Shown here: positions 1-64,000 of the stretch, piece by piece | Position numbering within the stretch: the stretch's first letter is position 1 | How the letters are laid out: each line of letters begins with the position of its first letter | Assembly: GCA_964016885.1 (NCBI GenBank) | Contig: OZ024745.1 | Coordinates: 86,800,001 to 86,864,000, forward strand | Origin: Eledone cirrhosa | Taxonomy: Eukaryota | Direction of reading: 5' to 3' | DNA length: 64,000 bases | Notes under the pieces: generated by a model | What the model was told of the DNA's origin: nothing | Databases searched by the model: none | Seen by the model: the letters and a program-made list of their open reading frames with translations, nothing else | Made by a program: the position numbers and the translations under genes

Positions 1-3000
1 TCACAGAGGAAATTATATCTCAGACCAAATTTTATCATAGACCAAACTATATCACAGACCAAATTATATCACAGGTCAGACTATATCACAGAGCAAACTA
101 TATCACAGACCAAACTATATCAGAGACCAAAGTATATCACTCACCAAACTATATGACAGGTCAAACTATATCACAGACCAAACTATATCACAGACCAAGC
201 TATATCACATGCCAAACTTTATCAAAGATCAAACTATAACACAGAATAAACTATATCACAGATCAATCTTTGTCACAAACCAAACAATATCACAGAGAGA
301 ATTATTTCACAGACCAAACTATATCACAGACGAAACTACATTACACACCAAACTATATCACATACAAAACTATATCACAGACCAAACTATATAAGAGGTC
401 AAACTATATAACAGACCAAACTATATAACAGACCAAACTATATCACAGACCAAACTATATCACAGGACAAACTTTATCACAAATGAATCTATATCACATA
501 CCAAACTATATCAGAGACCAAAGTATATCAGTCACCAAACTATATGACAGGTCAAAATATATCACAGACCAAAGTATTTCACACACCAAACTATATCATA
601 GATCAAACTATATCACAGAGAAACTTATATCTCAGACCTAACTATATCAGAGGTCAAACTATATCACAGACTAAACTATATAACAGAACAAACTATATCA
701 CAGACCAAATTATATCAGAGACCAAAGTATATGACAGGTCAAAATATATCACAGACCAATCTATATCACAGACCTAACTCTATCAGAGACCAAACTACAT
801 CACAGACCAAACTATATCCAGACTAAACTATAAAACAGACCAAACTATATGATATACCAAACTATATCTCAGGTCAAACAACATCACAGACCAAACTATA
901 TCACAGACCAAACTAAATCACAGACCAAATTATATCACACACCAAACTCTATCCCACACCAAACTATATCACATGTCAAACTATATCACAGACCAAACTA
1001 TAACACAGATCAAATTATATCACAGACCAAACTATATCACATAGGAAATTATATCACAGACCAAATTATATCACAGACCAAACTATATCACAGACCAAAT
1101 TATATCACAGGTCAGACTATATCACAGACCAAACTATATCACAGATCAAACTAAATCAGAGACCAAAGTATATCACTCACCAAACTATATCACAGGTCAA
1201 ACTATATGACATGGCAAACTATATCACAGACCAAACTACATCACTGACCAAACTACATGACAGACCAAACCATATCACAGACCTATCTATATCACCGACC
1301 AAACTAAATCACAGCCCAATCTCTATTGCAGACCAAAATATATCATAGACAAAACTATATCAGAGGTCAAACTATATCACACACCAAACTCTATCACAGA
1401 CCAAACTACATCACAGGGCAAAATATAACACAGAATAAACTATATCACAGACCAATCTTTATCACAAACCAAACAATATCACACAGCGAATTATTTCACA
1501 GACCAAACTATATCACAGACGAAACTATATCAGAGACCAAACTATATAAGAGGTCAAACTATATCACAGACCAAACTATATGACAGACCAAACTATATGA
1601 CAGACCAAATTATATCACAGACCAAACTATATCACAGACCAAACTATATGACAGGCTAAACTATATCACAGACCAATCTATATCACCGACCAAACTATAT
1701 CACAGACCAAACTATATTACAGACAAAAACTATATCACAGGTCAAACTATATCACAGACCACACCATATCACAGACCAAATTATATCACAGAACAAACTA
1801 TATCACAGGTGAATCTATGTCACAGACCAATCTATATCACAGACCAAACTATATCACACAACAAATTATATCACAGATCATACCATATCCCAGGTCGAAC
1901 TATATCACAGGCCAAACTATTTCACAGACAAATCTAAATCACAGACCAATCTATATCACAGACCAAACTATATCACAGGCTAAACTATGAAACAGACTAA
2001 ACTATATGATATAGCAAACTATATCTCAGGTCAAACAATATCAGAGACCAAACTATATCACAGACCAAACTATATCACACATCAAACTCTATCCGATATC
2101 AAACTATATCACAGGTCAAACTATATCACAGAACAAACTATATCACACACCAAAGTATATCACAGACCAAAGAATATCACAGACCAAACTATATCACAGC
2201 AAACTATATCACAGGTCAAACTATATGAAAGGTCAAACTATATCACAGACCAAACTATATTACAGGTCAAACTATATCACACACTAAACTATATCACAGA
2301 CAAACTATATCACAGACCAAGCTATATCACATGTCAAACTTTATCACTGATCAAATTATATGACAGATCAAACCATATCACTGGTCGAACTATATCACAG
2401 ACCAAACTACATCACAGACCAAACTATATCCAGACCAAACTATAAAACAGACCAAACTATATGATATACCAAACTATATCTCAGGTCAAACAATATCACA
2501 GACCAAACTATATCACAAAGGAAATTATATGTCAGACCAAACTATATCACAGACCAAACTAAATCACAGACCAAACTATATCACACACCAAACTCTATCC
2601 CAGACAAAATATGTCACAGCTCAAACTATATCACAGACCAAACTATAACACAGATGAAACAATATCACAGATCAAACTATATCACAGGACAAACTATATC
2701 ACAGACGAAACTATATCACAGACCAAAATATTTCACAAACCAAATTATACGACAGACCAAACTATATCACAGACCAATCTATATCACAGACCAAACTATA
2801 TGACAGAACAAACCACATCATAAACCAAACTATATGACAGACCAAACTATATCACAGACCAAACTATATTACAGACAAAAACTAGATCACAGAACAAACT
2901 ATATCACAGGTGAATCTTGTCACAGACCAATCAATATCACAGACCTAACTATATCACAGGTCAAACTATATCACAGATGAAACTATAACACAGAATAAAC

Positions 3001-6000
3001 TATATCACAGACCAATCTTTATCACAAACCAAACAATATCACAGACCAAATTATTTCACAGACCAAACTATATCACAGACGAAACTACATTACACACCAA
3101 ACTATATCACAAACAAAACTATATTACAGGCCAAACTATATCAGATTTCAAACTATATCACAGACCGAACTATATCACAGGTCAAAGTATATCATAGACC
3201 AACCTCTATCACAGACCAATCTATATCACAGAGCCTACTATATCACAGAGCAAACTATATCACAGAGGAAATTAGAGAGCAGACCTAACTATATCAAAGA
3301 CCAAACTAAATCACAGACCAAACTATATCACAGACCAAACTATATCACAGACCAAACTATATCACAGGTCAGACTATGTCACAGATCAAACTATATCACA
3401 GACCAAACTATACCAGAGACCAAAGTATATCACTCACCAAGCTATATCACATGTCAAACTTTATAACAAATCAAACTATATCACAGGACAAACTATATCA
3501 CAGACGAACTATATCACAGACCAAACTATAACAGAGACCAAACTATATTGCAGACCAAACTATATGACAGACCAAACTATAAAACAGACCAACCTATATG
3601 ACAGACAAAAATTATATTACAGACCAAACTATATCACAGACCAATCTATATCACTGACCAAACTATATTACACACCAAACTATATTACAGAGCAAACTAT
3701 ATCACAGAACAGACTATATCACAAAACAAACTATATCAAAGACCAAACTATATCACAAACCACAATATATCACAGGTGAATCTATATCACAGACCAAACT
3801 ATATCATAGACCAAACTATATCTCAGACAAAACTATATCACAGACGAAACTACATTACACACCAAACTATATCACATACAAAACTATATCACAGACCAAA
3901 CTATATTAGAGGTCAAACTATATCACAGACCAAACTATATCACAGACCAAACTATATCACAGGTCAAAGTATATCACAGAAAAAACTATATCACAGACCA
4001 AAGTATTTCACTCCCCAAACTATATCACAGAACAAAGAATATCACAGTCCAATCTATATCACACACCAAACTATATCACAGACCAAACTATATCACAGTT
4101 CAAACTATATCACAGACAAAACTATAACACAGAATAAACTATATCACATACCAATCTTTATCACAAACCAAACAATATCACAGACCGAATTATTTCACAG
4201 ACCAAACTATATCACAGACGAAACTAAATTACACACCAAACTATATCACAAACAAAACTATATTACAGGCCACCCTATATCACAGGTCAAACTATATCAC
4301 AGACCAAACTATATCACAGGTTAAAGTATATCATAGACCAACCTATATCACAGACCAATCTATATCACAGAGCCTACTATATCACAGACCAAACTATATC
4401 ACAGAGGAAATTAGAGAGCAGACCTAACTATATCAAAGACCAAACTAAATCACAGACCAAACTATATCACAGACCAAACTATATCACAGGTCATTCTATA
4501 TCACACACTAAACTATATCACAGAAAAACTATATCACAGGCCAATCTATATCACAGACCAAACTATATCACAGACCAAACTATAACACAGACGAAACTAT
4601 ATCTCCGTCCAAAGTATATCACAGACTATAGTACAGAAGAAAATATATCTCAGACGAGACTATATCGCAGAACAAATTATATCACAGGTCAAACAATATC
4701 ACAGAACAAGCAATCTCTAAACAAACTATATCACAGAGTAAACTATATCTCAGACCAAACTATATTACATTCTATTCTATATCACAGATCAAAATATATC
4801 ACAGAACAAACTATAAGACGAACCAAACTATATCACAGACCAAACTATATTACAGACCAAACTATATCACAGACCAAACTAAATCACAAAGGAAATTATA
4901 TGTCAGACCAAACTATATCACAGACCAAACTATATCAGAGGTCAAACTATATCACACACCAAACTCTATTCCAGACCAAACTACATCACAGACCAAACTA
5001 TATCACAGACCAAACTATAACACAGAATATATTATATCACAGACCAATCTTTATCACAAACCAAACAATATCACAGACCGAATTATTTCACAGACCAAAC
5101 TATATCACAGATGAAACTATATCATAGACCGAACTATATCTCAGGCCAAACTATATCACAGACCGGACTATATCACAGACCAATCTATATCACAGACCAA
5201 ACTATATCACAGGTCAAACTATATCACAGACCACACCATATCACAGACCAAACTATATCACAGACCAAACTATATCATAGACCGAACTATATCTCAGGCC
5301 AAACTATATCACAGACCGGACTATATCACAGACCAATCTATATCACAGACCAAACTATATCACAGGTCAAACTATATCACAGACCACACCATATCACAGA
5401 CCAAACTATATCACAGACGAAACAATATCACAGACCAAACTATAGTACAGACGAAAATATATCGCAGAACAAATTATATCACAGGTCAAACTATATCACA
5501 GAACAAACAATATCTCTAAACAAACTATATCACAGAGTAAACTATATCACAGACCAAACTATATCACATGCCACTCTATATCACAGACCAAAATATATCA
5601 CAGAACAAACTATAAGACGAACCAAACTATATCACTGACCAAACTATATCACAGAGGAAATTATATCTCAGACCAAACTATATCACAGGGATATAGTTTG
5701 GTATGTGATATAGTTTGGTCTGACATATAATTTCCTTTGTGATATAGTTTGGTCTGTGATATAGATTGGTCTGTGATATTGTTTGACCTGAGTTATAGTT
5801 TGGTATATCATATAGTTTGGTCTGTTTTATAGTTTGGTCTATGATATAGTTTGGTCTGTGATATAGTTTGGTCAGTGATATAGATTGGTCTGTGATATAG
5901 TTTGGCCTGTGATAGTGTTTGACCAGTGATATGGTTTGAACTGTGATATAGCTTGGTCTGTGATATAGTTTGGTCTGTGATATAGTTAGGTCTGTGATAT

Positions 6001-8190
6001 AGATTGGTCTGTGATATAGTTGACCAAACAATATCACAGACCAAACAATATCTCAGACCAATCTATATCACAGGTCAAACTATATCACAGACCAAACTCT
6101 ATAGCAGACCAAACCAGATCACAGAGCAAACTATATCACAGACCAACTTTGATCACAAACCCAACTATAGCACAGACAACACTATTTCACAGACCAATCT
6201 ACCTCACAGATGAAGCTACATTATGCACCAAATAATATCACAAAACTATATCAGAGACCAAACTATATTACAGACCAAACTATATCACAGACCAAACTAT
6301 ATCACAGAGGAAATTATATTACAGACCAAACTATATCACACACCAAACTATATCACAAAGGAAATTATATGTCAGACCAAACTATATCACAGACAAAACT
6401 AAATCACAGACCAATCTATACCACAGACCAATTTTTATCACAAACCAAACAATATCACAGACCAAATTATTTCACAGACCAAACTATATCACAGACGAAA
6501 CTATATCACAGACCAAACTATATCAGAGGTCAAACTATATCACAGACCAAACTATATCACAGACCAAAGTATTTCACACACCAAACTATATCACAGACCA
6601 AACAATATCACAGACCAAACTATATCACAGACCAAACTATATCACAGCTCAAACAATATCACATGTCAAACTATATCACAGACCAAACTATATGACAAGT
6701 CAAACTATATCACACACTAAACTATATCACAGACAAACTATATCACAGACCAAACTATATCACACCATGCGATATCACATGTCAAACTTTATCAAAGAGC
6801 AAACTATATCACAAGTCAATCTATATCACACACTAAACTATATCACAGACAAGCTATATCACAGACCAAACTATATCACACCAAACTATATGACATGTCA
6901 AACTTTATCACAGAGCAAACTATATCACAAGTCAATCTATATCACACACTAAACTATATCACAGAAAAACTATATCAGAGACAAACTATATCACAGACCA
7001 AGCTATATCACATGTCAAAATTTATCACAGATCAAACTATATCACAGGACAAACTATATGACAGATGAAACTATATGACATACCAAACTATATCACAGAC
7101 CAAACTATATCACAGGTCAAACTATATCATAGACCAAACTATATCACAGAGGAAATTATATCTCAGACCTAACTATATCAGAGGTCAAACTATATCACAG
7201 ACCAAACTATATCACAGATCAAACCATTTCACTGGCCGAACTATATCACAGACCAAACTATATCACAGACCAAACTATAAAACAGACCAAACTATATGAT
7301 ATACCAAACTATATCTCAGGTCAAACAATATCACAGACCAAACTATATCACAGACCAAACTATATCACAAAGGTAATTGTATGTCTGATCAAACTATATC
7401 ACAGACCAAACTAAATCACAGACTAAACTATATCACACAGCAAACTCTATCCCAGACCAAACTATATCACAGGTCAAACTATATCACACACAACACTATA
7501 ACACAAATGAAACTATATCACAGACCAAATTATATCAGAGAGGAAATTATATCTCAGACCTAACTATATCAAAGACCAAATTTAATCACAGACCAAACTA
7601 TATCACAGACCAAACTATATCACAGACGAAGCTATATCACAGACCAAACTATATCAGAGACCAAAGTATATCACTCACCAAACTATATCACAGGTCAAAC
7701 TATATGACAGGTTAAACTATATCACAGACCAAACTATATCACAGGTCATCTATATCACACACTAAACTATATCACAGACAAACTATATCACTGACCAAGC
7801 TATATCACATATCAAACTTTATCACTGATCAAACTATATCACAGTACAAACTATATCACAGATGAAACTATATCACAGACCAAACCATATCACAGACCAA
7901 ACTATATTACAGACCAAATTATATCACAGACCAAACTATATCACAGACCAAACTCTATCACAGATCAAACTACATCACAGACCAAACTATATCACAGCTC
8001 AAACTATATCTCAGACCAATCTATATCTCAGACCAAACTATTTCATGCACCAAACTATATCACAGACCAAACTACATCATAGACCGAACTATAACACAGA
8101 CCAAACTATATCACACGCCAAACTGTATCACAGACCAAACTAAGTCACAGGCGAAACTGTTTCACAGACCAAACTATATCACACACTAAA
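1..8190. repeat. 17-bp satellite array (consensus TCACAGACCAAACTATA), running off the window start
   Basis: Hundreds of diverged tandem copies. The 17-aa periodic ORFs (HRPNYITDQTISQTKLY) equal 3 x 17 nt and are artefacts. Confidence 0.97.
5690..6022 (-). repeat. Inverted block within the 17-bp satellite
   Basis: Reads gatatagtttggtctgt, the reverse complement of the unit, then reverts to forward orientation. Confidence 0.95.
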
Positions 8191-8899
8191 CCCCCATTCA
8201 ATGTGGTCTGCTAAATTCATTGAATAAGTAACGTTGCTTACAATACAAATATTCTTTCTTTTCCTATTATTAATATTAAATTAACGAAGGGTGGTGGATC
8301 AGTAGAATTGGTCGACCTTGGGATAATATAACCCTATAGTATGTGTTCTGTGTCTTAACTTTCTAAGTTCACATCCCGCCGTGGTCGTCATTGATTTTAC
8401 ATTTCCGATGTCTAGAAAATAATGTACCAGTGAAGTACAGGGACTGATCTAATCAACTTTTCCCTTCCCTTTAATTTACTTGTATTGTGCTTAAAGTAGA
8501 AATCAATGTTAGGTTCGTCAACAAAAATCATTCCGTATCGAAAAATGTCTCGTGTTTTCCCGTTAAGTCATATAAATCGATATTTTGAATTAATACAAAA
8601 CAATTTTAAATATTACCTATTGTGGCTGTTTATTTATTTATTCTCTGAAGACCTGAGAGTTTCTTACTACTTATTACCATCACTTAATTATATTTCATCA
8701 TGCTGATATCTTCACATTAAAACTATAGTATTGTGACTCAGATTAATTATTCTGTAGCTTCGCAAAAGAAATATTTTATTGGCGCAATTAAATGATGTTA
8801 TACCATTAAGAAAAACGTGCTGTGTTGGTTAGTTTTGATATCAACGGCGAACATTTTTACTTTATATTATTTGTCAGGTCACTCTTGAGTGTTGCTGGT

Positions 8900-9110
8900 A
8901 GCATGTAACCCAGTACAACCTGTCGCATGGTCGCGTCGTCAGCGACTAAACCGGCAACCCCACCAAATTTACTTGGTGAGGAGAGTGATTTTGGACACCC
9001 TGCAGGACAAAAAAGAAAACCTGACAAAGGGCGGAAGAACTCATAAGAGAACAATGCGGCTCTACAGATGATTAATGCAAATTGACAATGGAAAGGCGCT
9101 ACCGCTCGAG
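8900..9110 (+). pseudogene. Possible RTE-clade LINE 3' RT remnant
   Basis: Frameshifted WSRRQRL...RRVILxTP.AGQKRKPDKGRK resembles the RTE C-terminal RRLRW...P.G.R..GRP motif. Confidence 0.35.
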
Positions 9111-9744
9111 TTAGAAGAGAACTATTGACCTTCAGAAGCAGCGACCGCTGATTGTATTCAGCAACCGAAACAAATATGAAGTACACCAAATCCAATGCTC
9201 TTAGGGGCGACCCTGGTTCTTCTTATTTGTGAGTATAAACTCGGCCTGATTGATTGATTTATTATATTATATTAAACGATTGGCTAGCAAAACAAAAATA
9301 TTTTCAATCCAGATTTCCTCCAAGAAAAGTTGGCTGACCACCGAGCCGGATTGTAAATAATCGTTCACACGGGAGTTTATCAGGTTGAACAACCACTAAA
9401 AAATGCAGATAAATTCCCCGTGCACATATGCTTGCGAATTATGATACAAGCTGGAAGTAATATATTGTTGCAGTAAACTTGACAATTGTGTATTCAATCG
9501 CTCTTACTATAAGGATTCAATCTGCACGATGTAGACTATAAATATCATCGGCTATGTTTGATCACTGAGTCAATCTATCTGTCAGTTTATTACATACTTG
9601 TTACGTGAGTGGTGTAGGTCGAATTCCAGCACTTCGTTGAGTCAATAGTTACGAGTACTACTACTACTATTACTCCTACTACTACAACCGCCGCCGCCGC
9701 CGCCAGATCCACCACCACCACCTCCACCACTACTACTACTACTA

Positions 9745-9930
9745 TAATTGTTTCTACTTTTGGCACCAGGCCAGCAATTATCCCAGTGCATTACTGGTAC
9801 TTTATTTTATCGACCCCGTAAGGATTAAAGGCAAAGTTAACCTCGGCGGGATTTGAACTCAGATCATAAAGGGAGGTAACTCTATACTTCAAAGCATGGC
9901 GCCCGACCCTCTACCGATATTGCCAATCAA
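9745..9930 (-). mobile_element. tRNA-derived SINE (dominant family in this window)
   Basis: Minus strand shows A-box-like TGGCAaTATCGG, B-box GAGTTCAAATCC and the family central segment GCCTTTCATCCTTACGGGGTCGATAAAATAAAGTACCAG. More than 15 copies occur in the window. Confidence 0.85.
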
Positions 9931-10089
9931 TGGGCAATAATACTTTCGACTCGACACACATACTACATTCACCAACACATCCTTACAGTTACATTTACTT
10001 CCATTATTTACCATTAAATCATTATATGTGACAGCTATAACCCAGTTTATTACTGCTAAGTATTTTTTAAAGAAAGACCCCCTTCGGTC

Positions 10090-10612
10090 ATGAATGACCA
10101 TCGAATTTGCACATAGAAAGTTCTCCTCCGAGGCACATGTCCAGGCAAGGTTGTTTGTGGAAGACCTGCAGTCGCCCATGCAAACCAGTCTCACCTCTCC
10201 ACTCCACCTATGTTGCCTAAGGCTAGCATGTCAAACATACGGCCCGCGGGCCGCACGCATCCCTTTGCAAGCATACCTGCGGCCCGCACAAAGGTTTTTA
10301 CAGCGCGAGCATGTTTTATCTAACATAAAAAAAAAATTAGTTGTAATGTGTGCAATTAGTTGTCGTGTGTGACCCTCAGGCAACACATGTGTGACCCATG
10401 TAGCCCTCGGGGGACCCTCAGTTTGACATGTCTGGACTAAGGGAAAGACAATGCCCGATACAGCTTAGCACCAGGGACGTAGCACCTCATTTCTACATCT
10501 GAGTAAACTGGAGATATGTGAAATATAGTGTCTTGCTCAAGGATACGACGCATCAACCTGTCCAAAAATTGAACCCCCACCTTCCGATTGCAAGCTCAAC
10601 GCACTAACCACC
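10090..10612 (-). mobile_element. Second tRNA-SINE family, interrupted by a hAT MITE
   Basis: tRNA-like head TGGTTAGTGCGTTGAGCTTGCAATCGGAAGGTGGGGGTTCAA on minus, and a CCTTGAGCAAGACAC core. A related copy lies at ~53980-54215. Confidence 0.65.
10223..10434. mobile_element. hAT (Charlie-like) MITE
   Basis: TIRs ctaGCATGTCAAAC / GTTTGACATGtctg, internal GGCCCGCGGGCC motifs, and 8-bp TSD gcctaagg/gactaagg. Confidence 0.8.
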
Positions 10613-10669
10613 AAAAATTAAAACAATACTATAACCACTGCGTCCTTTTCTTTATACCTACCATAACTA

Positions 10670-11182
10670 CTCCTCACTTAGTACTTAATATTTAGTATGG
10701 CTTCTCCCTTAATACTTAATATTTAGTGTGACTCCTCCCTTAATACTTAATATTTAGTGTGGCTTCTCCCTTAATACTTAATATTTAGTGTGGCTCCTCC
10801 CTTAGTACTTCATCTTTTATTTGGTTCCTCCCTTAATACTTCATCTTTTGTTTGGCTCCTCCCTCAATACTTCATCTTTTGTTTGGCTCCTCCCTCAATA
10901 CTTCATCTTTTGTTTGGCTCCTCTCTTAGTACTTCATCTTTTGTTTGGCTCCTCCCTTAATACTTCATCTTTTGTTTGGCGCTTCCCTTAGTACTTCATC
11001 TTTTGTTTGGCTCCTCCCTTAATACTTCATCTTTTGTTTGGCTCCTCCCTTAGTACTTCATCTTTTGTTTGACTCCCTCCTTAGTACTTCATCTTTTGTT
11101 TGGCTCCCTCCTTAGTACTTCATCTTTTGTTTGGCGCCTCCCTTAGTACTTCATCTTTTGTTTGGCGCCTCTCTTAGTACTT
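10670..11182. repeat. ~30-bp minisatellite (CCTCCCTTAGTACTTCATCTTTTGTTTGGCT)
   Basis: About 17 tandem copies. The first ~4 are a variant (AATATTTAGTGTGG). Confidence 0.95.
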
Positions 11183-12823
11183 ATACATAACCCATTAACT
11201 CTCTCTAGCCACTGTTAGAAGTCACCAGACTTGTTTTCACCGATCTTTCTAAATCAAAGAGAAGAAACAGGAAGGTAATTCGAATTCGAACACACTCATT
11301 TGAAACTTTAAAAACCTACAATTATGTGTATATAGGAAATAACCTAACATTTAAGTATTCGATACTAAGTTGCTGTGTCATTCTCATTTACCATAAAGCT
11401 AATTTTGACAGTTATTGCACAATTTCTCTTTATAATATACATAATATAGACGAAAGTTATTTGTAATCATAAAATCGGTGTGTGCAAGAAAATAAGCACA
11501 ACTCCTCGAACTATAAAGATAAGGATAGAAACTGTTGCTCGCTATTCAGACAAGATAGACCGTAACTGTTTATAAAATTATTCATAAATTGTTATTATTC
11601 TCACGGTAAATCAACTCTCTGAACTTTTCTTTGAACTCTGTTATTATTGAGAAACCATAGTTCTCTTTGAAATGCTAGCAGTTCTGATATTTTGGACTGA
11701 GTTGGACAACTAAATTACACTGGATATTGTAATAACATTTTCAGAATATATGTTAAATGATGAATGTAAATGCAATTTGAAATTATATTGCTTTGTATCA
11801 GAAACCTTGAAGAACGTTGACATCGAAATGTCATGTTACTTAAAATTTCTCTAAATCCAGGAGGAAACATTGATGCAAGTAAGATCTTGTAGTTTCCCCT
11901 TATATAAGAAGTAATTGTTGTCTGCATTCTTCTGGTTGACAGGCTTTGGAAATTAGCTTATAGACAGTTAAATTATATCGTTTCTGGAGCATGCAATTAA
12001 TGACAATGTAAAGTTCTTTTTACATTTTCGTTAGAAAGTAACTTCTCTCAAGCTATGATTCGTGTAAGGTAGAATATTCTGAAATTTCTTTCATTTTAAC
12101 ATTTTGGAATATATTATAATATAAAGAAAGAGCGTTTGAGGGTTAACTCGTATATCGCGAACTAATATAATCATAAAGTTGTGGAGTAATTCTATTTAGA
12201 TGAATTTGTTTCTTCCTATTCTTTGTCTCTACCTCTTTATATTCCTACATGCTTATCTGGTAATCTATTTATCAAAATATTTACTATTCATAATATCACG
12301 CAATTCTCTATGTTGTGTTTAAGGCCAGTTGACAGAGTTATGAATTTTGATCGGAGATTTTTAGATGTCATTAAACCAAGACCTTAAATCTACTTCGGAA
12401 TCTGTAATTAACTAAGGGGTTACTATATGTAAGCCAGTTACCTCTATATCCAAAATACATATGCAGTGGCGTTGTACACAGAACTACAGCAATAAAGATT
12501 AGTGAAGGGCAAGCAAATGCTTATTTTTCACTGAAGAAAATTTATATTTGACATAATTCTACCTGTCGGATATTCATTTAGCTTGTATGATGAACTCATA
12601 TCGTTAGCTCATATTGTTCTTTGTATCACTTTGATACCCATAACCAGTAAAATTGCTAGTTTGTGGAATAATATAACAAGGATGTTGAATAGTATTCTGG
12701 ATTTTTCGTTAGCTTTCAGAGGTGAGCATAAATGTTAACCTGTGGTAAATGTTATACTGATGTAACTCCCACATCAGGGAAAAGGCATTTATTTGCCATT
12801 TAAGGTCGGAAAAACTAAGATAA

Positions 12824-13286
12824 TCTATATATATATAAAAGCAAGTCGGTCTGTCTGTGTGTGTGTGTCCGTCTGTCTGTGTACAAATACTAGGCTCCTT
12901 TTAACTTTTGAAGTACTAGGCCGATTTGCTTCAAGGAATGATATTTCTATGTCCAGTGGATGGTCAACGTGGTAGTGGCAGCGCCATCTTACGCATAGGG
13001 TTTAGTCTACTGAAGGACATACGGTGCGTCTATTCCATCTTTATCCCCTTACTCATACCTACTACAGCAAGGCCGGACCTGAAATCATTCAAGTCAATTA
13101 ACTCAAGCTACCTCATGAATTGTTTTTATGTTGCCGTTTATTTCACTCAATCATGTCACTGTACACCCATTTTGTTAAACTTTTTTTTACAATTACATTT
13201 CAATTCTTTGCTCAACCTTTGGCTCTCTTTATACGGACAAACAGGTTGTCATTCATTTCCCGAGCAACGCCGGGTACATCTGCTAG
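12824..13286 (+). mobile_element. Non-autonomous Helitron
   Basis: 5' TCTATATATATATAAAA plus (GTCT/GT)n, 3' hairpin CCCGAGCAACGCCGGG followed by CTAG, inserted between A and T with no TSD. Confidence 0.85.
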
Positions 13287-13359
13287 TCTTAAATAAAACA
13301 AGAATTGATAGAAAAAAACTGTGAAAGAAAGAAAACTATAGCAGTGAGAACAGTACTAA

Positions 13360-13850
13360 TAGTTGTTTCTAGTTTTGGCACAAGACCAGCAATTATCCCA
13401 GTACATTACTGGTACTTTATTTTATCGACCCCGTAAGGATGAAAGGCAAAGTTAACCTCGGCACGATTTGAACTCAGACCGTAAAGAGCCGTAACTCTAT
13501 GCTGCAAAGCATGGCGTCCAATCCTCTACAGATACTACCAACCCACACACTAATAATGGTTTCTTATATAGGCACAAGGCCAGAAATTTTGGGAGAGGGG
13601 TAAGTCGATTAAATCAGATCATAAAGGGCTGTAACTCTATGCTGCAAAGCCTGGCCTCCGACCCTCTACCGATACTGCCAAGGTTTCTGGTTTAGGAACA
13701 TGGTCAACAATTTTGGGGGAAGGAGAAAGTCGATTAAATCTTTCCCAATGCGTTATTGGTACTGTATTTTATCGTAAAAGGACGTAACTGTAAGCCATAA
13801 AACATGTTGTTCGACGCTCTACCGATTCAGCCAATCCACCGTCCTCATAA
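13360..13850 (-). mobile_element. Tandem cluster of tRNA-SINE copies
   Basis: Three partial or full copies of the 9745-9930 family. Confidence 0.8.
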
Positions 13851-14879
13851 CAATATTAATAATAACACATCTTTTCTGCTCGTGCAGCAAACGTGTTTGC
13901 GTTTAAAAAAATCTTTCTCATTTCGTTGGGATCTATTTTGTATTTGCCAAGAACTATTTAAATATTATGTTATATTACTCTTCCTAAAGATTTGTCTCAT
14001 CACAGTCATTCGACCCAGTGCCATCGTTTTTATTATTATCCGAGCCAGAGCCGCCATCTTTTAAAGAACTATGTCAGAGAGCGTACACTGGTGTTACTTG
14101 ATTTGAGAGACAAAGAAGGGACATGAAGTCTGATTATTTGGTAGTTCTATGTTATTTGTTCATTTCAAACTATTCTAGTTCCTACAATAGTTGGTTAAAT
14201 TCATGGAAAGGCAGACAGGCAAACAGCCAAGCAGACAAGCAGGCAGAAGAGAAAATCTATGAAAAATTGTGTTGAACTTTATAAAGGGAATGAGGTGAAA
14301 AATAGCCGAGTTTATGAAAAGAAAGGATGCGTGGATAGTTTATGAAAAGAAAGGATGCGTGGATATTAATGAGTAAAGATGAAAGTTGTATATAGCGATC
14401 AGCTTCATGGAATTACAAGCCATTGTAGTAAGAGAAAAGAGGGAAAATGTAGGAAAATAGAGGCCATTGCTCAACGTTGAATGATTTACTGATTTCAGAA
14501 TGCTGTTTCCTTTTATTCCTCTTTTCTCCATCTCTTGCCCTTTCTTTTTTCTTTTCTTCCTCTCCCAATATCCATTTGTCTGTCTTTTACTGTTTGTCTG
14601 CCAATTTGTTTGATTGCCTTTGATAGTGACTGAGAAACATCCAATAATGATGCCGAACAAGGTTGATCGATAAACACAGATAGATTGGAATCATTGGTTT
14701 AATCAACTACACAGGCTTTGCACTATTTCATGTACACCATTGAAATAATTAATAATCTTTCAATACCACAACTCCTATAGTGATCAACGATCGGCTGAAA
14801 TTAGAGGCCATTGAGGCATACAGGATTTTCCATCACTGTTTGCTCTTTGAATCATTGCTAGAGCTTATTATTATCAAGA

Positions 14880-15585
14880 TGAGGGGGCGGTGAATTGGCA
14901 GTATCGGTAGAGGGTCGGACGCGATGCTTTGACGCATAGAGAAACGGCCTTTGCCATTCTGAGTTCAAATCTGGCCGAGGTTAACTTTGCCTTTCATCCT
15001 TACGGGGTCGATAAAATAAAGTACCAGTAATGTACTGAGTAATTATTATCAAGATGATGGATTGGCAGTATCGGTAGAGGGTCGGACGCCATGCTTTGCA
15101 GCACAGAGTTACAACCCTTTACAGTCTGAGTTTGAATCTCGCCGAGATTAACTTTGCCTTTCATTCTTACGGGGTCGATAAAGTAAAGCACCAGCTTTGT
15201 ACGGGGGTAATTGCTGGCCTTGTGCTAAAAATAGAAGCAATTATTAGAGTAACCTTCACGGACCGAGTTGAAATCCCGCCGAGGTTAACTTTACCTTTCA
15301 TCCTTACGAGGTTGATAAAATAAAGCACCAGTACTGGGGCGATTTAATCGACTTTCCCCTCCCCAAAATTACTGGCCTTGTGTCTATACTAGAAATCCTT
15401 ATTATCAAGATGGTGGATTGGCAGTATCACTAGAGGGTCGGCGCCAAGCTTTGCAGCACAGATTTACAGCCCTTCACGGTCTGAGTTCGAATCCCGCCGA
15501 GGTTAATTTTGCTTTTCATCCTTACAGAGTCGATAATGTACTGCCGGTTATTGCTGGCCTTGTACCAAAAATATAAACAATTATT
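14880..15585 (+). mobile_element. Tandem cluster of ~4 tRNA-SINE copies
   Basis: Repeated TTGGCAGTATCGGTAGAGGGTCGG...GAGTTCAAATC...GGGGTCGATAAAAT. Confidence 0.85.
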
Positions 15586-15769
15586 ATCAATCCTAATAAA
15601 GGATTATATCTAAATACACTAATACATACTCGTCATATGCATAAACTTTTACACTCGCTTTTATACATTAATGCAGTTATGCTGCTGCTCCTGCTACTAC
15701 TACTACTGCTACTACGACTACGACTACTACTACTACTACATACACATTTTTTATAGAAAAAAATATTCT

Positions 15770-16432
<663 letters not shown>

Positions 16433-16744
16433 AGTGCCAAATGAAATACAAAAGATTCTGTCCTATTCATTGGTGACAAAGCATGTAATAAAACCGTAGA
16501 TAGATGCATGGATGTATAGTTAGATCCACAGATAGGTAGATAGATATATATCTTTATTTTCCACAAGGGCGCACAAGAAAAAGGGACAATACAAAGAAAG
16601 ATGCCGGGGATTTTACATACAGTCGTGTAAAAATATTGAAACAAACAATTATAACAATCGAAATCCCCAATAGGGGGGAAGTGCCACAAATGGGTTGTTT
16701 AATACCCCGTGGTTAGAACAACCCTCAACTTCAGGAGCGTGTTG

Positions 16745-19339
16745 TGCAAGTGTTGCCTTCTTCCTTTTGCTCTCTTCTTTAACCTACAGGCTTATAAACA
16801 GAGAAGGCCCAATCACTCGGGCCATTTTCGCTTCATTCACCCACCTTTCAGTAACTTTACTAGGGTGCAGTGCCTCTCTCTCCACTCTAATTCTCCTTCT
16901 AAAGTGATACTTAAAGAAGGGAATCAATTGTTGTCCGGAGAGAAAGGCATCTGTCCTCAGTCCTCTCAATCTCGTCCACCATATAACCTCTTTTACCATA
17001 GCTACTGTATAGAGGAAAACCGCCTCTCTTTCGTTTTTGAAAGAGGATGGCGGTTTGATCCTTACTATGGACTCGGCAGTCAACTGGATTTTTCCCATAC
17101 GCGACAGCAGTTGTTATGCGTAGTTCCACAGGTCGCTTAGGCCCGGGCAGTGTACAATTGCGTGCAAGACGGTTTCAATGTCCTGCTCTCATCTTGGACA
17201 CGTCCTCTTGGAAGGATCCCTGCCGGGGCGTCCGTGCCTGTAGATCTTATCTCGAACGAGTAGAGCTCCTCGGTAGCACTGCCAGGCCAGGGACCTCTGG
17301 AAGTTGTCCATAGGTCCCGGGTGGAAAGTCCTACCGAAAAGACAGGTGAGCTCGTCGTCTTCGACGCCTAGAGTCTCCCTGAGCACGTCGTCGCACTTGT
17401 AAAGTACTAACCACCTATAGAATGTCAAAGTGGAGTCTCCACTGATTTCTGTGCTCGCTTGACAGAGGACTGTGAGCGCCTGGGCGCATTCAATGTGCCA
17501 GGCACCCATCTTCTTCGGTCTTCGCTTGACCCAGGACTGCAGCTCCGTCAGCGAGACAAGTTGTGGGAAGGCCTGTTTCACAAACGGTGCCCACACCGGT
17601 TGGTCGATGAGGAATACCTGGAGATGCCGTAGCCTCAGCGCATCTTTGCGCATCATTAGCCACGGCACGCCCAGCCTTCCGTTGGAAGGGTTTTGACAGC
17701 AGACGGATCTCCTCACCAGTGGAGCCTGCTTCTTCCACAGGAACTGGAAGAGAATGCGTTCCATCTTGGTGAGGTATTCACGGGGACAAGGCACGACAGT
17801 CAAGCAGCAGTAGATGACGGACGCTATGAAAGTGTTCGCCACCTCCGCTCCACCTTTCAAAGACAGTTTGCAATCTGCCCACTTCTGGATGAGCGCAAAT
17901 ACTTTGGCCATGACCTCGTTCCAGTTTTTCTCCACCTGGAGGTCTGGATCGAACCAGACCGAGTAATTTCACCGGTTCTTCCATGCAGCGTCCGACGACG
18001 CTGTCGGACGGCATCGGTTTGCCTCTCCACGTACCGAGTTGCAAACCGACAGACTTGTCCGGGTTCAGTTTTGCTCCTGTGAACCTTTCGTATTCCTGTA
18101 GTAGGTTGCCGATTACCTTGATTTCCGAGGTTTTCGACACCATTACTGTCATGTCGTCAGCATAAGCCGACGCCAATTTTCGCAGTCCCGGTTCTAAAGG
18201 GATGCCCTGCAAAAGCTTCAACTTCCGCAGTAGTGGCTCTAGAGTCAATACGTACAGAATGGAGGAGAGAGGGCATCCCTGTCGAATGGAACGCGTGATT
18301 GCGAACGGCTGGTGTGCATCGCCTTGATCCAGCCTCTGAAAACGGGACCGAAACCGGCCGCCTTGAGAACCGCTTCCAAGTATCGATGGTCGACCCTATT
18401 GAATGCCTTAGACTGATCTTAAGCCGGGTTTATACCCCACACTCTCTATGATGTATCGCATGAGGTGGAGGTTGTCGTGTATGGACCTGGTCGGGATTGC
18501 ACACGTTTGTGCTTTCCCTACCAGGTTTTCGTCGACAAGTGCCAGCCTCGTTGCTAGCACCTTGGCCAAAATCTTTAACTCTGTGTTGAGCAGAGTTATG
18601 GGCCTGAAATTGTTTATTTGGTGCCCCTTGTTCTCGTCTTTCCTGATCAGCGTTACTACGCCCTCGCCTGCAGAACTGGGAATTGTCCCGCTCTGCTACC
18701 AATTGCAGAAGACGGCTTAGAGGACGCCAGAGAACAAGTCCGGTATGCCTATGTAAAACTCATAGGGTAGACTATCTAGACCGGGTGATTTGCGTGTCCC
18801 GCAGCCGCACAGAGCGTCCTGTATCTCAGTGGCTGTGATCGGTCTTTCGCAGGACTCGGCGTCCGTGCTCGAGAGACGCGCAAGGCCGTCGAGGTATGAA
18901 CCGAAGTCCATTTCCCCGTTCGGTGCACCGTCGCTCTGCTCAAACCGTCGCGCAAAGTGCCACTGAAAGGCCGCGTACATCTGCCTGGGGTCAAGTATCA
19001 CGCGTCCGTTTTGGTCTTTTAAAGACCGAATCGTAGACTTGTTGCCTCTTTTCGTTTCCGCCACTCGGGCCCAGCTAACTGCCTTTGCTCCCTCGTTTCC
19101 TAGAGCACGTATTTACTTCTGACCACGCAGCCTTTGTGTTTAGCGTGGAAGAACTGGTCCAGTACCGTTCTCGATGCTAGCACTCTAGCTGCGTTGCCAC
19201 TCCTAAGCGCCTCTTCTACCTTGGCTACTAGTTCTGTTTCTGATTTGTTTTTCTCTAAAGCTAATTCTCTGCTAAAGTCTATCGATTCTACTCTAATTGC
19301 TCTCTTGAGAGAGTACTACCATCTAATGTTGACGATGGC
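16745..19339 (-). pseudogene. Tx1/L1 ORF2 reverse transcriptase and C-terminal region, with multiple frameshifts and stops
   Basis: KSPGLDSLPYEFY, RPITLLNTELKILAK, LEPLL...AYADD, W....LSLKG...VAN, and FQFLWK. Confidence 0.92.
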
Positions 19340-20164
19340 TCACATCAACTCTTGCTTAACTAATCTACTTATCCGTTCACTGTAGGCTTTTCGTATCGGT
19401 AGCGACACGTTCAGCTTCCAGTATCCGCGTCCTTGTCTATGTATTCTGTCAGGGTTGACTATGCAGACGACTAGTTTGTGATCTGAATAGGTAACCATGT
19501 GAATTTGTGGACAGCTTAACATCTTCTTGTCCTTTTCTCTAATGAAAAACCTATCTAGATACGATCCAGATGTCCCGCTGAAGCTTGCCCACGTCCACTG
19601 TGGTGCAGTCGGGAAATCTTGTCGATATCTATCGGCCAGTTGGAATTGGCCGATTAGATTTTTGAGGCTGTTGCATCCCGCTCTACTGGGACATGCTTCC
19701 ACATAGTCCCATCGTGCATCTAGGATACCATTCCAGTCCCCCACTAAAAGGAAGGAGCGAGACGTTCCCAGAAAAAACTCTAGACGCTTAAAGAAGTCTG
19801 GCCGCGATTGTGATTGCTCGGTCGGGACATAAACGGCCACCAGTCTGAAGGCTCCACTTCCAATACTGTTCACGTCTAGGACTCCAGGTCTACGCTCCGG
19901 GTCCAAGTGTACTTTCTGTACTTCGACGTCCAGGTTCTTCCGAAACATGACAGCCATTCCCCCTCCACCTCCTGGCTGACAGAGAGATGCGTAGATCTCA
20001 AAGTCGTCGAAGATGGTGGTTAGTTGCTGCCTGTTGTGGATTCTGGACTCGATGATGGCTATCACATCCATACCGTGTGACTTAAGGTCGTTAAAAAGTT
20101 GGCCCTGTTTCCAGGGCATCCCTAGGCCACGAACCTTCACGCTTCCAACTCGTAAACTAGCCAT
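19340..20164 (-). pseudogene. Tx1/L1 ORF2 APE endonuclease domain
   Basis: MASLRVGSVKVRGL, LVAVYVP, LLVGDWN, SYLDRFFI, SDHKLV, GYWKLN. Confidence 0.93.
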
Positions 20165-20205
20165 GTCGGTGGAGTAGAGTTGGCGAAAAGGACGAAAAGG
20201 TACAC

Positions 20206-21450
20206 TTACCTTTTCGTTTCCTGGAGATCGAGTTGTTCAATCTCCATTTCAGTTCTGGTGGGGGTGTTGAGTGGGGTGGGGACACATTTCAACAGGACAC
20301 GGTTTATTGGTTTTTGGCAGGGGTTGCCAACGTCCTGTGAAAACTGTTGTTTCAATTTCTGATAGGTTTCTATCGAAACCCTTATTCGTTTTAGGTGTGG
20401 TTGAGAGTCTGCTTTTACAAAAGTTTCCCCCTCAGGTTCTACTTTGGGGTCTTGGGAGATGACCTCCATTAGGTTTTTGTTGTTTGTGTTAATGTATGTG
20501 TATTGTTGTTTGTTTTTTTGTTGTGTTGTTTTGGTTTGTTGTCATTTTGTAGTTTTCTTTTTATGGTGGGCATTTGTGTTTGGGGTGGTGTTGGTGTTTG
20601 TTTTGTTGGTAGGGGAGGGGGGCGGCGGTTGATTGTGGTGGTGTTTGTGTTGGTGGTTGTGTGTTCGTGTTGGTGATTGTTGTTTTGGGGGTTTTGTGGT
20701 GTCTCTTTTTTTTTATTTACAAGGCTCTCCTTCATCTTCACTTGGGGATGGAGAAGTAGCCTCGTCTCGTGATGAATCGTCATCAGGGGCGTGTGGGAGG
20801 GGTATGTTGTGTGGTGATGGTGTGTTTGTGTGTGTGATTGTGGAAGTGTTGGATGGAGTGGGATGGGGTGGGACTGTGTTTTTCAGGGGAATTGTTTGTG
20901 TTTTTTCTGTTGTTTGTGGTTGAACAGTTGTTTGTTTTTGTGTGTTTGCTTGTTTTGTGTGTTGTTGTTGTTGTGGTTTTGGAATTGGTGTTGGTAAAAA
21001 TATTTTTTTGGGGGTGGTGGTGTTTGTTCGTAAGAGGGGACAGGAGGCCTTTAAATGCGATGTGCTTGCGCATTTAAAACAATGTCGCCTCCTGGCTTCA
21101 GCCGAAATCTGTATATAGTTTGTATTGTCTACTGGCACACTTTCTGGTATCTTGGAAATTCTGTCCGGTTTCATTTGGACCAACATTTCCAAGCTTGTGC
21201 CGTTCCAGGTGTTTCTTGTGGATTTTTGAATCGACAGTATTGTGTCTTCATTTTCCTCCAAGAACCCTGCCAGAATCCACCAGATGTTAATGTTGGGTGG
21301 TATATTGGTGATGTTTATTCTTTGTGTTCTTTTTGCCAAGTATGTAGGGAAAAAGGTGTGTGTGGGAGAGGTGACCGGGGTCACTGAGTATTTTTTCGCA
21401 AGTGCCTCACCGAAATGCTTCCATATAGTTTAGCCCTTTGTATGTATTGT
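20206..21450 (-). pseudogene. Tx1/L1 ORF1 (gag-like zinc-knuckle protein), frameshifted
   Basis: RRRHCFKCASTSHLKASCP (CX2CX4HX4C) followed by a P/T/N-rich low-complexity tail. Confidence 0.85.
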
Positions 21451-21572
21451 ATTTCCGGCATTGCCTCTTTCAAGACGATTTCAATTTCGCCTTGAGTAAG
21501 GAAACCCGGTTTTTTTTTGTTTGTTCAAAATCGTGCGAAAAGTCACGTCCTTCGCATAGTGTCGGCTTTGAT

Positions 21573-21898
21573 TTGATGGATAGATGGATGGATGTATGGA
21601 TGGATGGATAGATGGATAGATAGATAGATGGGTAGATGGATGGATGGATATATGGATGGATGGATAGATAGGGCGATACATATATACATAGATGGATATA
21701 TAGATAGATGGGCGGATAGATACATAGATAGATAGAAAAATAGATAGAAATATCCACCGATAGGTAGATGGATAGATAGATGTATGGATGGATAGATAGA
21801 TAGAAACATAGATAAAGAGATAGATAGAAACATAGATAAAGAGATACATAGATACAGAGATAAAGAGATACATAGATACATAGATAAATACATAGATA
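21573..21898. repeat. (GATA)/(GGAT)n microsatellite between the two Tx1 copies
   Basis: Direct reading of the sequence. Confidence 0.95.
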
Positions 21899-22312
21899 TA
21901 TTTCTTGGGCGCACAAGAAAAGGGAACAATACAAAGACACATGCCGGGATTTTACATACAGTCGTGTGAAAATATTGAAACAAACAATGATAATAATCGA
22001 AATCCCTAATAGGGGGGAGGCGCCACAAATGGGTTGTTTAATACTCCGTCGTTAGAACAACCCTCAACTTCAGGAGCGTGTTGTGCAAGTGCCCCCTTCT
22101 TCCTTTTGCTCTCTTCTTCAACCTACAGGCTTATAAACAGAGAAGGCCCAACCAATCACTCGGGCCATTTTCGCTTCATTCACCCACCTTTCAGTACATT
22201 TACTGGGGTGCAGTGCCTCTCTCTCCACTCTGATTCTCCTTCTAAAGTGATACTTAAAGAAGGGAATCAATTGTTTTCCGGAGAGAAAGGCATCTGTCCT
22301 CAGTCCTCTCAA
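21899..22312 (-). mobile_element. 5'-truncated second copy of the Tx1 element (3' end only)
   Basis: Highly similar to 16560-16970 and in the same orientation. Confidence 0.93.
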
Positions 22313-22968
22313 GCTCTTTTTATATTTTTAATTATCGTGTCTATAGTCTGCCTTTCATAGGTTATAGATTCCATACACTGGTGGTTTTTCCCCCTGTTTT
22401 ATTGATAGCGCACTGTATATCTCTCTCTGGTGTGTTACCTTTTCAACATATTGTATTTTAAAGAGATCAGGATCTCTTCTCCTTTGAGCACATTATTTAC
22501 AGGGAATAGCGAGGGCCTATGCCTCTGTTAATTTATCGTGATATTTCGCTCCTAATAACAGTCTTTCCTATCTCTGTTTGGTTGAGCACACTTCTCTGAG
22601 TGGCTTTGGGCTGCCCTTTCTAACAGTTCGTCCCTCAGAGGCCACTGGTTCACTGCCCTTAAACACGCTGTGACTTCTCTCTCCCACGTGTAGCTGGACA
22701 GTCAATTTTAAAATTCTCTTAGTGTTGTCTGAAATGTATGGCCTTACACACACTGATGAACCGAGACTAGACCATTTCTTTCAAGAAATTTTTGGTGAAA
22801 CATATCTTTGGATTTGTACGTGTGTTATATAGTTATAGAGGTATTTATTTACGCTTTAATTTATATTTTTAATTATCGTGTCTATAGTCTGCCTTTCATA
22901 GGTTATAGATTCCATACACTGGTGGTTTTCCCCCTGTTTTATTGATAGCGCACTGTATATCTCTCTCT
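22313..22968 (+). mobile_element. Non-coding HHR retroelement (retrozyme/PLE pLTR-like): ~540-bp unit plus ~115-bp terminal direct repeat
   Basis: 22313-22428 is repeated at 22853-22968. The unit contains an HHR and no ORF. Confidence 0.8.
22746..22825 (+). ncRNA. Type I hammerhead ribozyme
   Basis: acacaca-CTGATGA-stem II (accgaga/ttttggt)-GAAA-stem III (catatc tttg gatttg)-TA-cgtgtgt. GUA cleavage triplet, with one mismatch at the base of stem I. Confidence 0.8.
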
Positions 22969-22969
22969 C

Positions 22970-23885
22970 CAGTACATTACATTATTGATAGCGCACTGTA
23001 TATCTCTCTCTCCAGTACATTACTGGTACTTTATTTTATCGACCCCGTAAGGATGAAAGGCAAAGTTAACCTCGGCGGGATTTGAACACAGACCGTAAAG
23101 GGACGTAACTATGCTGGAAAGCATGGCGTCCGACTCTCTACTGATACTGCCAATCCACCGCTATAAATAATGCTTTCTTTTAATACTCTATGAAATATTA
23201 AAAGTAGTATTAATGGTTTGTGATTTAGGTACATGGCTAATAATTTTGGGAAAGGGAAAAGTCGATTAAACCGACTCCAGTGCATTACTGGTACTTTATT
23301 TTATCGACCCTGTAAGGATGAAAGGCAAAGTTAACCTCGGCAGGATTTGAACTCAGACCCTATATACTATAAATGATTGTTTCTACTTTTGGCACAAGGG
23401 CAGCAAATACCCCAGTGCATTACTGGAACTTGATTTTATCTTGATTTTATGCCTGTCTGCAGAACATTTCCGACGCTCTTCCGATTCTGCGAATCTACCA
23501 CCCTATATACTAGAAATAATTGTTTCTACTTTTGGTACAAGGCCAGCAGTTACCTCAGTGCATTACTGGTACTTTATTTTATCGATTTGAACTCAGAGCG
23601 TAAATGGCCACAACTTTGTGCTGAAAAGCATGGTGTCTGACGCTCTACTATTACTGCCGAATCATAAATAATGGTTTCTTATATAGGCACAAGGCCAGCA
23701 ATTCCGACAGCGGGGAAATTCATTTAAATCGACCCCAGTGCGTGATTGGTACTTTAATTTATCGACCCCAGAAGGATGAAAGGCAAAGTTAACCCCGGCG
23801 GGATTTGAACTCATAATGGCATGGGGCGTAACTCTGTGTGTCAAAGAATGGCGTCCGACCCTCTACCGATACTGCCAATCCGCCA
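22970..23885 (-). mobile_element. Tandem cluster of tRNA-SINE copies
   Basis: About 5 partial or full copies of the dominant family. Confidence 0.85.
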
Positions 23886-24609
23886 ATGCTTTCTTTTAAT
23901 ACTCTATGAAATATTGAAAGTAATAATTATAATGACACCATCTATTTACGTTTATATGAATAGACATTAAAGAATTCTTTTAGTTTCTATTAGTTGACGT
24001 TGTTTCAATGAAAATTTCCTGCAATATCTTGTCAGTCTTCAATATATTTGGCGTATCACAAAATATTTTTTTGTATTAGAAACGCCTACAACAATGCATT
24101 GATTTATATTGTGAAAACCTTGAGCATGGCTCACCAAGATATATCTGGCATAAAATTATTGAAGGTAAAACTATGAAATTTATTCATATATTCCGTCTTA
24201 TTGGTAGAAACATTTTGTAAATAAAATCAGCTGTATTTTCTATTGTTCAATATATTTGCATTGATTAGTTAAGTTTGTTCAATTCCCTGTACTGTTTTCT
24301 CTCCAATACAACTAATTGAATAAACTGGAATGGTTTACTCTTATCTGCGCAAATAATTCGAAAGTTTTAATCAATGTCTAAGGTTATTCTTATTTAGTTT
24401 CAACATACACATACTCACACATGAACATATACACGTACATATATATATAAGCATATATATATATAAGCATATGTATGTATACACACGCACACACACAATT
24501 TGGCTCAAGAAGTCACATTCGCACACAGACAAAGGTTTATTATTATTTCAATCTCTTTTCATTTCATCTTACGTGTTTGAAGTCATGCTTGTCTTCCGTA
24601 ATGAGGAAG

Positions 24610-24742
<133 letters not shown>

Positions 24743-24869
24743 TTAAGGTAAATATTGATGCAATTCAATTCAAGCACTCAACGCACCTTTTCCACATAGG
24801 AGTGACGGAGTATATATCGAATAAGAAAAAGCGAAGTAGTTTCAGATGTTAAAGTCATTTAATGATAAT

Positions 24870-24943
24870 GCTGTGATACATATTTCAATGACGACAGTGG
24901 CCACACGGTTCGGTGCGCCAGTGCCGTGACATCATCAGACAGC
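24870..24943 (-). ncRNA. Type I hammerhead ribozyme (long stem II)
   Basis: gctgt-CTGATGA-tgtcacggcactggcgcaccgaaccgtgtggccactgtcgtcatt-GAAA-tatgta-TC-acagc. Stem I is a perfect 5 bp. Confidence 0.8.
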
Positions 24944-26493
24944 TTGTTACATAATAAGGTTATGTTTCCGAGGCAATCCAAATTGAATCGACATCGGAAC
25001 GGACAGAACGTGTGCACTTGTGTTTTCGCCCGTTCCCTCGTTAGTCCCAATTCACCCCCCACTGGTCTGCGCAGGCGCAGGTCCGAAGGAAGTTGACCAT
25101 CAACTATCGCAGAGTTCTACGAAACACGTCTAGGCAGCCCCCCCCCCCCTCACCCAAACAATGACCCCATCCAACCTGTAATATGACACGGTTATAGTTT
25201 ACTGCTAGCCGGCCGAAAGACAGTAGGGTGGGAGAGTATGAGTATCAATAAACACTACCTCTAAGTTAAGTATGGACAGTAGAATTGACAATCTCCCGCT
25301 AAGAGAAAATATACTTATTTCTAGGTATTATGTTTTCACAGTGAAGATTATGAATGAGAGTTGGAAATTAAAACTAAAAATAAAAAATAAAAAAACAGGA
25401 CTTTAACATCTGAAACTACTTCGCTTTTTCTATTTCGATATATACTCCGTCACGCCTATGTGGAAAAGGTGCGTTGAGGGCTTGAATTGAATTGCATCAA
25501 TATTTACCTTAAGAATTTAGCTCCAAAATGTTGAGCGCTCTATGATGAAACCAATATAGTGGAGAAGAGAGGAACCAGCCATCTACCATGGGGATGGATT
25601 ACACACACTGGAAATCCCTGGTACTGGACGGACATAAAATTATAAACTAACTTTCGACAGGATAAATACGCTGAAATAAAAACAACGATAAACCCCTATA
25701 TTCCTGCAGCAAATTGCATTTGCACAGAGGCCTTGAACAGAAGCCCCTCACTTCACCAGATAACAAGTCTTTATATGGATAAATTGACAATCACGTTAAC
25801 CACGTATACTCGCATTTCCATGCTCGTATATGTCTCTCATATATATATCTTATATCTCATTTTACATATGTATCTCATTTTACATCTATGTATTTTATGT
25901 ATTTTTTGTATCTTTTGCGTATTTCATATTTTGTATTTTGTGTTTTGTTCCATCTGATAGAGATATTAACTATGTATTCGCCTAATTACTACGTTCCATA
26001 CTGTAATTTACCCTCCGTTCTACTGTATCGTTCAATATGTGGATAATATATCTCTAATATTGATCCCGCTTTCAAAACTTCTTAATATAATTTAAACATC
26101 TCCCTATTTATTAGTAATTATATGTTCATATATTTCTTTACTTACTTCAATCTAGATTCTAACTTGTAATTTTTTTAATTTTTTTAAATTTTTGTTTTTT
26201 GATTTTTAATTTTTAGTTTTAATTTCCAACTCTCATTCATAATCTTCACTGTGAAACCATAATACCTAGAAATAAGTATATTTTCTCTTAGCGGGCGATG
26301 GTCAATTCTACTGTCCATGCTTAACTTAGAGGTAGTGTTGAGACCTATTGATACTCATACTCTCCCACCCCCACCGGTGGGGTGAATTGGGACTCACAAG
26401 GGAACGGGCGAAGAACCCAAGAGCGCACGCTTTGTCCTTTCCATGACGATTCAATTTGGATTGCCTCGGAAACATAACCTTATTATGTAACAA

Positions 26494-26567
26494 GTTGTCT
26501 GATGATGTCACGGCACTGGCGCACCGAACCGTGTGGCCACTGTCGTCATTGAAATATGTATCACAGC
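26494..26567 (+). ncRNA. Type I hammerhead ribozyme (same family as 24870-24943)
   Basis: gttgt-CTGATGA-...-GAAA-tatgta-TC-acagc. Confidence 0.8.
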
Positions 26568-26613
26568 ATTATCATTAAAGGACTTTAACATCTGAAACTA
26601 CCTCGCCTTTTCT

Positions 26614-26645
<32 letters not shown>

Positions 26646-26981
26646 TTAAAACAATATGGTTTGCCTGACTCGATTTAACGTAATAAATCAATAAAAATAA
26701 CAAACCTATCCTTGCGAAACAGATTTACATCTGTCAGGGTATCATAGGCTCTTTGCCCGATATAGGTTTGTTATTTTTATTGATTTATTACGTTAAATCG
26801 AGTCAGGCAAACCATATTGTTTTAAATTAGTATTTTTTCAACCTTTGCAATTGGAACCCATTTATACTTATATCTGTGTTCATCCCTCTCATATATCCAA
26901 TTATATTACACGGCTCGGAAAGATTGCCTTCTTTGAGCTATTTAATTGTAAAAGACTATTTTGAGTTTCTAACTCAATCTA

Positions 26982-26984
<3 letters not shown>
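26646..26984 (+). mobile_element. Fold-back PLE-pLTR-like element with a half HHR in its loop (copy 1)
   Basis: ~65-bp inverted arms (26646-26710 / 26761-26826). The loop holds GAAA-cagat ttac atctg-TC. Flanked by (TA)n. Confidence 0.75.
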
Positions 26985-27063
<79 letters not shown>

Positions 27064-27068
27064 ATGTA

Positions 27069-27310
27069 TCAAGATAGAACCTGTTTTAACTAGTAAGACT
27101 ATTACTCAACAGAGTACTCGATGCTTGAGAAAATAAAGTATGGCTTAACCCGCCCGTCCCCTCAATCTATGTTATTTCTCTTTCTTTCTTCTGATGAAGG
27201 ACTAGCGTCCGAAACGTTAAGACCCTCTTCCTGCTATATCAAGCGTTAACCTAATATATGCCTTCCATATACTGTACCGATTGTGTTGTTATTTCTGTTT
27301 ATCTTTTACA
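27069..27310 (+). mobile_element. Short PLE pLTR/retrozyme fragment ending in (TA)n
   Basis: Contains a minimal HHR and lies tail-to-tail with the PLE on its right. Confidence 0.7.
27187..27222 (+). ncRNA. Minimal type I hammerhead ribozyme
   Basis: tctt-CTGATGA-a-ggac tagc gtcc-GAAA-cg-TT-aaga. Stem III is the palindromic ACGU typical of PLE minimal HHRs. Confidence 0.88.
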
Positions 27311-27326
27311 TATATATATATATATA

Positions 27327-29330
27327 GTGTAAATTTAGATGGGAACAAAACAGAGAGGCAGACAAATAAAGGTTTATTAGCTTCACCCTCTTGAGAGTGG
27401 GGAGGGGGGACGTTTCGGGCTTAAGCCCTTCTTCAGGAGTAAATAGGTTAGGAAGAGAGTTTCGAGGGTGTGTGGAAATACATTTATATAAAAGGGGGAA
27501 GGAGAACAAATAAAAATAAAAATAAACGTAAAAATAAACATAAGAATAAACAATAAGATGAACAAGTGGTGGAAGGGTGTGAGGCGTGTAAGGGTGGTGG
27601 CGGGTGGAGTTGGGAGAGGGAGGCGGGGGGTCGAAGCGGGGAAGGCTGATGGTGGTGCTCGTGTATGTGTGTAGGTGTTAGGGGGAGGGATGTTAGTATT
27701 GTTAGTTGTGGGAGGGCCGAGGGGTGTCGGACAGAGAGAGAGTGGCTGTTGGGACCATCGAAGGTGGTGGTGTTGGTGATGTGGGGGCAGGTGTGGCAAC
27801 GAGGCCTGGAGCAGGGAAGTGAACCGGGGGTGGGGAAGAAGAGCGTGGATTGGGGGGTAGAGAGCTGTGGACGAGGAGGGTGCGAAGATTGCGTGCGCGT
27901 TTGAAGGAGGGGAGGGGTGGGGATGGGAAGATGGGGGAAGTGGAGGGGTCGGAAGAGGCGGAGGATGGTGCGGTGAAGGGTTAGGGTGGAGGGGTGGTAG
28001 GTGATGGGGAAGGGGAGACGGTGGGTGGGTGCGCGGTGGTGTGGGGTGAGAGCGGTGGAGCTGTGGACAGCACGGGCGCGAGTGAGGGCGGTGTGGACGA
28101 GGGAGGGGGGTAACCTCGCCGGATGAAATGGCTGACTAGGGAAAGGGCTTGGGACTCAAAGTCAGCATCTCGGCTGCAGAGGCAGCGGACCGGAGGAGTT
28201 GGGAGTAGGGAATAGAGTGTTTAGTGTGTGTAGGGTGGGAGGAGGTGAAGTCAAGGTAGGAGTGGGAGTCGGTGGGTTTGAAGAAGGCGGAGGTGACGCG
28301 GGAGCGGTAGAAGGGGTCGAGGGCGATGGAGATGTCTAAGAAGTGGACGTGGGTAGTGGAGATAGAGGTGGTGAAGTGGAGTGAGGGGTGGAAGGAGCAG
28401 AAGAAGGAGAGAAAGGAGTCGAGCTGTTCTCGGGTGAGGGTCGTGGCTCCGATGCAGTCGTCGATGTAACGACCGTACAGTTTGGGCGTGGGGCCGGTGT
28501 ACTGGGCAAAGATTTGGGCCTCAACATGGCGAGCGAAAAGGTTGGCATTAGTTTGAGCCCATTCTTGTGCCCATGGCTACCCCCTTGACCTGTTGGTAAA
28601 ACTCACCCGAGAAGGAGAAGCAGTTGAGGGTGAGGACCAGCTCGGCGAGGCGAAGGTGGGTGGGGGTGGCGTGGATGGAGGTGTGTGAGGGCGAGGTAGT
28701 GCCGGAGAGCACGTAGGCCGTCGGCGAGGGGGATGACAGTATAGAGGGACTGGATATCTAGGGTGAAGAGGATGGGACGTGGGCCGCGTGGGAAAGTGAA
28801 GGAGTCGAACAGGCGAAGGGCGTGGTTGGTGTCGGAGATGTGAGAGGGGAGGGTGGTGACGAGGGGGGCGAGGGTGGAGTCAAGAAAGGCGGAAATGAGT
28901 TCGGTGGGGCAGTTGCAAGCAGAGACGATGGGGCGGCCGGGGTTGTCAAGTTTGTGGAGTTTGGCAAGGAAGTAGATAGTAGGGGTGCGGGGGGTGCGCA
29001 CCATGAGGTGGGAAGCGGTGGGAGGGAGGAGGAGACAAGGTGTTTGATGTTGGAGGAAACTTGTTGTTGGTAGAGGGGTGTGGGGTCAGAGAGTAGAGGG
29101 CGGTAGAAGTGGGGGTTATGGAGCTGCCTGAGGGCTTCAGCCGTGTAGAGGTCAGCACGCCACACCACCACGGCGTCTCCCTTGTTCGCCGGTTTGATGA
29201 CGATGTCATCTCGGCTACGGAGGGAGCGGAGAGCGAGGAGTTCGCCGCGTGAGATGTTATTCCGTTTGGAACGGTGGCGGAAGTCGAAGCGATTTACTGC
29301 GCTACGGCAGGCGTCAACGAACGTGTCCTG
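27327..29330 (-). mobile_element. 5'-truncated Penelope-like element (Neptune-type), RT pseudogene, GIY-YIG missing
   Basis: IVIKPANKGDAVVVW, PGRPIVSACNCPTE, LFTLDIQSLYTVIP, RYIDD, HFLDI, FFKPTDSHSYL...SSHP, linker PCSRPRCHTCPHI, then a pLTR with an HHR core. Confidence 0.92.
27409..27440 (-). ncRNA. Minimal HHR core in the PLE pLTR (stem I unpaired)
   Basis: CTGAAGA-a-gggc ttaa gccc-GAAA-cg-TC. The flanks do not form stem I. Confidence 0.6.
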
Positions 29331-30770
29331 GGACTTCCAGTGTGTGTAATCCATCCCCATGGTAGAGGGAATTTCCGGGAGTAGCTGATGGCTGGTTCCT
29401 CTCTTCTCCACTATATCGGTTACACCATAGAGCACTCAACGTTTTGGAGCTAAATTCTTAAGGTAAATATTGATCCAATTCAAGCACTCAACGCACCTTT
29501 TCCACATAGGCGTGACGGAGTATATATCGAATAAGAAAAAGCGAAGTAGTTTCAGATGTTAAAGTCCTACCATGGGGATGGATTAAACACACTGAACATC
29601 CCTGGTACTGGACGGACATAAAATTATAAACTAACTTTCGACAGGATAAATACGCTGAAATAAAAGCAATATAAAACCCCTATATTCCTGCAGCAAATTG
29701 TATTTGCACAGAGGCCTTGAACAGAAGCCCCCTCACTTCACCAGATAACAAATCTTTATATGGATAAATTGACAATCACGTTAACCACGTATACCCTCAT
29801 TTCAATGCTCGTATATATATCTCCTATCTCATTTTACATATGTATCTCATTTTGCATCTATGTATTTTATGTATTATTTGTATTTTGTGTTTTATTCCAT
29901 CTGATAGAGATATTAACTATGTATTCGCCTCATTACTACGTTCGATACTGTACGATACTATCGTTCAATATGTGGATAATATATCTTTAATATTGATCTC
30001 CCTTTCAAAACTTCTTAAAATAATTTAAACATCTCCCTATTTATTAGTGATTATATCTACATATATTTCTTTACTTACTTCAATCTAGATTCCAACATGT
30101 AATTTTTTATTTGTTTTAAAATTTTCGTTTTTTAATTTTTAATTTTTAATTTTTAATTTTTAATTTTTAATTTTTAATTTTTAATTTTTAGTTTTAATTT
30201 CCAACTCTCATTCATAATCTTCACTGTGAAAACATAATTGTTTCTACTTTAGGCACAAGGCCAGCAAAAACACCCAGTGCATTACTGGTAAACATAATAC
30301 CTAGAAATAAGTATATTTTCTCTTAGCGGGCGATGGTCAATTCTACTGTCCATGCTTAACTTAGAGGTAGTATTGAGACCTATTGATACTCATACTCTCC
30401 CACCCCCACTGGTTTTCGGCCGGCTAGCAGTAAACTATAACCGTGTCATATTACAGGCTGGATGGGGTCAATGTTTGGGGGGGGGGGGGTGTGTGCTGCC
30501 TAGACTTGTTTCGTAGACCTCTGTGGTAGTTGATGGTCAACTTCCTTCGGACCTGCGCCTGCGCAGACTGGTGCGGGTGAATTGGGACTCACAAGGGAAC
30601 GGGCGAAGAACCCAAGTGCACACGATTTATCCGTTCCCATGTCGATTCAATTTGGATTGCCTCGGAAACATAACCTTATTATGTATCAAGCTGTCTGACG
30701 ATGTCACGGCACTGGCGCACCGAACCGTGTGGCCACTGTCGTCATTGATATCACAGCATTATCATTAAAT
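29330..30770. mobile_element. Non-coding HHR element, locus 2: 5' ~235 bp inverted (29330-29567, -) plus remainder (29568-30768, +)
   Basis: Homologous to 25398-26579. The HHR at 30690-30757 is damaged (CTGACGA; GAAA/stem III partly deleted). Confidence 0.85.
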
Positions 30771-30774
30771 ATGT

Positions 30775-30965
30775 ATAAGGTGGTGGATTGGCAGTATCGG
30801 TAGAGGGTCGGACGCCATGCTTTCCAGCATAGTTACGTCCCTTTACGATCTGAGTTCAAATCCCGCCGAGGATGACTTTGCCTTTCATCCTTACGGGGTC
30901 GATAAAATAAAGTACCAGTAATGCACTGGGTAATTGCTGGCCTTGTGCCTAAAGTAGAAACAATT
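30775..30965 (+). mobile_element. tRNA-SINE with apparent TSD
   Basis: Full family copy flanked by attatcattaaatat on both sides. Confidence 0.85.
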
Positions 30966-31030
30966 ATCATTAAATATATATCAAAGCATTATGTATCACA
31001 GAATATGTATCACATCATTATCACAGAATA

Positions 31031-31060
<30 letters not shown>

Positions 31061-31068
<8 letters not shown>

Positions 31069-31404
31069 ATATGGTTTGCCTGACTCGATTTAACGTAATA
31101 AATCAATAAAAATAACAAACCTATCCTTGCGAAACAGATTTACATCTGTCCGAGTATCATAGGCTATTTGCCCGATATAGGTTTGTTATTTTTATTGATT
31201 TATTACTTTAAATCGAGTCAGGCAAACCATATTGTTTTACATTAGTATTTTTCAACCTTGGTCTTTTGCAATTGGAACCCATTTATACTTATATCTGTGT
31301 TCATCCCTCTCATATATCCAATTATATTACACGGCTCGGAAAGATTGCCTTCTTTGAGCTATTTAATTGTAAAAGACTATTTTGAGTTTCTAACTCAATC
31401 TATG
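31061..31404 (+). mobile_element. Fold-back PLE-pLTR-like element (copy 2 of 26646-26984)
   Basis: Near-identical arms, loop and tail, flanked by (TA)n. Confidence 0.8.
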
Positions 31405-31424
31405 ATATATATATATATATATAT

Positions 31425-33019
31425 AAAAACTAACCCTTAAGGAACATATGTTCAAATTTAATTGAAAAACATATGCCCAAGAGGAGGGAGCAGCCATTGG
31501 TGTTAGCATTGCAGGTGACATAGCTACCCTATTCATGGTATGATGGGACAATAAACTTAAAGAACAATTAGAAGACAGCAACCTCGTAACCGGTACTAGA
31601 CACAGAGCTCTGGTTAGAAACCATCAATAACAAAAAACAAATCCTCCATTCCCATTATGCCAAACCTATGACTTCCAAATTATCTGATCCACCGAAACTC
31701 AGCTGTTTCGGATCACACCAAAATCAACATACCGATTGCGGATTTAGTACGGGTGATGAGAAACGCGTCCCGCATGTGCAACCCCATAGAACTAGAGAGA
31801 CACATACAACACTTCATCCACCGTTTGCAGTTCTCTGGTTACAATCAGAGAGATAAAATCAGAGTATATAGAGGAGCCAGAACCAAATGGGAAAAAATGG
31901 TAAATATTGATACAAATGGGACCTGCCCGTTGTATAGGAGCACATTTTGGAATAGAATAGAAAGAATTAGGAATAAGGTTAATAGAATGAACTCATGGTA
32001 TGATAGCAATACATACCAGAGTGTAATGTTCATGAATACAACCCCTAGAGGTGAATTAGCTCACAAATTTAGAAGGGCCCTAGATAAACTTAAACTTAAT
32101 ATTAAGATAGTAGAAAGACCAGGTACCTCCATAAAAACACTTATTAGTAATACATACCTTTTTCAAAGACCTCCCTGTATAGATAAGAAATGCATAATCT
32201 GTAAACTAAGCCCCCATATTAACTGTAAAACTAGAAACATAGTACATAGCATAAGATGTACTGAAGGACAATGTAAATATAAGAATATAGTGTACATAAG
32301 CGAGACAGCTCGTAGTATAGGAGAACGGTTAAATGAACACTGGCGAGAGCTTCAAGATAGAAAATAATCATCAATACTCCACCAACATGCTAAAATAGAA
32401 CATAAGGGCAAATTAGAGAACATAGAAATAAAAATACAATCTACACACAGAAAAGACGCAATGTTTAGACAAATCACAGAGGCAATAAACATAAATGAAC
32501 TCTAACCAAAATTAAATAGAAAACATGAATTCAATAGCAAAATCACAACTTACAATTAAGGACAAAATGAAAACACACACACATAGAACAAACAACCAAC
32601 CAGTAACATGTAAATAAACAAATAAATAAATAAATAAATAAACAAATAAAAATACACGCAGACACCCGGATGTAACACATGCGCAAACTAAGCACACAAC
32701 ACGCACAAAAACAAGATGGCGTAGGACAGAACAAAGGAGAGGCACAAAACAAAGAAAAGAATCCCCAGTCACTGAAGAGTTCACAGGATGTGTGAAGAAA
32801 GAACTTTGACAATAAATGAACAACTGTCCGGTTGTGGAACCAACCAACCAACCGGAAATTTATAAATTCCTAAATTTATAAATTTAATTTATAATAAATT
32901 GAAGTGAAACAACGGGTGCGTGTGTTTCTTATTGGCAACATGACCCTCCCAAAGCATAATAATATCGGTTTCAACACACGTTTTCAGATAAAGAATCTTG
33001 CTAAACAAATTCAGAAACG

Positions 33020-33022
<3 letters not shown>
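31425..33022 (+). mobile_element. Truncated, internally deleted Penelope-like element (possibly Nematis-like) with RT remnant and GIY-YIG endonuclease
   Basis: QEEGAAIGVSIAGDIA, HYAKPM, SGY, CIDKKCIICK...NCKTRNIVHSIRC...VYISETARSIGERLNEH...HQHA, RQITEAI. Flanked by (TA)n. Confidence 0.9.
32768..32810 (+). ncRNA. Minimal type I hammerhead ribozyme in the PLE 3' UTR
   Basis: gtca-CTGAAGA-g-ttcaca ggatg tgtgaa-GAAA-gaac-TT-tgac. Confidence 0.82.
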
Positions 33023-33055
<33 letters not shown>

Positions 33056-33182
33056 AATTAAGTTAAAGTGTACATCTATATATGTATACGGAAGTATATG
33101 TATGCATATAAATACACATATGTATACATATGTACATGTACCGAGTTAGAAGTGAAACGAAATTTAATTTCGTTTCGTATTC

Positions 33183-33269
<87 letters not shown>

Positions 33270-33272
<3 letters not shown>

Positions 33273-33436
33273 CGAAGGATAGGTGGTAAGGAACCAGATG
33301 GACCATAACGCCCCAAAGTACTCAATACTTAAGGTAGTAGAAAGGGTAATAGGAAAATTTTGACCCCGACGGCAGAGCTCAAGCCGTTTCGACGGCTATT
33401 TCTGGAAATAGCCGTCGAAAGGTCTTGAGCCGTCTG
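33270..33436 (-). mobile_element. Short fold-back element at (TA)n (copy A)
   Basis: Homologous to 39651-39842. Hairpin ctcaagccgtttcgacggctatttc-tg-gaaatagccgtcgaaaggtcttgag. Confidence 0.75.
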
Positions 33437-33627
33437 TGTGTGTTTGTATGTGTGTGTGTTAGTATGTGTGTGTATGTATATGATGTTTGTATGAGCATGT
33501 GTGTATATGTGCGTATGTGTGTACCTGTATTGCATCTGTGTATGTACGGTGCATATATATATATATATGTGTGTATGTGTGTGTGTGTGTGTATCTTTGT
33601 GTGTGTGTGTGTGCGTGTGCGTGTGCC

Positions 33628-33660
<33 letters not shown>

Positions 33661-33975
33661 ATGTGTGTGTAATATTCCTAGCGGCTAATATAATTTATAT
33701 TGCTGGTTTGTCATTTACATCAAGCGGCATTTTCCTGAGATCAACCATGTCAAGCCGTACATATCCACTTTTCCTTTTCTTACCTTCAAGCATCTCTCAT
33801 TCGGGATTAGAAGTTCTTTAGGGAAATTTATCCATTGTAAGCTTTCAAGAAGAATGCATATGCTGCCATAATGAATTGATTTATATCAAAGCCTTAGCGA
33901 ACCAGAGAAGAGATTACATTATTGAACTTCATTGGAATTCTTATATAATTCACTACGTCAAGCGAAATTATGTTA

Positions 33976-35030
33976 TACGAGGCTTGTTACCGAAAGTAAG
34001 GGTACTGATTTTCCTATGCACGACATGGTAACACAGCATCTCGTTGATGTATATAGGAGTATTGGTTATGGCTTTGACTGCACGTACATACTTGTTTCAA
34101 TATTGAATCAGTCGCGAGTTATTTCTGTTTATGTACAGACGTGTTTATAACCTCTGTTACGTTTGCGATGCTCGAAAATATCAAACAAATTTTGTCTGAA
34201 ACTCAACAAAAATGCCACCGAAACATCTAATTCTTTAACACAAGTTTATAGAGATGCCACTCTATTGAGAAGTAAGGTTTTTAAGTTTCACAAAGCTTCC
34301 AAAGAGGGCCGAAAAAAGGTTGAAGACGAACCTCATTCTGGAACCAATCTTGTCAACAAATGAACAAAATGTGGAAGTGGTGCGAAAGTGATGGCGAAAG
34401 ATCACCAATTAAGTGTTAGGATGGGTGCAGTAGAAACGGGCTTGGATAAAAATGCAGTTCACATAATTTTAACAGACGAGTTGCGCATGCGGAAAATTTG
34501 TGCAAAACTAGTGTCCAAAAACTTATTTGTGAAGCAACAAGTGAACTGATTGGAAATTTGTCAGAATTTGCTAGAAAAACTCGAAATTGAGCCAAATTTC
34601 CTGGATAAATTGACAACAGGAGATGAATCATGGGTGTTCGAGTATGATCCAGGGACAAAATGGTAAAGTGAGAAGTGGCACGAAAAATTCTCCTCATACA
34701 TGAGCAGATCCAGGTGAAAATGATAATTATCATTTTGTTTTCGACAACCGTGGTATTGTTCACAAAGAGGTTTTACCTCCAAGACAGACAGTTAATCCCA
34801 CCTTCTACAAAGATGTCTTAGAACGACTTTGAAAACAGGTTCAGCAAGTCTGAAAGGACATTGCAGTAGATTGAATACTACACCACAATAACGTGACTAC
34901 TCACACTACTTTCAATTATGGAATTTCTAGTGAAGAAAAACATTCCCGGTCTTCCACACCCTCCCTACAATCCAAATCTAGTTCCGTGTGATTTCTATCT
35001 ATTCCCTAAGTTGAAATCAAAGTTGAAGGG
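33976..35030 (+). pseudogene. Mariner (DD34D) transposase remnant
   Basis: KFCLKLNKNATET, VEDEPHSG, TTGDESWVFEYDP, FFDNRGIVH, HPPYNPNLVPCDFYLFPKLK, and a TACGAGG-type left end. Confidence 0.9.
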
Positions 35031-35252
35031 TGTGTTTGAGTATGTGTGTGTAAGTGCGCACATGCGTATGTGAGTGTATATGTGTATGTGCGTGTGTGCA
35101 TGTTTGTTTTATATTGTGCACATATCTATGTGTGTATAAGTATTTCCAAACTTTTATATTTTAGTTATTTGATTATGCATTTATACACGCAGGAATCCAG
35201 AGACACATGCTACACACACACACACTAGCGCGCGCACACACACACTAGCGCG

Positions 35253-35332
<80 letters not shown>

Positions 35333-35384
35333 CATGTAATGTATATTGCTTTCGCCGTAATATTTTTGACTATAATATAGTCTA

Positions 35385-35580
35385 ATAATTACTTCTACTT
35401 TTGGCACACACCCACCAATTATCACAGTGCATTACTGGTACTTTATTTTATCGATCCCATGAGGATGAAAGGCAAAGTTAACCTCGGCGGGATTTTTACT
35501 CAGATAATAAAGGGCCGTAACTCTATGCTGCAATGCATGGCGTCCGACCCTCTACCGATACTTTCTATCCTCCGCCCTTA
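35385..35580 (-). mobile_element. tRNA-SINE
   Basis: Match to the dominant family. Confidence 0.8.
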
Positions 35581-35911
35581 ATCTAATAATGGGGCGTATA
35601 AACCAACACAATGAAAGAATTTGGCGTCCAGCATGTGCTTCAATTCCATTACCACACCTTTAGTATTTTTAGTAATCCTTTACATTAACCAATGGCTCGT
35701 ACTGAAAGTGTTTTGCAAAGATTTTGGGTATGTTTCATTTTCCATATAAGAAGTGGCATGAATTCACTTACGAGATTTTGCAATGGAATGCCTTCACTGG
35801 AAATTCCTGCATTTCTACTTCTGTCTTCTTGTAGAATAACCAATATGTTGGAATGAATAATGTCAGTACGATACATGCCAAGTACATGTCTATCTTTAAG
35901 ATATGTTAAAG

Positions 35912-36229
35912 CAGGGGCGGGAAACAGGCGGCCCGCGTGCCACAATCTGGCCCGCCAGAGCAGTCAGAGTGGCCCGCGATGACCGTTTGTAATTATTACA
36001 TTGTAGGCTTATTTAGAATTTTTTCGTAACCCTAATACAATTTTCTGTTAGTTGACCTATGCTAAAGGGCTTCACTGATAGGGTTATGTGTGTTATAATT
36101 TCCCAGTTCCATGTTATGGAAAGAAGTTGTGGTGAATATTTGTAATAGTGCTTAATAAATAGTAATGGCCCTAATAGTTGTTCCAATGTTCAATAGTGGC
36201 CCGCAAATGGAATATGTTGCACAGCCCTG
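35912..36229. mobile_element. hAT (Charlie-like) MITE
   Basis: CAGGG...CCCTG ends, GGCCCGC subterminal motifs, and a perfect 8-bp TSD TGTTAAAG. Confidence 0.88.
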
Positions 36230-36489
36230 TGTTAAAGGGTAATTAATGTTTGCAATTTAATCTGGGCGATGTTCTGTACGTTATTGATGTTTTCTCAGCT
36301 TTTCCGATTATTTATGTAGGTTTAAAAACGTTCATGTTTACAATATGTTGTTACTATTGCCATAGCATCTTGATAATATTGATACATTTGCCGTCAACCT
36401 ATATGAAAAGAAAAAGGCGGTATAACTGTAACTTCTGGCTAAATATTTCTTTTTTTATTTTACATTGAGATAGTCCAATAGCCAATTAT

Positions 36490-37015
36490 ACTTTACGGCA
36501 CGAAGCTAAGATTGATTATATCTCATTAACTTCAACAATGACATCCAACCTAGACGCCCACTCTACCTGTTGTAGATGCGCATCAGCATGAGATATTCTT
36601 CTCTACAAAATGCGATCACCAACAGAAGAATTTAAAGCGCAACGGTCAAGACCAGTCAATAAGTTGACATTATCAAGCCAGCGTTTTTGCTGTCGACCTT
36701 ACCGGCTAACCTTTTGCTTCTCTTACCGGCTAACCTTTCTCCTAAGTATAATTTACTCATACTACGAGCTGATCTTTTAATATGACCATACAGTTTAAAT
36801 ACTCTTGACTTGATAACTGATATGATTGGATTGGTTTAAGCTTGGTAGTTTTGAGTAGCTGATTGATAGAGATATGTTCATTGAGTCGTTTGTTAGTGAT
36901 AAGTCTCATGATGTGGTTCTGGAATGTAGAAAGCTTCTGAAATGACATTGTCATCCAGTTAACATAATCAAGACCATATAACACAACTGGTAAGATATTC
37001 GTTTCACTGTTAGCA
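36490..37015 (-). pseudogene. RTE-like LINE 3' fragment
   Basis: ILPVVLYG..., LSTFQNHIMRLI, GHI, and GRQQKRWLDNV. Confidence 0.7.
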
Positions 37016-37369
37016 ATTTTTTGTTCCTGTTGAAAGCTGCCCAACCCTGAGTGCTGTGAAATTACACAGTGACATATCTAGTCACTAAATACTGATACTC
37101 GGTCTTGGCACCCTTAACCCAACGAACCATCTAGGGTATGAGAGCTGGAGGGAGAGGCCTCGGCCGAATTTGAATCCAGGGTGCAGAGATTCGGTACATA
37201 TATCACAACATATTCTATATGATCTAACGAATGTGCATTACCAGTGGAAATGAAATGAACTATCTACTAACCGAAATTGATTCCTAGTTGCAATCTTTGC
37301 TCAACACTAGCTTACTTCTTGTTAACGTCGCTCGAATATTCAGGCATAGTTCTTAGCCATAGGACCACC

Positions 37370-37545
37370 TCCCTACTAACCACCATCAGTACGGAGTTGG
37401 CTACTCGTATGTGTAAGCCTTACGAATTGGAATGGCTCTTTCAACGCGTCTCCCTCACCATCATCCAGGGAAACATCTTCTCTATTCTGTCCACCGGGAT
37501 CGCGTGGCAGCTGGCGCGCGGGTTCCCATTTGTATATAATAGTGA
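37370..37545 (+). pseudogene. CRE-clade non-LTR retrotransposon 3' end remnant
   Basis: EWLFQRVSLTIIQGNIFSIL matches the CRE C-terminal LFQRIS.AI.RGN motif (recalled, not searched). Confidence 0.65.
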
Positions 37546-37629
37546 GAGAGACGGAGGCAGCGAGTGAAAGAGAGAATATTAATGCATACATATATATATC
37601 GTCTTGTATGTAATTCCAAAACTACCTAC

Positions 37630-37730
37630 AAACATATTCATACAGAAAAGAAGCCATTTCACTGTGATATCTGTGGTAAATCATTTTCTGCAAATAAAGA
37701 CTTAACAAAACACAAACATCTTCATACAAA
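37630..37730 (+). pseudogene. Isolated C2H2 zinc-finger fragment
   Basis: HIHTEKKPFHCDICGKSFSANKDLTKHKHLHT: one finger with a degenerate TGEKP linker. Confidence 0.8.
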
Positions 37731-38249
37731 TAAGGAGATTATTTTTACAAACTCACTGAGATTTGTTACTCAGATTATATTTCATGCAACACATTTCAAC
37801 TAAATTATATAAAGTTTACGATAATTAATGGAAAGCAAAGATATAATGGAAGTATGGGGAAGGTTGAGGGAACGACAGACACTACGCCCCAGTCTACGCG
37901 GTATGTCTCAGCTGTGCTCCGCGAAAAAGACGTCTAAACCACTGCCGCCGAGAACAGCCAGCGACACACGTAGCACCAACCACTCCACTCCACCTCATGT
38001 GGCTTTGACCCGAGGTGGGTAGCACGCCTCCCAATTTTGTGGATGAAATCAATATTTCAATTAGTGCTAACATAATTAATGAGTATTACATACCTAATTA
38101 GAAGTAATTATGCGACGAGAAAAAGGCATCTTTACTGCAATTATAAATATTATTCTAATATTTACAATAATTACGAGAAGTCATCTCCGTATGTATTTCA
38201 GTGTTGTTAAACCTTCTCAATGATACCTAGACTTCACCGTACGAATAGA

Positions 38250-38855
38250 AATAATTGTTTCTACTTTTGGCACAAGGCCAGAAGTTACCCAGTGCATTAC
38301 TGGTACTTTATTTTATCGACCCTGTGAGAATGAAAGGAAAAGTTAACCTCGGTGGGATTTGAACTCAGAACGTAAAGGGCCGTAACTCTATGCATCAGAC
38401 CCTCAGAAATAATGATGACACAATCGTTATGTTGGATATATAATAATTTCTGATTTAGGCACAAGGCCATCAATTTTTGAGGAGGGGAAAGTTGATTAAA
38501 TCGACCTCAGTATGTTACTGGTACTTTACTTTGTAGACCCCAAAGGCAAAGCTAACCTCGGCAGGATTTGACCTCAGAATGTAAAGAGACGTAAACCTAT
38601 GTCATATAGCATGTTGTCTGACACTCTACCGATACTGCCACTCCACCGCCTCTATCTTACATATATAATGATTTCTACTATAAGCACAAGGCCAGTAATT
38701 TGGGGGAAGGGAAAGTCGATTAAATCGACCCCAGTACGTTACTAGTACTTTATTTTATAGACCCTGTAAGGATGAAAGGCAAGGTTAACCTCGACGGAAT
38801 TTGAACTCAGAGTGTAAAGGGCCGTAACTCTATGCTACCAATCCACCGCCCTTAT
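38250..38855 (-). mobile_element. Tandem cluster of 3 tRNA-SINE copies
   Basis: Match to the dominant family. Confidence 0.85.
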
Positions 38856-39473
38856 GTTAGATATATAATAGAATAACTTTGAAACCTATGCGTTGTTAGG
38901 CTAGAAATATAACACTTAAGAGAGAATAATTTTCTCTAGCCATTACTACATTAGATTTTAATAGATCTGAATAGCTTCAACTAAAATGATAAAGCGAAAT
39001 TATATAAACCGAAGATAATACAGTTTAGACTATATAATGGTAGTAAACGTAAAACAATTTATTGAAAAATACTTAAATATAAACAATTCGACATAACCAG
39101 ATATTGGAAACCACAATTATACAGAATTTCAATCCAGAGATATATATTCATAAGTAGATCTTGCAATTTATGCTGCATTAATCGTTTTATGTTTCATTAA
39201 CCTTGCGTTATGTACTTCATTCAATCATGAGAAAAGTTCATAAAATACTATTAAATATGACAAAATTACATTTACTAGTAGGTGTGTATAGGTAACTAAA
39301 CCATTAAATCTATTTAATTGACGAATTTTCTGTTGATATACATGCTCTGCTCTTTCATAAAGGGAATGTTGAGTACATTCCTGCTTTTACACATAAACAT
39401 TTAAGCAAATACATTGCATACACAAGCTCACACTCATACATATATAGACACGCAGGCATACTGCACACGTACA

Positions 39474-39505
<32 letters not shown>

Positions 39506-39588
39506 CTTGTACGTACCTATATATAAATAGATATATAGGTAGATAGACGACAGATAGACAGATGGATGAATGGATAAATAGATAGATG

Positions 39589-39650
<62 letters not shown>

Positions 39651-39653
<3 letters not shown>

Positions 39654-39840
39654 CGAAGGAAATGTGGTAAGGAACCAGGTGGACCATAACGCACCAAAGT
39701 ACTCAATACTTGAGGTAGTAGAGTGGGTAATAGGAACCAGTAAGACCCCGACAGCTGAGCTCAAGCCGTTTCGACGGCTAATTCGACGGAATTAGCCGTC
39801 GAAACGGCTTGAGCTCAGCTGTCGGGGTCTTACTGGTTCC

Positions 39841-39842
<2 letters not shown>
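39651..39842 (-). mobile_element. Short fold-back element between (TA)n tracts (copy B) with a perfect ~54-bp-arm palindrome
   Basis: 39731-39784 is the exact reverse complement of 39789-39842, with loop gacg. Confidence 0.85.
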
Positions 39843-39881
<39 letters not shown>

Positions 39882-40104
39882 GATGTGAGTGAAACCGAAG
39901 TTCCGGTGCTCGGCCAGCATCCACGAAAAGACAATATTCGGAAGCTTTGTACGAAGCACTCAATAAGAAGATATCGATAAATCGATAGGTTACATCTTAG
40001 AGTAATAAACATCCGTTAAAAGGCGTGAGAGATTGAAAACTGTGGTTAAGGGGACAAAGCCGCAGAAGCCACCACAACAACGAAAATACATATATATATA
40101 TATA

Positions 40105-40352
40105 AGTATTGAAGTTTCCGTTAAAAATTGAAAAGGTCAGAGGAATGAAGAGTGCTCTATGTAAGTTACAGAGCTAAATATTTAATCTATAATAAACAAT
40201 ACATTATAATTACCGCATTACCAAAGGTTTCCCGAATAAGACGAATACAAGTAAAAGACAATATTCTGAATGCGGACGTTTCTTGTATTTGTCTTATTCG
40301 GGAAACGTTTGGTAATGAGGTAATTATATTGCATTGTTTATTATACATTAAA
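40105..40352 (-). mobile_element. Fold-back element between (TA)n tracts
   Basis: Arms 40188-40251 / 40282-40345. The right arm carries the HHR 3' strand cggGAAAcgTTtgg. Confidence 0.7.
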
Positions 40353-40370
40353 TATATATATATATAAATA

Positions 40371-40456
<86 letters not shown>

Positions 40457-40457
<1 letters not shown>

Positions 40458-41871
40458 TACCAGTTTAGCCGGCGTTGCTCGGGTTTGTTCATTTGTTATG
40501 AAAAGTTACATACAAGTAAACGTGGCTTGAAAGCGAATAAGCTTATCAATTAAGTGCAAAAAGCAGATGAACCGGTATTAAAAGTTACGAACTAATTAGC
40601 ATTTTGGACAATCAATGATGGGTTAATAATCTTCCAATAACGAATTTAGCAGACCAAAGTTGCAAGATGGTAATCCTGATGCCGCTGGGTGTCAGATCTG
40701 CCCTACCAGGAAATCGTTTTCCAGACGGCATAGCTCCAACACCTCCAACACCTCCAACACCTGCACCAACATCTATAGCACCTCTTTGTAGACGATATTG
40801 CGTGTCATCCCTTGAGGAGTGTAAGCAAAAAGTCCATTCCTGCTCCCTACGCGGGAACAGGCAACATAAAGTTGGCCATGGGAGAAGCATGGCTCCCCAA
40901 ATGGATGCCCGCCACCGACAATGTTTGCCCTTGTGACTTGTTAATGCACATGGCAAAACATGGTCTCACCGGGAATTGGGATCGCCGGAAATCGAACGGG
41001 ATATCTGACGCCGAGGGGAAAAGGTTCATCCTTGGCAGTGTATTCGGCAATGGGTGTTGTCATATTAATATTTAACCAATGAAAGTCGTAAAAAATAAAT
41101 AATTTAAACATTCCGATTCATATGTCTATAGCATTAATCTGTTATATGAAGTGTTATTTTGCGGGTTGTTAATTGCAATAAGCCGATTTAAAATGCCCCA
41201 GAAAAGCCGTATGTCAATACGGAACTCCAATGCCTCCCCCAGCGGTTAAATTATAGAGAGGGGGAATAATCTATTATAGAGAGAGAGAAAAGCGACGGAG
41301 AGAGTAAAGCTAAGAAACTATAGGAAGGTGTGTAAAACAGTGTTGCCATATAGAGAGTGAAAAGCGAGAGAGAGAGTAAAGCAGTTAAATTATAGAGAGG
41401 GGGAATAATCTATTATAGAGAGAGGGAAGAGCGACGGAGAGAGTAAAGGTAAGAAACTATAGGGAGGTGTGTTAAACCTCAAAGTATGAAGAGAGTAAAG
41501 CAGTTAAATTATAGAGAGGGGGAATGATCTATTATAGAGAGAGGAAAGAGCGACGTAGAGAGCGTTATGGCTATGTTTGTTGTATAAAATGATGTGTTGC
41601 TTAGTTTTCAAACTTTATGTCGCGTTCCTGAACGAAGTTTTGTCGCTGTTGGGTAGTAGAGAGAGGGAATAAGCATGTAAGAGAGAGGGTTACAGCATGT
41701 ATTTAGTTTGATCGATTTTTATCATAGAAGCAGGAAATGTTTAGCAAAGTTTATTACGCGTTGACCATCGTTGGTAAATTTGGAGCACATTGGAAAAAAA
41801 CCCAGCAAAATCGGTAGAGAAATGTGGAAATACATAAAAATCATACACACACACACAGACAGACATCTTCC

Positions 41872-41890
<19 letters not shown>
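40457..41890 (-). mobile_element. Internally deleted Helitron with Pif1 helicase C-terminal remnant (40775-41050)
   Basis: FRRSQFPVRPCFAMCINKSQGQTL, FSHGQLYVACSRVG and TRNIVYKEVL; 3' hairpin CCCGAGCAACGCCGG; 5' TATATAAAA plus (GTCT/GT)n; internal ~120-bp tandem repeats at 41245-41560. Confidence 0.9.
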
Positions 41891-41910
<20 letters not shown>

Positions 41911-42245
41911 CAAAGGGTCTATATATATAAATTAGAGGAAGTCATAGATACATATACAATATACACATAACATTTATGTGCATTTTTTCTTCTAGCTTCG
42001 ATTTTGTACCTAATTCCGTGTAGTTAACTATTTGTCTAATCAATTTCTACAGGCTAGAAGGAATATTAGGTAAGTGTCATATGGCTGTACATCGCGGAAA
42101 AGAATCTGTATCAATTGTCTATTATTTCTTCATAAGTACATTTTAAACTTATAGCCTCGTTTAAATGATTTTTTGTGTGGTTAATTTATACTGATTGGGA
42201 GAGGAAATACTGTATATATTTTATCTAATGATTCTTTGGACTTAC

Positions 42246-42343
<98 letters not shown>

Positions 42344-43184
42344 TGGATAGATAGATGGATGCATGCATAGATGAATGTATAGATAGACAGATAAGCAGTC
42401 AAAGAAAGAGATTGCGAGAAGGGTCGAGAATAATATTTGAAACATAACACTAATTTTTGAATCTGAATATTTTTATGTCAGTATATTTCAGCTGCTTCCA
42501 CTGAATTTGAATGATTCTGTATGAAGGAAATTTTATAGAAACGCCATTTTGTTGTTTGGAATATAGAAATACATTCAACTACAATTGAGAAAACAGAAAT
42601 AGCAAGACATTCGCTGCACATTCAAATTAAAGGTGTTTTGGTTATTTTATTTTATGTCATTTTCATCAAGGGTCATCGCTCTCTTTGTTTTATTTTTCTC
42701 GTATTTTTTTTAAGGGAATAGGGACTGCTTGCTCATAAGTCCATCTTAGATCCTCTCATGCTGGATGGAAATAGAGGGAATATTAGGAGGTTAGTGGTTG
42801 AACATAGAACATTAACAAAGAGAGGGAGACATACCCACAGACAGACAGATAAACCAACGGAGAGAGTTGAGCCACAGAGGATACGAGGAACAACTATTTG
42901 GGGGAAATGAGAAGGAATTAGAAAAAGAGGTATGTTATAATTGGTGTCTACAGTAAGATAGGGAGGGTGATGAGCACAAGGAGAGAGATTCTACATAGTC
43001 TCCCGACCTTCCTGGTAAAGCAATATACGTGTTTCAACTCCAATGGGTAAATACTTAAGATTCAACGGAACTACGTTTTCGATGTGAAACCTATTTCCGA
43101 ATGAGATATGAATTTCTCCACCATACTTGTCCTAGTCAGCTCCCCTCGGGATATCCGAATTAAAGCCGAATAAGTGCAAGAATT

Positions 43185-44258
43185 GCAGGAACATGTGCAG
43201 TAATGCACCAGCTTTCGCATTCAGTAATCAGAAGACGTGAGGTAGGTGTAAAAGCCAAACTCGCTATCTTCAATTCAGTATTCATGCCAATCCTTACCTA
43301 ATCGTGGGTAATGACTGAAAGAATACGATTGCGAATACAAGCGGCAGAAATGGGTTCCTCCAGAGGGTCTTTGAAGTAACGTTACTCGAGAAGAAGAAGA
43401 AGAAGAAGAAGAAGAAGAAGAAGAAGAAGAAGAAGAAGAAGAAGAAGAAGAAGAAGAAGAAGAATACAAGCGACAGAAATGGGGTTGAAATATCGGTACT
43501 CGATAGTTCGTAGCTCAGAGATCAGAGAGTCACCCCTGGTAGAGTCGCTACTTCTGCATAATATGGGAATGTAGTTAGAATGTCTCAGGAAAGAACCGCT
43601 GGACAGATTTTACAGCCAAAAACCAACCGACAGGAGACCCAGAGGTAGACCCCGACCGAACAAGATGGTTGGATAACATCCATGTGTTAGGCTGGTCTCG
43701 CTTGGGGATCCAGCCAGATCATTCTTCTTCTTCTTCTTCTTCTTCTTCTTCTTCTTCTTCTTCTTCTTCTTCTTCTTCTTCTTCTTCTTCTTCTTCTTCT
43801 TCTTCTTCTTCTTCTTCTTCTTCTTCTTCTTCTTCTTCTTCTTCTTCTTCTTCTTCTCGAGTAACGTTACTCCAAAGACCCTTTGTAGGAACCCCATTTC
43901 GGCCGCATATATTTGTGATCGTATTCTTTCAGTCATTACCCAAGATTCATAATCATAGGCAAGGGTTGGCACAAATGCCGAATTGAAGGTAGCGAGTTTG
44001 GCCTTTACATCTCCTCTCTTCTGATGACCCAATGCTGTAGCTGGCGCATTACTGCACCGGCTTTTGCAGTTCTTGGACTAAATTCATCCTCCTGTCTTCC
44101 ATCACTCGTGAACACACCACCGAGATACTTTAACTCCTCTACCTCTTTCAGTGGAACTCCATTTACATCTAGAGTGCACTGTGCAGGCTTCTTTGAGAAG
44201 ACGGGTGTCTCAGTTTTCGCAGAACTGATTTTTATTCCAGCCATGCAGCACTCGGCAT
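43185..44258. mobile_element. Rearranged RTE-clade LINE fragments (+ 43185-43720; - 43856-44258) with (GAA)n/(TTC)n tracts
   Basis: GIKISSAKTE, LKEVEELKYLGGVFTSDG, PTLAYDYESWVMTE...AAEMGFL, and TDRRPRGRPRPNKMV(W.D). Confidence 0.85.
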
Positions 44259-44264
44259 CATTTT

Positions 44265-44437
44265 TGGCAGTATCGGTAGAGGGTCGGACGCCATGCTTTG
44301 ACACATAGAGTTACGCTCTATGCCATTCTGAGTTCAAATACCGCCGAGGTTAACTTTGCCTTTCATCCTTACAGAGTCGATAAAATAAAGTACCAGTAAT
44401 ACACTGGGATAATTGCTGGCCAAAAGTAGAAACAATT
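44265..44437 (+). mobile_element. tRNA-SINE
   Basis: Match to the dominant family. Confidence 0.85.
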
Positions 44438-44448
44438 ATTTTATTTTT

Positions 44449-44640
44449 AAAGAATTCGAAGTTGGAAAGCCACGATAATGCAGGTTTGGATAGAGAAAAA
44501 TTAAAATGCAAAAAACAGGGTTTGTTTTTTTACCTTAATTTATTCATATGTCCTGATATTTCGAGATTAATATCTCTTCATCCGAGGAAATTTTCTCTGC
44601 CCAAACCTGCATTGTCGTGGCTTTCCAGCTTCGAATTCTT
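44449..44640. mobile_element. Fold-back element with an HHR in its loop
   Basis: ~52-bp inverted arms (44449-44502 / 44588-44640). Confidence 0.75.
44551..44588 (-). ncRNA. Minimal HHR with one core substitution
   Basis: tcct-CGGATGA-a-gagat atta atctc-GAAA-ta-TC-agga (U4 to G in the core). Confidence 0.7.
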
Positions 44641-44904
44641 TATACAATGCTTCAAATAAACTACAAATTTCTTCTATTTTATTTTTATATTAATGTGATT
44701 ATGTAATCACTTTATTCCTGTCAACTTTCTACTTGCTCTTCAATCCACGTGACAATATTATTATCTGTTACGGAGAATTCTTAAAAATTTTGATAAGAGA
44801 AGGAGACAGACAAATTTACGATGAAGCCCCTAAATATAAACAGTTGCCGATAAATATTTGACTTGTTCGCAGACAAGTTTTGCATTATCTCTTGCAGGTG
44901 TTAA

Positions 44905-46372
44905 TGAGGAGGGTGGGGGTGTTGGTGGTTGTGGTTGTGCTGGTGGTTGTGGTAGTGATGTTGGTGGTGGAGGTGGTGGTGGTGGTTGTGGTGGTGTCGG
45001 TGGTGGTGTTGGATGGTTGTATGGTGGTTGTACTAGTGATGTTGGTGGGAGAGGTTGTGGAGGTGGAAGTGGCGGTGGTGGTGGTGGTGGTACTGGTGGT
45101 GGAGAGAGTGATTATCTTTATAGAATGGTGGTGGTGATAGCAGTGGTGTTATGATAGAAATATGGTAACTGTGATGTTGGCGGCGGCGAGAGTGGTGGTG
45201 ATGAAGACGATGATGATGATGATGATCATGATCATGATCATGATGATCATCATTATCGGGATTTTTATCATCATCATTGTGCTGGTGGTGGTGGTGGTAG
45301 TAGAAGTACTTGTGGTGGATGTGGCTGTGGTGATGATGATGGTGGTGGTTGTGGTGGTGGTGGTGGTGGTGGTGATGATGATGATGATAAGGAGGATGAT
45401 GATGATTATCATCATCTCTATCATCAACATCCTGGTGGTGGTGGTAGTAGTGGTGCTGTGGAGGTGGTGGTGGAGGTGTTCGTGGTAGTGATAGAGATGA
45501 TGGTGGCGGTGGCGATGCTGGTGGTGGTGCTGATGTTGTTGTTGGTGGTGGTAGAGATGGTGGTGGTGGCGGTGGTGATTCTGGTGGTGGTGGTGGTGGC
45601 CATGTTGGTGATTCGAAAACTAACTTTGGAGCTATAAACGGTTTCATGGAAGAAGGAAATTGATGTAATATCCTGACGAGACATTTTTGTGAGATTATAG
45701 TGTTTCGTTTGTGTATATATCTGTATGTATGTCTGTGTATTCCTATGTCTGTGTTTATATGAATGTTTGAGTGTTTGTCTGTACATGTGTGCGCCATTAT
45801 GTATGTGTGTAAGTGTGTGTGTGTGTGTATGTGTGTAAGTGTATGGGTGTGTGTATATGTAAGTGTGTGTGTATGTGTATATATGTGTGTATATGTGTGT
45901 GTATGTGTATATGTACGTGTGTGTGTGTGTATATGGGTAAGTGACTGTGCGTGTCTGTGTATGTGTAAGTGTGTGCGTGTATATGTATATTTTGTGAGTG
46001 TTTGTCTGTGTGTATATGCGTAAGTGTGTGTATCTGTGTATATGTATAAGTGAGTGTGTGTGTATATGTGTAAATGTATGTGTGTGAGTGTGTGTATGTG
46101 TGTGAATATGTGTAAGTCTGTGTGTGTATATGTGTAAGTGTGTGTGTATATGTGTAAGCGTGTGTGTGTATATGTGTAAGTGAGTGTATATGTGTAAGTG
46201 TGTGTATATGTGTGTGTATGTATAAGTGTGTATGTGTGTGAGTGTGTGTGTATATGTGTAAGAGTGTGTGTGTGTGTGTGTGTGTATATGTGTAAGTGTG
46301 TGTGTATATGTATGTGTGTGTGTGTATGTCTAAGTGTGTATGTGTACGTGTGTGAGTGTGTGTATATGTGTA
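44905..46372. repeat. (GGT)/(GAT) trinucleotide and (TG)/(TA) compound simple repeats
   Basis: Direct reading of the sequence. Confidence 0.9.
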
Positions 46373-46509
46373 AAGAACTAACATTGAAGTATAGTGGTGT
46401 ATATAGTTGTGATTTGTAGAACTAGTTTAAAATAGAATAGTTTACTGCAGTACACTATAGCGGTGTTTAACTATACTGTTGTGAAACTTATTGTAGTGAA
46501 TAGGCAGAA

Positions 46510-46840
46510 TTTCATTTTATTCTCGTTGAGGTCATTTTATTCTCGTTGAGGTCATTTTAATCTCGTTGAGGTCGTTTTATTCTCGTTGAGGTCGTTTAAT
46601 TTCCGTTGATGTCATTTTATTCCCGTTGAGGTCATTTTATTCTCGTTGAGGTCATTTCATTCTTGTTGATGTAGTTTTATTTCTGTTGAGGTCATTTCAT
46701 TTTGTTGAGGTCATTTCATTCTCGTTGAGGTCATTTAATTCTTGTTGATATAGTTTTATTCCTGTTGAGGTCATTCCATTCTTGTTGAGGTCATTTTATT
46801 CTCGTTGAGGTAGTTTTATTCCCGTTGAGGTCGTTTCATT
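46510..46840. repeat. ~20-bp minisatellite (TCATTTTATTCTCGTTGAGG)
   Basis: About 16 tandem copies. Confidence 0.93.
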
Positions 46841-47019
46841 CAGTTGCAATTCAAGTTCGAATAACAACTACCAGTTCTATGTCACGATTGATTCAAACAA
46901 CTACGTCGCTACAAATGTATGGCCTGCTACAATTTAAGATTTAATTATAATAATAATATTATAAATTAAACCAGATTTGCCTTTCATCCTTCTGTGGTTA
47001 ATAAAATAAAGTACCAGCC

Positions 47020-47050
<31 letters not shown>

Positions 47051-49138
47051 TGCTGGCCTTGTGCTTGAATTAGGAACAATTTCTTTGACAGTTTCAAGTG
47101 AATTTATACTGCATCATCAGGTGTACTTCTGAGTTCTAAAAATGGAAGTAGTCACCTATACAATGGACCTTCCTGAAATATGATACATTAATATCATGTT
47201 GCTTTTGAAAACAATAAAAGTGGTACATTATGTAGTTTCTCCAGTCTTTTATAAAAATCCAATCATAATTTTGTTCTCTTGGATTAAATTAACCACAGGC
47301 ATAGAATCTCAGATGAAATTAACTTAAGAATCAGCTGCTCCCATGAAACACCGCTAGACTGTTGATATAGGAGCTCAGCCAAATCCTGTTTAGAATCATT
47401 TGCTTGTGACATTCGTGATCAATATTTATATACATCAAGAATGTTCAAATATGCAGAAATCTTTAGATACGTTGATATTTATTGAGATTTTATTGGTACT
47501 TTATAAAGTAAAGTAACACCAACTGGGAATCGAAATGGTTTATAGACTTGAGGCATATAAAATGAAGAACTCGGATTTTTTTTTATAGAAAACTACTTAC
47601 AATCGACTATATATGATTTCCCTACATTTTTCTATAGCTGAATTTCACATATCTACGACTTCTTAAACTTTGGTTTCTATTTATTTTATTCTATGTGAAT
47701 TTCTTTCAGGATTTTAAAAAATATCTTTGTTCCTTATGTAATTTTTATAAATTTGAAGAGAAAAACTAGCTGATCATTTCTAGATTTCTAGAAAATAGAT
47801 GTTGCTTTGTCTAATTCAACGAATGTCTTGAAACTAGAAATCCACTACGTGGAGTAAACAAAAGTTAAAATGTTATGATCTGCGGATTCTAACAAAATAC
47901 GACAAACGTAGTAATATAATTAGGACTGATGTTAGACAAAACAAGAGAAGTAAATGGGTAAAATTGTTTTAGTGTCAGATAAAATCCCTTGCGTTATTTC
48001 TGAACAGCACTTTATTTCCTGAGTATAAAAAATGTGCCTATATTCCCGGAATCGATAAAATAAACTGTGGGTTTAAAATAATACTTAGTTCGATTTGATT
48101 GGCTATTGACAAACTCACTAAATATGTGAGATTGTGTCTATATTAGAAACCGATATAGAACATTATAAGTAACATCATCAATCTTGAAACAAAAAAATAA
48201 CAACAACAAACGCTGCATGCCATCTGACGTCAGTACAAACTATTCCACGTTTTCTTTGTTTCCGGGTTGGAAGTTATAATGTCTAATAACCTTTATATTT
48301 GAACTCTAGTCGTTAATTGATAACTTATTTAAAAGTAATGACGAAATCATCGGGTGTAATCATCAGAAGGTAGTAAAAAAAAAAAAAAATCATCATACTC
48401 TTATGACGTTTTGGTAATATCTTAGCTGTAATTGTTATAGTAACTCTTAATTTCAATCGAGAAATATAAAATAATAATAATAAAAAAAAAGAAAACCAGG
48501 CAAAAATCATTAACATCCAATGAAGTCTTGCAGTGCGATATTCCGATGAATGTTAAACAGTCTAAACAAAAGACGACGGAAAATGAAAAAGAAAAAAGAG
48601 TAAATAAAGGAAAAATTAGTAGAAATGCCATGCATTATGTTCTTTGGTATAGTATAAAATGTTAGAAACATTTCGTGACAGTTAATAAGAAACAATTGTA
48701 TCAAGGTGTAAATTGTTTCTTTTCTGGGAAATTCTTCTTTTCTAACTTCTGACATTTATTACTATTGTTAACATCGGTTAGATTTCCTCTTTCGTGTTCG
48801 AAAGACATAATTTTACTCTGCATGTCTTCCTAACATTTAGTTTACACTAATAATGTTTACAGACTATAAATTTCAGACGAAAATGTTTTGCCTTTTGCTA
48901 ATGTTTTGTTATCAGTTAAAACTGATACGATATATATATGCTTTAGATTTAAAACTTATTTCAATTTTATTGTTTGTTTTATCAAGTATCTTATATAAGA
49001 CATGATGGAATAGTTTCATTTCGCGCCAATGTTTTCATTTTGACATTTCTTCTGTTTTTGTTTTGTTTTGTGTTGTTGTTATTGTTACTATTTTTCTTGT
49101 GCTTCAATGTCAACATCATAAACTCCTCCGCCTCCACA

Positions 49139-49300
49139 TTCTTCTTCTTCTTCTTCTTCTTCTTCTTCTTCTTCTTCTTCTTCTTCTTCTTCTTCTTCTT
49201 CTTCTTCTTCTTCTTCTTCTTCTTCTTCTTCTTCTTCTTCTTCTTCTTCTTCTTCTTCTTCTTCTTCTTCTTCTTCTTCTTCTTCTTCTTCTTCTTCTTC
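49139..49300. repeat. Pure (TTC)n tract, ~54 units
   Basis: Direct reading of the sequence. Confidence 0.97.
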
Positions 49301-49492
49301 GCCCACTCAATCTTTGAGAGGTTAGTGGGGAAATAATTCTCAAACATTCCACACATCAACTTATTTTTTAAATATTTATAGTATGAAGTAATTTCTAAAC
49401 AGAGTTAGTAAGTTAACGATAGGTATTAGTCAAAACATTACTATCAGCATTCAGCTATTGGCCATTCGCATATTTATAATCTACAATATATA

Positions 49493-49659
49493 CCGTATTT
49501 CCCGGCGCCGAAGACGCTTCGTCCTCGAGGGCGCACCCTAATTTTGAGAACCAAAACTTTGAAAAAAAATAATAAACAACCTTCGGCGTCCAACAGGCAT
49601 GGTAAATTTTTGAGACATATTTTAGGAAAAAAGTAGCGTCTTCGACGTGGGAAATACGG
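49493..49659. mobile_element. Tc1/mariner-superfamily (Tc2/pogo-like) MITE
   Basis: TIRs CCGTATTTCCCGGCGCCGAAGACGC / GCGTCTTCGACGTGGGAAATACGG, with TA TSD. Confidence 0.85.
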
Positions 49660-52600
49660 TATATATATATAATAGGGTAACGGGTACTGCAGAGTAATAC
49701 AGAAACCGCGTGATACGACGGCTGTCACCTAATGCCGTCCGTTTACCCTGTACCAATAACTGGTTGTTGTTTTACTGGGAGTGTTCAGTATATTGTAGGT
49801 TGCGGAATAACAGCAGCTAAATCTTCTTAATCATAAAGTATTATTTCAACTTAAAAAGGTGTATGAAAAGACAGTTTGATAGATAGACAAAGATAATGGT
49901 GAGAAAATTATAAGGAATATTAGGGGAGTGGTAAATGGGAAGTGGATTCTGTCCTACAAAATATCTGGACCATTGGTTATTAGAACATATGACTGATAAA
50001 ATGACAAGTCAGTCAATCATATTGGTGGCCTCCCCATAACCCCGGCGGACAGAATGGAGAAAGCGTTTCCCCGGAGGACGGCAAGGGAAACGCGCTGGAA
50101 AAGGCATTCCAGCTCGCGAGGTTCACACTTGCGGCTGGCCAGCTCAGCGCCTATGGTGGTGAGTAGGGAGGTTTAGGTATGGTTCTGAAAGGCGTGATTA
50201 GATTTACGTTGTCTTATGACATATGCCTCATATAGGTGGGGTTTACGGATTGCGTTTGCATGAGTTCTTGGATAGCGTTTATTGGTTTGGCGTCAATTTA
50301 TTTATGTTCCAGTTAAAGTAATTGTCAGTTATAGTTATATATGTATGAGAGTGTGTGTGTGTGTATGTATGTGTGTGTCTATCTATGTACGTGAGTGTAT
50401 GTATATGTGTACGTATGTTTGTGTGGAGTGTATGTTGACAGATATATAGCCCAAATCGATAGATGGGTTGATTTATTGAATGAGTAATAGATTAATATAT
50501 TGCTTCTATTGATATATTTCGGAATGCCTATCGTCTGTAAGACTATCCAAGATTTTACCTGTGTATATTTGGCTTTGAGCTTTGAAATCGGAGCTGAGTA
50601 CTACTATCGTGGACCCCTTGGAGCTTTTACAGTCTTCTGTATAATAGAAAGCTGATCATATGGTTTCAGAAATTGATCTCGGTAAATCGTATGAACGACT
50701 GATAACCTCCAACAGATTATACTTCGTGGTTATATTTTTCATATCTATTTAATCATCAATGGTTTTAAAGCCAGCTTTGTGAATATTATTTATACAATAG
50801 TGAATAATAAAATTTAGCTGATACTTAATACTGTTTCAAAATAGTAAACTTACAGCTTGTGACGATCTCTCAGCTGCTGTAAGTCCATCTACTTATATTT
50901 GTATCTATTGTATCTACTTTCAATTCCCCTTATTCACAGCCTGTGCATTAGATCCAGTGTTTACAATAGCGCAGTCTACCTATATGTAGACAGACTAGAT
51001 GAGTAGATATATTTCATTGTTACAAGTAGCAAAGAGAAATTGTTTTCACTTCTCGGTGATTGCTACTAATGAGATATTTTAAATTACATTTTTAACATAT
51101 TATTAAACTCTGTAACAAGTAGTTTTAGCGCTTTTAATACTATTCAAAGGAACCATTAGCTATTCAATTATAACCTATAGCTGAAATATTTTAGCCACAT
51201 TATTATCTGTGAAGCTATTAAGTACGATAAAAGAAACCCAATTTCCTATTCCTTAACCTATATCTGATATATCTATAGAAAAATGTTGTGTGTTGTTGTA
51301 GACGATTTAGCTAGCTAACAAGAACATATAAATTGATTACAACAGGGGTTTCAATAAAACGATTGATTTATGTGCCAACGTTTTCCCAGTAAATTAGAAA
51401 ACCTTACAATTTGGATATTGCATGCAGAATCCATATCTTTGTAAGATATTTCTACTTGAATCTGCAAGAACATTCCCTATACTTCAAAACTATAATCAAT
51501 ATCCTTTTATTTTGATTAGTTTTCACAGCTGTTGAGTGTTTTCTGAACAGCAATTCTGTTCGATAGGTTTCCTCATTAGTCCTGATCCACTGCCTTGGAA
51601 TATTAATAACGATTATTAGAAGGCCATTTAATGAAGTATTATATTTCACAAGGTCATCAACCAGTATAAGATGTTATTGCAATGCAATATGCATACCTTT
51701 AACTAATTCTCTGGATATAATCTCAAAGAAAAAATTTATATATATAGAAATAAAAAAAATAAAAACGAATCATTTTACTTTCTGGTTTCATGACCTGCAA
51801 AATGACTGCCTACCATTGGAGTTTAATTATTATCGCTTTAAATCTCTCTCCATAAATTAATGTACGATTTTTGCATATTGTTTCTCTGCATCGTGAAAAA
51901 AGTAACCGCATTTTTTAGAAAATGGTGTTGTATGTAAAACGACAAGAAACGAAACCTGAACACATATTCAGTTCATTCAACAACCATATTTATTATTTTC
52001 TGCTTGTAAATCTAATTCATATATACTAAAATATCTCACCTCTTACTTTGAACTATAGTGAAGTCCTATATATGCTGGTCGAAAATCTGTGAACCAAGGC
52101 ACTTAAATCATACATGGTTAAGGTTATTTAATTGTTAATATATTCCATGTGCTGGTATATTCCATTATTATATTAACAAACGAGTTTCTACGTGGTCACT
52201 CGATGTGTTAGAAATAGTAGCCAAATAAGCTTCAAATCCCATCCTACTCACTTATACAAGGACAGGCACATTATAATTTCCAACATATGCGTAAAAAGTT
52301 CATAATTGAGATACCTTTGATCATAAGTCTGCTCGGTTAGGGTTGACCTGTGGCTAAACAACAAAACCAACGGTAACAATTGACACATCTTATTGTTACT
52401 TTTTATCCCTGAGTTAGCTCAAACTGAGCAGACCTACGTTTAAAGTCATTTCACACGTTGCCGCCATATCTATTCTTAAATCCTTCTCTAAATATGTCCT
52501 TTCATTTTTAATGACTGCAATTTAAGGGAATGACTTAAATTTAACGGAAATTTAGCTGCTGTTACCTGCAGATCAAGCAACCACGAATGAACCTCACATG

Positions 52601-53178
52601 GGATCGATGTTGTTGCTGCTTATCTTTAAGCCAGCACTGATCGAATCAAACACATTCCAGCTACGATCATCGTGTTTCTATAAGATCTTTAAATTGCTCC
52701 ATTCTTTATTTATGGCAATAAAGTGTGAATTGAAGAATATTTAGTTTCTATTAGAAGCCCCAGTTGTTAGCTGGTACCGTTGATTTCAAAAGCTCCCATA
52801 TTTGTGGGTTGAAGACAGAGAGGTTCTGATTTAAATAAAAAGTAAATCAGTCTTATGACTCACTGAGTTCTTAAGAGTCACATTTGTTTATCAACATCAA
52901 AACGCAGAATTTACTAATCACCTTCGTGATAATTATTATCACGCCAAACGGAACTTTTTCATACAAAAGTTGCATTCGGTTTGAGAAGAACAGTACCTAT
53001 TAATATCTCTATTTAAAGAGATACATTAGTGAGAATATAACACTTTAATGTAGAACCGTTCTAATCATTAAAGTGTCAAAAGAGAGCAGAACATATATGC
53101 ATATTGCTTTACAAATAAGTGTGAAGTAAAAACAACTGACAGTTATTTACCCACGAATACAAATAGTCTTGGTGCAAA

Positions 53179-53676
53179 TTAGAGCTGCTCACTGAAATAA
53201 ATCACTGAAGAAAAGAACATAATTGTAAGTGTTAAGCTATGATAGGATATGGCCCCGGACGTACCACAAATGCCGTACGAATTTTCGTTATAGCTATCAA
53301 TGGTACATAAAAGACGAGAATGAAATTCTATTTTGAACGTTGTCTGATTCATGGTCTACATTTACATACATGTATCTAAGGTATTGTTTGAAAAGTTTGT
53401 CATCAGTTTGCATTTGAATACGTAACTTTAGTAAAGATGAAGGTAAGAGATTATCAAGGTTATAGCATTCAGGCATTATATATTCTTTTTCTAAAACAAC
53501 TTGATGCTTCTTATTTGCATCCTGCAAATCAACGTAATATTGTGTGATTTGAAGTAACTCTTTTGACGCAACATTGTATTTGATAAGACGGACAGCTGGA
53601 TTACGATTATGATTATATCTCCATGGTGACAAAGCAGGTGCTACGAAATCAGAGACACCACCGTGTTTCGTTGTAT
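53179..53676 (-). CDS. SMPDL3: Terminal exon of an acid sphingomyelinase-like phosphodiesterase (SMPDL3A/B family), frameshift near 53330
   Basis: Acceptor tttctttccag at 53677. FVAPALSPW...NPAVRLIKY...QYYVDLQDAN...EY...Y.LDNL.PSSL...F.QY..Y..V. A shifted frame continues LLCTID...SYGIC.TSGA plus a hydrophobic tail to TAA. Confidence 0.8.
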
Positions 53677-54414
53677 CTGGAAAGAAAAATAAATTATCAT
53701 TTTATAGGTCTATAAGTTAAAAATGCATTCACATTTAGTTCTGGTTTGTGAAAAAAACCTTTCCTGCCATTCCTCCGGCGTCTAGAAAATAAATTTGCTT
53801 CATACACTGAAAGGAATTTCATCACTCATTTCCTACAAATGTTTTACCTCCAATCCAAGTCATATCACCCCTTTCTTTCCTTTATGTTCTTACTATATGG
53901 TGAAGAGCAAGATCCGAGAGATTAGATTCTAAACTCCTTAAGGAGTTATGGCATAACTTAAGTTAAAAATTCTGTTCTAAACCGAAGGCACATCAAGCCG
54001 GTGCTTATCTCCGGTTTCCGCGGCGTTAAGCGACTGAGAGTACAAGGCAATCTCTGGATAGGACGCCGGTCTATCGCAGGATTAACTTCCCAGCTGCTGG
54101 TATTCACTATCAGCTTAGTATACTGGAACAACGTGAAATAAAGTGTTTTGCTGAAGAACGTAACGCAGGAATTGAACCGATGATATTACGATTGTACTGC
54201 AAGTACCCTAATGCGACTTCACATATGCTATAACTAGTCATAGTTAATTACCAGTTTCGTTTAACTCACCAACGTTATCTATCATCACATTAAATTGGTT
54301 TTGAAATGCAGTTGCTTATTTTCTATCAGAAATGAGACATATTTTAGATTTGTCAAATAGCTTTTCCTATATCATATCCGATTTCTTTTGAAACATTAAA
54401 CATCATCTACGTTA

Positions 54415-54700
54415 GAAAGAGCCGCTACTTCTCCGAATTAAGACGTAACAGCTCCGATACTGTGGGAATGTGGTTAGAATGTCTCTGAAAAGAATCGCCG
54501 GACAGATTTTACGGGTAAAACGAACAGGCAGGAAACCCAGGTATAGATCCCGAGCAATATGGTTGGATAACATCCATGAGCTTGGCTAATCTCACTTGGG
54601 GGATCCAGCCGGATCATATGGAGACGGTTGCTTCTGACAGACCCGCCGGAATCAGTGTTTGAGGACTTTGCCTCGACGATCCTCTCAGTACAATGAAGAA
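54415..54700 (+). mobile_element. RTE LINE 3' end fragment
   Basis: Homologous to 43540-43720. Confidence 0.7.
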
Positions 54701-54731
54701 ATATATAAATATATAAATATATATATATATA

Positions 54732-55750
54732 TTAGGATTGGTGCTCTGAAATAGCGATGTATACATGAGTGTATGTATAGTATATTTGGCAATATACTGT
54801 ATGTTTAATTTAAAACATTTAGAAGACCATACGCTATCAGTTTCAAAGTAGTGACTATGTCACTTACTTCTTTTCGGCGAAAGAAGGGAGAGAAGCTGAG
54901 AGTCTCTTTCACGCTGGTTGGCGTTCATCAGAGCCACCTACTCCACTGCTTTCGCCGAAAAGAAGTAAGTAATCTTAACATGCTAACCATACTCCCACAC
55001 ACACACATACACACATATAACACCCCCCCCACACACACAAGCACACAAATAAACATACATATCTCTACTCTCTTTATTTCAATAGAAAGTCTGAATTTTG
55101 ACACCCCAGCACACCAGCCATATTCCCTGAACCAGAACAATTCTCCTCATCCCGTTTTTCTTGGCCATTATCTTTTGTTTGGCACAAAATTCTCTAAAAC
55201 GCTACAAAAAAAATTCCAAAATACGGGCGCGAAATTTAATGTACATGTTCACGTGACAGTCATAATTTCATTTATAACCAATCAAATTACATTTATAAAA
55301 AAAAGCCTCCGTGAGCCACTTTTTTTAAAGTAAATAGAAATTCAAACACAAACTGGCGCGAAAGCTGATGGGCTTATCCACGTGACAGCATCAACCAACC
55401 AAACTTCACTCATATATGAAAAAAACAATCTGAGCCTCCCACCCCCTTTTTGACGGTAAATATAATAAGAACTTTGTAACGCGAACTGGCTCGAAATTTA
55501 TTATACTTATTCACATGACAGTCATCAACCAACCAAATTACTTCTCTAAAAACCTAGCATTTCGAGCCACTTTTTTCCATATAAAACAGAAGTAATATTC
55601 AAACACCAGCGAGATGTGAGAAAAACCACAAACACTCCGTCTCAATTCTACTTTTGAAAAGTAGAAGGACTGCGAAACTGGTAAAGGAATCAAATAAATA
55701 TATTTATTTAAAAAAAAGATTCCAGTTGCATTTTCGATTTCATCTTTTTT

Positions 55751-55755
<5 letters not shown>
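54732..55755. mobile_element. ~1-kb non-coding HHR-bearing element between (TA)n tracts
   Basis: HHR inside a hairpin, three ~125-bp internal repeats, and a pLTR-like 3' end (GAAActggTA...aataaa...tccttTATA). Confidence 0.65.
54862..54970 (-). ncRNA. Type I hammerhead ribozyme (core 54894-54935) enclosed by a 22-bp perfect helix
   Basis: ggct-CTGATGA-acgc caacca gcgt-GAAA-gag a ctc-TC-agct. Outer arms are acttacttcttttcggcgaaag / ctttcgccgaaaagaagtaagt. Confidence 0.85.
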
Positions 55756-55835
<80 letters not shown>

Positions 55836-55889
55836 TAAAAAAAATTAGCAAAAAAATTAGCAAAAAAAATTAGCAAAAAAATTAGCAAA

Positions 55890-57725
55890 AAAAATTAGCA
55901 AAAACATTTTGGATAGAGTCATCCCACAAATAAGAAAACACGTTAATTTACCACTCTGGGAAAACACTTCCCAGGTAATTAACTGGTTTAAAAATATTAG
56001 ATGTAAATCTTCTGCTTCATTTCTACAATTTGATATAGATAATTACTATTCTTCTATATCACCTATACTCCTGAACAAAGCATTGATATTTGCTAAAAAT
56101 AGATCTAACTTAACTTTGGATGACATTAATATTATTACACATGCTAGACTAACACTTATTGAATTTCAGAATGAATACTGGACCAGAAACACATATAGTA
56201 ATCTATTTGATATTACTATGGGTTCAAGCGATTCCGCCCAAATTACTGATCTTGTGGGCCTCTTTCTCCTTTTCAACATAAATGCCTCCTTTCCCCACCT
56301 TAAAGGTGGTTTATATCGTGATGACTGTCTTCTTCTTTCCAACAACCTTAGCCTTTCAGAAATAGAAAAAAACAAAAAGCATATTAGAACTTTCCTTAAA
56401 GACTATTATAGTCTTCATATTACTTTTGAAAAAACAAGTAAAGTAGTAAATTTCCTAGATATAACTTTAGACTTAGCTACGGGTATCTACCAACCTTACC
56501 ATAAACCCAACCAAAACTTACACTACATACACTCACAATCTAATCACCCTAAATCTATCCTTAAAAACCTTGCATATAATATATCACTTAGAATTTCTAA
56601 CCTTTCTTCTAACCAAGATGTATTTGATAAAAATGCGACCTTCTATAATGAAGCTCTAGATAGAAGTGGCCACAAAAATAGATTAGAATATATACCTTCT
56701 ACTAAAAATAAAAATACTATAAACATACAACCTAATATTACCAACAAACACCAAATGAAAAGTACACACCTAAATGCCACCCACACTATACCCCAAAATA
56801 CCAACAACTCTTCTAATATAAAGTATAGTAACTCTCAAAAAACTACTCATCATACAACTCTAATAAATGTTAATAATAAAACTCCTAATAAACAAGATAA
56901 AACACCTAAATCTATAAATCTAACTGAAAATGTGCGTGGTGAGATCATTAACATTAATCCTCCTAGTAAACATCACGATACAACCTATAAAAATAATAAA
57001 CAACATAGAAACCGTAATAGACGAGTTACTTGGTATAATGCTCCATTTAATTTATTTACAAATTAAGGATAATATTGCTAAAAAATTTTTTTATATCCTA
57101 GAGAAAAACTTCCCGCCAAACCACAAATACCATCAAATCTTAAATAGGTCTACAGTTAAATTCTCATACTCAACAACCAATAACATAAAACAAAATATAA
57201 GTGCCTATAATGCATATAAATATAAGAATACCATAAGTATACCACCAATACATCAAACTAACCATAATATCTCCTCAAATACAGAATTAACGAAAGGTTG
57301 TAACTGTAGAAACAAAGCAAACTGCCCATTAAAAGGAAATTGTCTTGTTAACAACATAGTTTATAAATGTAATGTTAAAACTAAAGATTCTATTTGCTCA
57401 TATAAAAGGAGCTACTTCTAACAATTTTAAGGTAAGGTTTAATACCCACAAACATAGTTTTAAAAATGCCGCACTGGCTAATACAACATCTCTAGCAGAA
57501 AAAATCAATAGTTATAAAAATAAGAATATAGAATATGATATGACCTGGAGTGTGCTCAAAAGAGCCACCCCTTATCAAAATAATAGAAATGAATGTAGAT
57601 TATGTTCCCAAGAACTATTTGAAATAATTAAATCTAAGGATATCCTATTAAATAAACGACAGGAATTAATTATATCGTGTAATCATAAACTAAGAAAAAC
57701 ATTTAAATATTATAAACCTAATTAA
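55890..57725 (+). pseudogene. Naiad-type PLE RT / GIY-YIG endonuclease, two frameshifts (~57060, ~57405)
   Basis: WENTSQVINWF, FLQFDIDNYYSSI, FDITMGS, GLYRDD, FLDITL, YIHSQSNHP, VTWYNAPF, TVKFSYS, CNCRNKANCPLKGNCL..NIVY, FKVRFNTHKHSF, CRLC, LLNKRQEL..CNH. Confidence 0.93.
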
Positions 57726-58809
57726 TAACATTATTTTAGATATTAATATATAATTTAATTTAAATGTTAGTTAACCTATAAATTTAATTTAATTAAAATT
57801 CTACTACAGATGAGATTATAAAATATTGGGTAATCATAAATTGTGAAAAACTTTTAAATATTACTAATATATACTTTGTAAATTAATTTATAGATTAATT
57901 TTAATTTATTTAACCTTTTATTAAAATTCCTTTACAGATAAAATTTAACAAAATATCGTGTATTCAATGACAGAGAAATATTTTTTAATATTATAGACCT
58001 AATTAATGTACAATTTAGAAATATATTTATAATTTGGTTTTAATTTGGTTAACCTAAAAATTTAATTTAATTGGCTTAAAATTAAAATCCTAATACAGAT
58101 GGATTGCAGAGTGTCATGTAATCATAGACTGAGATAGGTTTTAGATGTATACCTAGTTAATATATTCTTTGCAATTTTTGAAAAAATATGTATATATATA
58201 TGTATGTGTATATATATGTATATATATATATATATATATATAAATATATATATATATGTGTATATATATATGAGAATATATATGTGTGTATATATTAATT
58301 TTAATTTTTGTTTACCTATAATTATATTCTACTATAGATAAAATACAATATCTGTTTTAATTATTATAAACCTAATTAACATATACTATAGAAATTAATA
58401 TATAATTTTTAATTTAGTTAACCTATAATTTATATTCTACTACCGATGTAATACTTTATTTGTTTTTTTTCCCTATTACTAAATTCATTTCCTAATATTG
58501 ATACCATAACGTTAATAAGTTTAATTTAGTTATACTATAATTAATACTCTACTACTATTTAACTTCAAAATTCCGCTTCAAATATTATAAACCTAAGTAG
58601 TATACACCTTATAAATCAATATATTAACTATCTTTAATTTAGTTAACCTATAATTAATAGTCTACTTATATTAAAATGCATAATTTTGCCTTCTTTCTTA
58701 CATTTCCTAATACTGAAACTACTATGTAAACACATATTATGATCTAAATGCAGATTAATATTCTATGTTTCTTGAAACCTATATTTACTATAATCCCCCC
58801 CCCTATTAT

Positions 58810-60920
<2,111 letters not shown>

Positions 60921-61050
60921 GAACGAAGTTACTTACATATATACACACACCTAACTGTATAAACTTTTTGTGTTTCCATTGGTCAATTTGAACTCTGTTC
61001 CCAAACAGACCTGTAATTTTGAATTGTTGTTATTATCAATAAATATATTT

Positions 61051-61200
61051 CATTATTTCTGAAGACGGCATATATATGAGTTGGTATGTATATTTAATTT
61101 TGATAGTTTGTATAATTTTGTATAATTTTGTACATAGATCTGTTAAATATACATGCCAATTCTAACACATATATATCCCAGAAACGATCGTTAAATAATG
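61051..61200 (+). ncRNA. Type I hammerhead ribozyme with ~115-nt stem II
   Basis: cattattt-CTGAAGA-[gagttggtatgtatatttaa...ttaaatatacatgccaattc]-GAAA-cgatcg-TT-aaataatg. Perfect 8-bp stem I and palindromic stem III. Confidence 0.85.
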
Positions 61201-61537
61201 AACTTTTTTGTTTAATATAAGGAACTGTTTCATTGTTTTATTCATTATTTTTTAAATATTTTATCTTGACTCTGTATTCCGTTTATCTTTCACCGAAAGT
61301 GATTTTTCATTGCATCTCTTCTTTCCATGATATCCGGATTACATTGAGTTCTTCATACGGATTGGACACTACCGTAAACTCTTGGTAGATTTATCTACAT
61401 ATATATATATATATATATATATAAGTTGAAAAAAAATGAAAACGAAATTTCATTTCTCACTCTTAGTATGGCACTTACTTAAATGTAAGTATGTATGTAT
61501 ACGTACATACATATATGTATACAGACGTACAGTAGCA

Positions 61538-61611
<74 letters not shown>

Positions 61612-61768
61612 TACATACAGGTACACATACATATATGCACGCATCAGTTTAGCGGACGCTTATTATAACGCCGCTTTGTTCGTTTGTAAACAAACTGAAC
61701 AGCCTGAATTTATGCCATACGGTGTTAAGGCAACCACGTCACCTTTTTGTTCAACACTGACACAGGAA

Positions 61769-61809
61769 CGATGTACTAGTTTCAAGCTTGTTAGCTATCA
61801 TCAGCACCG
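61769..61809 (-). ncRNA. Minimal type I hammerhead ribozyme
   Basis: cggtg-CTGATGA-t-agct aaca agct-t-GAAA-ctag-TA-catcg. Confidence 0.85.
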
Positions 61810-62045
61810 TATACCCATCTGCCAGATAGTTGAACGTTCGAAAGTATATACTTTCCTTATGAAAATTAACGGCTGAGCAGCCTAATTTGCATATTGAGTG
61901 AGTTAAATCGGTCAGGCATACCGAAAACGATAAGTTGAAAAAAAATGAAAACGAAATTTCATTTCTCACTCTTAGTATGGCACTTACTTAAATGTAAGTA
62001 TGTATGTATACGTAATACATATATGTATACAGACGTACAGTAGCA

Positions 62046-62095
<50 letters not shown>

Positions 62096-62252
62096 TACAT
62101 ACAGGTACACATACATATATGTACGCATCAGTTTAGCGGACGCTTATTATAACGCCGCTTTGTTCGTTTGTAAACAAACTGAACAGCCTGAATTTATGCC
62201 ATACGGTGTTAAGGCAACCACGTCACCTTTTTGTTCAACACTGACACAGGAA

Positions 62253-62293
62253 CGATGTACTAGTTTCAAGCTTGTTAGCTATCATCAGCACCG
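62253..62293 (-). ncRNA. Minimal type I hammerhead ribozyme (identical second copy)
   Basis: Same sequence, 484 nt from the first copy. Confidence 0.85.
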
Positions 62294-62415
62294 TATACCC
62301 ATCTGCCAGATAGTTGAACGTTCGAAAGTATATACTTTCCTTATGAAAATTAACGGCTGAGCAGCCTAATTTGCATATTGAGTGAGTTAAATATATGTAT
62401 GTGTACCTGTATGTA

Positions 62416-62489
<74 letters not shown>

Positions 62490-63454
62490 TGCTACTGTAC
62501 GTCTGTATACATATATGTATGTACGTATACATACATACTTACATATATATATATATATATATATATGTAAAATAAGTGAGTTTGGAAGTAACTACATTGC
62601 AAATGGAACTATAAATATCAATGTATGTAATTCTATCAGAATGGAAAAGAAACGAGAAAGAAATCTTACTTTAGAAATATTTTACAGTTTCATATATTTC
62701 GGATAATATACCTCTTGATAAAAAAAACAAACAACTATTAACGAAAGTTGAAAGAGTGGAATTAAACGATCATTCTGTTATATTTTGTGGCAGCGTTATA
62801 TATATTTTGTGGCAGTGTTTGTGACAGTAATGTTTACAAATACATAGTCAGACTTTCTAGAATTTCACTGTCTTATCAACTGGCTATAGTGGTGTTGGTT
62901 TTTGCTACAGCCTTTTTATAGTAGGATTTTCTCCTCTTTCTATTTGGCATAAATATGTTCACTGTAGGCACATTGTTCATGTTTTTTGTCAACCGCGTAT
63001 CTTCGATTTTCCCTTTTTGATTACTTTGATTTAAGCTGTCGCGTTTTAAGCGTTTGCTCTCCTTGTTCTGTTATACTGTTTTCACCAATGTATGTATACA
63101 TTAAAAATGTTTTGACAAACCCGGTGCAATGTATAAGTTACACACACACACCTAATGTACATGTAACATACAGGGATACCACTTTATCCAGATGTTGAGA
63201 CAGTAAAGGTGTAATATATATATATATATATATAAATTAATAATTTAATAAACAAGGAACGAAGCCGAATATATTTATATATATCCATCCATGATCCCAT
63301 TACTCCTGATAGAGTTGTTGAGGCGCCGTAAGGGCGTTTCTAGGGCATTTCAAAGCTTCGCGCAGGTCTTAATAAGGTCTTAATAAGCAGATTTTTTCCA
63401 GAGAAGGATAGAAAATGAAAGAGAGGAAGTCAGGCAGAGATACAAAGGAAGAAT

Positions 63455-63610
63455 CAACCCAGTACTAGACTGGTACTTTTTTATCGACCACGAAAGGATG
63501 AATAATAAAGATGACCTCGATGGAATTTGAATCCAGAGAGCAGAAAGCCAGAACGAATACCCCGAAGTATTCTATCGGACGTTCTAACGACTCTGCCATT
63601 TCGCCGCCTA
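63455..63610 (-). mobile_element. Diverged tRNA-SINE
   Basis: ctggtacttttttatcgacc...ggatga...ggaatttgaa matches the dominant family. Confidence 0.65.
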
Positions 63611-63754
63611 TGATTATATATATATACAATAATTAAATAGATAATTAAGCAGATTTTATACTAAGACTTCATAGTATTTGTGAAAATAAAAGTATTTTAC
63701 ACAGAAAAGTAAGTAAGTAAGAATAAATAAGAAACCAATATATATAATACATAT

Positions 63755-64000
63755 CTCGTCAGATTCTTGGTGTCTCTACGAGACCGCATCTCAAACACAA
63801 CATCCGAGAACAATGCCAGCAACAGCTGACCATTGAAGACCAAATTCGGCAACGTAGGCTACAGTGGTGTGGTCACGTCTTCAAGATGAGCACCGGAAGA
63901 CTACCACTCCAACGTTTGTAACGACTGGGACCCATGCACTGGAAAATCCAACGCAGCGCACCGAAGAAGACATGGGCGAAACAAATCGGGGAGGACTTGA
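63755..64000 (+). pseudogene. RTE-like LINE RT C-terminal fragment
   Basis: RILGVSTRDRISN...IEDQIRQRRLQWCGHVFKMSTGRLP...PKKTW. Confidence 0.75.

Follow-up and report, generated by a model that had tools for sequence, protein, structure and literature searches.

The window, meaning the whole 64,000-nt stretch of DNA that was analysed, contains near its right end a non-coding element composed of two hammerhead-bearing units on the minus strand and a short inverted arm. The element is enclosed by (TA)n on each side and has a Penelope-like element (PLE) as its left-hand neighbour. Its features, together with this neighbouring context, are the following:

55861-61398, plus strand: context outside the element, a 5'-truncated and frameshifted PLE assigned to the Hydra clade (family A), whose 3' UTR contains a TA-rich tract
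61399-61423, no strand: left (TA)n, half of the split target, directly after the 3' end of this copy of an autonomous Hydra-clade PLE
61421-61929, minus strand: unit A, a complete 509-nt monomer and the 3'-terminal unit
61421-61479, minus strand: 3'-terminal stretch of unit A
61541-61605, no strand: internal (TA)n of unit A, 65 nt, between degenerate purine-pyrimidine flanks
61768-61810, minus strand: first type I hammerhead, predicted to be cleaved between 61774 and 61773
61774-62257, minus strand: predicted 484-nt monomer, from cut site to cut site
61930-62392, minus strand: unit B, in head-to-tail order with unit A and missing 21 nt at its 5' end
62049-62089, no strand: internal (TA)n of unit B, 41 nt
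62252-62294, minus strand: second type I hammerhead, with the same sequence as the first, predicted to be cleaved between 62258 and 62257
62391-62547, plus strand: inverted short arm, which stops at the fixed short end of the family and has no tail, with a 2-nt overlap with unit B at the junction
62543-62566, no strand: right (TA)n, the remaining half of the target

Apart from the 21 nt that unit B (463 nt) lacks at its 5' end, units A and B are separated by a single substitution, a gap of 1 nt and 24 nt of TA length. The inverted arm (157 nt) is the reverse complement of 61480-61636 and sides with unit A at all three A/B differences. Reading frames over the unit are of low complexity only, indicating that it is non-coding, and the units follow one another without terminal repeats or any LTR organisation. 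A preliminary description of this locus had reported two near-identical monomers with identical hammerheads 484 nt apart. The two hammerheads and their spacing are confirmed and the near-identity of the monomers stands, but the second monomer is incomplete, and the right boundary of the element, formerly placed at 62545, is corrected to 62547.

The hammerhead is a 43-nt type I motif that comprises a 6-bp stem I, the CUGAUGA box, a U·U mismatch followed by a 4-bp stem II, the GAA box and the palindrome ACUAGU, with A at position H17; cleavage is predicted after GUA at 61774 and 62258. In the monomer form, helix III consists of one pair and a palindromic loop, while two hammerhead copies can pair as a 6-bp ACUAGU duplex with a computed energy of -6.8 kcal/mol. 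The palindromic stem III noticed earlier is seen in both hammerheads, and this dimer-type motif is conserved throughout the family. Since Rfam gave no match in the window at the gathering score, the hammerhead call rests on manual anatomy and on conservation. A chance occurrence is excluded by the 9,990 exact matches of the 43-mer in the 3.0-Gb genome, as opposed to none for the reversed control.

Conservation was assessed in copies picked by an anchor outside the ribozyme, of which 115 of 118 were aligned and three were dropped below 60% identity; overlapping loci leave some duplicates in this sample, and some of the loci had originally been retrieved with ribozyme patterns. Minor alleles amount to 0.023 in the 11 core columns and 0.024 in CUAG, compared with 0.168 across 179 outside columns, a figure that also counts gaps and truncations. 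Hammerhead position N7 is free (55 U and 60 C among the 115 copies). The third pair of stem I, scored in 99 copies, is G·U in 47, U·G in 35, A-U in 14, C-G in 1 and unpaired in 2; these compensatory pairs represent few events inherited by many copies, with pairing kept in each. At the base of helix II, 96 of the 99 retain the U·U. The hammerhead motif is thus under selection and conserved as a structure. Its activity as a ribozyme is uncertain, because it lacks the G10.1-C11.1 pair, which is termed highly conserved in Cervera 2014, because the minimal PLE hammerheads of that study cleaved weakly, and because one of nine Xenopus dimers cleaved in vitro in Li 2026 (10.64898/2026.07.22.740005).

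The family to which the element belongs is large and recently expanded. In addition to the exact matches, a relaxed core pattern occurs 25,060 times in the genome and an anchor outside the ribozyme 19,556 times. The copies are therefore dispersed, and a duplication confined to a single locus, the case that would have contradicted the preliminary description, is excluded. A small share of the copies was inspected, mostly on contig C1, and consisted of 120 larger stretches around copies on that contig and 30 loci of an older subfamily; the latter is ~80% identical, has a ~420-470-nt period and shares the layout of the young type. Units of one insertion diverge by a median of 0.6% (80 same-arm and 143 opposite-arm pairs), compared with 14.7% between loci and 1.7% between the nearest loci, in agreement with the young age proposed in the preliminary description. 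At least two ribozymes are present in 33 of 50 young-subfamily loci, and one locus has 18 hammerheads.

Insertions of the family possess two fixed ends and a clear target. Across the 120 loci, 90 tail ends and 84 short ends are followed by TA (174 of 192 end calls), while the 8 and 10 other calls include some anchor variants; the same loci contain 141 direct tail-to-head unit junctions. Measured downstream from the cut site of unit A, the distance is 354 nt to the tail end and about 295 nt to the short end, which places the short end ~60 nt upstream of the tail end. Of 32 short arms, 30 end within about 10 nt, and the 5' junctions occur at scattered positions. All 57 divergent (two-armed) pairs combine one tail with one short end, a signature of PLEs, so that the inverted piece, whose presence had been recorded correctly, acquires a meaning that had been missed. 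Target-site duplications are unreadable within TA; one 8-bp duplication is present at a non-TA site (L212:5966-8704), where an older-subfamily dimer lies inside an ORF resembling that of PLE family B and has been partly copied into the inverted arm of that PLE.

These ends bear on the possibility that the family is a satellite-like repeat spread at the DNA level through unequal crossing-over, extrachromosomal circles and TA slippage, with the hammerhead as a fossil. Local array growth of this kind may have occurred, as in the ABAB unit pattern of L215 and the duplicated blocks of L220, and many single-ended copies resemble later deletions. Such a process is at odds with two fixed ends combined with variable 5' junctions, the invariable tail/short pairing, the unrelated flanks and the selection on the ribozyme, which largely refute it and make it very improbable.

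In five insertions an arm of the unit is fused to one from another family, and in three of these the tail and short ends are complementary. At these loci (L044 and L047, with family B; L059, with family D; L255; and L285), two ends from different TA-targeting families are joined without TA, possibly by template switch or deletion. As only three of the five are complementary, they do not name the partner of the unit. Twin priming from two RNAs, considered for L044, L047 and L059, is not claimed, given that L255 and L285 are non-complementary, that many single-ended copies resemble deletions, and that nested insertion plus deletion can explain the structures.

PLEs with a C-terminal endonuclease are abundant in this genome (72,002 first-look candidates). 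Family A, represented by many 97-99% identical copies with open frames of up to ~828 aa, contains the motifs DKT, RWR (RWK in Craig 2021), CxCX5C, CxxC and CxH. Family B, which also has the C-terminal motifs, numbers 13,656 3'-end matches and shows the same two kinds of end as the unit: of 30 examined, 27 lie in TA (15 tail, 12 short), two are tandem and one is other. In this family ~120 nt separate the cut site from the 3' end. Pfam returned no match for three PLE protein pieces, and both families are assigned to the Hydra clade on a match to the motifs described for it, with published proteins compared by eye. A motif scan of the 3' end of the family A copy in the window revealed no canonical hammerhead.

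According to Craig 2021 (PMC8557442), nearly all Hydra families insert into (TA)n, and PLE insertions take the form of partial tandems accompanied by an inverted copy that is truncated at its 5' end, with only one end bearing a tail. The layout CUGAnGA-U...U-GAA, with U·U at helix II, is found in 14 of 25 Hydra families by our own count in File S2 of that study. The inverted arm, as the tail/short signature of PLEs, points to Hydra-clade PLEs as the mobiliser, which likely act in trans on the unit. The unit is not an autonomous Hydra-clade PLE, as it lacks the single ORF with RT and C-terminal GIY-YIG endonuclease of such elements, and it exhibits the features of a non-autonomous Hydra-type PLE, namely (TA)n preference and an inverted 5'-truncated copy with a tail at one end. 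Comparison with family A loci revealed no sequence similarity of the unit to family A ends, and inspection by eye only showed none evident to the ends of families B, C and D; the partner is therefore proposed at the level of clade, from shared anatomy and target. That the element is a non-autonomous hammerhead repeat mobilised by PLEs can be stated with considerable confidence.

Alternatively, the copies might be 5'-truncated pLTR debris of a rare autonomous PLE that has this unit at its 3' end. Hammerheads of this kind do occur in pLTRs, PLE insertions are mostly 5'-truncated, and the inspected copies are few and mostly from contig C1. Against such an origin, the 141 tail-to-head junctions lead straight from unit to unit, and a tblastn screen of 110 loci, all but the last 40 fetched, from two subfamilies ~20% apart detected no ORF-bearing parent, that is, no ORF running into the unit as its own 3' end. 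Furthermore, a pattern search for another large family with this ribozyme core yielded none, its 27 matches being mostly point variants. Debris of this sort is accordingly an improbable source of the family.

The template from which a mobilised repeat is copied appears to span the cut site, because insertions end 354 nt from the cut and 5' ends are not piled up there. In the inspected loci, a sample biased towards intact ribozymes, 5' junctions fall within 5 nt of the cut site in 1 of 66 cases, compared with 1.9 expected. A genome-wide pattern free of this bias gave 12 starts at the cut site, nine of them true junctions, compared with 23 at a control site 6 nt away, where eight of 12 inspected matches were true junctions. 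Such a template could be an uncleaved multimer or, as favoured here, a re-ligated circle; the combination of a conserved cleaving core and a cut-spanning template agrees with the model of Cervera 2020, in which the RNA is cleaved, ligated and then copied in a rolling manner. A circular RNA template is regarded as slightly more probable than its alternatives. The computed stability of the circle (-156.5 kcal/mol, 68% paired) was rejected as evidence, since its z-scores (-10 and -7) are inflated by the alternating tracts. Loose ends of family sequence in contigs of four runs (library type unrecorded) are, among those listed, subfamily variants or short flanks.

A linear origin must be weighed against the circle. 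In this scheme the repeat is a non-autonomous Hydra-type PLE copied either from multi-unit transcripts that are linear and uncleaved or through exact template jumps from end to end; the hammerhead would serve end trimming or binding, and no circle would be required. In its behaviour the fixed tail end resembles the 3' end of an RNA, and the ABAB pattern of L215, the mixed units of L052 and L283 and an inverted arm that matches unit A, the terminal unit in the window, fit a multi-unit template better than a single circle. Multicopy head-to-tail insertions are also made by non-autonomous Chlamys PLEs, whose clade is mostly without hammerheads in the account of Craig 2021 (PMC8557442), and the weak in vitro cleavage reported for minimal PLE hammerheads in Cervera 2014 suits the same reading. 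What counts against it is the strong conservation of the catalytic core and the dimer palindrome in a non-coding family, which implies that cleavage matters, together with the absence of cut ends from insertions. Moreover, long homogeneous arrays (L288, L195 and L034) are the simplest product of a circle. Linear templates are thus a less likely explanation, but one that retains appreciable weight.

The circular route may be envisaged as follows. Tandem copies would be transcribed, and adjacent hammerheads would pair through ACUAGU and excise a ~420-510-nt monomer, which a host ligase would close into a circle, by analogy with the retrozymes that have been studied. An endonuclease, presumably of Hydra type, would then nick (TA)n, the target observed at insertions. 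Reverse transcription would begin 354 nt downstream of the cut, at the fixed tail site, and continue across the cut for anything from a fraction of one round to many; the fixed ends and the read-through are features of the insertions themselves, while rolling-circle copying is the putative element of this step. The other target strand would be joined at the second fixed site ~60 nt upstream, by a chemistry deduced from the observed anatomy, to yield the tail-less inverted arm. The internal (TA)n would be carried along and change in length by slippage. On balance, the locus is best described as one insertion of a high-copy non-coding tandem hammerhead repeat with two fixed PLE-type ends in (TA)n, and it is somewhat favoured that this repeat is a non-LTR retrozyme mobilised in trans by Hydra-clade PLEs from a predicted circular RNA.

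The internal (TA)n, which the preliminary description had found in both monomers, is shared across copies and is a family-wide feature. All 227 internal tracts with both flanks contain TA, with a longest run of 5-52 units (median 18; 93 tracts) in the young type and 2-42 units (median 6; 134 tracts) in the older ~80%-identical subfamily. The tract begins 134 nt after the cut site, a distance similar to the ~120 nt that separate the cut from the 3' end in family B, and may represent a captured former target site. Its use as the main priming site was considered and rejected, as arms end in it in only 5 of 243 tracts. Foreign sequence is present in six of the 227 tracts. In two of them a TA-flanked element has clearly inserted: in L031 a two-armed copy of family D, and in L284 a tandem element of ~640-nt period. 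Of the other four, two contain other fragments, a third has 30 nt of foreign sequence, and L281 is ambiguous; L267 may be a self-insertion.

The window contains 42 runs of at least eight TA units, corresponding to about two million when scaled to the genome, and the share of the family in genomic TA runs is roughly 1% or less by this rough extrapolation from one window. The earlier suggestion that the monomer spreads its preferred target and seeds microsatellites is therefore overstated: with clear insertions in two of 227 tracts, seeding is real but small. Elements that carry and seed microsatellites are already known. In family A, seven of the eight copies fetched have a variable 1.4-3.4-kb TA-rich tract in the 3' UTR, so that carrying the target is not unique to the retrozyme-like unit. 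The most specific form of the proposal combines a retrozyme circle reverse-transcribed by Hydra-clade PLE enzymes, with two fixed start sites that are internal and well away from the ribozyme, a captured (TA)n target of its own, integration by PLE machinery from a template spanning the ligated cut site, and at least one more family of like design in the genome. As a whole it is tentative, with a likelihood somewhat short of even.

Metazoan non-LTR retrozymes (Cervera and de la Peña 2020, PMC7229834; Li 2026, 10.64898/2026.07.22.740005) resemble the family in being dispersed, non-coding tandem units of low GC with one type I hammerhead each and thousands of copies. The unit falls within the 51-972 bp range of the retrozymes of Li 2026 (10.64898/2026.07.22.740005) and is slightly longer than the 150-450 bp of those in Cervera 2020 (PMC7229834). 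Its helix III is similar to that of axolotl HHR_Amex1 (one pair and a palindromic tetraloop), and the U·U of helix II to that of HHR_Amex2. By its sequence, with a type I hammerhead in consecutive units that are non-coding, dispersed and conserved in the motif as a structure, the family fits the sequence-based definition of a non-LTR retrozyme. It is distinguished from the retrozymes in the available portions of Cervera 2020 and Li 2026 by its strict insertion into (TA)n, by inverted arms and a pair of fixed ends, and by an internal (TA)n of variable length. Circular RNA has been demonstrated for published metazoan retrozymes, whereas for the present family it is predicted.

Hydra-clade PLEs as presented in Craig 2021 (PMC8557442) share with it the (TA)n target, partial tandems, inverted 5'-truncated copy, one-end tail and helix II U·U. 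In contrast to them, the unit has no ORF and its tail is ~60 nt rather than 30-40 nt, and the distance from cut site to 3' end is 354 nt compared with ~120 nt in family B. MRC1 and other non-autonomous Chlamys PLEs (Craig 2021; PMC9977147) are likewise multicopy, head-to-tail, microsatellite-targeted and PLE-mobilised. However, Chlamys PLEs are green algal, insert into (C)n or (CA)n, mostly lack canonical hammerheads and have 3' ends that resemble those of their autonomous partners.

PLEs were named as candidate retrozyme mobilisers in Cervera 2020 (PMC7229834), and Li 2026 (10.64898/2026.07.22.740005) reported retrozyme-PLE co-occurrence and pLTR homology while leaving the mechanism to be worked out. 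The family may be regarded as a TA-targeting variant of already known retrozymes that adds structural support for PLE mobilisation. No TA-targeting retrozyme with tail/short arms and internal (TA)n was described in the literature searched, from which most subscription papers and Repbase were outside scope; the supplements of Li 2026 may list similar elements. Tens of thousands of ORF-less units share target choice and tail/short ends with co-resident Hydra-clade PLEs, and the cut site is avoided by these ends. With a substrate of ~450 nt whose two start sites are mapped, and with several candidate enzymes that are intact in this genome, both the idea of a circular template and the unexplained PLE tail become directly testable. 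If true, a PLE-copied circle would provide large-scale genomic evidence for the integration of animal retrozymes by PLE machinery.

Newt satellite 2 is the type of a satellite driven by an snRNA promoter, with an octamer and a PSE shared with host snRNA promoters. The unit has a ATGCAAAT octamer, but an snRNA-type promoter is not supported for it, as U2 upstream regions, the only ones tested, contain neither an exact octamer nor a significant match to the unit. The U2 snRNA genes form a tandem array of ~2.2-kb period (G000:C3:307349000-307454000) with no exact octamer within 350 nt upstream.

Several other repeats and hammerhead-like motifs were observed. The window contains a 17-bp satellite (483 copies) and a 31-bp minisatellite, at 1-8191 and 10670-11182. 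Two minimal hammerhead motifs of unlike sequence lie on opposite strands at 27180-27450 (27191, plus; 27436, minus) with (TA)8 between them and are likely the ends of two other PLE families, and a further hammerhead-like motif on the minus strand, with its core at 54931, is located inside ~25-bp inverted repeats at 54850-54970. Elsewhere in the genome, L281 (G000:C1:36892600-36898400) comprises a second tandem TA-flanked hammerhead repeat with a ~318-nt period, three units and an inverted arm. This type of repeat, also present at L204, L316, L317 and L338, has the helix II U·U of the main family and a palindromic ACGCGU helix III, and motifs related to its hammerhead occur at other places as well.
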